From positions 320,230,001 through 320,294,000 of the forward strand of contig OZ024743.1 in NCBI GenBank assembly GCA_964016885.1: a stretch of 64,000 nt of DNA, given 5' to 3'. The notes beneath the pieces were generated by a model. The model saw nothing but the letters and a program-made list of their open reading frames with translations. It was not told the DNA's origin and did no database searches. The translations under genes and the position numbers were made by a program. The stretch is from Eledone cirrhosa (Eukaryota). Positions 1 through 64,000 of the stretch are shown piece after piece. Each line of letters opens with the position of its first letter. Positions within the stretch are counted from its first letter, which is position 1.

Positions 1-1625
1 TCATTGAACCAAGAAGTCTTCCTGCCAATCGGCGCAAGACCAAGCCTCTTTTGCAAGCAGGATTTAACAGCTGAAGCAGAAACTTCTGTGCTGAACAATC
101 TCTGAATTTGGATGCAATTGGATCTGCATAACTGGCCTTCATTTCCTTTTCCACCAATGCTTCCCGTTCTATCCAGGAGGTCGCTCTGGAACTGCCAGTT
201 TTCTGGGCTTCTTTGGCTTTAGGTACTCAAGTTGCAGATAACAAGATGGTGATCACTTGACAGCTCAGCCCCTCTCTTAACTCGAGTCCAATCTAGCTGA
301 TGAACAGTGTGGTTTTCTCCGCGGACGCAGCATAGCCGTCCAAATATTCACACATCGTGGGAGTATTGCCAAGATATATATTCTTGTGTTATCGAACTTC
401 GGAAGACATATGATCACATTCCACGGGACCTGCTATGGAAGTTTGTGCAGGAGTATGGGATTGATGGTCAGCTTCTTGCTGTCTTGATGTCTCTATATGA
501 ATTCCCGAAACCATTCAATGTCGGAATCGGAATCTCCTGTTAATTATTTACATAAACAGGATTGTATGCGCAGCCGGTTTGGAAGTGGTATCGTGTCTGG
601 CATTTGTAAAATGGGTCGCATGGAATTTTCAGACGACATGGTGCTACATAACTCGACAGATCTTCGACTTCCGCATCTCACCTTCCTTCTGAAGGATACT
701 TAAAGAAAAGGATAAGTTGGTGTCCGGAGAGAAAGGTGTTTGCCCTCAGTCCTTTTAACCTCGTCCACCATATTACCTCTCTCGCCATAGCCACCAGACA
801 GAGGAAAACCGTCTCTCCTTCGTTCTTAAATGAAGGCGGCGGGGTGATCCTCACGATTGTCTCGGCTGACAACTGGATGCGTCCCACACATGACAGCAGC
901 TGTTCGACATAATAGGTTTGATGCCGAGTGCTGCATGGCTGGAATTAAAATCAGTGCTGCAAAAACTGAGACACTCGTCCACTCGAGGAAGCCTGCAAAC
1001 TGCACGCTACATATGAGTGGAGTTTCACTGAAGCAGGTAGAGAAGTTCAAGTATCTCGGGGCCGTGTTCACGAGTGATGGAAGGCAGGACGCTGAATTAA
1101 ATGCAAGAATTGCAAAAGCTGGAGTAGTAATCCGCCACCTGCAGCATTCAGAAGGGAGGTAGGCGTAAAAGCAAAACTCGCTATCTTCAATTAGTCTTTC
1201 GTGCCCACCCTTACCTATGGTCATGTATCTTGTTTAATGACCGAATAATACGATCGCGAATACAAGTGGCAGAAATAGAATTCCTCTGATGGGTATTTAG
1301 AGTACAGGAATCTGAGGCTCATTATATGTAGAACCGCTACTTCTCCGAATTGAGAGATAACAGCTCCAATACTATGGGCATGTGGTTAGAATGTCTCGGG
1401 TAAGAATCGCTGGACAGATTTTACGGAAAAAACCAACCGGCAGAAACCCAGGGGTAGATCCCGATTAAGATGGTTAGATAACATCCATGAGCTTGGCTGG
1501 TCACGCTTGGGGATCCAGCCGGATCAGTTGGAGACGGTAGCTTCTGACAGGACTAGCTAGAAGGAGTGTTTGAGGACTCTGACCCTACGACCCTCTCGGG
1601 AAAAAGTGGGTGATGAAGAGTAAGA
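1..1625 (+). mobile_element. Decayed RTE-clade LINE, copy 1 (the inverted 5' part runs off the window)
   Basis: RT remnants EQCGF, YDHIPRDLLW..QEYGIDG, GIKISAAKTE, VEKFKYLG; many stops; GAAGAG/TAAA-type tail. Confidence 0.8.
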
Positions 1626-2319
1626 GTAAAAGAAGTAAATAGATAAATAAGTAAATAGATAAATAAGTAAATAAATGTCCAGTTATTGTTATCTACCCTT
1701 CAGTCTTGTATTATCACATAAGTAAGTTCTCTCTGTTAAAGTTCGGTTTAATGTTTAACAAGCAGTATTGCGATTCTATTCACTGACATGTGATGATGAA
1801 TATGGGATTCCTCTTCTTTAAATATCAACAAAAGTGGTCATTTGTTTCTACACCTATGTTACTGGAGAGGAAACTATGATAACTAATTCCACAGTGATAT
1901 TAATAGCCATAGATATGACGTTCTACATATATATACATGCACACACGCGCTCGCGCGTCGCACACACACACATATATATATATTATTTTTATTTTGAAAC
2001 GGAAGCAGATAAATCCACGAACCTTGAGACCTACAAACACGGCCAAGTATAAATGCATAACGTATGCATGATTTTCATCGAAATATGTATATATAAACTT
2101 TTGTTAACAAAATTTTAAGTTTCAAATATCATAAAGAGACAAAAACATAAATATACATAAGTGCATTTATAATTTTATCCTGATAAATCAAATTCAGCTA
2201 ATGATGTCATTTGCAATATAATTACATGTAAAGCTTTAGAAACTAAATTTATTGTCTGTAATAGAAATTGATTTTGACATAGTACTAATTTTTTTATTTT
2301 TTTTATTTTCCTTATTAAG

Positions 2320-2337
2320 CACCACCCCTACAACCAA
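2320..2337 (+). CDS. 18-nt Pro-rich linker microexon (APPLQP), repeat copy 1
   Basis: Polypyrimidine tract + taag|CACCACCCCTACAACCAA|gtaagt; phase 1-1, in frame with the EGF and vWA exons. Confidence 0.75.
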
Positions 2338-2377
2338 GTAAGTAGCTGCATCTCTCTCTTTCTCTCTCTCTCTCACT

Positions 2378-2411
<34 letters not shown>

Positions 2412-2440
2412 CTAGCTAGCTATCTATCTACCTATCTCTC

Positions 2441-2521
<81 letters not shown>

Positions 2522-2555
2522 ACATATATACATATATGTCTATCTTTCTGTTTTT

Positions 2556-2656
<101 letters not shown>

Positions 2657-4448
2657 ATATCTATCTAAATATCTGTCTATCTATCTATTTATCAATTTAT
2701 CAATCCATCCAACATCCCATTCAATATTCAATCCTGGCATTGTTACTGTCAAACCACGCACATTAAAAAAAAAAAACATTTCTTTATCAACAGCCTCAAT
2801 GCTGACTATAATTCCTCTCCAACTTTAGAAAGAGGATCTCAATTCGTGGCTAGGAACTTGCTGTTTTCTTCCTCAAATCTGCTTCCTTATAAGGGTCATT
2901 TTACCTGCCACATCAGTTTAATGTTTCGTCACTTTCCTTAAGATGCTATGGCAATTTCACGTTAGGCTAGCTCTCAAGTTAAAGTAATTCGAGAGTCCAG
3001 TGGGTTTTGTTTGAGATTGTGTTCTGGGTGTCGAAACCGCGGGTGTGTAGAAATGGTCGACCATTTTTTTTTTCACTCTGTATACAAGTTATATTTTTCA
3101 CGTTCTGTATACAAGTTATATTTTAACCTCATTGACTCATTATGATGATTCGGAAGACCCATTTTTAAGTTCTCACTGAAAAGACACTGGTAGCTTGGAC
3201 ATTTCTACTGCTGGATGCTACTTGCCCCTGGCCATTACTGCTGATAATGATGAAGTAGTGGGACATATTGCCTTGCTTAATTTGTGACAATTTCCGGAGC
3301 CTCAACTGATGGCAATATAGTAGCAATAAGCTATGGTTTGTCTTAATATCTATTACGCAGATGTCAGCAAAACCTCTGATGTCAAATATATCTACGTTGT
3401 TATCAACATTCACTTCGAGAGTGCCGTTAGAGTCGACATGTCTAATAAGCTAGAATCGAAGACAGGCTGGGATAGACAATACCATGGCCAATATTTGGTA
3501 AGGCGTGTCAGAAGAAAATGATATCAACTTGTATGCCAGGAAAGGCTCAGATGCTTCAGGGTCAAAACAAAAACGGAAGTACTAGTTCATGAAGCGAAAG
3601 TTTGGTCATGAAGAACTATGAGAATAGAATAATAAAAACGGATCCTAAAACTAAATGGAGAACGTACAAGCATTACTGTTGACTCCATTACCTCTGAAGG
3701 CCCGGTTCTTCCCAATTCTGAATATATACACGAGTATGCTCCAATTGACAACCATATGCACTGGACAGTATGACAAATCTTCATGAAACTGGACAAGAAG
3801 CAGTATAAAAATATACTAAACACGGTATATGACATCAGCTTGGCGAAAAACCTCTGGAATATGCCCATAAAAAACAGAAAATGAAATCAAGGCAAACTAT
3901 CAAAATAAAATAGTCAAAGATTTAACAAACCCACACGTGTACACTAATATATATTGAAATTACTACTGACCAAAATATTGCTAGAAAAATAGTGAAACAA
4001 CTGTCACTATACAATATGTAGTGTAAAAACACTGCTGTATGTTAAAAATAACAACAAAACATTGACGCTGTACTAGGGTGCACAGGGCAATAATCTTTCC
4101 ACAGAAAAACACTGCTAGGAACAGCTCACACCATGGGCAAGGCATTATCAATTCGAAGCAAATTTTAATGGTTAATAATTTAGACACAGGGACACAGTTT
4201 TATAGGTAGAATAATGCAACAAATTCGACATCAGCCATTTCGTGGTACTTTATTTATCGACCTTGAAATGTTGAACAGGAAATTTGACCTTGAGGTTATT
4301 CACTTAAGAATATAAAGAGATTAAAAAAAGTAACGGTTTCTGATTAAGGCACAGTGCATTATCAATTTTGCCAATTGACCGCCATCGACATCTTTCTTTT
4401 TCTTTACAATTAAACATGTTCTTGCATTTAATTTCCACTTTTATTTAG

Positions 4449-4815
4449 TGATAACGCAATAGCTGATATTATATTAGTGCTGGACGACTGAAATTATGAT
4501 AAAATTAGAGAAAGGAAAGTCATTCGTAAAGACGATAGGAAACATCTTTAATATTAATCAAAACAGCGTTAGAGTCGGAGCCCTGTCATTCAGTTTCCAA
4601 ACCAAAGTGAAGTTTAACCAACATAAATATTAAGTCAATGAGATATTAGGAGGGTTATCGGTAGTATAACATACAAATTGGAAGTGCCTACACACACAAG
4701 GTTCTTGGTTACTTGAGAAAATATTTTAATCCATGATTCGTAGATATGCTAAGTGTCCTGAATATTGCAATCATTATATACAAGGGAAAATCTGAAAATG
4801 CAAGGTTTACAACCG
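4449..4815 (+). pseudogene. Decayed vWA exon, copy 1
   Basis: Remnant motifs NAIADIILVLDD*, SVRVGALSFS, GSAYTHKVLGYLR, NIAIII..GKSENA parallel the intact vWA exon, with stops and frameshifts. Confidence 0.75.
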
Positions 4816-5114
4816 AATCGACCTCAGCAGAATTTGAAAACATAACATATAAGGCATTTTGTCCGACGTTCTACTGATGTCACCATAGCACCCATCCACA
4901 CTTACAGCAGTAATATCCCTATAATCATAATGATACTTAAGAATAATTGCTTAATAGACATTGCCGTAATCTTCTATGATAGTATGAATTACAATAAAAT
5001 ATATACAATCATATATATTAATATAAAGCTACTTATAATCTTACTTTCTAAATGATGTAAACTTTACTATCGTGTTTTTTTTCATGTCTTGGCAATATTT
5101 TGTTTTACTTTTAG

Positions 5115-5681
5115 CTTGTAATAACGCAGTTGCTGATGTTGTGTTCGTGCTGGATGAATCCGGTAGTGTTAAACTCCACAACTTTAAAAAAATGAGGAAT
5201 TTTGTTAAAGACATAGTGAGTTCTTTTGACATCGGTCGCGACAGCATTCGTGTTGGAGTCGTAAAATTCAGTTACAATCCCACAAATGTGTTTTACCTGA
5301 AGAAATATTATACGAAGAACGACATAATAAAAGCTATCGATAGAATACCTTACAAGAGAGGATCTACTTACACGCACAAGGTTCTTAATTACTTGAGAAC
5401 TAGTGCTTTTAAGGCAAGCAATGGAGATAGACAAAATGCCCCGAATATTGCTATCGTTATAACTGATGGAAAATCTAAAAATGCAACCTTAACAGCTGAG
5501 GCAGCAAGGAAATTACGAAAAGAGAACACGATAGTTTTTGCTATTGGAATCGGCAAAGGTATTGGAAAAGCTGAGTTAAATACGATTGGTAGCTCGCCAA
5601 GCAGGGAATATGTATTTTCAGTCGACAACTTTGATGTTCTAAAATCAATCGAAAAGGAATTGGTTGAAAAAACTTGTGGAG
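5115..5681 (+). CDS. vWA domain exon with intact MIDAS, copy 1
   Basis: ttttag|CTTGT...TGTGGAG|gtatgt; 567 nt, phase 1-1; ADVVFVLDESGS, GSTYT, VITDG. Confidence 0.93.
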
Positions 5682-6156
5682 GTATGTACGAAATTATGTA
5701 TCGATATTTTGAGCACTTACTTGAAAATCTATAAATTTTCCCTTCATATCTTTGCATAACCCGAAATTAGGATGTACAGCCGTATGAAGGATATGGGGTA
5801 CTAGAAGAGAACTTCTCATAATCCTTGAAGTATTAACATGGGTTTTAATTATGGTTAATCAATTATAGTCTTCGTTGAACTCTTAACGTATTCAATTAAT
5901 CAATGAATAAATGATGATGATATGCAAACTAAGTGGTCTTCCGATCCTGTAATTAGTTAAATGCCATACCTTTAATATTTTCTCGACTGCACAAACGATG
6001 TTGATGGCCAGGCACCTTCAGAATAATTACAGCTTTACTTCTAGAAACAAGTGTTCCTGAAAATTGACTAAGTGTATTTTGTAATATATTTTGGCGTGTG
6101 AAATATTTCTCATACAACGTTACGAAAATATAATTTTTTAAATGCATATACACGCG

Positions 6157-6205
<49 letters not shown>

Positions 6206-6310
6206 ACATATATATACTAATAGTAATGAGATTCACAGAAAGATGCACTAGTATATGTGTGTACGGCTCCGGCGTTGACCAGTTTTGCTCAATGACCGAA
6301 AGAGTTAAAA

Positions 6311-6755
6311 TAATCAATTAATCAGAGCTATTTATCAAACTAAAAATGCGAGTAAATAATAGAGAAAAATATACCTATTTTTCTTCACAGTCCAGACTGC
6401 AGTTTCGCCAAATTGCTTTGCAGTAATCATTCACTTCTATAGTGCATCTATGCAGCAAAGCAATTTGGCGAAACTGCAGTCAGGATTTTGAAGAAAAAAT
6501 AGGCATATTTTTGTCTAATATTTCCTCGCATTTTTAGTTTGATCAGACCATGACGCAACACAATTGGCGGCGTCATCAGATGTAAAGAACATAAAAGATG
6601 TAAAAGATTTAGTTCAGTAATCCCTACAGGGTTACGGCATATTATAAACACATAATCGATACTGAGGCTGCCCGGCCAGCGATGCAATTCGGTATATTTT
6701 TCTCTATTATTTACTCGTATTTTTAATTTGATAAATAGCTCTGATTAATTAATTA
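6311..6755. mobile_element. MITE-like element with ~65-bp terminal inverted repeats and an internal palindrome (duplicate at 20359-20803)
   Basis: 6311-6375 is the reverse complement of 6691-6755; internal arms gactgcagtttcgccaaattgctttgc / gcaaagcaatttggcgaaactgcagtc. Confidence 0.7.
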
Positions 6756-6839
6756 TTCTAATTATGCCTTACTAGACTTCTTTTCTAGTATTTGGCTCTC
6801 AAATATGAACACCTTCTTCAATCAGTCATCCATAAATAT

Positions 6840-7190
6840 ACATGGTATGAAAGGAATCGGAGATAGAAATAAAAAATGTTGTTATTGACTCTGATCTTTT
6901 CGATTCTCTGCTGGTTGTTCATATTAAGAGAGAGGCTGAACTGTTAATTGATCACCATCTAGTTATTTGTAACTTGAGACTAACTAATGTCAAGAGAGCC
7001 CACAGATCTGGCAGCTTTATGTCGTCTACAGAATTAAGTGGAAAATGTTGATGGATAAGAAAATAAGGAACAGTTATGCGGATACTATTGCATAAAAATT
7101 CAGAGAAATGAGTAAAGCGATGTTGTTGAAAGAGAGTAGTGACTGTTTAGCTCGGTAGTTTCTAATTCAGCTGTTAAATGTTGCGGCTGA
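6840..7190 (+). mobile_element. Decayed LINE AP-endonuclease fragment, RTE-like (duplicate ~20888-21238)
   Basis: TWY...ID...IKREAELLIDHHLVICNLR resembles the APE C-terminal SDH motif. Confidence 0.6.
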
Positions 7191-7839
7191 AATGTTGCGG
7201 CATATCATCAACACATTGTTGTTTCATATGTCTTAGTCTTTGTGTTTTAAATATATTTGAGCTGTTTAGAGTTAAAATCCTTGTAACAGGTACTAAGACA
7301 TGCAATAATATCAATACTATTATTATTAAAATGTATTATAAGGTAGGTATTGTTATATGGAGATCATCGTAGTCTTATATTTTAGTCTTATGCTCTTTCC
7401 CCAATGGCTTGCCATGGAGGAAACAGGAAAATAGTTAACTGAACTCCTTGCCCAAGTAAAACAGACGTGAACATTTCAGAATCAAGGGAAAAATTACACA
7501 CGTTCGTCTAGCCTATGATAATAGCCCCCTCTACAGAAACCCGCAAATAATCAATACAGGGACACTGTGCATGTTCACGACAACATTTAATTTTCTTTAT
7601 TGTTTTGTCAATATTTTGTTTTACGTCTCATTAGGATAATTTACATGGTTCTTCTAATCTTGGCTCAATGAACGTTTCAATATAGCTAAGCTGCAAACGA
7701 ATTCTAGATTCGTTTAATTCGATGAATATGAGATATTGTATTTCTTATCGGGGTAACCTGTGTGATAGGAAGACATGAAGGTAAGGGGCTGGTGTAGTAC
7801 AGTAGCAATAGTGTTTCTTTTAATAAGGTTTTTGACATA

Positions 7840-8460
7840 GCAGAATTTTCCCCTCTACAAATTTAAAGACAACGCTTTCTACACCCAGCGCATTATCAAG
7901 GAATCACATTTTATCGCTAAATCCGAATCCCCTCTAAATGCATCTATTTCAAACGAAATTGCAGCTGGCACACTTTAAAATTAGCACCTTGCACAAATTA
8001 AGGAAGATCTCTTTGAAACATTCACACTGCAGGTCAATTTAAGAATGACAGCATTACAGACAGAAATATCAATATATATATTTTTAGAAACAATTAGTTC
8101 CTCAGTCAACTCTAAGGTCACTCAATCATTTAAGTCAACCCCACGGACAGCTCCCATTACCCTTATTAATTGTGATACTATTACTACTACACCTTCCTGT
8201 CGTCCCCTTCTGATTCATCCACCCCTTCTCCGTCTTCCCCTTTCTTACCATAGCCCTGGTATTACTACCACACCTATCCCATGACCCTCCCTCGTTGAGA
8301 AAGCATATATGCTGAAACCGGTACAATTAAATGCGGAAATCCCTATTTTGTTAATAAATGTTTTGATGTTATTCTGAGACAGAATCCTTTTAGTATTTTC
8401 TACTGTTCATTTTCCTTTATTACTATTTTTTATGTATATCAACTCGTGTGTCACTTCTAT
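7840..8460 (+). mobile_element. Penelope-like element 3' remnant (duplicate ~21895-22520)
   Basis: FPLYKFKD...QRIIKESHFIAKSESPLN resembles a GIY-YIG C-terminus; followed by a hammerhead-like motif at 8295-8323 and (TA)n. Confidence 0.6.
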
Positions 8461-8467
8461 ACATTCC

Positions 8468-8506
<39 letters not shown>

Positions 8507-8627
8507 TGTATATATAGTGTATTTCGTAATACAATGTATGCTTAATTAAAATCATTTTGAAGACCATACGCTATTGCTTTAAAATACTGACTATGTCACT
8601 TATTTAAATTTTCCGCAAACAGGGGAG

Positions 8628-8680
8628 ATAAACAGACAGAGCTCTGTTTCGTACTTTTTGGTACTTATCAAAGTTCACTA
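8628..8680 (-). ncRNA. Minimal type-I hammerhead ribozyme, U3-A8 core (duplicate 22711-22762)
   Basis: Minus strand gtgaact-TTGATAA-GTAC caaaaa GTAC-GAAAC agagctct GTC-tgtttat. Confidence 0.65.
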
Positions 8681-9084
8681 CTCAACTTGTTTGCTGAAAA
8701 CTATGTGCGTTGGATTCTTATAGAATTCCAGTAATAATCAGGAACTGATTATACAGAGCAGTCGCCGGCGCAGCAGAAATTGAAAATTAGAATTGGTGCT
8801 CTGAAATAGCGATATATATATGAATGTATATATAGTGTATTTTGCAATACAATGTATGCTTAATTAAAACATTTTGAAGATCATACGCTATTGTTTTAAA
8901 ATAGTGACAATGTCACTATTTTAAAACAATAACGTATGGTCTTCAAAATGCTTTTAATTAAGCATACATTTTCTAGAAATACTCGAAATATTAACTTTCA
9001 CTATAATGTGTAATTTTGACACAACACAGCTATTGTTAACTAATGATTAGATTATTTAATATCTATTTAAATGTTGATTTGAAG

Positions 9085-9198
9085 GTGTTGATCCGTGTGG
9101 CAAGAAACCATGCCAAAATTGAGGTGTTTGTACCAACAACGGCAAAATTTACAGTTGCTATTGTATGGCTGTATTGTCAGGGACAGATTGTACTGTTG
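9085..9198 (+). pseudogene. Dead EGF exon, copy 1
   Basis: VDPCGKKPCQN*GVC...DCTV: GGA>TGA stop and donor GT>AT (G|ataagt). Confidence 0.82.
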
Positions 9199-9684
9199 AT
9201 AAGTAGAATATAACAATTAATTATTGACATACTTATGTCTAAGCCTTAATAAATATAATGGTTTCTGGTTTAGGTGCAAGGATTTGAAATCACACCATAA
9301 AGAGCCGTATCTTTTTGCTGCAAAGCATGGCATCCGACCCTCTACCGATACTGCCAATCCACTCTAATGATAATGATGGTTTCTTATATTAGATTCATTG
9401 TTATCGTGTAAATGATGACATAGAAAGTCATCCATGAAACTCGGGGTTGTATTATAATTTTCAATAACAGGATTAGCAAAAAACATGGATTAATACATAG
9501 AATATAAATAACCACAAGAAATTATCAAATAAATCGTCAATAGTCATATAGGTGATAATAAGTACACATATCAAAAAGCCCGGATTATGATGATACATTT
9601 AATGCTTTGTCACCAGCATATAGTTCCATTATTAGATATTGCACTACATAACAATGGGAAATAACCCATTATTAACAACAACTA

Positions 9685-9761
<77 letters not shown>

Positions 9762-9976
9762 GGAATTCAAGATAATCTTAAGAACTATTTAAAACTAGTT
9801 TAAACTAGTTTAAAACATTAACTTTTAATTTATTGCGATTCACTCTTCTATTTGTTAAATTTCTTCACAAGGACGTATTTTATTTGTTTGTAAAAATTAG
9901 GATCATTTTCAGTCGATGCATTTATTGATAACTGATGATTAGTATATTTAATATCTATTTAAATATTGATTTGCAG

Positions 9977-10087
9977 TTGAACCCTGTGACACGAAACCAT
10001 GCCAAAATGGAGGAGTTTGTAAAAACAGCGGCAAAACATACTCTTGCTTATGTAAGGGTGGATTCTCTGGGAAAGATTGTTCTGTTG
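9977..10087 (+). CDS. EGF-like domain exon, copy 1
   Basis: ttgcag|TTGAACCC...TCTGTTG|gtaaga; 111 nt, phase 1-1; EPCDTKPCQNGGVCKNSGKTYSCLCKGGFSGKDC (6 Cys). Confidence 0.92.
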
Positions 10088-10279
10088 GTAAGAAGAATAT
10101 AATAATTAATTATTTACTTATATATGCCTTCACCTTGATATATTGAATTGAATGCACTAAATGTTTATGTATAACGACTTTCCCTGTCAGAAATTCTCTG
10201 ACAAAATAATGTATAGTTATACAGGATATATGTATTCTTTTACCTGTTTCAGCCATCCGGCTGAGGCCATGCTGGGGCA

Positions 10280-10372
<93 letters not shown>

Positions 10373-10440
10373 ATATATATATATATATTATATATTATGG
10401 AATACTGTTGGCTTTTGCTACAATGTTTACTATACCTTTC

Positions 10441-10527
<87 letters not shown>

Positions 10528-10883
10528 TATATACATATATATATATAAATCAAGAAAGAAGAATTGACTGGTTATAATAAAGAATTGGTGATCGATTGAC
10601 GCAAAAACAGGCGGATAGCGATCTCTAGACCTACCAGTTCAGAGAAACAATTGTCAGCGATGTGAATGGAGCCCTTATTGTATAGCAAACCGTGTCACTC
10701 TTCTCTTTTGATCTATTATTACTCCAAGTGTAAACTACATAGAAATCACCGCGTACTCGCAGCATCACTATTGAAACGTCTTGTTGAGTCAAACTTAGCC
10801 AAGCGTTAATACTATCCACTACTCGGAGTACCCTAACTGGACTACATCTAAGTGGACTACCTATAACGATAATTTGTTATCCC

Positions 10884-12917
<2,034 letters not shown>

Positions 12918-13019
12918 TTACCCACTCTACTACCCTAAGTATTGAGTACTTGGTGCGTTATGGTCCTCCTGGCTCCTTACCACATTTCCTTCGTTATATA
13001 TATATATATATTTATATAT

Positions 13020-13072
<53 letters not shown>

Positions 13073-13799
13073 TGAATAGAGAGAGAGAGAGTGACAGATA
13101 TTAGAGAGTCTAACATGGCAAAAACACATGGAGATATGCATATATCCTTCACATAAACTTGTATCTGTTGCTACTAATGTTGTTACTACTATTATTAAAA
13201 ACATTAGTACTCACAGATACGTTTTGTGAAGGTTCTATGTATATTATTAAAAACAAGTGTTTCTGGAAATGCTAGTAATATCAACATTCACTCTAATGCT
13301 GATAATGGTTTCTTATATTAGATAGAAATAGCATCGATTATATGGGTACAATACGCGATGACATACAATGTCAGCGATGATATTACTTCGAATAAATAAC
13401 AATAGAAATAGCAAAAAAATAAACAGAACGTTAATTACAACATTAATAACCACTGGAAATTATCAAGTAAATTTCGCGAATCACGTAGGCATTAATAAGT
13501 ACACATATCACAAACCCTGAATTAGGCTGACACTCAAAATGTATGTCTTCTAAGTTTTGCCAGCAGCCAACATCCACATAATTTGAAGACGTTCATAAGT
13601 TTCTGACAGCGAGAAATATCTCAGGCTTCAAATCTTTCGATTCTTTACATCTCGTAAATTCTTTGCTGCAGAGTAGTTGTTGGCAGTATAAAGACTCAGT
13701 ACGAACAGATTGAAAATATCAACTCTCTTCTCCTCGCGATAAAAAAACAAACGGTAAAACTTCAAAATTAACTGGCACGTAGGCTGTTTCTGTCAAGCG

Positions 13800-15688
13800 C
13801 ATGTTAATAGCTGTTCTATATAAACATATCAGCAATGCACCGATACTTCTTATTACGAAGTCGGTGAATGGCGAACACTTTTTTGCTGATCTGAAGTCGG
13901 ATTCAAGCCTAACCCCAAAGTGACCACATATCTTAACTTTGGACGCTTTTACAGTCTCTGCTGCAATTTATCGTGTCTGCTTATACGGCAAGTGAAAGGA
14001 GGGCTTATTGCCAAGCCAAGCTTTGTAAACCTCCTTCTTTGCTCGGATGGCATGTTGAACCTCTTCATTGAACCAAGAAGTCTTCCTGCCAATCGGCGCA
14101 AGACCAAGCCTCTTTTGCAAGCAGGATTTAACAGCTGAATCAGAAACTTCTGTGCTGAACAATCTCTGAATTTGGATGCAATTGGATCTGCATAACTGGC
14201 CTTCATTTCCTTTTCCACCAATGCTTCCCGTTCTATCCAGGAGGTCGCTCTGGAACTGCCAGTTTTCTGGGCTTCTTTGGCTTTAGGTACTCAAGTTGCA
14301 GATAACAAGATGGTGATCACTTGACAGCTCAGCCCCTCTCTTAACTCGAGTCCAATCTAGCTGATGAACAGTGTGGTTTTCTCCGCGGACGCAGCATAGC
14401 CGTCCAAATATTCACACATCGTGGGAGTATTGCCAAGATATATATTCTTGTGTTATCGAACTTCGGAAGACATATGATCACATTCCACGGGACCTGCTAT
14501 GGAAGTTTGTGCAGGAGTATGGGATTGATGGTCAGCTTCTTGCTGTCTTGATGTCTCTATATGAATTCCCGAAACCATTCAATGTCGGAATCGGAATCTC
14601 CTGTTAATTATTTACATAAACAGGATTGTATGCGCAGCCGGTTTGGAAGTGGTATCGTGTCTGGCATTTGTAAAATGGGTCGCATGGAATTTTCAGACGA
14701 CATGGTGCTACATAACTCGACAGATCTTCGACTTCCGCATCTCACCTTCCTTCTGAAGGATACTTAAAGAAAAGGATAAGTTGGTGTCCGGAGAGAAAGG
14801 TGTTTGCCCTCAGTCCTTTTAACCTCGTCCACCATATTACCTCTCTCGCCATAGCCACCAGACAGAGGAAAACCGTCTCTCCTTCGTTCTTAAATGAAGG
14901 CGGCGGGGTGATCCTCACGATTGTCTCGGCTGACAACTGGATGCGTCCCACACATGACAGCAGCTGTTCGACATAATAGGTTTGATGCCGAGTGCTGCAT
15001 GGCTGGAATTAAAATCAGTGCTGCAAAAACTGAGACACTCGTCCACTCGAGGAAGCCTGCAAACTGCACGCTACATATGAGTGGAGTTTCACTGAAGCAG
15101 GTAGAGAAGTTCAAGTATCTCGTGCCGTGTTCACGAGTGATGGAAGGCAGGAGGCTGAATTAAATGCAAGAATTGCAAAATCTGGAGTAGTAATCCGCCA
15201 CCTGCAGCATTCAGAAGGGAGGTAGGCGTAAAAGCAAAACTCGCTATCTTCAATTAGTCTTTCGTGCCAACCCTTACCTATGGTCATGTATCTTGTTTAA
15301 TGACCGAAGAATACGATCGCGAATACAAGTGGCAGAAATAGAATTCCTCTGATGGGTATTTAGAGTACAGGAATCTGAGGCTCATTATATGTAGAACCGC
15401 TACTTCTCCGAATTGAGAGATAACAGCTCCAATACTATGGGCATGTGGTTAGAATGTCTCGGGTAAGAATCGCTGGACAGATTTTACGGAAAAAACCAAC
15501 CGGCAGAAACCCAGGGGTAGATCCCGATTAAGATGGTTAGATAACATCCATGAGCTTGGCTGGTCACGCTTGGGGATCCAGCCGGATCAGTTGGAGACGG
15601 TAGCTTCTGACAGGACTAGCTAGAAGGAGTGTTTGAGGACTCTGACCCTACGACCCTCTCGGGAAAAAGTGGGTGATGAAGAGTAAGA
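13800..15688 (+). mobile_element. Decayed RTE-clade LINE with inverted 5' segment, copy 2
   Basis: Minus-strand KTSWFNEEVQHAIRAKKEVYKAWL (EN-RT linker) abuts plus-strand RT remnants. Confidence 0.78.
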
Positions 15689-16382
15689 GTAAAAGAAGTA
15701 AATAGATAAATAAGTAAATAGATAAATAAGTAAATAAATGTCCAGTTATTGTTATCTACCCTTCAGTCTTGTATTATCACATAAGTAAGTTCTCTCTGTT
15801 AAAGTTCGGTTTAATGTTTAACAAGCAGTATTGCGATTCTATTCACTGACATGTGATGATGAATATGGGATTCCTCTTCTTTAAATATCAACAAAAGTGG
15901 TCATTTGTTTCTACACCTATGTTACTGGAGAGGAAACTATGATAACTAATTCCACAGTGATATTAATAGCCATAGATATGACGTTCTACATATATATACA
16001 TGCACACACGCGCTCGCGCGTCGCACACACACACATATATATATATTATTTTTATTTTGAAACGGAAGCAGATAAATCCACGAACCTTGAGACCTACAAA
16101 CACGGCCAAGTATAAATGCATAACGTATGCATGATTTTCATCGAAATATGTATATATAAACTTTTGTTAACAAAATTTTAAGTTTCAAATATCATAAAGA
16201 GACAAAAACATAAATATACATAAGTGCATTTATAATTTTATCCTGATAAATCAAATTCAGCTAATGATGTCATTTGCAATATAATTACATGTAAAGCTTT
16301 AGAAACTAAATTTATTGTCTGTAATAGAAATTGATTTTGACATAGTACTAATTTTTTTATTTTTTTTATTTTCCTTATTAAG

Positions 16383-16400
16383 CACCACCCCTACAACCAA
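16383..16400 (+). CDS. 18-nt Pro-rich microexon, copy 2
   Basis: Identical to 2320-2337 with ag/gtaagt boundaries. Confidence 0.75.
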
Positions 16401-16503
16401 GTAAGTAGCTGCATCTCTCTCTTTCTCTCTCTCTCTCACTCTCTCTATCTCTCTCTATCTATCTATCTATCTATCTAGCTAGCTATCTATCTACCTATCT
16501 CTC

Positions 16504-16573
<70 letters not shown>

Positions 16574-16618
16574 CACACACATACACATATATACATATAT
16601 GTCTATCTTTCTGTTTTT

Positions 16619-16672
<54 letters not shown>

Positions 16673-18490
16673 ATCTATCTATCTATCTCTCTATCTATCT
16701 ATCTAATATCTATCTAAATATCTGTCTATCTATCTATTTATCAATTTATCAATCCATCCAACATCCCATTCAATTCTGGCATTGTTACTGTCAAACCACG
16801 CACATTAAAAAAAAAAAACATTTCTTTATCAACAGCCTCAATGCTGACTATAATTCCTCTCCAACTTTAGAAAGAGGATCTCAATTCGTGGCTAGGAACT
16901 TGCTGTTTTCTTCCTCAAATCTGCTTCCTTATAAGGGTCATTTTACCTGCCACATCAGTTTAATGTTTCGTCACTTTCCTTAAGATGCTATGGCAATTTC
17001 ACGTTAGGCTAGCTCTCAAGTTAAAGTAATTCGAGAGTCCAGTGGGTTTTGTTTGAGATTGTGTTCTGGGTGTCGAAACCGCGGGTGTGTAGAAATGGTC
17101 GACCATTTTTTTTTTCACTCTGTATACAAGTTATATTTTTCACGTTCTGTATACAAGTTATATTTTAACCTCATTGACTCATTATGATGATTCGGAAGAC
17201 CCATTTTTAAGTTCTCACTGAAAAGACACTGGTAGCTTGGACATTTCTACTGCTGGATGCTACTTGCCCCTGGCCATTACTGCTGATAATGATGAAGTAG
17301 TGGGACATATTGCCTTGCTTAATTTGTGACAATTTCCGGAGCCTCAACTGATGGCAATATAGTAGCAATAAGCTATGGTTTGTCTTAATATCTATTACGC
17401 AGATGTCAGCAAAACCTCTGATGTCAAATATATCTACGTTGTTATCAACATTCACTTCGAGAGTGCCGTTAGAGTCGACATGTCTAATAAGCTAGAATCG
17501 AAGACAGGCTGGGATAGACAATACCATGGCCAATATTTGGTAAGGCGTGTCAGAAGAAAATGATATCAACTTGTATGCCAGGAAAGGCTCAGATGCTTCA
17601 GGGTCAAAACAAAAACGGAAGTACTAGTTCATGAAGCGAAAGTTTGGTCATGAAGAACTATGAGAATAGAATAATAAAAACGGATCCTAAAACTAAATGG
17701 AGAACGTACAAGCATTACTGTTGACTCCATTACCTCTGAAGGCCCGGTTCTTCCCAATTCTGAATATATACACGAGTATGCTCCAATTGACAACCATATG
17801 CACTGGACAGTATGACAAATCTTCATGAAACTGGACAAGAAGCAGTATAAAAATATACTAAACACGGTATATGACATCAGCTTGGCGAAAAACCTCTGGA
17901 ATATGCCCATAAAAAACAGAAAATGAAATCAAGGCAAACTATCAAAATAAAATAGTCAAAGATTTAACAAACCCACACGTGTACACTAATATATATTGAA
18001 ATTACTACTGACCAAAATATTGCTAGAAAAATAGTGAAACAACTGTCACTATACAATATGTAGTGTAAAAACACTGCTGTATGTTAAAAATAACAACAAA
18101 ACATTGACGCTGTACTAGGGTGCACAGGGCAATAATCTTTCCACAGAAAAACACTGCTAGGAACAGCTCACACCATGGGCAAGGCATTATCAATTCGAAG
18201 CAAATTTTAATGGTTAATAATTTAGACACAGGGACACAGTTTTATAGGTAGAATAATGCAACAAATTCGACATCAGCCATTTCGTGGTACTTTATTTATC
18301 GACCTTGAAATGTTGAACAGGAAATTTGACCTTGAGGTTATTCACTTAAGAATATAAAGAGATTAAAAAAAGTAACGGTTTCTGATTAAGGCACAGTGCA
18401 TTATCAATTTTGCCAATTGACCGCCATCGACATCTTTCTTTTTCTTTACAATTAAACATGTTCTTGCATTTAATTTCCACTTTTATTTAG

Positions 18491-18857
18491 TGATAACGCA
18501 ATAGCTGATATTATATTAGTGCTGGACGACTGAAATTATGATAAAATTAGAGAAAGGAAAGTCATTCGTAAAGACGATAGGAAACATCTTTAATATTAAT
18601 CAAAACAGCGTTAGAGTCGGAGCCCTGTCATTCAGTTTCCAAACCAAAGTGAAGTTTAACCAACATAAATATTAAGTCAATGAGATGTTAGGAGGATTAT
18701 CGGTAGAATAACATACAAATTGGAAGTGCCTACACACACAAGGTTCTTGGTTACTTGAGAAAATATTTTAATCCATGATTCGTAGATATGCTAAGTGTCC
18801 TGAATATTGCAATCATTATATACAAGGGAAAATCTGAAAATGCAAGGTTTACAACCG
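18491..18857 (+). pseudogene. Decayed vWA exon, copy 2
   Basis: Near-identical duplicate of 4449-4815. Confidence 0.75.
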
Positions 18858-19156
18858 AATCGACCTCAGCAGAATTTGAAAACATAACATATAAGGCATT
18901 TTGTCCGACGTTCTACTGATGTCACCATAGCACCCATCCACACTTACAGCAGTAATATCCCTATAATCATAATGATACTTAAGAATAATTGCTTAATAGA
19001 CATTGCCCTAATCTTCTATGATAGTATGAATTACAATAAAATATATACAATCATATATATTAATATAAAGCTACTTATAATCTTACTTTCTAAATGATGT
19101 AAACTTTACTATCGTGTTTTTTTTCATGTCTTGGCAATATTTTGTTTTACTTTTAG

Positions 19157-19723
19157 CTTGTAATAACGCAGTTGCTGATGTTGTGTTCGTGCTGGATGAA
19201 TCCGGTAGTGTTAAACTCCACAACTTTAAAAAAATGAGGAATTTTGTTAAAGACATAGTGAGTTCTTTTGACATCGGTCGCGACAGCATTCGTGTTGGAG
19301 TCGTAAAATTCAGTTACAATCCCACAAATGTGTTTTACCTGAAGAAATATTATACGAAGAACGACATAATAAAAGCTATCGATAGAATACCTTACAAGAA
19401 AGGAAGTACTTACACGCACAAGGTTCTTAATTACTTGAGAACTAGTGCTTTTAAGGCAAGCAATGGAGATAGACAAAATGCCCCGAATATTGCTATCGTT
19501 ATAACTGATGGAAAATCTAAAAATGCAACCTTAACAGCTGAGGCAGCAAGGAAATTACGAAAAGAGAACACGATAGTTTTTGCTATTGGAATCGGCAAAG
19601 GTATTGAAAAAGCTGAGTTAAATACGATTGGTAGCTCGCCAAGCAGGGAATATGTATTTTCAGTCGACAACTTTGATGTTCTAAAATCAATCGAAAAGGA
19701 ATTGGTTGAAAAAACTTGTGGAG
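19157..19723 (+). CDS. vWA domain exon, copy 2
   Basis: 567 nt, same splice sites; differs from copy 1 at KRGS>KKGS and GIGK>GIEK. Confidence 0.93.
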
Positions 19724-22520
19724 GTATGTACGAAATTATGTATCGATATTTTGAGCACTTACTTGAAAATCTATAAATTTTCCCTTCATATCTTTGCATA
19801 ACCCGAAATTAGGATGTACAGCCGTATGAAGGATATGGGGTACTAGAAGAGAACTTCTCATAATCCTTGAAGTATTAACATGGGTTTTAATTATGGTTAA
19901 TCAATTGTAGTCTTCGTTGAACTCTTAACGTATTCAATTAATCAATGAATAAATGATGATGATATGCAAACTAAGTGGTCTTCCGATCCTGTAATTAGTT
20001 AAATGCCATACCTTTAATATTTTCTCGACTGCACAAACGATGTTGATGGCCAGGCACCTTCAGATTCATTACAGCTTTACTTCTAGAAACAAGTGTTCCT
20101 GAAAATTGACTAAGTGTATTTTGTATTATATTTTGGCGTGTGAAATATTTCTCATACAACGTTACGAAAATATAATTTTTTAAATGCATATACACGCGCA
20201 CACATACACACACACACACACACTCACACACACACACACACACACAAACACACACATATATATACTAATAGTAATGAGATTCACAGAAAGATGCACTAGT
20301 ATATGTGTGTACGGCTCCGGCGTTGACCAGTTTTGCTCAATGACCGAAAGAGTTAAAATAATCAATTAATCAGAGCTATTTATCAAACTAAAAATGCGAG
20401 TAAATAATAGAGAAAAATATACCTATTTTTCTTCACAGTCCAGACTGCAGTTTCGCCAAATTGCTTTGCAGTAATCATTCACTTCTATAGTGCATCTATG
20501 CAGCAAAGCAATTTGGCGAAACTGCAGTCAGGATTTTGAAGAAAAAATAGGCATATTTTTGTCTAATATTTCCTCGCATTTTTAGTTTGATCAGACCATG
20601 ACGCAACACAATTGGCGGCGTCATCAGATGTAAAGAACATAAAAGATGTAAAAGATTTAGTTCAGTAATCCCTACAGGGTTACGGCATATTATAAACACA
20701 TAATCGATACTGAGGCTGCCCGGCCAGCGATGCAATTCGGTATATTTTTCTCTATTATTTACTCGTATTTTTAATTTGATAAATAGCTCTGATTAATTAA
20801 TTATTCTAATTATGCCTTACTAGACTTCTTTTCTAGTATTTGGCTCTCAAATATGAACACCTTCTTCAATCAGTCATCCATAAATATACATGGTATGAAA
20901 GGAATCGGAGATAGAAATAAAAAATGTTGTTATTGACTCTGATCTTTTCGATTCTCTGCTGGTTGTTCATATTAAGAGAGAGGCTGAACTGTTAATTGAT
21001 CACCATCTAGTTATTTGTAACTTGAGACTAACTAATGTCAAGAGAGCCCACAGATCTGGCAGCTTTAAGTCGTCTACAGAATTAAGTGGAAAATGTTGAC
21101 GGATAAGAAAATAAGGAACAGTTATGCGGATACTATTGCATAAAAATTCAGAGAACTGAGTAAAGCGATGTTGTTGAAACAGAGTAGTGACTGTTTAGCT
21201 CGGTAGTTTCTAATTCAGCTGTTAAATGTTGCGGCTGAAATGTTGCGGCATATCATCAACACATTGTTGTTTCATATGTCTTAGTCTTTGTGTTTTAAAT
21301 ATATTTGAGCTGTTTAGAGTTAAAATCCTTGTAACAGGTACTAAGACTATTACATGCAATAATATCAATACTATTATTATTAAAATGTATTATAAGGTAG
21401 GTATTGTTATATGGAGATCATCGTAGTCTTATATTTTAGTCTTATGCTCTTTCCCCAATGGCTTGCCATGGAGGAAACAGGAAAATAGTTAACTGAACTC
21501 CTTGCCCAAGTAAAACAGACGTGAACATTTCAGAATCAAGGGAAAAATTACACACGTTCGTCTAGCCTATGATAATAGCCCCCTCTACAGAAACCCGCAA
21601 ATAATCAATACAGGGACACTGTGCATGTTCACGACAACATTTAATTTTCTTTATTGTTTTGTCAATATTTTGTTTTACGTCTCATTAGGATAATTTACAT
21701 GGTTCTTCTAATCTTGGCTCAATGAACGTTTCAATATAGCTAAGCTGCAAACGAATTCTAGATTCGTTTAATTCGATGAATATGAGATATTGTATTTCTT
21801 ATCGGGGTAACCTGTGTGATAGGAAGACATGAAGGTAAGGGGCTGGTGTAGTACAGTAGCAATAGTGTTTCTTTTAATAAGGTTTTTGACATAGCAGAAT
21901 TTTCCCCTCTACAAATTTAAAGACAACGCTTTCTCCACCCAGCGCATTATCAAGGAATCACATTTTATCGCTAAATCCGAATCCCCTCTAAATGCATCTA
22001 TTTCAAACGAAATTGCAGCTGGCACACTTTAAAATTAGCACCTTGCACAAATTAAGGAAGATCTCTTTGAAACATTCACACTGCAGGTCAATTTAAGAAT
22101 GACAGCATTACAGACAGAAATATCAATATATATATTTTTAGAAACAATTAGTTCCTCAGTCAACTCTAAGGTCACTCAATCATTTAAGTCAACCCCACGG
22201 ACAGCTCCCATTACCCTTATTAATTGTGATACTATTACTACTACACCTTCCTGTCGTCCCCTTCTGATTCATCCACCCCTTCTCCGTCTTCCCTTCCTTA
22301 CCATAGCCCTGGTATTACTACCACACCTATCCCATGACCCTCCCTCGTTGAGAAAGCATATATGCTGAAAGCGGTACAATTAAATGCGGAAATCCCTATT
22401 TTGTTAATAAATGTTTTGATGTTATTCTGAGACAGAATCCTTTTAGTATTTTCTACTGTTCATTTTCCTTTATTACTATTTTTTATGTATATCAACTCGT
22501 GTGTCACTTCTATACATTCC

Positions 22521-22589
<69 letters not shown>

Positions 22590-23167
22590 TGTATATATAG
22601 TGTATTTCGTAATACAATGTATGCTTAATTAAAATCATTTTGAAGACCATACGCTATTGCTTTAAAATACTGACTATGTCACTTATTTAAATTTTCCGCA
22701 AACAGGGGAGATAAACAGACAGAGCTCTGTTTCGTACTTTTTGGTACTTATCAAAGCTCACTACTCAACTTGTTTGCTGAAAACTATGTGTGTTGGATTC
22801 TTATAGAATTCCAGTAATAATCAGGAACTGATTATACAGAGCAGTCGCCGGCCCAGCAGAAATTGAAAATTAGAATTGGTGCTCTGAAATAGCGATATAT
22901 ATATGAATGTATATATAGTGTATTTTGCAATACAATGTATGCTTAATTAAAACATTTTGAAGATCATACGCTATTGTTTTAAAATAGTGACAATGTCACT
23001 ATTTTAAAACAATAACGTATGGTCTTCAAAATGCTTTTAATTAAGCATACATTTTCTAGAAATACTCGAAATATTAACTTTCACTATAATGTGTAATTTT
23101 GACACAACACAGCTATTGTTAACTAATGATTAGATTATTTAATATCTATTTAAATGTTGATTTGAAG

Positions 23168-23281
23168 GTGTTGATCCGTGTGGCAAGAAACCATGCCAAA
23201 ATTGAGGTGTTTGTACCAACAACGGCAAAATTTACAGTTGCTATTGTATGGCTGTATTGTCAGGGACAGATTGTACTGTTG
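23168..23281 (+). pseudogene. Dead EGF exon, copy 2
   Basis: Same TGA stop and lost donor as 9085-9198. Confidence 0.82.
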
Positions 23282-23767
23282 ATAAGTAGAATATAACAAT
23301 TAATTATTGACATACTTATGTCTAAGCCTTAATAAATATAATGGTTTCTGGTTTAGGTGCAAGGATTTGAAATCACACCATAAAGAGCCGTATCTTTTTG
23401 CTGCAAAGCATGGCGTCCGACCCTCTACCGATACTGCCAATCCACTCTAATGATAATGATGGTTTCTTATATTAGATTCATTGTTATCGTGTAAATTATG
23501 ACATAGAAAGTCATCCATGAAACTCGGGGTTGTATTATAATTTTCAATAACAGGATTAGCAAAAAACATGGATTAATACATAGAATATAAATAACCACAA
23601 GAAATTATCAAATAAATCGTCAATAATCATATAGGTGATAATAAGTACACATATCAAAAAGCCCGGATTATGATGATACATTTAATGCTTTGTCACCAGC
23701 ATATAGTTCCATTATTAGATATTGCACTACATAACAATGGGAAATAACCCATTATTAACAACAACTA

Positions 23768-23868
<101 letters not shown>

Positions 23869-24083
23869 GGAATTCAAGATAATCTTAAGAACTATTTAAA
23901 ACTAGTTTAAACTAGTTTAAAACATTAACTTTTAATTTATTGCGATTCACTCTTCTATTTGTTAAATTTCTTCACAAGGACGTATTTTATTTGTTTGTAA
24001 AAATTAGGATCATTTTCAGTCGATGCATTTATTGATAACTGATGATTAGTATATTTAATATCTATTTAAATATTGATTTGCAG

Positions 24084-24194
24084 TTGAACCCTGTGACACG
24101 AAACCATGCCAAAATGGAGGAGTTTGTAAAAACAGCGGCAAAACATACTCTTGCTTATGTAAGGGTGGATTCTCTGGGAAAGATTGTTCTGTTG
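24084..24194 (+). CDS. EGF-like domain exon, copy 2
   Basis: Identical to 9977-10087 with cag/gtaaga boundaries. Confidence 0.92.
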
Positions 24195-24338
24195 GTAAGA
24201 AGAATATAATAATTAATTATTTACTTATATATGCCTTCACCTTGATATATTGAATTGAATGCACTAAATGTTTATGTATAATGACTTTCCCTGTCAGAAA
24301 ATCTCTGACAAAATAATGTATAGTTATACAGGATATAG

Positions 24339-24376
<38 letters not shown>

Positions 24377-24445
24377 TATATATATATATATATTATATAT
24401 TATGGAATACTGTTGGCTTTTGCTACAATGTTTACTATACCTTTC

Positions 24446-24544
<99 letters not shown>

Positions 24545-24881
24545 AATCAAGAAAGAAGAATTGACTGGTTATAATAAAGAATTGGTGATCGATTGACGCA
24601 AAAACAGGCGGGTAGCGATCTCTAGACCTACCAGTTCAGAGAAACAATTGTCAGCGATGTGAATGGAGCCCTTATTGTATAGCAAACCATGTCACTCTTC
24701 TCTTTTGATCTATTATTACTCCAAGTGTAAACTACATAGAAATCACCGCGTACTCGCAGCATCACTATTGAAACGTCTTGTTGAGTCAAACTTAGCCAAG
24801 CGTTAATACTATCCACTACTCGGAGTACCCTAACTGGACTACATCTAAGTGGACTACCTATAACGATAATTTGTTATCCCG

Positions 24882-26323
<1,442 letters not shown>

Positions 26324-26425
26324 TTACCCACTCTACTACCCTAAGTATTGAGTACTTGGTGCGTTATGGTCCTCCTGGCTCCTTACCACATTTCCTTCGT
26401 TATATATAAATATATATTTGTATAT

Positions 26426-26470
<45 letters not shown>

Positions 26471-27197
26471 TGAATAGAGAGAGAGAGAGTGACAGATATT
26501 AGAGAGTCTAACATGGCAAAAACACATGGAGATATGCATATATCCTTCACATAAACTTGTATCTGTTGCTACTAATGTTGTTACTACTATTATTAAAAAC
26601 ATTAGTACTCACAGATACGTTTTGTGAAGGTTCTATGTATATTATTAAAAACAAGTGTTTCTGGAAATACTAGTAATATCAACATTCACTCTAATGCTGA
26701 TAATGGTTTCTTATATTAGATAGAAATAGCATCGATTATATGGGTACAATACGCGATGACATACAATGTCAGCGATGATATTACTTCGAATAAATAACAA
26801 TAGAAATAGCAAAAAAATAAACAGAACGTTAATTACAACATTAATAACCACTGGAAATTATCAAGTAAATTTCGCGAATCACGTAGGCATTAATAAGTAC
26901 ACATATCACAAACCCTGAATTAGGCTGACACTCAAAATGTATGTCTTCTAAGTTTTGCCAGCAGCCAACATCCACATAATTTGAAGACGTTCATAAGTTT
27001 CTGACAGCGAGAAATATCTCAGGCTTCAAATCTTTCGATTCTTTACATCTCGTAAATTCTTTGCTGCAGAAAAGCTGTTGGCAGTATAAAGACTCAGTAC
27101 GAACAGATTGAAAATATCAACTCTCTTCTCCTCGCGATAAAAAAACAAACGGTAAAACTTCAAAATTAACTGGCACGTAGGCTGTTTCTGTCAAGCG

Positions 27198-29086
27198 CAT
27201 GTTAATAGCTGTTCTATATAAACATATCAGCAATGCACCGATACTTCTTATTACGAAGTCGGTGAATGGCGAACACTTTTTTGCTGATCTGAAGTCGGAT
27301 TCAAGCCTAACCCCAAAGTGACCACATATCTTAACTTTGGACGCTTTTACAGTCTCTGCTGCAATTTATCGTGCCTGCTTATACCGCAAGTGAAAGGAGG
27401 GCTTATTGCCAAGCCAAGCTTTGTAAACCTCCTTCTTTGCTCGGATGGCATGTTGAACCTCTTCATTGAACCAAGAAGTCTTCCTGCCAATCGGCGCAAG
27501 ACCAAGCCTCTTTTGCAAGCAGGATTTAACAGCTGAAGCAGAAACTTCTGTGCTGAACAATCTCTGAATTTGGATGCAATTGGATCTGCATAACTGGCCT
27601 TCATTTCCTTTTCCACCAATGCTTCCCGTTCTATCCAGGAGGTCGCTCTGGAACTGCCAGTTTTCTGGGCTTCTTTGGCTTTAGGTACTCAAGTTGCAGA
27701 TAACAAGATGGTGATCACTTGACAGCTCAGCCCCTCTCTTAACTCGAGTCCAATCTAGCTGATGAACAGTGTGGTTTTCTCCCCGGACGCAGCATAGCCG
27801 ACCAAATATTCACACATCGTGGGAGTATTGCCAAGATATATATTCTTGTGTTATCGAACTTCGGAAGACATATGATCACATTCCACGGGACCTGCTATGG
27901 AAGTTTGTGCAGGAGTATGGGATTGATGGTCAGCTTCTTGCTGTCTTGATGTCTCTATATGAATTCCCGAAACCATTCAATGTCGGAATCGGAATCTCCT
28001 GTTAATTATTTACATAAACAGGATTGTATGCGCAGCCGGTTTGGAAGTGATATCGTGTCTGGCATTTGTAAAATGGGACGCATGGAATTTTCAGACGACA
28101 TGGTGCTACATAACTCGACAGATCTTCGACTTCCGCATCTCACCTTCCTTCTGAAGGATACTTAAAGAAAAGGATAAGTTGGTGTCCGGAGAGAAAGGTG
28201 TTTGCCCACAGTCCTTTTAACCTCGTCCACCATATTACCTCTCTCGCCATAGCCACCAGACAGAGGAAAACCGTCTCTCCTTCGTTCTTAAATGAAGGCG
28301 GCGGGGTGATCCTCACGATTGTCTCGGCTGACAACTGGATGCGTCCCACACATGACAGCAGCTGTTCGACATAATAGGTTTGATGCCGAGTGCTGCATGG
28401 CTGGAATTAAAATCAGTGCTGCAAAAACTGAGACACTCGTCCACTCAAGGAAGCCTGCAAACTGCACGCTACATATGAGTGGAGTTTCACTGAAGCAGGT
28501 AGAGAAGTTCAAGTATCTCGTGCCGTGTTCACGAGTGATGGAAGGCAGGAGGCTGAATTAAATGCAAGAATTGCAAAATCTGGAGTAGTAATCCGCCACC
28601 TGCAGCATTCAGAAGGGAGGTAGGCGTAAAAGCCAAACTCGCTATCTTCAATTAGTCTTTCGTGCCAACCCTTACCTATGGTCATGTATCTTGTTTAATG
28701 ACCGAAGAATACGATCGCGAATACAAGTGGCAGAAATAGAATTCCTCTGATGGGTATTTAGAGTACAGGAATCTGAGGCTCATTATATGTAGAACCGCTA
28801 CTTCTCCGAATTGAGAGATAACAGCTCCAATACTATGGGCATGTGGTTAGAATGTCTCGGGTAAGAATCGCTGGACAGATTTTACGGAAAAAACCAACCG
28901 GCAGAAACCCAGGGGTAGATCCCGATTAAGATGGTTAGATAACATCCATGAGCTTGGCTGGTCACGCTTGGGGATCCAGCCGGATCAGTTGGAGACGGTA
29001 GCTTCTGACAGGACTAGCTAGAAGGAGTGTTTGAGGACTCTGACCCTACGACCCTCTCGGGAAAAAGTGGGTGATGAAGAGTAAGA
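27198..29086 (+). mobile_element. Decayed RTE-clade LINE with inverted 5' segment, copy 3
   Basis: Duplicate of 13800-15688. Confidence 0.78.
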
Positions 29087-29778
29087 GTAAAAGAAGTAAA
29101 TAGATAAATAAGTAAATAGATAAATAAGTAAATAAATGTCCAGGTATTGTTATCTACCCTTCAGTCTTGTATTATCACATAAGTAAGTTCTCTCTGTTAA
29201 AGTTCGGTTTAATGTTTAACAAGCAGTATTGCGATTCTATTCACTGACATGTGATGATGAATATGGGATTCCTCTTCTTTAAATATCAACAAAAGTGGTC
29301 ATTTGTTTCTACACCTATGTTACTGGAGAGGAAACTATGATAACTAATTCCACAGTGATATTAATAGCCATAGATATGACGTTCTACATATATATACATG
29401 CACACACGCGCTCGCGCGCGCACACACACACATATATATATATTATTTTCATTTTGAAACGGAAGCAGATAAATCCACGAACCTTGAGACCTACAAACAC
29501 GGCCAAGTATAAATGCATAACGTATGCATGATTTTCATCGAAATATGTATAAATAAACTTTTGTTAACAAAATTTAAGTTTCAAATATCATAAAGAGACA
29601 AAAACATAAATATACATAAGTGTATTTATAATTTTATCCTGATAAATCAAATTCAGCTAATGATGTCATTTGCAATATAATTACATGTAAAGCTTTAGAA
29701 ACTAAATTTATTGTCTGTAATAGAAATTGATTTTGACATAGTACTAATTTTTTTATTTTTTTTATTTTCCTTATTAAG

Positions 29779-29796
29779 CACCACCCCCACAACCAA
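29779..29796 (+). CDS. 18-nt Pro-rich microexon (APPPQP), copy 3
   Basis: taag|CACCACCCCCACAACCAA|gtaagt; one substitution relative to copies 1-2. Confidence 0.75.
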
Positions 29797-29834
29797 GTAA
29801 GTAGCTGCATCTCTCTCTTTCTCTCTCTCTCTCA

Positions 29835-29913
<79 letters not shown>

Positions 29914-30074
29914 ATGTAAAAGTAAATCATTTAATGCGTGTTTATTCTACGTCCATGTGTAAGAGCAAGCAATAGATTCTTCAGAATCTGGCATAAAGTT
30001 GTAAATTTCTTAGGGTAGATCATCTTCAAGGCGAGGTAATTTTAAAATTAGCTATAAATAAACAAATTATTTGA

Positions 30075-30800
30075 TTCAGAAAACCAGAGACCTGCCCACT
30101 AGACCAACAGTGGTGATATATCAAACAGATCGGACCTCCACTAACCAGAACCACCAAACTGAAGCCTGGTCTTATGTCTATTCAAAAGCTGATAACTGGA
30201 CCAGGAAACAACCTTCGGACATCATGACAACAACATGCCAGTCAGCTCGCAAACCATGCATGGACCCTTAAAAATAACAGTACATCTTTTCCCATTAAAT
30301 GGAGTATATTAGTAAAGTCTACCCCCTTTAATAATTGGACGAAATTTTGCTGGCTTTGTAACTCGGAAAAGTGGAATATACCCCCATAATTGGCTTCGGA
30401 GAAACACTGCTTAAATATACGCCTTGATTGCTTCAGTTGCTGTCTACTCGAAAATAAATTCGTTCTGAGAAAATGGTATAGACGAGACTAACTAATTTGT
30501 ATTTCAAGGAATATATTTTCTTTGAATTACTAAATAATTTGACTTTCAATTAATTTCATTTCTTTCAATTACTAACTTAGAATAAATTCCCTACATTTGG
30601 TAATATTTATATGATAGCTACCTCCTTTTAACCTATGTAATAATTTTGTTTATTTAAAGCTAATTTCGAAATGTCATGCCCTTGAAGACCTCCCATATAC
30701 AAAACCATGGTAGTAGTCATCTTACTTTATATAACAGGGTGAATGATTTAGGGTGTATAACCCAGCAAAACTTAAGTACCTGTATATGGCACTGTTGTAA
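30075..30800 (+). mobile_element. Decayed Penelope-like GIY-YIG 3' fragment
   Basis: LANHAWTLKNNSTSFPIKWSILVKS..FCWLCNSEK...CLN resembles the C-terminus of the 40718 ORF. Confidence 0.7.
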
Positions 30801-31029
30801 TTATATATATATACATGAATGTGTGTGTATATATATTGTTTAGTTTTTGATTTGTACTGCAACATTCATTATCTGAGAACGTGTGTTGAAACAGATTTTG
30901 TTGTAATTTGGGAGGTTCATGCAGCGTGCGTTTTTATTGGCAGCATCATGACTCTCCCACAGTATAACAATATGTATATTCTGCTATGAATATATTTCAT
31001 TAATACAAAATAATTGTTTTTTTTTGTAG

Positions 31030-31280
31030 TTATTTCTGACTGTATATGTCGAGCATCAGGTGATCCACATTATAGAACATTTGATGGCCAAACGATTCAT
31101 TTCATGGGAGCATGTAAATATACACTTGCATCAACCAAAGCTGGATTTGGTTTGCCTACATTCCATGTAGAAGTGAAAAACGAATATCGTGGCAAAACGA
31201 AGAAAGTTTCCTACACTCGCTTTTTGGATATCAAATTAAATGGTGTAACTCTCCGCTTATTACCAAAACACAAGATTTCG
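31030..31280 (+). CDS. vWD domain exon 1 (GDPH motif)
   Basis: tgtag|TTATT...ATTTCG|gtaagt; CICRASGDPHYRTFDG..HFMGACKYTL; phase 1-0. Confidence 0.93.
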
Positions 31281-32050
31281 GTAAGTGAAAGCTACGTAGT
31301 CAATAGTCATTTGTCAAACAGAGAAAGAACATTTGCAAGCAAGAAAGCAGGTAAATGTAAACACATCGACAAGTTTGTATTGCGTAATTAACTACAACCC
31401 TCTTCGAGATGACATATACATGCGTGACGTGACGAATTAGACATAAATGCTGAATTCCAAATATGTGTTTCTGTTCCTTCCTATTTTACACCTTAACGTT
31501 TTCTAATTTCATTACTTACATATCTCTTTTTAAGAAAATCTTAATCGGAATAAGTCTCTATTTCCAAACTCAACATGATTGTATTTAATTCTTGAATTGA
31601 ACATTTTCTAAACATTTATCAAAAAGTCTTTTATCAAAGGAGTTAGCAGCCTGATTCGTTCAAAACTTATATCGTCCTAGCCATATGATTATGATTATAG
31701 AAATTGTAAAGGAACCAAACCTCATTGATCACTCTATCCACAAACACATGAAAGGGCTACATTATTGTGACACAAATGCATCTCGTATCTAAGGACTTAA
31801 CCAGTTTGTGTGCCTTTGAAAATAATAACAGAATGGTTTGGATAGAATATACTCTATATTCATTATATTGTGTGTTCTTCGTTTTAACGTAGGGTATTGG
31901 CTTCTATATATGTGCTATATTTCTAATTATTATGCATGTTGTAAATCTGATGTGCATATGTAGATATGTGTGCAGTTAAACTGAAACGTGTTTGTGCATA
32001 GACATTTGAAACTAGCATTAATATTGTTATCTATTTTATTAATTCTTAAG

Positions 32051-32358
32051 GTTAACAATGAATTATTAGAAATGCCATTGGAGAACTACATGGGATTCAC
32101 AGTACGTTATTCTGCTGGCTGGGTTACGGCTACCACAGTGTTCGGTCTTCAAGTGAAATTTGATGGTAACCAGCGTGCCATTGTCAAAGTACCAAGTCTT
32201 TACAGGGGGAAATTAACAGGAATTTGTGGAGACTGCAATGGTAAAAAAGATGACTGGCGTACAAAGACAGGAAATAATGTATCAGGAAGAAGAAATAAAT
32301 ACGCTCTCATTGGTCAAAGCTATGAAGTTCCCGATGATAGTAATAAACCAATGAAATC
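32051..32358 (+). CDS. vWD domain exon 2
   Basis: cttaag|GTTAAC...AAATC|gttagt; FGLQVKFDG..VKVPSLYRGKLTGICGDCNG; phase 0-2. Confidence 0.9.
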
Positions 32359-32463
32359 GTTAGTACCATTTTATTATATTTTACATAGGAATCGACATTT
32401 TTTAATCTCCTCATCATGTTTCTTACAATTTGACGCTCATCTCTAAAATAAAGACCATAATTA

Positions 32464-32548
<85 letters not shown>

Positions 32549-32727
32549 CTCTTTGAAAACTCTTTTGAGGTATACAATCAGACACGAGAATCGTAACAAA
32601 AGAAACATTAAATACTAGTTCGATTTTATCGATTTTATCGTTGCGAGGTTTGTCTGCTATTACAATATATAAATCCATTTTAACTTTTCCAAAATAAAAA
32701 CGTGTGGTGTTCTGCTTTATTGATATA

Positions 32728-33668
32728 CTAGCAGCAGTACCAAGCATTGTCTGTGTAGGTAACATAATATCTGCTTTGATGAAAAGGTGTTGATCTTAAC
32801 GACTGCGAGTTTCTTGAAAATCGGTCGTAAGGTGTAGCAAAAGGCGAAATGTTGAGTGACATCGTATGGAATATGTGGGAGGTGTAAAAAATCGTATTTT
32901 GAAGAATTAAACGGTTGCCACGCCGTCCCTGAACAAAAACTGCAAAGTGTAAAGCTACTATAAGATGAGCAATGATAGGTTCTATTGTAGTATACAATTT
33001 GAACCAAATAAATTGATTTATATGTGAGGTGGAGCCGAAGTTTTGAATTTGAACAAAATTGGTGGGAAAATGTGGGAGCTAGAGCCCAAAAGGCGGAAAT
33101 TTGAGCGAAAAGGTAGTATTTTCGAATATTTAAGCGGCTGCCACGCCGTTCCTGAACAAAAATTCCAAAATGTAAAGCCACTCTAAGACGTGAAATAATC
33201 AGATCTAGCGTAGTGTAAAATTTGAACAAAGTACGTTGGTTAATGTGGGAGCTAGAGCCAAAAAAGAAATTTGAGTCTAAAAGTGGTATTTTTTAATATT
33301 TAAGCGGCTGCCACGCCGTTGCCGAACAACAAATGCAAAATATAAAGCCATTATAGGATGTGCAATGATAAATTCTGTTTTTTTTTAAACTTTGAACGAA
33401 ATCAGTGGCAAAATGTGGAAGCTAGAGCCAAAAATCTTATTTTTCGATACCTAAAAAAATGTGATCCCCCACCTATCGATTTTTATCTGCAGAATGATCT
33501 GGGAATAAAAAAAAAAACGATACGCTGATATATGGAAAACATTCCCCCGATGACTAATCTATGAGCCTGTAAAGTTTCATGAAAATCGGTCGTAAGATGT
33601 AGGCCCCTATAGGTAATACACAGACACACAGACACACACACACATACTTAATTTCATATATATACAGA
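32728..33668 (-). mobile_element. Non-autonomous Helitron with internal ~170-bp subrepeats
   Basis: Minus strand starts A|TCTGTATA and ends CTAG|T (AT target, no TSD); repeated unit containing gccacgccgt at ~32917, 33140, 33310. Confidence 0.65.
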
Positions 33669-33968
33669 TTTATATTCAAGACCTTGTTTCTTTGCATGTT
33701 AACGTTTTCTCGTTTCACATAAAGAAAGCTTCTTTTGTACCAAATCATTAAAGTCAATTTTAATATCGTGTTACTCTATTTAGATTTAGTTCTGTCTTTA
33801 ATGGAAAGAATATAGACAAGACAACATTAACGACATTCGGATATCTTTTAAGTTTATAATATATTTGTTATGACTGTAATCATTATAATGTTAGGATTGG
33901 TTGTCATGAATTACCTCTTTGAAACATCATTGTACATTAATAAATGTTTTCTTTTATTTTGACTCTAG

Positions 33969-34243
33969 ATGCATGGTCAATGATACTTATCCTACATGTT
34001 CTGCTAGTGTAACCAAGATTTGTAACTATATGATAAACACGAATGATCTTTTCGGAAAATGTGTGAAAAAATTAGGCGACGAAGTAGCAAAACATTTTTA
34101 TGAATCTTGCAAGATTGATGTTTGTGCATACAAAGATGTATCTAAAACACTCAAAGGTGTTAAATGCCGATCTTTTGAAGCTTTCATTCGGAAATGTGAA
34201 GAAGTTGATGTCATAATTAACTGGAGAAAGGTTTTAGGATGCT
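33969..34243 (+). CDS. C8 domain exon
   Basis: ctctag|ATGC...GGATGCT|gtaagt; FGKC..FYESCKIDVC..C..F...C....NWR...C; phase 2-1. Confidence 0.9.
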
Positions 34244-34667
34244 GTAAGTAGATATTTTGAAATGCTTCTATTTTTTCCCTTGTTTCATCTTTCCTCTATC
34301 TGTTTCTTGCTTTCTGATTGTTTTCCCATCCATTTATGAACTAACATGTCAGCATTGTTTATCTACCCCTGCCGCGGGAATTCGAATATTTTGAATTGTT
34401 CTCATTCCTCTTTACACTAAAATTTCAACATGATTTATCTACAACTTTCCCCCAAGCAATCCAATATTTTCAGATTTCTTCTTCAACGATTGATATTACA
34501 GGCGTCAAATTAAATTCCAGAAAAGACGATCATCCCTATCATTGATACCAATAGTGTTTCGTTAATGTATTTTACTGCCTTCTCCTTTATTTGCACTATC
34601 ATATCCTTCGCTTTATTTGCACTTGCATATCATCCGCTTTTATCAACATGATTTTTTTAAAATTCAG

Positions 34668-34867
34668 CTTTGGATTGCTCAAAAAGCAAAAATATGATAT
34701 ACAAATTCAAAATTCAAGCCAACCAACCAACTTGTGCCAACAAAACACCTGCATTATCTGACTATTCTACTGATGGGTGCATCTGCATGCAGGGATATGT
34801 GCTTAGTGGTACAGAATGTGTACTTCCGTCACAATGTGGCTGTATATACGATGGAACATACATAAAG
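34668..34867 (+). CDS. TIL domain exon (reduced Cys set)
   Basis: ttcag|CTTTG...ATAAAG|gtgagt; PTC...DGCICMQGYVLSGTECVLPSQCGC; phase 1-0. Confidence 0.9.
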
Positions 34868-35050
34868 GTGAGTCTCATATGTTTTGTGAAAAAGTTAAGT
34901 TTCAACATCTTTGTAAGTATTCTTCATTCGCATGCATATTGTACGTATGTTTGTATGTATGTATTGCACGTAGGTATACATGTATGTATGTATGTATGTA
35001 TGTATGTATGTATGTATGTATGTATGTATGTATGTATGTATGTATGTATA

Positions 35051-35661
35051 TGTCAGGTCACCAGTTGGTGCTACTGGTAACATGTATCCCAGTACAACCT
35101 GTCCCATGGTCGGGTCGTTGGCGACTAAACTGGCAACCCCACCAAGGTTTCTTGGTGAGGAGGGTGACTTTGGACATCCTGCAGGACTAAAAACAAAACC
35201 TGTCAAAGGGCAAAGGAGCTCTTAAGAGTCAATGGCCATCCAAAATCACCGGGAGAGATGACCCCTTAGCCTTTGTCAAGGCAGAATTCTAGGAGAAGGA
35301 AAACTCTGATATAACACCTGCAACCCTGATGGTATCCAATGATGTTGACTTGTTCTTCTTTTTGGTAAATATCATCTTGGTTAAGAGAGTGGGACTGGCT
35401 TTGTGCAGTGCCTTTGCTCACTATAAAAGCTTCACGGCACAGGCATTGCTTTATATCTGGAGATCTCTCTGCACTTGTCGTCACATGGTACCATGGGCCC
35501 AGCACTATGTGTCAGTAATTGTCACAAGTGTAGTGTTTGTACCAGAGTTTTCAAGTCGCTGGCTGGACTAAAAAGTCACACTCGTTCAGCGCATCGGTAG
35601 GGGTTCTCCTACATGGATATAAAGTAGTGGCCGTACTCGAAAACGAGTTGGCAGCCACCAT
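35051..35661 (-). mobile_element. ~610-bp non-autonomous retroposon in (CATA)n, copy A
   Basis: Near-identical full-length copies at 51048 and 52790; contains an RTE/Ceph-domain-like agagttttccttctcctag...aaggct motif. Confidence 0.75.
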
Positions 35662-35715
35662 GTATGTATGTATGTATGTATGTATGTATGTATGTATGCA
35701 TGCATGTACGTATCT

Positions 35716-36183
35716 ATGGTCGGATCGTCGGCGACTAAACCGGCAACCCCACCAAGCTTGCTTGGTGAGGACGGTGATATTTGGACACCCTGCAGGGTGA
35801 AATACAAGACCCGGCAAAGGGCGGAGGAACTCAGCAGAGTCAACAGCCATCCAAATAGTACTTTTTCTTTTCACCTGGGAGTGAAAGGCCCCCAATTGCT
35901 GTCACAACACCTTTCTAGGAGAGGGGAAACTCTGAAAAAACGTCGCAGCTTCGGAAGCATCCGATAATGTTGACTAGTTCTCCTTTTTGGGTAGTGTTTT
36001 CGATGCTCAGAGAGTGGGATTGTTCGAGTGCATGGCCTTTCCCCACTTAAAAAAGCTTCAAAGCACAGGCATTGCTTGTTCAGGATATGTTACAGGTTCA
36101 TGTGGCTGGCCGCTGTCTAAAAGTGCATCAAACACGATAATCTGACAAGTGATTACAGTACAGTTAGCAGAGTTTGCAGCCAT
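35716..36183 (-). mobile_element. Diverged relative of the 610-bp retroposon
   Basis: Collinear similarity to 35106-35560 (ggcgactaaac.ggcaacccc; ggacaccctgcagg; gcacaggcattgctt). Confidence 0.65.
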
Positions 36184-36351
36184 GATGTTTGTATTTATCT
36201 ATGTGTGTATCTATGAATATATGTTTACGTATGTATATGCATAGATGTAAGTAGGCATGTATGTTTGTAAGTATGCAGGTATGCAGGTATGCATGTATGT
36301 ATGTACCTATGTACCTAACTACTCATCTCTCTCTCTTTCTTCTCCTCTCTA

Positions 36352-36396
<45 letters not shown>

Positions 36397-36442
36397 CATG
36401 TATATGGATATATAAATTTATATGGATATATATATTTATATA

Positions 36443-36625
36443 ATTGTTTGTACTTTTGGCACAAGGCCAGCAATTACCCAGTACATTACTGGTACTTTAT
36501 TTTATCGACCCCTGTAAGGATGAAAGGCAAAGTTAACCTCGGCGGGATTTGAACTCAGACCGTAAAGAGACGTAACTATGCTGGAATGCATGGCGTCCGA
36601 CTCTCCACTGATACTGCCAATCCAC
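36443..36625 (-). mobile_element. tRNA-derived SINE
   Basis: A box TGGCAGTATCAG, B box GAGTTCAAATC, core ctttgcctttcatcctta..ggggtcgataaa; further copies 50580-50712, 50767-50872, 62336-62452. Confidence 0.8.
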
Positions 36626-36629
36626 AATG

Positions 36630-36788
<159 letters not shown>

Positions 36789-36883
36789 CTTTGAAAGAGA
36801 TAAAAGGCTAAACAATGCAAGTAATCTGGTAATCTTTGTTTTTGTTGTTGTTGTTGTTGTTATTATTGTTGTTGTTCTTTTAT

Positions 36884-36928
36884 ATGTCCAATATTTCGGG
36901 ACCTAAAAGTCCCTTCATCAGGGATTAA
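36884..36928 (-). ncRNA. Minimal hammerhead-like motif of the PLE fragment
   Basis: Minus strand aatcc-CTGATGA-a-GGGAC ttttag GTCCC-GAAAT ATT-gga. Confidence 0.55.
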
Positions 36929-37860
36929 GGAACCTTTAGTGAATAACGTTCCAATTTCCTCTCTTTGAGATATATATTGATTTGATTTAAAGTTTTTCTA
37001 AGTCGTTTTCAAGCATTTTTTGGTGGTTACTTCCCTTTCCACGTGAATGACGTCAATTGCCAATATAGTATTTCGCGAAATCAATTTTCCTTTTTGTATG
37101 AGATGTTTAGTTTGTGTGCCTGTGGGTGTGTGTTTTTATGTCAAGTACTGTGTGCTGAGTTCTAATCTATTATTTATTTGCGGGTTGAGTCTTCGTATGA
37201 GCAAAGCTTCCTTAATTCTTTAGTTGCCCACTATCACTGGCTTTAATGGTAACGGTAATATGTTGGATGATGTTTCTACATTTGTCAATGTATTTTTTTT
37301 GAATGATGATACGCGTGTGTTGAGGTGTTCTTTAATGCGAGTGTGGAGTGCTCGAATCGTGCTACCAATGTAGAACTCCTTACATTTATTGCATTTAATC
37401 CGGTATATCATGTGTCCGCTGGCACATACCTGTATCGCGAATAGGGCAGTTAGTCAGCGAGCATTGATTGTTGTTGTCTCTGGATTGCTTTTTAGACATG
37501 TATCCGCGCAGTGAAGGGCCGGAGTGTACTAACTCTATGTCCAGTCCTTTTTTGCGGATAGCTTTGCAGAGAGCTCTGAGGATATCTGTGGTTAGGCGTT
37601 CGCTGAAATGTGGTAATTTCATGAAGTAGGTGTTAGAGGAGGCCATGTGCATGCGGCACCTTCGATTCTTAAGTCTATTTCGTTTCATTCTTTTCCATTT
37701 ATCGTTTTCGGTGCGCCCGGCCGACTAACTCACTCGATATGCAAATTAGGCTGCTCAGCCGTTAATATGCATAAGGAAAGTATATACTTTCAAACTCTCA
37801 ATCATCTGACAGGGATGTATACGATGCTGACGATAGCTAATAAGTTTGAAACTAGTTCAT
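36884..37860 (-). mobile_element. 5'-truncated Penelope-like element (Penelope/Poseidon-type GIY-YIG), frameshifted
   Basis: IYRIKCNKCKEFYIGSTIRALHTRIKEH...RIKEALLIRRLNPQIN; hammerhead motif downstream. Confidence 0.8.
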
Positions 37861-38153
37861 CGTTCCTTTGTCAGTGTTGAACAAAAGGGCAACGATGGTT
37901 GCCGAACACTGTACGGCGTAATTCGGGCTGTTTGTTTACAAATAAACCGAACATTATAATAAATGTTCGGTAAACCCATACGTACATATATATATATATA
38001 TATGTGCATGTATGTATATATATACATGCTACTGTACGTCTGTATACATATATGTATGTACGTATACATACTTATATTTAAGTATCAGCCGTACTAAGAG
38101 TGAGAAATGAAATTTCGTTTCATTCTTTTCCATTTATATATATATATATATAT

Positions 38154-38886
38154 ATAAGTAAGATGTATGGTAGGTCGTATGTGAATCGCGATGATCACGT
38201 CTGACTTACCAAATATGTGACGGTAGCTAGTTAAGCTCTATGCGGATACGCAGAGCAGAAATATTAGTTAAAAAGAACAAAGGAACTATTATGACATTAT
38301 AACAAGTTTATTGCCGACAGCCGTTTCGTCCGACCCCATGGTGGGACTTATCAAGGCATATAACATGTGATTGCAAGATCATTGTTTACATCAACGTATC
38401 ACTCAAGGCTAGCAGTTTGAAATTGTTGTATACATCAGCAACTCCGCTTTAAGGGGGGCTCTTTTATATTAGTTGTCGGGGTCAGGGATTGAAGTTTAAA
38501 AAGTAGACAAAAATATATAATTCACGCATCAACATTAAACCAAAGACCTGGGGTCCCGTTGAAGCACCTCAGAAAATCCCTCAATGAGTGCATAAAGCTT
38601 ACAGGCTCCAATACACCTATTAGTCTAGAAGAAAATTAAGAGGCTAATAAAATAAGAAAATAAAAATATAAAGTTTCCCTAAAAAATATATAGAGTTCCT
38701 ATGAAATTTCTTCTAGAGAAAAAAAATTTTTTCCGAAAGAAAAAAACCTTCTTCCCCCGAGATCACGTTTACAAAATTAAGAAAACTGAATTGAAAACTA
38801 GGTTGAAAGAAACTAATCAATTAGAGGTTAATTCAGAGAGCCTTCCATAAATCTCTCAGAAAAGGCCCCTTTACTATTTCCAATAG
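38154..38886 (-). repeat. 3' pseudo-LTR of the PLE (~733 bp)
   Basis: Near-identical to 43385-44118. Confidence 0.92.
38308..38363 (-). ncRNA. Hammerhead ribozyme (U3-A8 core) in the 3' pseudo-LTR
   Basis: Minus strand tatgcc-TTGATAA-GTCC caccatggggtc GGAC-GAAAC ggct GTC-ggcaata. Confidence 0.8.
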
Positions 38887-40717
38887 GAACTTCTTCCGAG
38901 AGACCCTTCGAAGAATTAAAATTTTAGAGAGCCTTTAAGGATAAATATAAAAACGAATTGAGGAAAATTATACATTAAAAGTTAAAAATTAAAAATTACG
39001 GTATTTGGGATATCCGAGGAATTTTCAAAGGGCTGCTTCAACAGATACAACCTAGGCATAATAGGTACAATAATCTAAGCAATTTAACTAATTTAATTAG
39101 GGAGCAATTCAAGGAGTTTATCAAGTTGGGCAAGATTAAAGAAAGTGGTAACTAAGAAAATACATAAGCAAAAAGACAATAATCATAAAATGTATCTTTA
39201 AGAAGGTATAAGGTAGCTTCAGTGATCTAACCCTGTATTATCACAAAAAAACATTCTAAAATTATTGATACAGGATTAAAAATTATTAGAAAATCATTAC
39301 AAAATTACCACAAAATCATTACAAAATTATCAAATTATCATAAAATTATCGCAAAATTATTACAAAATTATCATAAAATTATTACAAAAATATAACAGGA
39401 TGAACAGTACTGGTGACCGTGTGGGCGCGATATCCATTCTGCCTATGCAGTCCCCTGCACAGCTCCAGGCACGATATCCATTAGGCGTAAGCAGTCATCT
39501 GCATAGCTCCAGGCGCAGCTGGTCTTGTTTAAACGTTCATAGATCACCTGGGGTTCACTATTATCTGCGTGGACTCTCTGGGAGATGTACCTGTGGATCT
39601 AATAGCCAGTGGTTGCCGGATGTGGTCCGTTCGATCTTTTAGTTTCAGGGGTTGAACGCTTTCGCGATAGACGAGCCTGCTGGTTCTAAGTCCAAGGTTT
39701 CGCCACGCATGATGGATTGGTCCACATGCTATATTGTTAAAAAACCAGTGTGGATTTGACTGGGGTGGTATATTACGAACTCCAAGTCCACACGCGACTG
39801 GTCAAAAGCGAAGGGCTGTCCTCTCTTTGTTTGCTGTATGGGTCGTTCTCAGCTTAGATGGTGGTCGTGTTATCCATATTCCGTCAGCCCTGTATATTCA
39901 AGACAGATCAGGGTATGTATTTGCGGGTATGGTCCTGCGTCTACGTTATCCAGAGGGTCTCGCTTGTGGTATTTTCAAGTTCGCATGTCATCTCCCGGTT
40001 AAGACTGCGCATGCTTCGGTGAATCTCAAGCATGGAATCTTAGGGTATCATATTACACGGGGTGACCAGCAGAAAATATACATTCTATGCTATCGCGCAC
40101 GCGCTGGCCTGCGGCTACGACCGTGTCCAGTCTCGGCAGACAGCAGGTAGACCAGCTATACACACCCCCGATCAGGGGGAACAACCCCTAACTTATCGAG
40201 TGGTCAGACTTCAAGGGAGTCAACTCTCCAAGCCCATTATGTCGACCGTGGTGAAATACAAAAAAAATTCCTATTAGTAAAGAACTAATCACTGATAATA
40301 AAGAACCAGCTCAAAAGAATGGGGGGGGGCATCTATTTGGGCGGGGGTTTACTAAGGGAGGGGGTGGGGTGAGTGGCTATAGGCAGGGAGCGGCCGCCAT
40401 ATTGGGTGTTTTGTTACTGTTTCCCTAGGCAGTTCTCGAGTTTATTGACATACATCTCCGACGGCACCCTCTCAGATTAGTCAACGTGGTTCCAGGCCCT
40501 CACGATGTCCTGCATCGCAGGCATCAGCTGCCCCCAGGTTGCCCAGCAACAGTGTTGCCACCAATCCCAGGTTGGCAATTGGGACACAGGGTCGTCTGTT
40601 CCTCACCAGAGTCCCCATCGCCAATCGGGGAGCCGAGGCATCCATGCGGCCGGGGTTACCACAGAGCACCCTGTACGCCAGCGGGGCCGCCACGTGCAGG
40701 ACTGGGTGGTGTCATGG

Positions 40718-43332
40718 CTATGTGTCCGGTCTGAAGAAAAATAAAGAGCTAAGTATGGTATGGGGGCAGGACGAGAAGATTTCTGATCTCCTGTTGAGCA
40801 AGTTGAGCCCTGAGAATACTATGGCATGAGATTCAGATAGGCACAGGCTACAACACCTGCTCAACGAGCTATATGGAGGAGCCTTAGTAAGGCATCTCCA
40901 GCTGAGTGTGTAGGGGGTTTTTGTTTGTTTTAAGCTATGTATATGCCCCGCTAACGACGTGGTATTTTTAAGCTTCTCATATCGGAAGCTATGCTGGTGG
41001 GCGTTGAACCTCGTCTTGAACTCATTAGTGGTTGATCCTACGTACGTCTTAGTATACGTGCCTGTGGTTACGTTACAAGCATATACCACGTTCCTGATAA
41101 GGCAGTGTCCAGCTAGTGGGCATTTGTCCTTCCTTCTGCAATTACACTCTTTAGTAGGGACATGCCCCTCAATCAGGGGTGCATGTCCCTCCAAGCGGCC
41201 GCGAGGCTGCCTAGTGGGACCGGTTCTATTGCCTAATATCCACCTGGGTCTTTCACTCAGTGGGTTGGTCCCGTGTTGTCGTGTGTGCTGGCGTGGTTCA
41301 CTATTTCGGATGGCCTTAAGTCCCTCTTTGATCTTACTTTTATTGGTCTTAGCTAGGTGTGAGGCCAGATTAGGGGTTGTAGAGTACGATAGCTTGACAG
41401 TATTCTTATTGATGACACTACCGTACCTACTACCCGGGGGGAAGTTCTTATCTATTAAAGAGAAAAAAGATTTGGGGAGGTCTGTAGTAACATTAGAGTT
41501 GAAGGGCGGGTTAAAGAAGGTACTATCACGTCTTCTATTCCTTCCACTGCGTTTCCTATCCCCTATGCAGTTTGCCCTCTCTTCGTCTATATTATTACTG
41601 GTTCCACCAGGTGTGGTTGCTGTACACCCAGTGGTATGTGCGTTGGTCTCAAGTCTCCTAGGCCTCTGTCCCCCGTTTTCACTGTTGGACTTGCTCGGGG
41701 CGGCATAAGGCTTACCAGGCGTGCGGGCCCTGTCCGTGTCTGCGTTGCGAGTGTTGCTGTTCTTATCTAACTTCCTATTGTCCCTATTCGTCTTTCTAGC
41801 TCTCCCTCCAACTCCCATGGACATATTTAGCGTGATTACAGTGCTGGGCTGGGGTGGCAGGGTGGTGCCGCCTGTCTTAACATAATGGAGTTTATCCTTG
41901 TGCCCTGACCCAGCTAGCGCCTTATTGTAATATTCCGCGTTCGCTTCAAATGCGGTCACGCTGCTAGATAGTCCGCTAATCCTACTAGATACTCCCTTAA
42001 CTATTGCTTTGAGGACTGAGCCTGGGTGGTTGGAGCCGGCATTGACGTACGTCAGCCTTTCGTTAGGTTTATGGTACGGTGCATATTCTAACTTATCTAG
42101 GTCTAGTGTGGCGTCTAAAAAGTTGACTACCTTACTATTTCTATCCATAGTTATTGATAGGTTAAAATTCTTGAAGAATTTATAAAGGTCCTTTCTAGTT
42201 CTTTCTAGGTTGTGCCGTTTAAAGTCCACAGTAAGCAATGCGTCGTCACGGTATAGCCCACCTCTGAGGTGTGGGAGCTGCTCGTTGAGCTCCTTGAGCA
42301 GGTACAATCCGACGAGCTCTGTCACCTGCGCTGAGTCGCTAGACCCCATAGTGATGTCGAAATTGTTACGAGTGTTCTTGCGCGTCCACAATTCATCCTC
42401 AAATGTGATAATTGTTTTACGAGCGGCAAGGACTATGTCAATCTGGGATCTAGCGAGTCCGCCCGTCCGCATTGCCAACATGAGCGCCTTATTTAGTAGT
42501 ATGGGGGATATAGACGTATAGTAGGAGTCTATATCGAACTGGATGAAGCGTAGTGACTTGTGGTTGCTAATGCTTGAGAACCACTTTATCACTTCTGCAG
42601 TGTTTCCCCATAGGTCCAGGCTAATCCTGTCTTTAACTTTCGGTATGACTTCATCTAGTATTTTTTTACTTATAATCCCTATGTCAGATTTAGAGGGGCT
42701 AATGAGACTGACAGAGGGGCTACTTGCAAAGTCCTCCTTATGGTCTTTCAGTGTGAACCTTGGTTGTCGGGGGGTATAAGGTTGTGTGCATTTCTCTAAT
42801 CCTAGCTTCGTTACTATCACTTTAGCCTCCCTGTTAATCTCATCTAGGTTGGCTACAGTGGTTTTTTATAGTTTTTATGTAGCTCGTTGTATATGAAGCC
42901 GCGGTATTCCTCATAGCTCAGGTTGTACATATTCCTAGTCTTATCCGAGGGTACTAGTATACACTTTCTGTCCTTAAAAAATTTAACTAGTGATTCTAAC
43001 TTTGTTTGGAAGCCGCTACGCTTACAGTTTTTTCTTTTATATCTAATAGACCGGACGAGAGACAAAAGGTCACTCTCAAATTTATCGAGCAGAGGGTTAT
43101 GGGGCGGGCTCCTAAATGTCCTAAAACCATACTTATTATTCGATGGACTCTCTAGTGGGGCGTTACGGCGCCTATCGAAGTGAAAAGTGCGCCATCTTAT
43201 TCTCCTTACAAACGAGTTAACGCTGGTTATAAGCTGCTTTTCATAAGTACCCCTTGGTGGTATGGGTATATTCTTAAGTGATAACGGAAGATGGTCCTTT
43301 GTCAGCATACTGTCAGTGTATTGAAAAGCCAC
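40718..43332 (-). CDS. PLE polyprotein (reverse transcriptase + GIY-YIG endonuclease), one frameshift near 42861-42866
   Basis: SLKNIPIP, FIQFDIDSYY, ITMGS, GLYRDD, FLDATLDL, CNCRRKDKCPLAGHC, VVY..YVGST, CSLCLSE; adding one A to the A6 run joins the 159-aa and 700-aa ORFs. Confidence 0.9.
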
Positions 43333-43384
43333 CCCAGGGCGGTGTGTTTTTCAGTGAAGGTTAAGCTCTACCGGAGGGAGCTAA

Positions 43385-44118
43385 ATAAGTAAGATGTATG
43401 GTTGGTCGTATGTGAATCGCGATGATCACGTCTGACTTACCAAATATGTGACGGTAGCTAGTTAAGCTCTATGCGTATACGCAGAGCAGAAATATTAGTG
43501 AAAAAGAACAAAGGAACTATTATGACATTATAACAAGTTTATTGCCGACAGCCGTTTCGTCCGACCCCATGGTGGGACTTATCAAGGCATATAACATGTG
43601 ATTGCAAGATCATTGTTTACATCAACGTATCACTCAAGGCTAGCAGTTTGAAATTGCTGTATACATCAGCAACTCCGCTTTAAGGGGGGCTCTTTTATAT
43701 TAGTTGTCGGGGTCAGGGATTGAAGTTTAAAAATTAGACAAAAATATATAATTCACGCATCAACATTAAACCAAAAGACTTGGGGTCCCGTAGAAGCACC
43801 TCAGAAAATCCCTCAATGAGTGCATAAAGCTTACAGGCTCCAATACACCTATTAGTCTAGAAGAAAATTAAGAGGCTAATAAAATAAGAAAATAAAAATA
43901 TAAAGTTTCCCTAAAAAATATATAGAGTTCCTATGAAATTTCTTCCAGAGAAAAAAAATTTTTTCCGAAAGAAAAAAACCTTCTTCCCCCGAGATCACGT
44001 TTACAAAATTCAGAAAACTGAATTTAAAACTAGGTTGAAAGAAACTAATCAATTAGAGGTTAATTCAGAGAGCCTTCCATAAATCTCTCAGAAAAGGCCC
44101 CTTTACTATTTCCAATAG
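43385..44118 (-). repeat. 5' pseudo-LTR of the PLE
   Basis: Near-identical to 38154-38886. Confidence 0.92.
43539..43594 (-). ncRNA. Hammerhead ribozyme (U3-A8 core) in the 5' pseudo-LTR
   Basis: Identical to 38308-38363. Confidence 0.8.
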
Positions 44119-44369
44119 TAAACTCATCGCTAGAACACCCGTTAGAACAGCCAAATGCTGTCAATGACAGTGATGGTCAAAAATGCTTCAGAGGATAAAG
44201 ACCAGTGGCCAGACACGTCAACAGGGTGATAATCCACAAGGTGTGGTGTGACAGGTAGATGAAATATAGAAAATTTGAAAGGGGAGGACGACAAGGAGGT
44301 GTGTCTTCGCGTATAGAAATGACTGGAAAAAGGAAATAAGGAAAGGCGATGTACAAGATAAGTTCATAA

Positions 44370-44400
<31 letters not shown>

Positions 44401-44849
44401 CACATCTTTACCCTCATCAGCTCTCCAATCAGCAACATGGTTTTGCGCGATTTAATTGAGAGTACCATTATAAAATATTGGATTGTGTCACAGAAAAATA
44501 AATCTTTCTGCTGGTATGATGTTTGTTATAAAACAAACACCGGAGATATTAAGACGAAAGAAGACAGAAAAGAAAAGAAGAGGATAGTGGAGCTCAAACC
44601 GTGGTGTCTGTCCTAAATAGAAAGATAATCATAGCTATGATAATGTTAAATGAATAAACATCATTGTCTCTGATCGAGTCAAAGTGTGAGTATATTTGAA
44701 TTCATATAAAATTAGAAAACTCATTGCTAGTACAGCCGTTAAAACAACCAAATGCTGTCAATGAGACTGATGGGCAAACTTGTGTATGTATGTATGTATA
44801 AATGCATATACATATAAATATCTAAACAAAAAAAGTCTAAAGGCTGCCT

Positions 44850-45055
44850 TAAGCTCATTTGGCCGGTGCTTATCCCGGTTTCCTGGCGTGAAGCAGGGCT
44901 AAATCCTCAGCTATTGTTAGTACTCATTTTCAGCTGAGTATACTGGAGCAACGTGAAATGTAGTGTTTTGCGCAAGAACACAACACGCAACCCAGAAATC
45001 GAACCCACGATAATATGATCGTAAGTCCAACACCCTTACCACTAGGCCACGTGCC
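44850..45055 (-). mobile_element. Second tRNA-derived SINE family (fragments also at 46302-46467 and 51720-51850)
   Basis: Minus-strand A box TGGCCTAGTGG and B box GGTTCGATTTC; shared ggagcaacgtgaaat core. Confidence 0.7.
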
Positions 45056-45380
45056 CAATTATACATGTGTGTGTTTGTGTACATTGGACACCCGTCGCTT
45101 TCTACAATTAGTGTACCAATTGAATTATCTGATCACTTTTATCTATTGGAAAGAGCAAACATTTATTTGACCTGCATAAATCGTAAAAAAGACACTCACA
45201 AATAACACTCGCCTCGCTTAAGAAAGGAATTCGGGATATGACGAGATTTTTTTCACCATAAGTTACTCTAACATGAATAACATGAAATCTAACAATTTTG
45301 ATATTATTATTATGATTAGTATATGTTGAGGAAAAGCTTGACACCACTCAGAAAATTTCACATGTTCTATTTTCAATCAG

Positions 45381-45552
45381 GCAAAAGAGACTATGCTATT
45401 AAATGACTGCTCGAAAGCCGTCACCTGTAAAGAAGATAGAAAATATGTGGAGACGACACCATGCCCCATAGGATTTGAATGTTTGGTTGAATACGGTAAA
45501 CGTGTGTGTAAATGCCCACCTGGATTTGCACCTTTGAAAGGTGTATGCAAAG
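45381..45552 (+). CDS. TILa/EGF-like Cys-rich exon
   Basis: aatcag|GCAAAA...TGCAAAG|gtatgt; DCSKAVTC..PCPIGFEC..CKCPPGF..GVC; phase 0-1. Confidence 0.87.
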
Positions 45553-45857
45553 GTATGTACAGGGATATTAATTTTGTTTTACTAAACTTCATATTTGATT
45601 AATGGTTTGAAGGTTGTTATATGTATATATGTATACACACAATATGACTGAAGATGAAGATTAACAAGTGAGATTCATTCCTTAATTTCTACGTCGGTTT
45701 CAATACGGTTACAATGTTACATGCATAAGTAAAAAAACGAGAAATAATTATCAACTTCATTTCGTCTGGAAAATGGGAGAAAGCAGAAATTTTGCCAAGT
45801 TCAAATAGTAACAAGAATAGACTTCATATCAAACACTGAGCCTAAAGCAAGCAATTG

Positions 45858-45913
<56 letters not shown>

Positions 45914-46024
45914 AAAAAAAGATGAAATCGAAAATGCAACTGGAGTCTTATTTAAAAACATATATAGATATTTATTTGGTTTCTCACAGATGTGAGAAAA
46001 ACCACAGACCCTCCATCTCAACTC

Positions 46025-46065
46025 TACTTTTGAAAAGCAGAAGAACTGCGAAACCGGTAAAGGAA
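46025..46065 (+). ncRNA. Minimal hammerhead ribozyme, U3-A8 core, inside a small inverted-repeat element (45909-46136)
   Basis: ctt-TTGAAAA-GCAG aagaa CTGC-GAAAC cg GTA-aag. Confidence 0.65.
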
Positions 46066-46237
46066 CTAAATAAATATCTATATTTTTTAAAAATAAGACT
46101 CCAGTTGCATTTTCGATTTCATCTTTTTTTCTTTATACTTTCACTCGTGTAGGACACCTCGGTTATTTTTCATTCTGTAAAAAAAACAAAAAATCTCACT
46201 TTCTAATATATATATATATATATATACATTTCTATAT

Positions 46238-46305
<68 letters not shown>

Positions 46306-46465
46306 CTTGATCACCTCGACCGACCAGCCTGTCGGGAGTCAATCGGCGCGGCTGGTCACAGCACGTCGTGCTGTTTTAGCCATAAGATAAGGCCATCCCA
46401 CTGGCTGGGCGGGCAGGCTGGTACTCATTTCTACAGCTGAGTAAACTGGAGCAACGTGAAATAAA

Positions 46466-46546
<81 letters not shown>

Positions 46547-46857
46547 ATGGAGTTTTTTGACGTATTGAAATAGACGAAGAAATTAAGGAATGAAGTTAAG
46601 TTGTTAACCTTGGTCTTTTGTCACCTGAAATGTCTTCAAAAATAACATTAACCCTCGATGACTTATTCGCTTGTTTTAAATTCCTGATGAACCGAGTATT
46701 TTACTGTGCATAGAGCTTCTCTCACCTTACCAAAGATAATAGTGAATTACTCCACTATTTTATATATTATAAAGTATATATATATAATTTTATTAAGGCT
46801 AAATAGTGAGTTTCACCTGTTTATCTCAGCCGTCAACCACATACGGATACACACTCA

Positions 46858-46912
<55 letters not shown>

Positions 46913-47442
46913 TATAAAGTACGAGGAATCAGTATTGCATCAAATCACAATTTATTAACATATTACATATGTTTCTCTGTCGATCAGCTCGAGGCAAGAT
47001 CTGTTACAGATCGAACCTGACTCTGCATTTGAAGCGTCTTCATGTCTTCAAACATCTCAGCTGTTCTTTATCTGTAGTAAATATGAGTATCTTGTTATTA
47101 TGGCCTTTTCATTGGTTCAGTAATCCCATCATCACGATATTTCTGTCCACTTTCGTTTATCCATTGGTTGATCAAAAGGCCGTATTCATTCATGTGTCAC
47201 CTGTGAGTACACAAAGTTGTTCACCAGTCACTACTACTTTACCATTCTCACACCACCCATTTCCCACATATACATATACACGCTCACATATATATATATA
47301 TATATTAGAAGTGCTTAAAAGTGGCACTAACATTGTAGTGGTACATATACGATATATTCAAAAACATTCGAAAGACGGTATTAATACTTTTATATTATAT
47401 ATGAACATATGCTATATATATATTTTCCCATACACCCCTATG

Positions 47443-47497
<55 letters not shown>

Positions 47498-49364
47498 TGT
47501 GTGTGTGTGTGCGTGTGTGTGGGTGCGTGTGTGTGTGTGTGTGCGTGTGGGGGTGTATGTAACTGACAACATCCAAACACGATAAATATAGTGTGAAAGT
47601 TTATTGAGGAGTCTCAGTTCCAAATCTCATAAAAATACATTACCATTAGCAAGAATATTTAAATTTTGACAAACATGTTTGTTGTAGTCATGATTCATTT
47701 CGATTCTTATTTTACGTCCATTTCATTCTCTATTGATTTGGGAACAAGAAGGACATTCCCTATACTAAAAATGAATTGCTACATTCTATATATGCAACAA
47801 AAATATTTGATGTAATTTAATTGTCCTGGGCCTCAGCAAAAAAACAATTAAAGCTTTATTTTTTAGCCATATATATTTAAGCTATCTAAGAGTAAACACA
47901 TCATTGACAAGGATCAACGTCAAAGAATCTTAGGTTTGATGCTTAAGACAAAAGAAATAATTTATATTGTTCAAATAAATTAGTTTTTATAACTAGAATC
48001 AAAGCTATGAGTTTTGTGGAGCATTGTGTACATTTCTCATGACAATAACATTGAGATTATTTCTACAGATCTAATCTGTAAAATATCAAAATAATTCTTT
48101 AATTCTTGTCTACTATTCCTACTCATATTAGAGCACTGTGTTAATTATGAAGTCTGTACCGTCAAATATATAAAGTTATCCATGTACAGCTCTTGTAGGT
48201 GAGGGAATTCCTAGTTAACAATAAAAAGAAATTAGCTGCAACACAGACAAATATTTGAATCCTCTTTCCCTGTTCTTTCTTGTTTCCTTTCAACGTCGAA
48301 AATATGAAAGAAGTAGGAGAATATTATATTATGCACAATATTATTGCAACCAACTTCTGCAACTGCTGACTTTAAATTAAATAAATTCACTTGTTTATGA
48401 TTCATTAATGAAAGTATTATACGCAATTAGCGGTGATATAATACAGGAAACAAATTAAGTGATAGCTAAGTCCAAAACAAACATTTATCTGTATCAGCGT
48501 ATAAGTTTAGATTAAAATTATAAACAGGATAAAATTACATATGCAGGAAACCGTTTCTAGAAAAATAGTGAAATTCATATTCAATTTAAAAAAAATAAAA
48601 ATAAACAAGCTGTGAAATCCTTGTATAACTTTTTATATCTGATAGGTGACACTAGATTGCGATTAAAAGATTAAAACATTTGAGGTTATTCCAGTTGAAA
48701 TAGCACATTTAAAAATAACAATCAGTATTATATTTGTAAAAGATTCTTTAAACTTGGCTCATTATGCTATATGTTCAGTAAATGTTGGTGTGATAACCAA
48801 ATATTTTCTAAAAATTAGGAATCTTTTGTGAAATGCTTTCAACAAGATGTACACATAGAAACAGTTTTAACTACAAACTGTAAGTTCTTAGCAGTTAAAT
48901 TAATAGAAGTGTTGAAATTTATATATCGAGGAGAGATACAATACTTCATCCATGAATATGAGAGCGTCAGCCGATACTTCAGCTGTTGAAATGCCACAGT
49001 ATTGACTAAATCCTTATAGAAGTTCATGTTCCTCCGAAAACAACAGTAAAACATTGAACGGGCTGGAACAATGATCATTTCTACTTTTTTCTTTCTGACT
49101 TTTAGTTTCTAAAAATATTACAAATAAATGTGAGATCAAATCTGTATAAAAGCAACTCTATGAATTGTCATAGAGTTACGATTGGTTAATAGCTTAACAT
49201 GAATATATTTACTGACAAATGGGTTGAAATTAAAACAAAAGAGAGTAGTGAGCATAGTGATGCATTAAGAATATCTTTATACATTTTGTTCTAACAATAA
49301 AAATGTTGACATTTTAATAAATATTTTTTTATTGTATCATCTGTATCTTCTTTTCTCTTTTCAG

Positions 49365-49382
49365 CTGTAATTGACCCACCAC
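49365..49382 (+). CDS. 18-nt microexon (AVIDPP)
   Basis: Long pyrimidine tract tttcag|CTGTAATTGACCCACCAC|gtaagc; phase 1-1. Confidence 0.65.
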
Positions 49383-50180
49383 GTAAGCCTGATAATGTTA
49401 TTTTATTTTATCAATTTTAAAGGTTGAACGAATCTTTTTATTATGTATCAGTCTGACAAATCCTGGTATACAGCTTCGACTTAACCGCTGCACCTGTGTG
49501 CAACACTTTTACGTGTTCCAGATAATAAGTTATTAATATTATTGATTAAAATGCTCGGGGGCTTTCTTATATCTCATGACTTCATGTGGAGAACAACTAA
49601 ATGTATTCTTGCAAACAGTATAACATTTGGTGTTTCGGCACCCCTATATTTAATAACGGATGCAAAATTGCCAAGTAAAAGTGGTTATACAATATATTCA
49701 AATATACTATTGGTGTCGTTTTAGACAGAAAATATCAATCTAAGCACAACTTATTGCCATATCTATGTTATTATATCATCAAGATAGAGCCACTTTAAGT
49801 TTTAACTTAGCCTATTTCTCAGTTACACGTGTCTGAAATATTCGGTACAGTACTGCTTTTCATTGAGGGTAGATTACACTGTAAACATATTAAATGCTAA
49901 TGATTGCGTTGTTAGAGGCATTGAACTGCCAACCTATGTTCCTGTTATTCATCCCCAGTACTTTATTATTGTCTTTAGCGAAGTCAACATCCGTTAAAAT
50001 GATTTAGTTCACCAGGCTGAGTAATTTCACGAAGTTATAAGTTGATAATACAACATGATCCTCATGTGAAACATTATTACATTCTAAGTTAAAACATCGA
50101 AGATCAATTAAAGAGAGGAAATTAATCACTTGTTATGTGTCATTTTAAATATCGTTAATCTAATTTAATTTCTACTTCAG

Positions 50181-50216
50181 CCAAACCTATTGTTGATCCA
50201 GATTTCACAAAACCAG
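50181..50216 (+). CDS. 36-nt microexon (PKPIVDPDFTKP)
   Basis: ctacttcag|CCAAAC...AAACCAG|gtatat; phase 1-1, Pro-rich linker. Confidence 0.65.
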
Positions 50217-51047
50217 GTATATTTAATTCTTTATGATTAACTGTTGTTTCTTATTTATACAAAATATGATTATAACATTTGATTATAACGTTTGAAACTA
50301 ATTGAAGGACCTAGTCTATGATGGAGAATAATTATTGTAATAATACTAATCCCAAGTCATATATGAGAGAAAAAGATATGTTAGAGGTTTTATGGGATTG
50401 AGGTTAAACACATCAATATATTGCATGCATGGATCCATATTGACATACGGCCTTTATAGGGCATTTGTAAACCTAGCGGAGCCTAATGTTCTCCATGTCT
50501 GAATACAGGATATTTCTTCCAGAGAAAGAATAAAACAAAGAAAGAGATATAGAAGAAGAATTGATCCTAGTATTTGTCTGGTACTCTTTTATCGACCTCG
50601 AATGAAAGGCAAATTTGACCTCGGCGGGATTTGAGCTCAGAGTACAGAGGGCCGAAATGAATACTGCAAAGCATTCTATCTGACGTTCTTACCGTTTTGC
50701 TAATTCGCCGCCTATATCAACATATTACAAGCAGAAAACGGTGCAGTTGTCGTCATATATATTATAATTGTTTCTACTTTTGGCACAAGGCCAGCAATTA
50801 CCCAGTGCATTACTGGTACTTTATTTTATCGACCCCGTAAGGATGAAAGGTAAAGTTAACCTCAACGGGATTAACTTTGCTAGGTTTACAAATGCCCTAT
50901 AAAGGCCGTATGTCAATATGGCGCCCCTAATGGGAATTTATTCTGCCTGTCACCAAAATAATTAAGTCTCACACACACACATACACACACACATGTATAT
51001 ATATATGTATGAATGTATGTATGTATATATGTATGTATACATATATA

Positions 51048-51651
51048 TGTCAGGTCACCAGTTGGTGCTACTGGTAACATGTATCCCAGTACAACCTGGC
51101 TCATGGTCGGGACGTTGGCGACTAAACTGGCAACCCCACCAAGGTTTCTTGGTGAGGAGGGTGACTTTGGACATCCTGCAGAACTAAAATCAAAACCTGT
51201 CAAAGGGCAAAGGAGCTCTTAAGAGTCAATGGCATCCAAAATCACCGGGAGAGATGAGCCCTTAGCCTTTGTCAAGGCAGAATTCTAGAAGGAAAACTCT
51301 GATATAACACCTGCAACCCTGATGGAATCCAATGATGTTGACTTGTTCTTCTTTTTGGTAAATATCATCTTGGTTAAGAGAGTGGGACCGGCTTTGTGCA
51401 GTGTCCTTGCTCACTATAAAAGCTTCACGGCACAGGCATTGCTTTATATCTGGAGATCTCTCTGCACTTGTCGTCACATGGTACCAAGGGCCCAGCACTA
51501 TGTGTCAATAATTGTCGCAAGTGTAGTGTTTGTACCAGAGTTTTCAAGTCGCTGGGTGGATTAAAAAGTCACACTCGTTCAGCGCATCGGTAGGGGTTCT
51601 CCTGCATGGATATAAAGTAGTGGCCGTACTCGAAAACGAGTTGGCAGCCAC

Positions 51652-51654
<3 letters not shown>
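51048..51654 (-). mobile_element. ~610-bp non-autonomous retroposon, copy B
   Basis: Near-identical to 35051-35661. Confidence 0.75.
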
Positions 51655-51714
<60 letters not shown>

Positions 51715-51855
51715 GGAACGATCGACTTTCGTCAAATCGGACCGATGAAACAATGTTTCCATTGGTCTTTCCAATTGCTAATACTATCCATCGGTAGAAG
51801 GAGCAACGTGAAATGAAGTGTCTTGCTCATAACGCACATAACGCACCGCCCGTTT

Positions 51856-51886
<31 letters not shown>

Positions 51887-52029
51887 ATATATATATAATA
51901 ATGATATTATTTATAGTTATGTATATACTATAAACAGGAAAGGTCAGTAATTTATTACTACCTTATCACCAGTAAGGGAAATACCTCAATGTAAGAACAT
52001 CAGGTGTTTTACAGAGCAGGAATATAAAT

Positions 52030-52095
<66 letters not shown>

Positions 52096-52164
52096 CATAA
52101 GTACTTATTCATAGGTCAGCATTCATATGTGATTATACTTAAATATCTGCACCTTTTATTGCAG

Positions 52165-52398
52165 TCATGCACATGTTTACTCGTGTAACCGTGGCTTACA
52201 TAGAAGGAACTGTTCTGGAAGAGACAAACGACACACAAACGGAAATCTGTGCTCACAGATGTCTCAAAAATAAGAAATGTAAATCATTTAATTACGATGA
52301 ACTTGTAAAACGTTGTCAACTCTTTGGTTTCAATGCTGCTACAACTGTCACTTTGACACCCAGTGAATGTCCATACAGGGATTACTATCAACTAATTG
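52165..52398 (+). CDS. PAN/Apple domain exon 1
   Basis: ttgcag|TCATG...CTAATTG|gtaagt; EICAHRCLKNKKCKSFNY....CQL...DYY; phase 1-1. Confidence 0.9.
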
Positions 52399-52732
52399 GT
52401 AAGTATGAATGTCATTAAAGACAATGTGATCCAAACCTTAGGAAGAACATTTTAAATTCAATATTCAGTAAATGGAATTATAAAGTGTAAAGTAAGTACG
52501 TAGAATGTCATCGACTGAACAATTTTGATTCCATTTCCTTGTTATTGCTCGTAAGAGAAATCAAAGTGTGTTGATATGTTTATGAAATTATAACTGTAGC
52601 TTTCAGCATATTGTTTACCTTTGTCTTAGCTTACTTCCATTTTCAGTTCGGTATTTCAAACTTGCTTGAACTGGCTTTCTTAAAATAGTTTTAACAATAC
52701 GCCCCCCCCCCACTAATACACACACATTGTAA

Positions 52733-52763
<31 letters not shown>

Positions 52764-52789
52764 TGTATGTATGTATGTATGTATGTATG

Positions 52790-53401
52790 TGTCAGGTCAC
52801 CAGTTGGTGCTACTGGTAATATGTATCCCAGTACAACCTGTCTCATGGTCGGGTCGTTGGCGACTAAACTGTCAACGCCACCAAGGTTTCTTGGTGAGGA
52901 GGGTGACTTTGGACATCCTGCAGGACTAAAAACAAAACCTGTCAAAGGGAAAAGGAGCTCTTAAGAGTCAATGGCAATCCAAAATCACCGGGAGAGATGA
53001 CCCTTTTAGCCTTTGTCAAGACAGAATTCTAGGAGAAGGAAAACTCTGATATAACACCTGCAACTCTGATGGTATCCAATGATGTTGACTTGTTCTTCTT
53101 TTTGGTAAATATCATCTTGGTTAAGAGAGTGGGACTGGCTTTGTGCACTGCCTTTGCTCACTATAAAAGCTTCACGGCACAGGCATTGCTTTATATCTGG
53201 AGATCTCTCTGCACTTGTCGTCACATGGTACCATGGGCCTAGCATTATGTGTCAATAATTGTCGCAAGTGTAGTGTTTGTACCAGAATTTTCAAGTCGCT
53301 GGCTGGAATAAAATGTCACACTCGTTCAGTGCATCGGTAGGAGTTCTCCTACATGGATATAAAGTAGTGGCCGTACTCGAAAACGAGTTGGCAGCCACCA
53401 T
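52790..53401 (-). mobile_element. ~610-bp non-autonomous retroposon in (CATA)n, copy C
   Basis: Near-identical to 35051-35661; (TATG)n on both sides. Confidence 0.75.
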
Positions 53402-53578
53402 GTATGTATGTATGTATGTTCTTCTGGTTTTATAATTTCACAAATTTTTGCCAATAGAGCGAGAGAGTCGGTTTCTAACATAGTTACAAGACTCTCACAC
53501 GTCCATGATGCTCATGCTTAAGTATCAAGCTATGGTATTACTCGAAACCTAATTGCAGCCATTATGTATATATGTATG

Positions 53579-53652
<74 letters not shown>

Positions 53653-54770
53653 GTGTGGGATGCTTAAAGCGTCCGTAAGTGGTATGCCGTTTGAGCACTC
53701 GATGCTCTTACAGAGCAGAGTATAATATCACATAAGAAACGGAGAATCAGTGGTGCGACGAATAAGATTTACTAGACATATTACAATCGTTTCTCTGGCG
53801 ACCATCTTGAGCCCGATCGATGCAATGATGAAACCTGACTCCGAAATCGTAACATTCTCAGAAATGTCTCGATTCTACGAAGCAGAGTTTCCATATATAT
53901 ATATATATAAAAGGAAAAAAAATATTTCTCTTCCTACTAATCGTCTTTTTCTCCCTACTTTCATATATATATATAATTACATAAACGGAGAAAGCTATTA
54001 GCGATATTCCGACCAATTTCCAACTCACACAACAAACATTTGAAAATGCCGGAGTATATTCCCAATTAAACGTTTGGGGTGCTAACTATATTGTATTGTG
54101 TGGATAATTGGCTGTATTATTTTATATGAGATATATTAAATATGATAAAGATCTCATCTCCCAAACGATCGTTTCATTACAAGATTTCTACATGGTGGGT
54201 GAAATTATACCAAGTTATGTAGAAGATTGTGTAAGATCAATGGATTCTTATGCAAGTGGGCACTTATAAATCTGCAGTGAGTGCCCAATAATATTAATAT
54301 TAATAACTAAATCAACATCAATATTTAGCGATAATCACCATCAGTGCTAGAAGAAGCTGTTAGGTTGTAAGACCAGTAGTTCTAAAGAAAACCTCACACT
54401 GTCCCTAAAATGGGAGGAGGAGGCTACCGGGAAAAATAATATACACGCAGGTCATTGAACTCTGACAAGAATTCAAGCCTCGTGCGAAGAACTGAATTGG
54501 ATATGAAAAAATAAGTGTGCACTGTTTAAGGACACATAGAGATATTTTCTCAGGCAAAATAACAGATATGAGACACAGGAACAAACAATCAATATTCATA
54601 TAAAAAAATAAACAAAGAGAGTCATACCTTATATCGGGAAAGTTCATATCTGGTGCTCCAAGAGTTGAACACATAATTACATAAACCGAGAAAGCTATTA
54701 ACGATACTCCGACCAATTTCCAACTCACTCAACTAACATTAGGAAATAACGGAGTATATATATATATATA

Positions 54771-55799
54771 TACAAGTTAATATGAATTAATATGAATTAA
54801 TATAAATATGATAAACACTAATACAATCATATAAGTGTTTGTATTGTAAATGACCAAGTTAGCTAGATTGAGAAATACTAATTAGATTAATACAGTTTGC
54901 CTGTCTCGATTTAAAATAATAAATCAATAAAAACAAACCCATATTGGCAATAGCCGTGGTACTTGGACAAATTTAAATTTCAAAATCCAAACCTGTTCCG
55001 TAGATAAGTTTAAACTTCAAAACCCAAATAAGTTTCGATAATTGAAAAAGTGAAAAATTCCATCTTCTGCTCTCATCAGCAAGTACCCAGAAAATTGGTA
55101 TGTTTCACCTCAAAATATTTAAAAGGACTGATCGACGCACATGGTATTTCAGCGTCTAGCTACCCCATACTCGTGCTGCTAGAAATAACAGCCGTTTTTA
55201 TGGGACTAAAATTAGCTCAACAAAAGGAGCCGTTATACTATATATATAGAGAGTTATAAACTGAAACCGTCTTTTACAATTAAATAGATCAAAGAAAGAA
55301 GTATTTCTGAGCCGTGAAATACAAGGCTGTAATTTCTAGCAGCACGAGTATGGGGTAGCTAGACGCTGAAATACCATGTGCGTCGATCAGAACTTTTAAA
55401 TATTTTGAGGTGAAACATACCAATTTACTGGGTACTTGCTGATGAGGGCAGAAGATGGAATTTTTCACTTTTTCAATTATCGAAACTTATTTGGGTTTTG
55501 AAGTTTAAACTTATCTACGGAACAGGTTTGGATTTTGAAATTTAAATTTGTCCAAGTACCACGGCTATTGCCAATATGGGTTTGTTTTTATTGATTTATT
55601 ATTTTAAATAGAGACAGGCAAACTGTATTAATCTAATTAGTATTTTTCAATCTAGCTAACTTGGTCATTTACAATACAAACACTTATATGATTGTATTAG
55701 TGTTTATCATATATATTAATTTATATTAACTTGTATTTCACGGCTCAGAAATACTTCTTTCTTTGAGCTATTTAATTGTAAAGGACTGTTTGAGTTTAT

Positions 55800-55806
<7 letters not shown>
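54771..55806. repeat. Compound inverted repeat A-B-A'-B'
   Basis: 54771-55193 mirrors 55325-55735; 55247-55324 mirrors 55730-55806. Confidence 0.85.
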
Positions 55807-55889
<83 letters not shown>

Positions 55890-56159
55890 GATAAGAAACG
55901 AAAGGAGCTGTGTGGTTAATGTAAAAAAAGTTTAAGAAGGTAGTATGGACGAAACAAGAGAAGAAAAGAAAAAGAAAAAATCCTTCATCAGCTGTAAAAA
56001 CCGAGATCAGAGAGAAACGAGAATAAACCAAGAATACAAAACAACATTACACAATTGTACATTATATTACATATTTCCTTGTTAAAGCAACTTTTTCAGA
56101 ATGAAAGAAAACAGATATGTAGGTTTGGATCAGTGGTGCCATAGGCAGAGTGATATAAT

Positions 56160-56815
56160 CACACTAACGAAACATCGTCATGTATCTCGTGTCTAATCTT
56201 AATAGAAGACTTTATTGTATCGATGAGATTTACCATTTTGATTCGTATGTTTTGTTCGGTGGCTTCGATTGTGAATTGATATTTTGGGTATGCCACTAAT
56301 AATGGTACTTTTAAAAGAGGAAACACTTGTGTATATCTGTACATTAATCCCGGTGAATAATGTTTGGAAAATGCTTTCAATGTTTGAGCCAGAACATTGT
56401 TTCATTTTACATTGGACACGGCGTAAAACTTTAACCAAATAGCCACGCTTCCAATTAGACGGTTAACTATTGTGCATACATTATTTTTTTTTTTTTCAAA
56501 AATATTTCCTAACCGATAGCCTAGATTTCTCTAATTGCACTTTCATTGGACCTCGAGATAAATTGTAACTGTGATCCTCTCATTAACGTTCTATAGTTAT
56601 AAGTAACATATGCTAATCCTTTGGATTAGCGCCCTCCTTGGGGATGTACTTTAGCAATAAGTTAAACATGCTGGTTAGCTGCGTTCTACCAGAAAACTTT
56701 GGCTGTATTTTGTATTACTTTAAACAAAGCTTTGTTCCATAACCTGCATATTCGAGAGAGTAGTCACCATCCATCCGACACCTGTATTTGGACACAATAT
56801 ATTTTGTAATTGAAC
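56160..56815 (-). pseudogene. Possible highly decayed TATA-binding-protein-like sequence
   Basis: Ordered motifs QLQN/IVS, EKSRLSVRKY, N.LIGS, PGLMYR, KV.LL echo the TBP core; several stops, imperfect spacing. Confidence 0.35.
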
Positions 56816-57027
56816 CCATAACCATAGGATACAAACACTATTATAACCACACAAACACATTTACAGTTACGCGTGGTAAGATATAAAGATAGTAAAAGAG
56901 AGAAAGAGGATAGGGCTTATAAACGGGGATAGGTAGCAATTGTCATTTCTTATGCACCCATCTAATCGACAGAAGAGTTTGATGTCAACTAATGAAATTC
57001 ATGTTTTTTTTCCATCATATTTTCCAG

Positions 57028-57243
57028 AAAGCAAAAATGTTGTAATCAACGGAGCAAGTATAATAACTTGTGTTCATCTTGCTGAGTTCGGTAATATTAA
57101 TACAGAAAAAGAATGTAAAGCGAAATGCCTGGTTAATAAATGCAAAGCAATGGAATTCTCTCAATTTAACTCCGAATGTAGTGTCACACACAATGATCCA
57201 AAGACATACGGCCTTGTTGGTGATGATTTCTGGACATTTTCTG
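57028..57243 (+). CDS. PAN/Apple domain exon 2
   Basis: ttccag|AAAGC...TTTTCTG|gtagat; ECKAKCLVNKCKAMEF....ECSV; phase 1-1. Confidence 0.82.
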
Positions 57244-57275
57244 GTAGATATTTCATATTATCAATAAAGAAATTA

Positions 57276-57313
<38 letters not shown>

Positions 57314-57324
57314 GTTATTGTTAT

Positions 57325-59855
57325 TCCTTGAATCTCAGTCATTGATGTTGGTTAACTGGAAAGTCCGTTGGATTGAATATCAAGCCACTACCTGCAGCCT
57401 CAGCGTTCCAAAAAGCGTGAAGGGGCCGATTTTCTTTAACCATCCCTGGAAACCTTTGGAGATAGTCCCCAGTGCGCCTATGACAATCGGGATCACTTTG
57501 ACTTCATGGCAGTTCCAAATCCTTTTCACCTCCCACTTTAGGTCCTGGTATCGGTTAATTTTCTCCCTCTCCTTCTCTTGCACTCTCGTGTCGAACGGGC
57601 AGGCCACATCCACAATCAGGCACGATCTTTTTTCTTTGTCCACAACCACCAGGTCAGGTCTATTGTGTTCCAGTTTTTTGTCCGTCTGTATCCTAAAATC
57701 CCACAGCACCTTCACCTGACTGTTCTCCATCACCGCCTCTGGCCTATGCTCATACCATTTCTCAGAATGTGGTAGATTGTTTACTTTGCACAGGTGCCAG
57801 TGGATCACCCTGCCCATCACATCGTGTCTCCAGCCCTTATAGTGGGTCTGGGCTAGGTGTTTACACTCGGACACAATGTGAGCCACAGTCTCCTCTCTCT
57901 CTCCACAGATCCTGCACAGTGGGCTAGCCTCCTCCTTGTAGATATGGTGCTTCAACCACTTCGTTTTGAGGGCCTGCTCCTGCGCAGCCATTAGTATTCC
58001 TTCTGTAGCCTTTTTGAGGTCTCCTCTTCTCAACCAGTTCCATGTCTGTGGATCTCTAAATTCAGTTTTCTCAAAGAAGGTACTATGAAGGGATTTTCCC
58101 TTAAGGCTGCTCTTCCTCCTTGATGTTATTTCCTCCTTGGATATCCCCTGGCCTACTGTCCCCTCCTTCAGTACAGCTCTGAGCATTGGCTCCTTACTAT
58201 AGGTCATGTATTTGTATAGGTTGTTTTTCTCCATCTGAACACAGTCCTCTATGCTGATAAGACCTCTTCCACCCTCAGATCTCCTTAGGTAGAGTCTATC
58301 GACATCACTCCTCTTGTGGAACATGTTGTAGATAGTCAATAGCTTCCTAGTCTTCCTATCCATTTCTTTTTGTTCCATCTCAGAATTCCCGCACTGTACC
58401 TAATAATAGACACAGCTCGGGAATTTACTGCGCTTATGGCATTTCTGCTGTTCAGATGTGACTTCAATACGCTCCTTACTCTCCGAATGTATTCAGTTCT
58501 TAACAATTCCTTCATTTTTTTGTTCTTTATGCCATCAGCCTCCAGAACACCCAAATACTTGTATCCTTCCTCAGAGTCAATTTCCTTTATCATCTCACCT
58601 GTTGGTATCTGGATCCCGTTACTTCTGCTCAACCTACCCCTCCTCATCACAATGACTCCACATTTACCAATACCAAACTGCATACATATATCACTGCTGA
58701 AAATACGGACAGTGTCAACAAGCACATCCAACTCCTTCTCACTTTTCCCGAAGAGCTTAAGATCGTCCATGAAGAGGAGGTGATTGATGGTAAGCTCTCC
58801 CCTTCCCAACTTGTATCCTGCTCTCACTTTTCGCAGCATAATGGTCAAGGGCATCAGGGCAAGGACAAACAACAGAGGGGACAGGCTATCTCCCTGGAAG
58901 ATACCTCTCTTGATCTTCACGCTTCCCAAGGATACTCCAGTTGATGTCAACTCTGTCTCCCAGGACCCCATACTCCTGCCCAGCAACTGTCTGATGTTAT
59001 CTGCCACCCTGAAGATCTCCAGGCTTTTGGTGATCCAGGAATGAGGCACCATGTCAAATGCCTTTCTGTAGTCTATCCATCCCATGGCAAGATCAGTGTG
59101 TCTCCTCCTGCAATTCCCCATTACCATCTTATCAATAAGCAACTGGTCCTTTGTACCACGTGACTTCTTTCGGCATCCTTTCTGTTCGTCCGGCAACAAG
59201 TTGTTTGTGTGGAGGTGATGGTAGATTTCCTCAGACACAATGCTCGTCAACAGTTTCCACATTACGGGCAGACATGTGATAGGTCTATAGTTGGTAACAT
59301 CATTACCCTTGATTCGGTCTTTCATTATCAGAACTGTGGTACCTTTTGTCAACCACTCTGGCACCTCACCCGACACCAAGCAGTCATTGAACATGGCCGT
59401 CAGCTTCGGGTGGAGGGATGTTAAATGTTTAATCCAATACCCCTGCACACCATCTGGGCCTGGTGATTTCCAGTTGGTTAGTTTTTTGGCTTGCCCCTTA
59501 AGAGTTTCAACTGTGATACTCAAATCAGTCTGTTGCTGTGCCTGCTCACCGATCTCCCTCTGTACTGTCTCAATCCACCCTGCCTGGGCATTGTGTCTAA
59601 CATCCTGCTCCCATATTCCTCTCCAGAATGTTTTAGCTTGTTCCGCCCCAGGGATCAAGTCGTTGCCTCTTTCTTTCCCCTCAAGCTGTCCAAACAGCAT
59701 CTTCTGGTTGTTGTCGAACATGCGGTTCTGTTTATACTGACTGACTCTGTTCTCGTATCGCCTGATTTTGGTACTCTTTGCTACAATGCGTTGCTTCAAT
59801 TCCTCTATGATAATATTTAGCTTTTTACTCCTAGTTTTGTATTTTATTTCCAGTC
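57325..59855 (-). mobile_element. R4/Dong-type non-LTR retrotransposon (RT + CCHC + REL endonuclease), 5'-truncated, frameshifted
   Basis: WKSPGPDG, NYRPITCL, GIFQGDSLSPLLF, HLLFMDD, CRIC..H..C, RHD, NRPD..D; (TAA)n on both sides. Confidence 0.92.
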
Positions 59856-59922
<67 letters not shown>

Positions 59923-59923
<1 letters not shown>

Positions 59924-60342
59924 CTTGAATCTCAGTCATTGATGTTAGTTAACTGGAAAGTCCGTTGAAATGAATATCAAGCCACTACCTGCAGCCTCAG
60001 ATATTCAGGACGTATCGGAGGGTTCTTGCTGTTCCCAGCAAGCATGCCTTTTGAAGCGTTCCAAAAAGCGTGAAGGGGCCGATTTTCTTTAACCATCCCT
60101 GGAAACTTTTGGAGATAGTCCCCAGTGCGCCTATGACAATCGGGATCACTTTGACTTCATGGCAGTTCCAAATCCTTTTTACCTCCCACTTCAAGTCCTG
60201 GTATCGGTTAATTTTCTCCCTCTCCTTCTCTTGCACTCTCGTGTCGAATGGACAGGCCACATCCACAATCAGACACGATATTTTTTCTTTGTCCACAACC
60301 ACCAGGTCAGGTCTATTGTGTTCCAGTTTCTTGTCCGTCTGT
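59923..60342 (-). mobile_element. R4/Dong-type element, short 3' fragment of the same family
   Basis: REL C-terminus and 3' UTR near-identical to the 57325 copy; (TAA)n flanks. Confidence 0.9.
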
Positions 60343-60343
60343 A

Positions 60344-60391
<48 letters not shown>

Positions 60392-62315
60392 GGAGTGTCA
60401 GTCGTTGATGTTATTTAACTGAAAAGTTTGTTCAAATGAATATCACGCCGCTACCTGCAGCCTCATATATTCAGGACGTACCGGAGGGTTCTTGCTGTTC
60501 CCAGCAAGCATGCCTTTTGAAGTGTTCCAAAAAAGTGGGCTGGACTAATGTCCCTTAACCATCCTTGGAAACTCCTTGAGATAATACCTAGTGCTCCTAT
60601 GACAATTGGACGAGCTTGGTCTCACGACAGTCCCAAAACCTTTTAAACCCCCACTTTAAATGGTGTCGGTTAATTTTCTCCTTCTCCTTTTCTTGCACTC
60701 TTTTGTGAAAGGGGCAGGCTACATCTACAATTAGATACGATCTTTTGTCCTTGTCAAAAACCACCATGTCAGGCTTATTGTGTTCTAATTTCTTGTCTGT
60801 CTGTAACCTGAAATCCCATGGGCACCTTCACCTGATCGTTTTCTATGAAAGACCCTGGCTTATGCTCACACCACTTCTCAGAATGTGGTAAATTATTTAG
60901 TTGGCATAGATGCCAGTGAATCACCTTTCCTATTATATCATGCCTCTAGCCTTTATAGTGAGTCTGGGCTAGGTGTTTACACTCGGATACGATGTGAGCC
61001 ACAGTCTCCCCCCTCTCTCTCTCCACAGATCCTACACAGTGAACTAGCCTCCTCCTTGTCAATATGGTGTTTCACCAACTTCGTTGAGGGTTGCTCATAT
61101 GCAGCCATTAGTATTCTTTCTGGAGCTTTTTTAAGGTCTCCTCTTTTTAGCCAGCTCCATGTCTGTGGATCTCTGAATTCCGTTTTCTTAAAGAAGGTGC
61201 TATGAAGGCATTTTTCATGAAGGCTACTTTTCCTTTTTGTTATCTGCTCCTTCAACACCCCCTGGTCTATTGTCTTCTTCAGTACAACTTTGAGCATTGA
61301 CTCCCTATTCTCAGACACATATTTGTGCAGACTGTTTTTCTCCATCTGAACACAGTCCTCTATGCTGATAAGACCTCTTCCATCAAATCTCTTTAAGTAG
61401 AGTCTATCAACATCACTCCTCTTTTAGAATATGCTGTAGGTGGTCATTAGTTTCCTAGTCTTTCTATCCATTTCGTTTTGTTCAGTAACATTCCATTTCA
61501 GAATTCCCGCACTGTACCTAATAATTGTTTCTACTTTTGGCACAGGGCCAGCAATTATTCCAGTGCATTACTGGTACTTTATTCTATCGACCCCGTAAGG
61601 ATGAAAGGCAAAGTCAACCTCGGCGGGATTTGAACTCAGATCATAAAGGGACATAACTATGCTAGAAAGCATGGCGTCCGACCCTCTACCGTTACTGCCA
61701 ATCTACCGCCCTATACCTAATAATAGACACAGCTCGGGAATGTACTGCACTTATGACATTCCTACTATTTAGATGTGATTTTAGTATGTTCCTTACTCTC
61801 CTTATGTATTCAGATCTTACCAAATCCTTCATTTTATTGTATTTGATGTCATCTGTCTCCAGAACACCCGAATATTTGTATCTCTCTTCAGTGTCGATTT
61901 CCTTTACTATATCACCTGTTGGCACCTGAATTCCGTTGATTCTGTTCAATGTACCCCTCTTCATCACTAGGACTCCACACTTATTAATACTAAATTCCAT
62001 ACATATGTCATTGCTGAAAATATGGACAGTGTTAACAAGTACATCCAACTCCTTCTCGCTTTTCCCAAAGAGTTTTAGATCGTCCATGAAGAGGAGGGTG
62101 TTGATTGTAAGCTCTCATCTTCCCAGCTTGTATCCTGCTTTCACTTTTCTCAATATGAGGGACAAGGGTATGAGGGTAAGGACAAACAACAAAGGGGACA
62201 AACTATCTCCTTGTAAGATACCTATCTTGATCTTCACGCCTCCCAAGGATTCTCGACCTGATGTTAGCTCGGTTTCCCAGGATTTAATACTTTTACTTAA
62301 TAGCTGTCTGATGTC
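60392..62315 (-). mobile_element. R4/Dong-type element, older subfamily, decayed and SINE-interrupted
   Basis: LFMDDLKLFGKSEKELD, WLKRGDLKK; frameshifts; (TAA)n flanks. Confidence 0.88.
61526..61713 (-). mobile_element. Full tRNA-derived SINE with 11-bp TSD
   Basis: TSD tacctaataat at 61515-61525 and 61714-61724; A and B boxes on the minus strand. Confidence 0.88.
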
Positions 62316-62679
62316 TTATTATTATTATTATTATTGGTCTGAGTTCAAATCCCGCCGAGGTTCACTTTGCCTTTCTTCCTTACGGGGTCGATAAAATAAA
62401 GTACCAGTAATGTACTGGGTAATTGCTGGCCTTGTGCCAAAAGTAGAAACAATTATTATTATTATTATTTTACCAATAGAGAGAGTCGGTTTCTAACATA
62501 GACACAAGACTCTCTCATTGGAATTTACACAACATCAACTAGGTAGATTATGTATGCATGCCTGCATGCATGTGTAGATATGGATGTTATTGTATGTGTG
62601 TATGTGTATGTTTTGAGTTGTATGTGTGCATGTGTATATGCTTTGTATCTGTACATGTGTATATGCAGTTATTAGATGC

Positions 62680-63645
62680 AAAGTTTTTGGTATGTTTTAC
62701 ATATTTTTTACTGTTCCATTAATGGATTGTACTTGTAACTTCTTAACTAGTTGTGTTCTTTCTGTTCCTGTGAAGCCTAGCTTCTCAAGATTGGTATTGA
62801 GTCATACATCTGAAGGTGTAATCAGGGTGGAGTATCTGCAGATTTCTCATCAGTTCTGCATAAATATTCTCCTTTTCGCTAATCTTTGATATTATATTGG
62901 CATTTGCTGGGCAGCTAATTTCCACTACTGTGCTTGCTTTCTTTTCTCTGTCCCATATCATAATATCTGGTCTGTTATGTCTGCATTTTATTGGGGTTTT
63001 TACTGGAACATTCCACCAGTACTCTTTCATATTATGTATATGGATGTCTTCCACATTGCTGTAGCTTTTACTGTGTTTATTATCGGGGCTATCTTTTCTA
63101 TGGATTGTATTGTACAGTCTTTTGTCCACTACATCATGCCTCATAGGTAGATAGTACCACTATGGCATCTTTGGACAGCTGTTGATGACATGGGTGACAT
63201 CTTCGTTGTTAATTCTAGGTGTTTTGCCTGCATCCCTATCACTTTTGTGAATCAGGTATTTTTGTCTTAATTTCCTGTTCTTGGATTGCAAAAGCGTATC
63301 CTTCAAAGTGGGAGCTAATATAGCGATTGTTCGTCCAAGATAGACTACTTTCTTTATCTATATTACTCTCACTCTGGAGCTTCCTGGTAACATATCCATG
63401 CATGAGTTTTTGCTGATAAGCATGCAGTTTTTCATCCCTGGATTCACTGCGATACTGCTGAGCGACTTCCCTGGGTGTGAGTTTTTGATTATCACACAGG
63501 GAATATCTCTCGAGGAGTTCCTTCCCAACTCTCATGATATTATCTGTTTCATGCAGATTGACTTGCTCGAGAGACGTGAAGGTGTGTGGCTTAGTGGATA
63601 GAGTGTTGCATTCGTGAGGTTGCGCAAGATATTCTGTTACCAATA
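62680..63645 (-). mobile_element. 3' fragment of a different REL-type (R4-like) non-LTR family
   Basis: EGYAFAIQEQEI, MRHDVV, HNRPDIMIWD, VEISCP, EKENIY. Confidence 0.8.
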
Positions 63646-63819
63646 GATAACTAAACTAATTTTAAATGTTACTCAATGACTCATTTTACAAAATTTAGTA
63701 AATCAATTATACAGTCATATATATATATCTACTGTTTCCCTTTATATACCTCTAATACCCTAAGTATTGAGTACTTTGGTGCGTTATGGTTCACCTGGTT
63801 CCTTACCACATTTCTTCCG

Positions 63820-63872
<53 letters not shown>

Positions 63873-64000
63873 TATATATGTGTGTGTGCGTGTATATGTG
63901 TTTGGGTGTATGTATATATGTATGTAAATATTTATATGCATATATACATGTATGTATATGTAGATGCATTTGTAATTTATATATAAATATATATGCTTGT

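Follow-up and report, generated by a model that had tools for sequence, protein, structure and literature searches.

Hammerhead motifs with a swapped U3-A8 core pair in Penelope-type elements of Eledone cirrhosa, with self-cutting predicted for some of them

Introduction

The closest described relatives of the motifs analyzed here are the minimal hammerhead ribozymes of Penelope-like elements (PLEs). With a U3-A8 descriptor that they built, Cervera and De la Pena (2014; PMC4209133) reported about 1,300 such motifs in the PLEs of S. mansoni; PLE cores of the types UUGAUAA and UUGAAAA are shown in their Fig S3, one PLE with U3-G8 is listed (Saccoglossus 1), and the dimeric minimal hammerheads are described as having only low activity. 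A natural covariation from C3-G8 to U3-A8, active in vitro, had been termed rare (Perreault et al., 2011; PMC3088659). As to the role of these ribozymes, the Naiads have been amplified to very high copy number with no canonical hammerhead, and it has been suggested that PLE hammerheads may merely parasitise PLEs (Craig, 2021; PMC8557442).

The window studied here, a 64-kb stretch of the Eledone cirrhosa genome, contains several motifs of this kind. An earlier note on this DNA had presented U3-A8 as an overlooked variant, a claim that does not survive the published descriptor and its S. mansoni matches. As it stands, the locus extends a published pattern to one further genome, and the swap itself is not new. 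The testable extras are a family with a fixed A13C change and another that comprises a pair of subfamilies differing in the core pair.

Results

Hammerhead motifs in the window

All five motifs noted previously are present in the window, both by direct reading and in a descriptor scan that put no constraint on positions 3 and 8. The scan gave six U3-A8 matches against a shuffle expectation of 0.01 (mean of 100 local dinucleotide shuffles, maximum 1), bearing out the UUGANAA cores of the earlier note, and one C3-G8 match, absent from it:

36890..36921, minus strand: canonical C3-G8 hammerhead motif (descriptor scan)

Reversed patterns of families A to E had 0 matches genome-wide. No Rfam hammerhead family reached its gathering score for the window motifs in the Rfam scan, where D alone scored (Hammerhead_HH9, 19.9 bits vs. 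a gathering score of 52). It is confirmed that Penelope-type elements carry real hammerhead-shaped motifs in which the core pair is swapped to U-A.

The core N3-U4-G5-A6-N7-N8-A9...G12-A13-A14-A15.1...U16.1-H17, with a Watson-Crick pair between positions 3 and 8, is found in A to D as they stand in the window, and family E departs from this type I core at A13. Helix II is 4 bp long in all families (predicted pairing ~0.6-0.9), and its sequence varies among families with the pairing kept. Helix III pairing within the monomer is near 0 in the families tested, palindromic self-duplexes being predicted instead (-9.7 kcal/mol for A, -8.3 for B and C, and -20.1 for D). Self-cutting is predicted for some of the motifs only, and the copies that C and D have in the window are, judging from their helices, damaged. 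The description of the motifs as type I hammerheads of Penelope-type elements is supported. They had also been called unrelated, which holds for sequence but not for context: all are in elements with PLE insertion anatomy, with structures at (TA)n in B, C and D, inverted or in partial tandem, that match PLE insertions as described by Craig (2021; PMC8557442).

Family A and its Penelope-like element

38165..44115, minus strand: Penelope-like element with Hydra-clade motifs, two pLTRs in partial tandem and the 3' end at a (TA)n tract (ORFs, motifs, flanks)
43390..44115, minus strand: upstream pLTR (alignment to the downstream pLTR)
43543..43589, minus strand: hammerhead A, upstream copy, U3 43585 and C17 43547, with 4-bp helix I and palindromic helix III (descriptor scan and folding)
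42853..43350, minus strand: N-terminal part of the PLE ORF, with RWR and DKT motifs (ORF list)
40718..42865, minus strand: RT and C-terminal GIY-YIG-type endonuclease part of the PLE ORF, 715 aa (domain labels from motifs)
38165..38880, minus strand: downstream pLTR (alignment to the upstream pLTR)
38312..38358, minus strand: hammerhead A, downstream copy, U3 38354 and C17 38316 (descriptor scan)

The arrangement is that of a PLE, with an RT plus an endonuclease of the GIY-YIG type at the C terminus, both recognized by motif, between pLTR direct repeats. The domain call rests on motifs because Pfam at E 0.01 gave no match for the ORFs of this element, which have many tblastn relatives in the genome sample. 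The Hydra clade, assigned by motifs, is indicated by RWR, DKT, CNCRRKDKC (the CxCX5C linker) and the (TA)n flank. The reading frame breaks near 42,855-42,865, and one other copy (L295) reads open through the same point. The two pLTRs are identical in 706 of 716 aligned columns.

The two hammerheads lie 5,231 nt apart on the same strand and combine a TTGATAA core with helix I TGCC/GGCA, helix II GTCC/GGAC, a GUC site and the helix III palindrome ACGGCTGT. With predicted pairing probabilities of 0.65-0.76 for helices I and II, family A hammerheads look competent in the folding model. The exact pattern occurs 249 times in the 3.0-Gb genome.

Family D and its two subfamilies

8490..8925, minus strand: family D retrozyme-like element, ~1.4 units of ~318 nt, with an inverted piece spanning 8895-9005 (self-comparison)
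22718..22754, minus strand: duplicate of hammerhead D (descriptor scan)

The duplicate belongs to a 14-kb tandem duplication in the window, in which D recurs at 22754 and C at 22348. The D unit is non-coding, with a ~318-nt self-repeat and same-strand matches ~318-320 nt apart, and this ~300-nt tandem with a type I hammerhead per unit has the structure of a non-LTR retrozyme. It is related to a 310-nt C3-G8 tandem array of the same genome (67% alike). The hammerhead (core 8635-8671, U3 at 8671 on the minus strand) has a TTGATAA core, helix II GTAC/GTAC, a GUC site and the helix III palindrome ACAGAGCTCTGT. In the window copy the first pair of helix I is a U-U mismatch; typical copies, with a 7-bp helix I by sequence (including a G-U pair), look competent. 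The best monomer fold of the U3-A8 copy that was folded (L114) was an alternative hairpin excluding helix I.

Genome-wide, family D has 891 A8 and 100 G8 copies. Position 3 is U in 98 of the first 100 A8 copies, and the G8 copies divide into 89 with C3, 10 with U3 and one with A3. All 10 U3-G8 copies share the 6-nt loop and U7 of the U3-A8 subfamily. In a tree from which the trait columns were dropped, the 18 C3-G8 copies formed their own branch (SH-aLRT 100), the two U3-G8 copies placed both fell among the U3-A8 copies, and the root lay, with weak support, inside U3-A8; with these columns included, FastTree recovered U3-A8 as monophyletic (0.90). The tree leaves out nine copies of the window locus that are tandem duplicates (18 loci). 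Family D divides into C3-G8 and U3-A8 sister subfamilies in nearly the same scaffold, positions 3 and 8 varying as a pair.

Families B, C and E

45432..45553, plus strand: EGF-like candidate host exon ending at a GT donor (reading of frames and flanks)
45907..46137, plus strand: family B short element between (TA)n tracts, an inverted 3' piece (45907-45984) plus a sense piece (45980-46137) (self-comparison)
46027..46062, plus strand: hammerhead B, U3 46030 and A17 46059, with 3-bp helix I and dimer-type helix III ACCGGU (descriptor scan)
8288..8439, plus strand: family C element remnant with hammerhead core at 8295-8323 (sequence reading, folding)
22348..22376, plus strand: duplicate of hammerhead C in the 14-kb tandem duplication, helix III palindrome broken (descriptor scan)

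Hammerhead B (core TTGAAAA, helix II GCAG/CTGC, palindrome ACCGGT, GUA site) has 11,820 exact-pattern copies genome-wide, 5,967 on one strand and 5,853 on the other, counted by genome strand. Helix I is 3-4 bp long with a predicted pairing of 0.01-0.16 (~0.01 at the 46030 copy), and as a ribozyme family B is, by these predictions, marginal. Of the 11,820 copies, 101 are non-U3, a within-family mismatch rate of the kind that we do not count as evidence of selection, because neutral decay fits it. The 5' ends of family B copies, in a sample biased to motif-bearing ones, show no accumulation at the cleavage site (4 of 103 at 0/+1) and concentrate at -73 to -69, where the inversion junction lies. 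None of five long B loci had a contiguous autonomous PLE RT ORF, nearby PLE ORF fragments being non-contiguous, and no PLE ORF was found in the ~0.5-0.9 kb of upstream sequence of the longest copies. For C, D and E, likewise, no autonomous partner contiguous with a PLE ORF was found among the loci examined.

Hammerhead C (U3 8295, core TTGAGAA, helix II AGCA/TGCT, palindrome ACCGGT, GUA site) is down to 1 bp of helix I in the window copy. Its exact pattern has 220 copies in the 3.0-Gb genome, and most of the copies seen are missing a proper proximal helix I. Family E, a sister of family B with 10,863 exact-pattern copies, also carries A13C (C13 in 97 of 100 listed copies), and amounts to about 45% of the counted U3-A8 copies. 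Families C and E probably have hammerheads that are weak or vestigial. Literature searches for A13C in hammerheads returned nothing relevant, which is not proof of its being unpublished.

Genome census and pairing of positions 3 and 8

Together the five families have ~24,000 U3-A8 exact-pattern copies in the 3.0-Gb genome, so the large population claimed in the earlier note does exist. In a genome sample of 139 x 10 kb (1.39 Mb), we counted 49 C3-G8, 15 U3-A8, one U3-G8 and one C3-A8 core, against shuffle means of 0.5, 2.4, 0.4 and 0.9, respectively. C3-G8 is about three times commoner than U3-A8, a large minority, and the window is in this sense unrepresentative. Descriptors restricted to CUGANGA would miss ~14-23% of the hammerhead-like motifs here (8/57 or 15/64 of the paired-core sample matches).

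The comparison of paired with mismatched cores, proposed beforehand as a check, came out in favor of pairing, with two mismatched cores in the sample. All nine sample clusters with at least two members had a paired majority core, and mismatched cores were scattered single copies only. At the level of sequence, covariation of the 3-8 pair is shown. Within one lineage it is a single event, in D, because B and E lack a C3-G8 sister (their 53 G8 copies are all U3).

Discussion

We consider it probable that the U3-A8 hammerhead motifs, situated close to the 3' ends of Penelope-type elements, cleave the transcript of the element itself, and that the genomic copies are inert, decaying passengers. A read-through transcript would contain two copies on the same strand (at a distance of 5.2 kb in A and of ~318 nt in the short arrays of D), whose palindromes could pair into a shared helix III. 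Such a dimer would cleave after N17 and free a unit-length RNA, which may circularise and be copied by a PLE reverse transcriptase, as Cervera and De la Pena (2014) have it in their model. Founders would keep a paired 3-8 (C-G or U-A) because selection would act on few source elements, and their copies would gather single mutations. An intact ribozyme may be dispensable for large amplification, since E has C13 and most C copies seen are without a proper proximal helix I.

A less likely reading, though one to be taken seriously, is that the U3-A8 motifs, above all those of B, C and E, are defunct hammerheads, drifted AT-ward and amplified as passengers, cleavage being irrelevant to their spread. 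The fixed C13 of E fits it, as do the 1-4-bp helix I of B, C and E, for which pairing is predicted at 0.16 at most, the AT-ward direction of both core changes (C3U and G8A are transitions of this kind, in a genome of ~35% GC) and the high amplification of Naiads without canonical hammerheads (Craig, 2021; PMC8557442). However, neutral decay should pass through a single-mismatch stage and no amplified family of this kind was found, helix II and the helix III palindrome remain paired across differing sequences, and A resides in a young PLE with near-identical pLTRs. We keep to cleavage of the element's own transcript as the preferred reading.

It is doubtful that family E, whose core is altered twice over (U3-A8 together with C13, with 'GCAA' in place of 'GAAA') and which has reached >10,000 copies, is active as a hammerhead. 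Were it active, the U3-A8 background would tolerate a change at a position treated as invariant and the core consensus would need widening; were it dead, about 11,000 copies would have spread without a working ribozyme. On the role of PLE hammerheads, the genome offers matched natural constructs, the C3-G8 and U3-A8 subfamilies of D, and B and E (A13 vs. C13) at similar copy number. An active E would form with the D sister subfamilies a natural series on whether cleavage matters to Penelope-type mobility.

The earlier note had also proposed that the plus-strand copy at 46030 could cleave a host pre-mRNA within an intron, which would affect the gene. From the EGF-like exon ending at 45553 and further cysteine-rich plus-strand frames (52143-52418 and from 56937), hammerhead B likely sits in a sense-strand intron of a host gene, and it has kept an intact core, helix II and GUA site. 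As a monomer, however, it has predicted probabilities of 0.0 for helix III and 0.01 for helix I, the window has no second same-strand B copy (the inverted piece is without a core), and it is one of the 11,820 copies that are spread about equally over the two strands. Cutting of the host intron is therefore very improbable, the motif being a lone, dimer-dependent one with a 3-bp helix I. Chance matches, for which only the AT-rich genome and the sub-threshold Rfam scores could speak, have a negligible probability and are ruled out by the shuffle and family data, including the absence of reversed matches and the pLTR location.

Comparison with known systems

Like the minimal PLE hammerheads of PMC4209133, the motifs have a pLTR location, a helix I of 3-5 bp and a palindromic helix III implying dimers, mostly as solo truncated copies, and U3-A8 cores that include UUGAUAA and UUGAAAA. 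They differ in the host, in the about 24,000 exact-pattern copies, in their 6-12-nt palindromes and in the Hydra-clade motifs of the carrier of A, and family E adds A13C, which is not among the variants in the available part of that report. The C3-G8 to U3-A8 covariation is the same as in the natural variants of PMC3088659, but what was a rare variant there is carried here by whole amplified families.

Family D resembles the non-LTR retrozymes (Cervera and De la Pena, 2020; PMC7229834; Li et al., bioRxiv 10.64898/2026.07.22.740005) in its non-coding ~318-nt unit, found as monomers to short tandems, and in its type I hammerhead with long helix I; unlike them it has a U3-A8 core and mostly dispersed copies, D being known here from DNA alone. 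The family A element shares with the Hydra clade of C-terminal EN+ PLEs (PMC8557442) an RWK-like motif (RWR), DKT, the CxCX5C linker, the C-terminal endonuclease, (TA)n insertion and a hammerhead in the pLTR, and is set apart by its 5.2 kb per unit, against 'generally <3 kb', and by U3-A8 in place of the canonical hammerhead.

Hammerhead motifs in the window

A descriptor scan in which core positions 3 and 8 were left unconstrained found six U3-A8 motifs in the window, designated here by the position of U3 and the strand (8295+, 46030+, 43585-, 38354-, 8671- and 22754-), compared with a mean of 0.01 in 100 local dinucleotide shuffles, and a single C3-G8 motif (36921-). All five motif positions proposed in the earlier note were confirmed by direct reading, and its description of the feature as hammerhead-like is correct, the feature being real; the motifs belong to a U3-A8 variant that is already known. 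The 22754 copy originates from a 14-kb tandem duplication. Rfam matches only the 8671/22754 motif, with a score far under threshold. The features referred to here are the following (L-numbers are other stretches of the same genome, assembly G000).

G000:C4:320230001-320294000: the window, in a genome of 3.0 Gb
Window 36890-36921 (-): hammerhead motif, C3-G8, in which an additional A precedes helix II
L136:9314, L254, L019 and 10,863 places (exact copies) in G000: family E motif, U3-A8 with C13
L166:280-3550, L228:8630-9700 and L224: tandem array whose 310-nt units each contain a canonical C3-G8 type I hammerhead (non-LTR retrozyme)
L165, L203, L222, L196, L199, L214, L189, L142, L193 and others: C3-G8 family with ATATRTAT palindrome

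The window also holds several fragments of non-LTR retrotransposon ORFs with an RVT_1 match (57380-59931 and 60977-63655, minus strand), whose C-terminal region we take to resemble a restriction-like endonuclease. A long inverted repeat (hairpin of ~250 nt, 55133-55385) is probably a non-autonomous element; its Rfam match to MIR7533 is far under threshold.

Covariation of positions 3 and 8 within families

The clearest covariation is that of family D (8671), a non-coding unit of ~318 nt present as 1.4 units in the window and 67% alike to the C3-G8 tandem array with a 310-nt period found elsewhere in the genome. With search patterns that exclude G at position 3, there were 891 A8 copies (U3 in 98 of 100 among the matches listed) and 100 G8 copies (C3 in 89, U3 in 10 and A3 in one). 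All 10 U3-G8 copies carry the 6-nt loop and U7 of the U3-A8 subfamily. When 50 units were placed in a tree after removal of both trait columns, a single branch (SH-aLRT 100) comprised the 18 C3-G8 copies, and the two U3-G8 copies clustered with the U3-A8 ones. The 3-8 change in this family is a single event, which may have run in either direction. At the first helix I pair, U-A in typical copies, the window copy is mismatched (U-U).

Family B (46030), flanked by (TA)n tracts, is a short element carrying a 3' piece in inverted orientation; an autonomous partner was looked for, and none was found among the loci inspected. Position 3 is other than U in only 101 of its 11,820 exact copies genome-wide, A8 being kept in 100/100 of those among the matches listed, and a looser pattern spanning B and E recovered 53 G8 copies, all with U3; thus B has no C3-G8 sister, its mismatched copies being scattered single mutants. 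Helix I has 3 bp in the window copy (predicted pairing 0.01) and 4 bp in one subfamily (0.16). Family E, absent from the window, is a sister of B (75% alike across ~125 nt); among the matches listed its core is U3-A8 in 100/100, with C13 (GCAA) in 97/100. A further B copy adjoins a PLE (Penelope-like element) at L291:238-2410; the PLE, from a different clade, has a DKSG motif, a cysteine-rich linker, a GIY-YIG-type endonuclease and an inverted RT part. This endonuclease-plus-B arrangement recurs in L267.

Family C (8295) has 220 exact-pattern copies, with U3-A8 in 95, C3-A8 in four and U3-G8 in one of the 100 among the matches listed. Proximal helix I has just 0-2 bp in the copies inspected, and a possible distal helix I pairing is mostly lost in the window copy.

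The family A motifs (43585 and 38354) lie one in each of two pseudo-LTRs (identical in 706/716 columns) that flank an ORF on the minus strand, interrupted near 42,860 by a frame change. The terminal region of this ORF is endonuclease-like, and its Pfam search gave no match. The core-to-helix-III pattern has 249 exact copies genome-wide, with U3-A8 in 99/100 among the matches listed. Helices I and II have predicted pairing of 0.65-0.76; helix III is predicted only as a self-duplex (-9.7 kcal/mol). The two motifs are on the same strand with 5,231 nt between them, which is the arrangement required by a dimeric hammerhead.

Core types across the genome

Sampling the genome at even intervals, in 139 stretches of 10 kb (1.39 Mb), gave 49 C3-G8, 15 U3-A8, one U3-G8 and one C3-A8 motifs (shuffle means 0.5, 2.4, 0.4 and 0.9), and 12 with other 3/8 combinations vs 19.1 in shuffles. 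Mismatched cores (U3-G8 or C3-A8) are not as frequent as paired ones (2 vs 64), and in all nine clusters with at least two members the majority core is paired. The large U3-A8 population that the earlier note had anticipated does exist, as a large minority. Eight of the 15 have A13 and the other seven, with another base at 13, are the E family; 17 of the 49 C3-G8 matches sit in tandem arrays within three stretches. Extrapolation to the genome gives ~17,000 U3-A8 with A13 (7,000-34,000, Poisson limits that treat clustered motifs as independent), 32,000 including E, and 106,000 C3-G8; exact-pattern copies of families A-E together are ~24,000. The C3-G8 family with an 8-bp helix I and the ATATRTAT palindrome (~16 matches in the sample) is probably the commonest dispersed hammerhead of the genome. 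Two single U3-A8 matches lie beyond families A-E, L251 (+) 3146 and L226 (-) 662, the latter with a 5-bp helix II and the palindrome ACCGGT.

Activity and the host gene

The motifs, families, counts, insertion anatomy and covariation are established. In a mechanism that follows the model of Cervera and De la Pena, two same-strand motif copies within one transcript would share helix III, and the dimeric pair would cleave after N17, freeing a unit RNA to be reverse-transcribed by a PLE protein. Only source elements would then be under selection, which would account for paired founders together with neutral single mutants in the copies. Several observations speak against a general catalytic role: C13 is fixed in E, helix I is poor in B, C and E, the changes at 3 and 8 are both AT-ward, 5' ends (in a biased sample) do not pile up at the cleavage site, and Naiads have spread without hammerheads. 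A and D are likely to be active as source elements, B is marginal, and activity of C and E appears doubtful. Bench tests would be best spent on the two D subfamilies and on family E with its A13C change.

Exons of VWA, VWD and TIL-like type, an EGF-like exon ending at 45553 and later cysteine-rich frames put the host gene on the plus strand, so that the motifs at 46030 and 8295 probably lie in introns in the sense direction. A same-family, same-strand partner is missing near either of them (the sole other C copy in the window is 14 kb off, with its palindrome broken), and neither is predicted to fold as a monomer; the proposed cutting of the host intron is very unlikely. Tandem repetition affects a unit of ~14 kb that contains VWA and EGF-like exons (window 1-28800; G000:C4:319.98-320.92 Mb), the 8295 region having nine copies and the 46030 region five; the repeats lie within a gene cluster whose multidomain VWA/VWD/TIL/EGF members occur in both orientations.

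Comparison with published hammerheads

A literature search on cephalopod or octopus hammerheads and on A13C, with incomplete coverage of key papers, returned nothing on these families. Perreault (2011, PMC3088659) describes covariation from C3-G8 to U3-A8 in nature and states that the variant is active in vitro. Cervera and De la Pena (2014, PMC4209133) report U3-A8 in Schistosoma PLEs, where a descriptor built for the variant yielded ~1,300 beside ~2,000 canonical motifs. Among the motifs in their Fig S3 are the cores UUGAUAA and UUGAAAA, one of these having a helix I of 3 bp, as well as a single PLE motif with U3-G8; for a minimal hammerhead they saw no activity as a monomer and low activity as a dimer. 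Family A matches the Hydra clade of Craig et al. (2021, PMC8557442) in RWR, DKT, the CxCX5C linker and the (TA)n insertion, and the anatomy of family D is that of non-LTR retrozymes (PMC7229834).
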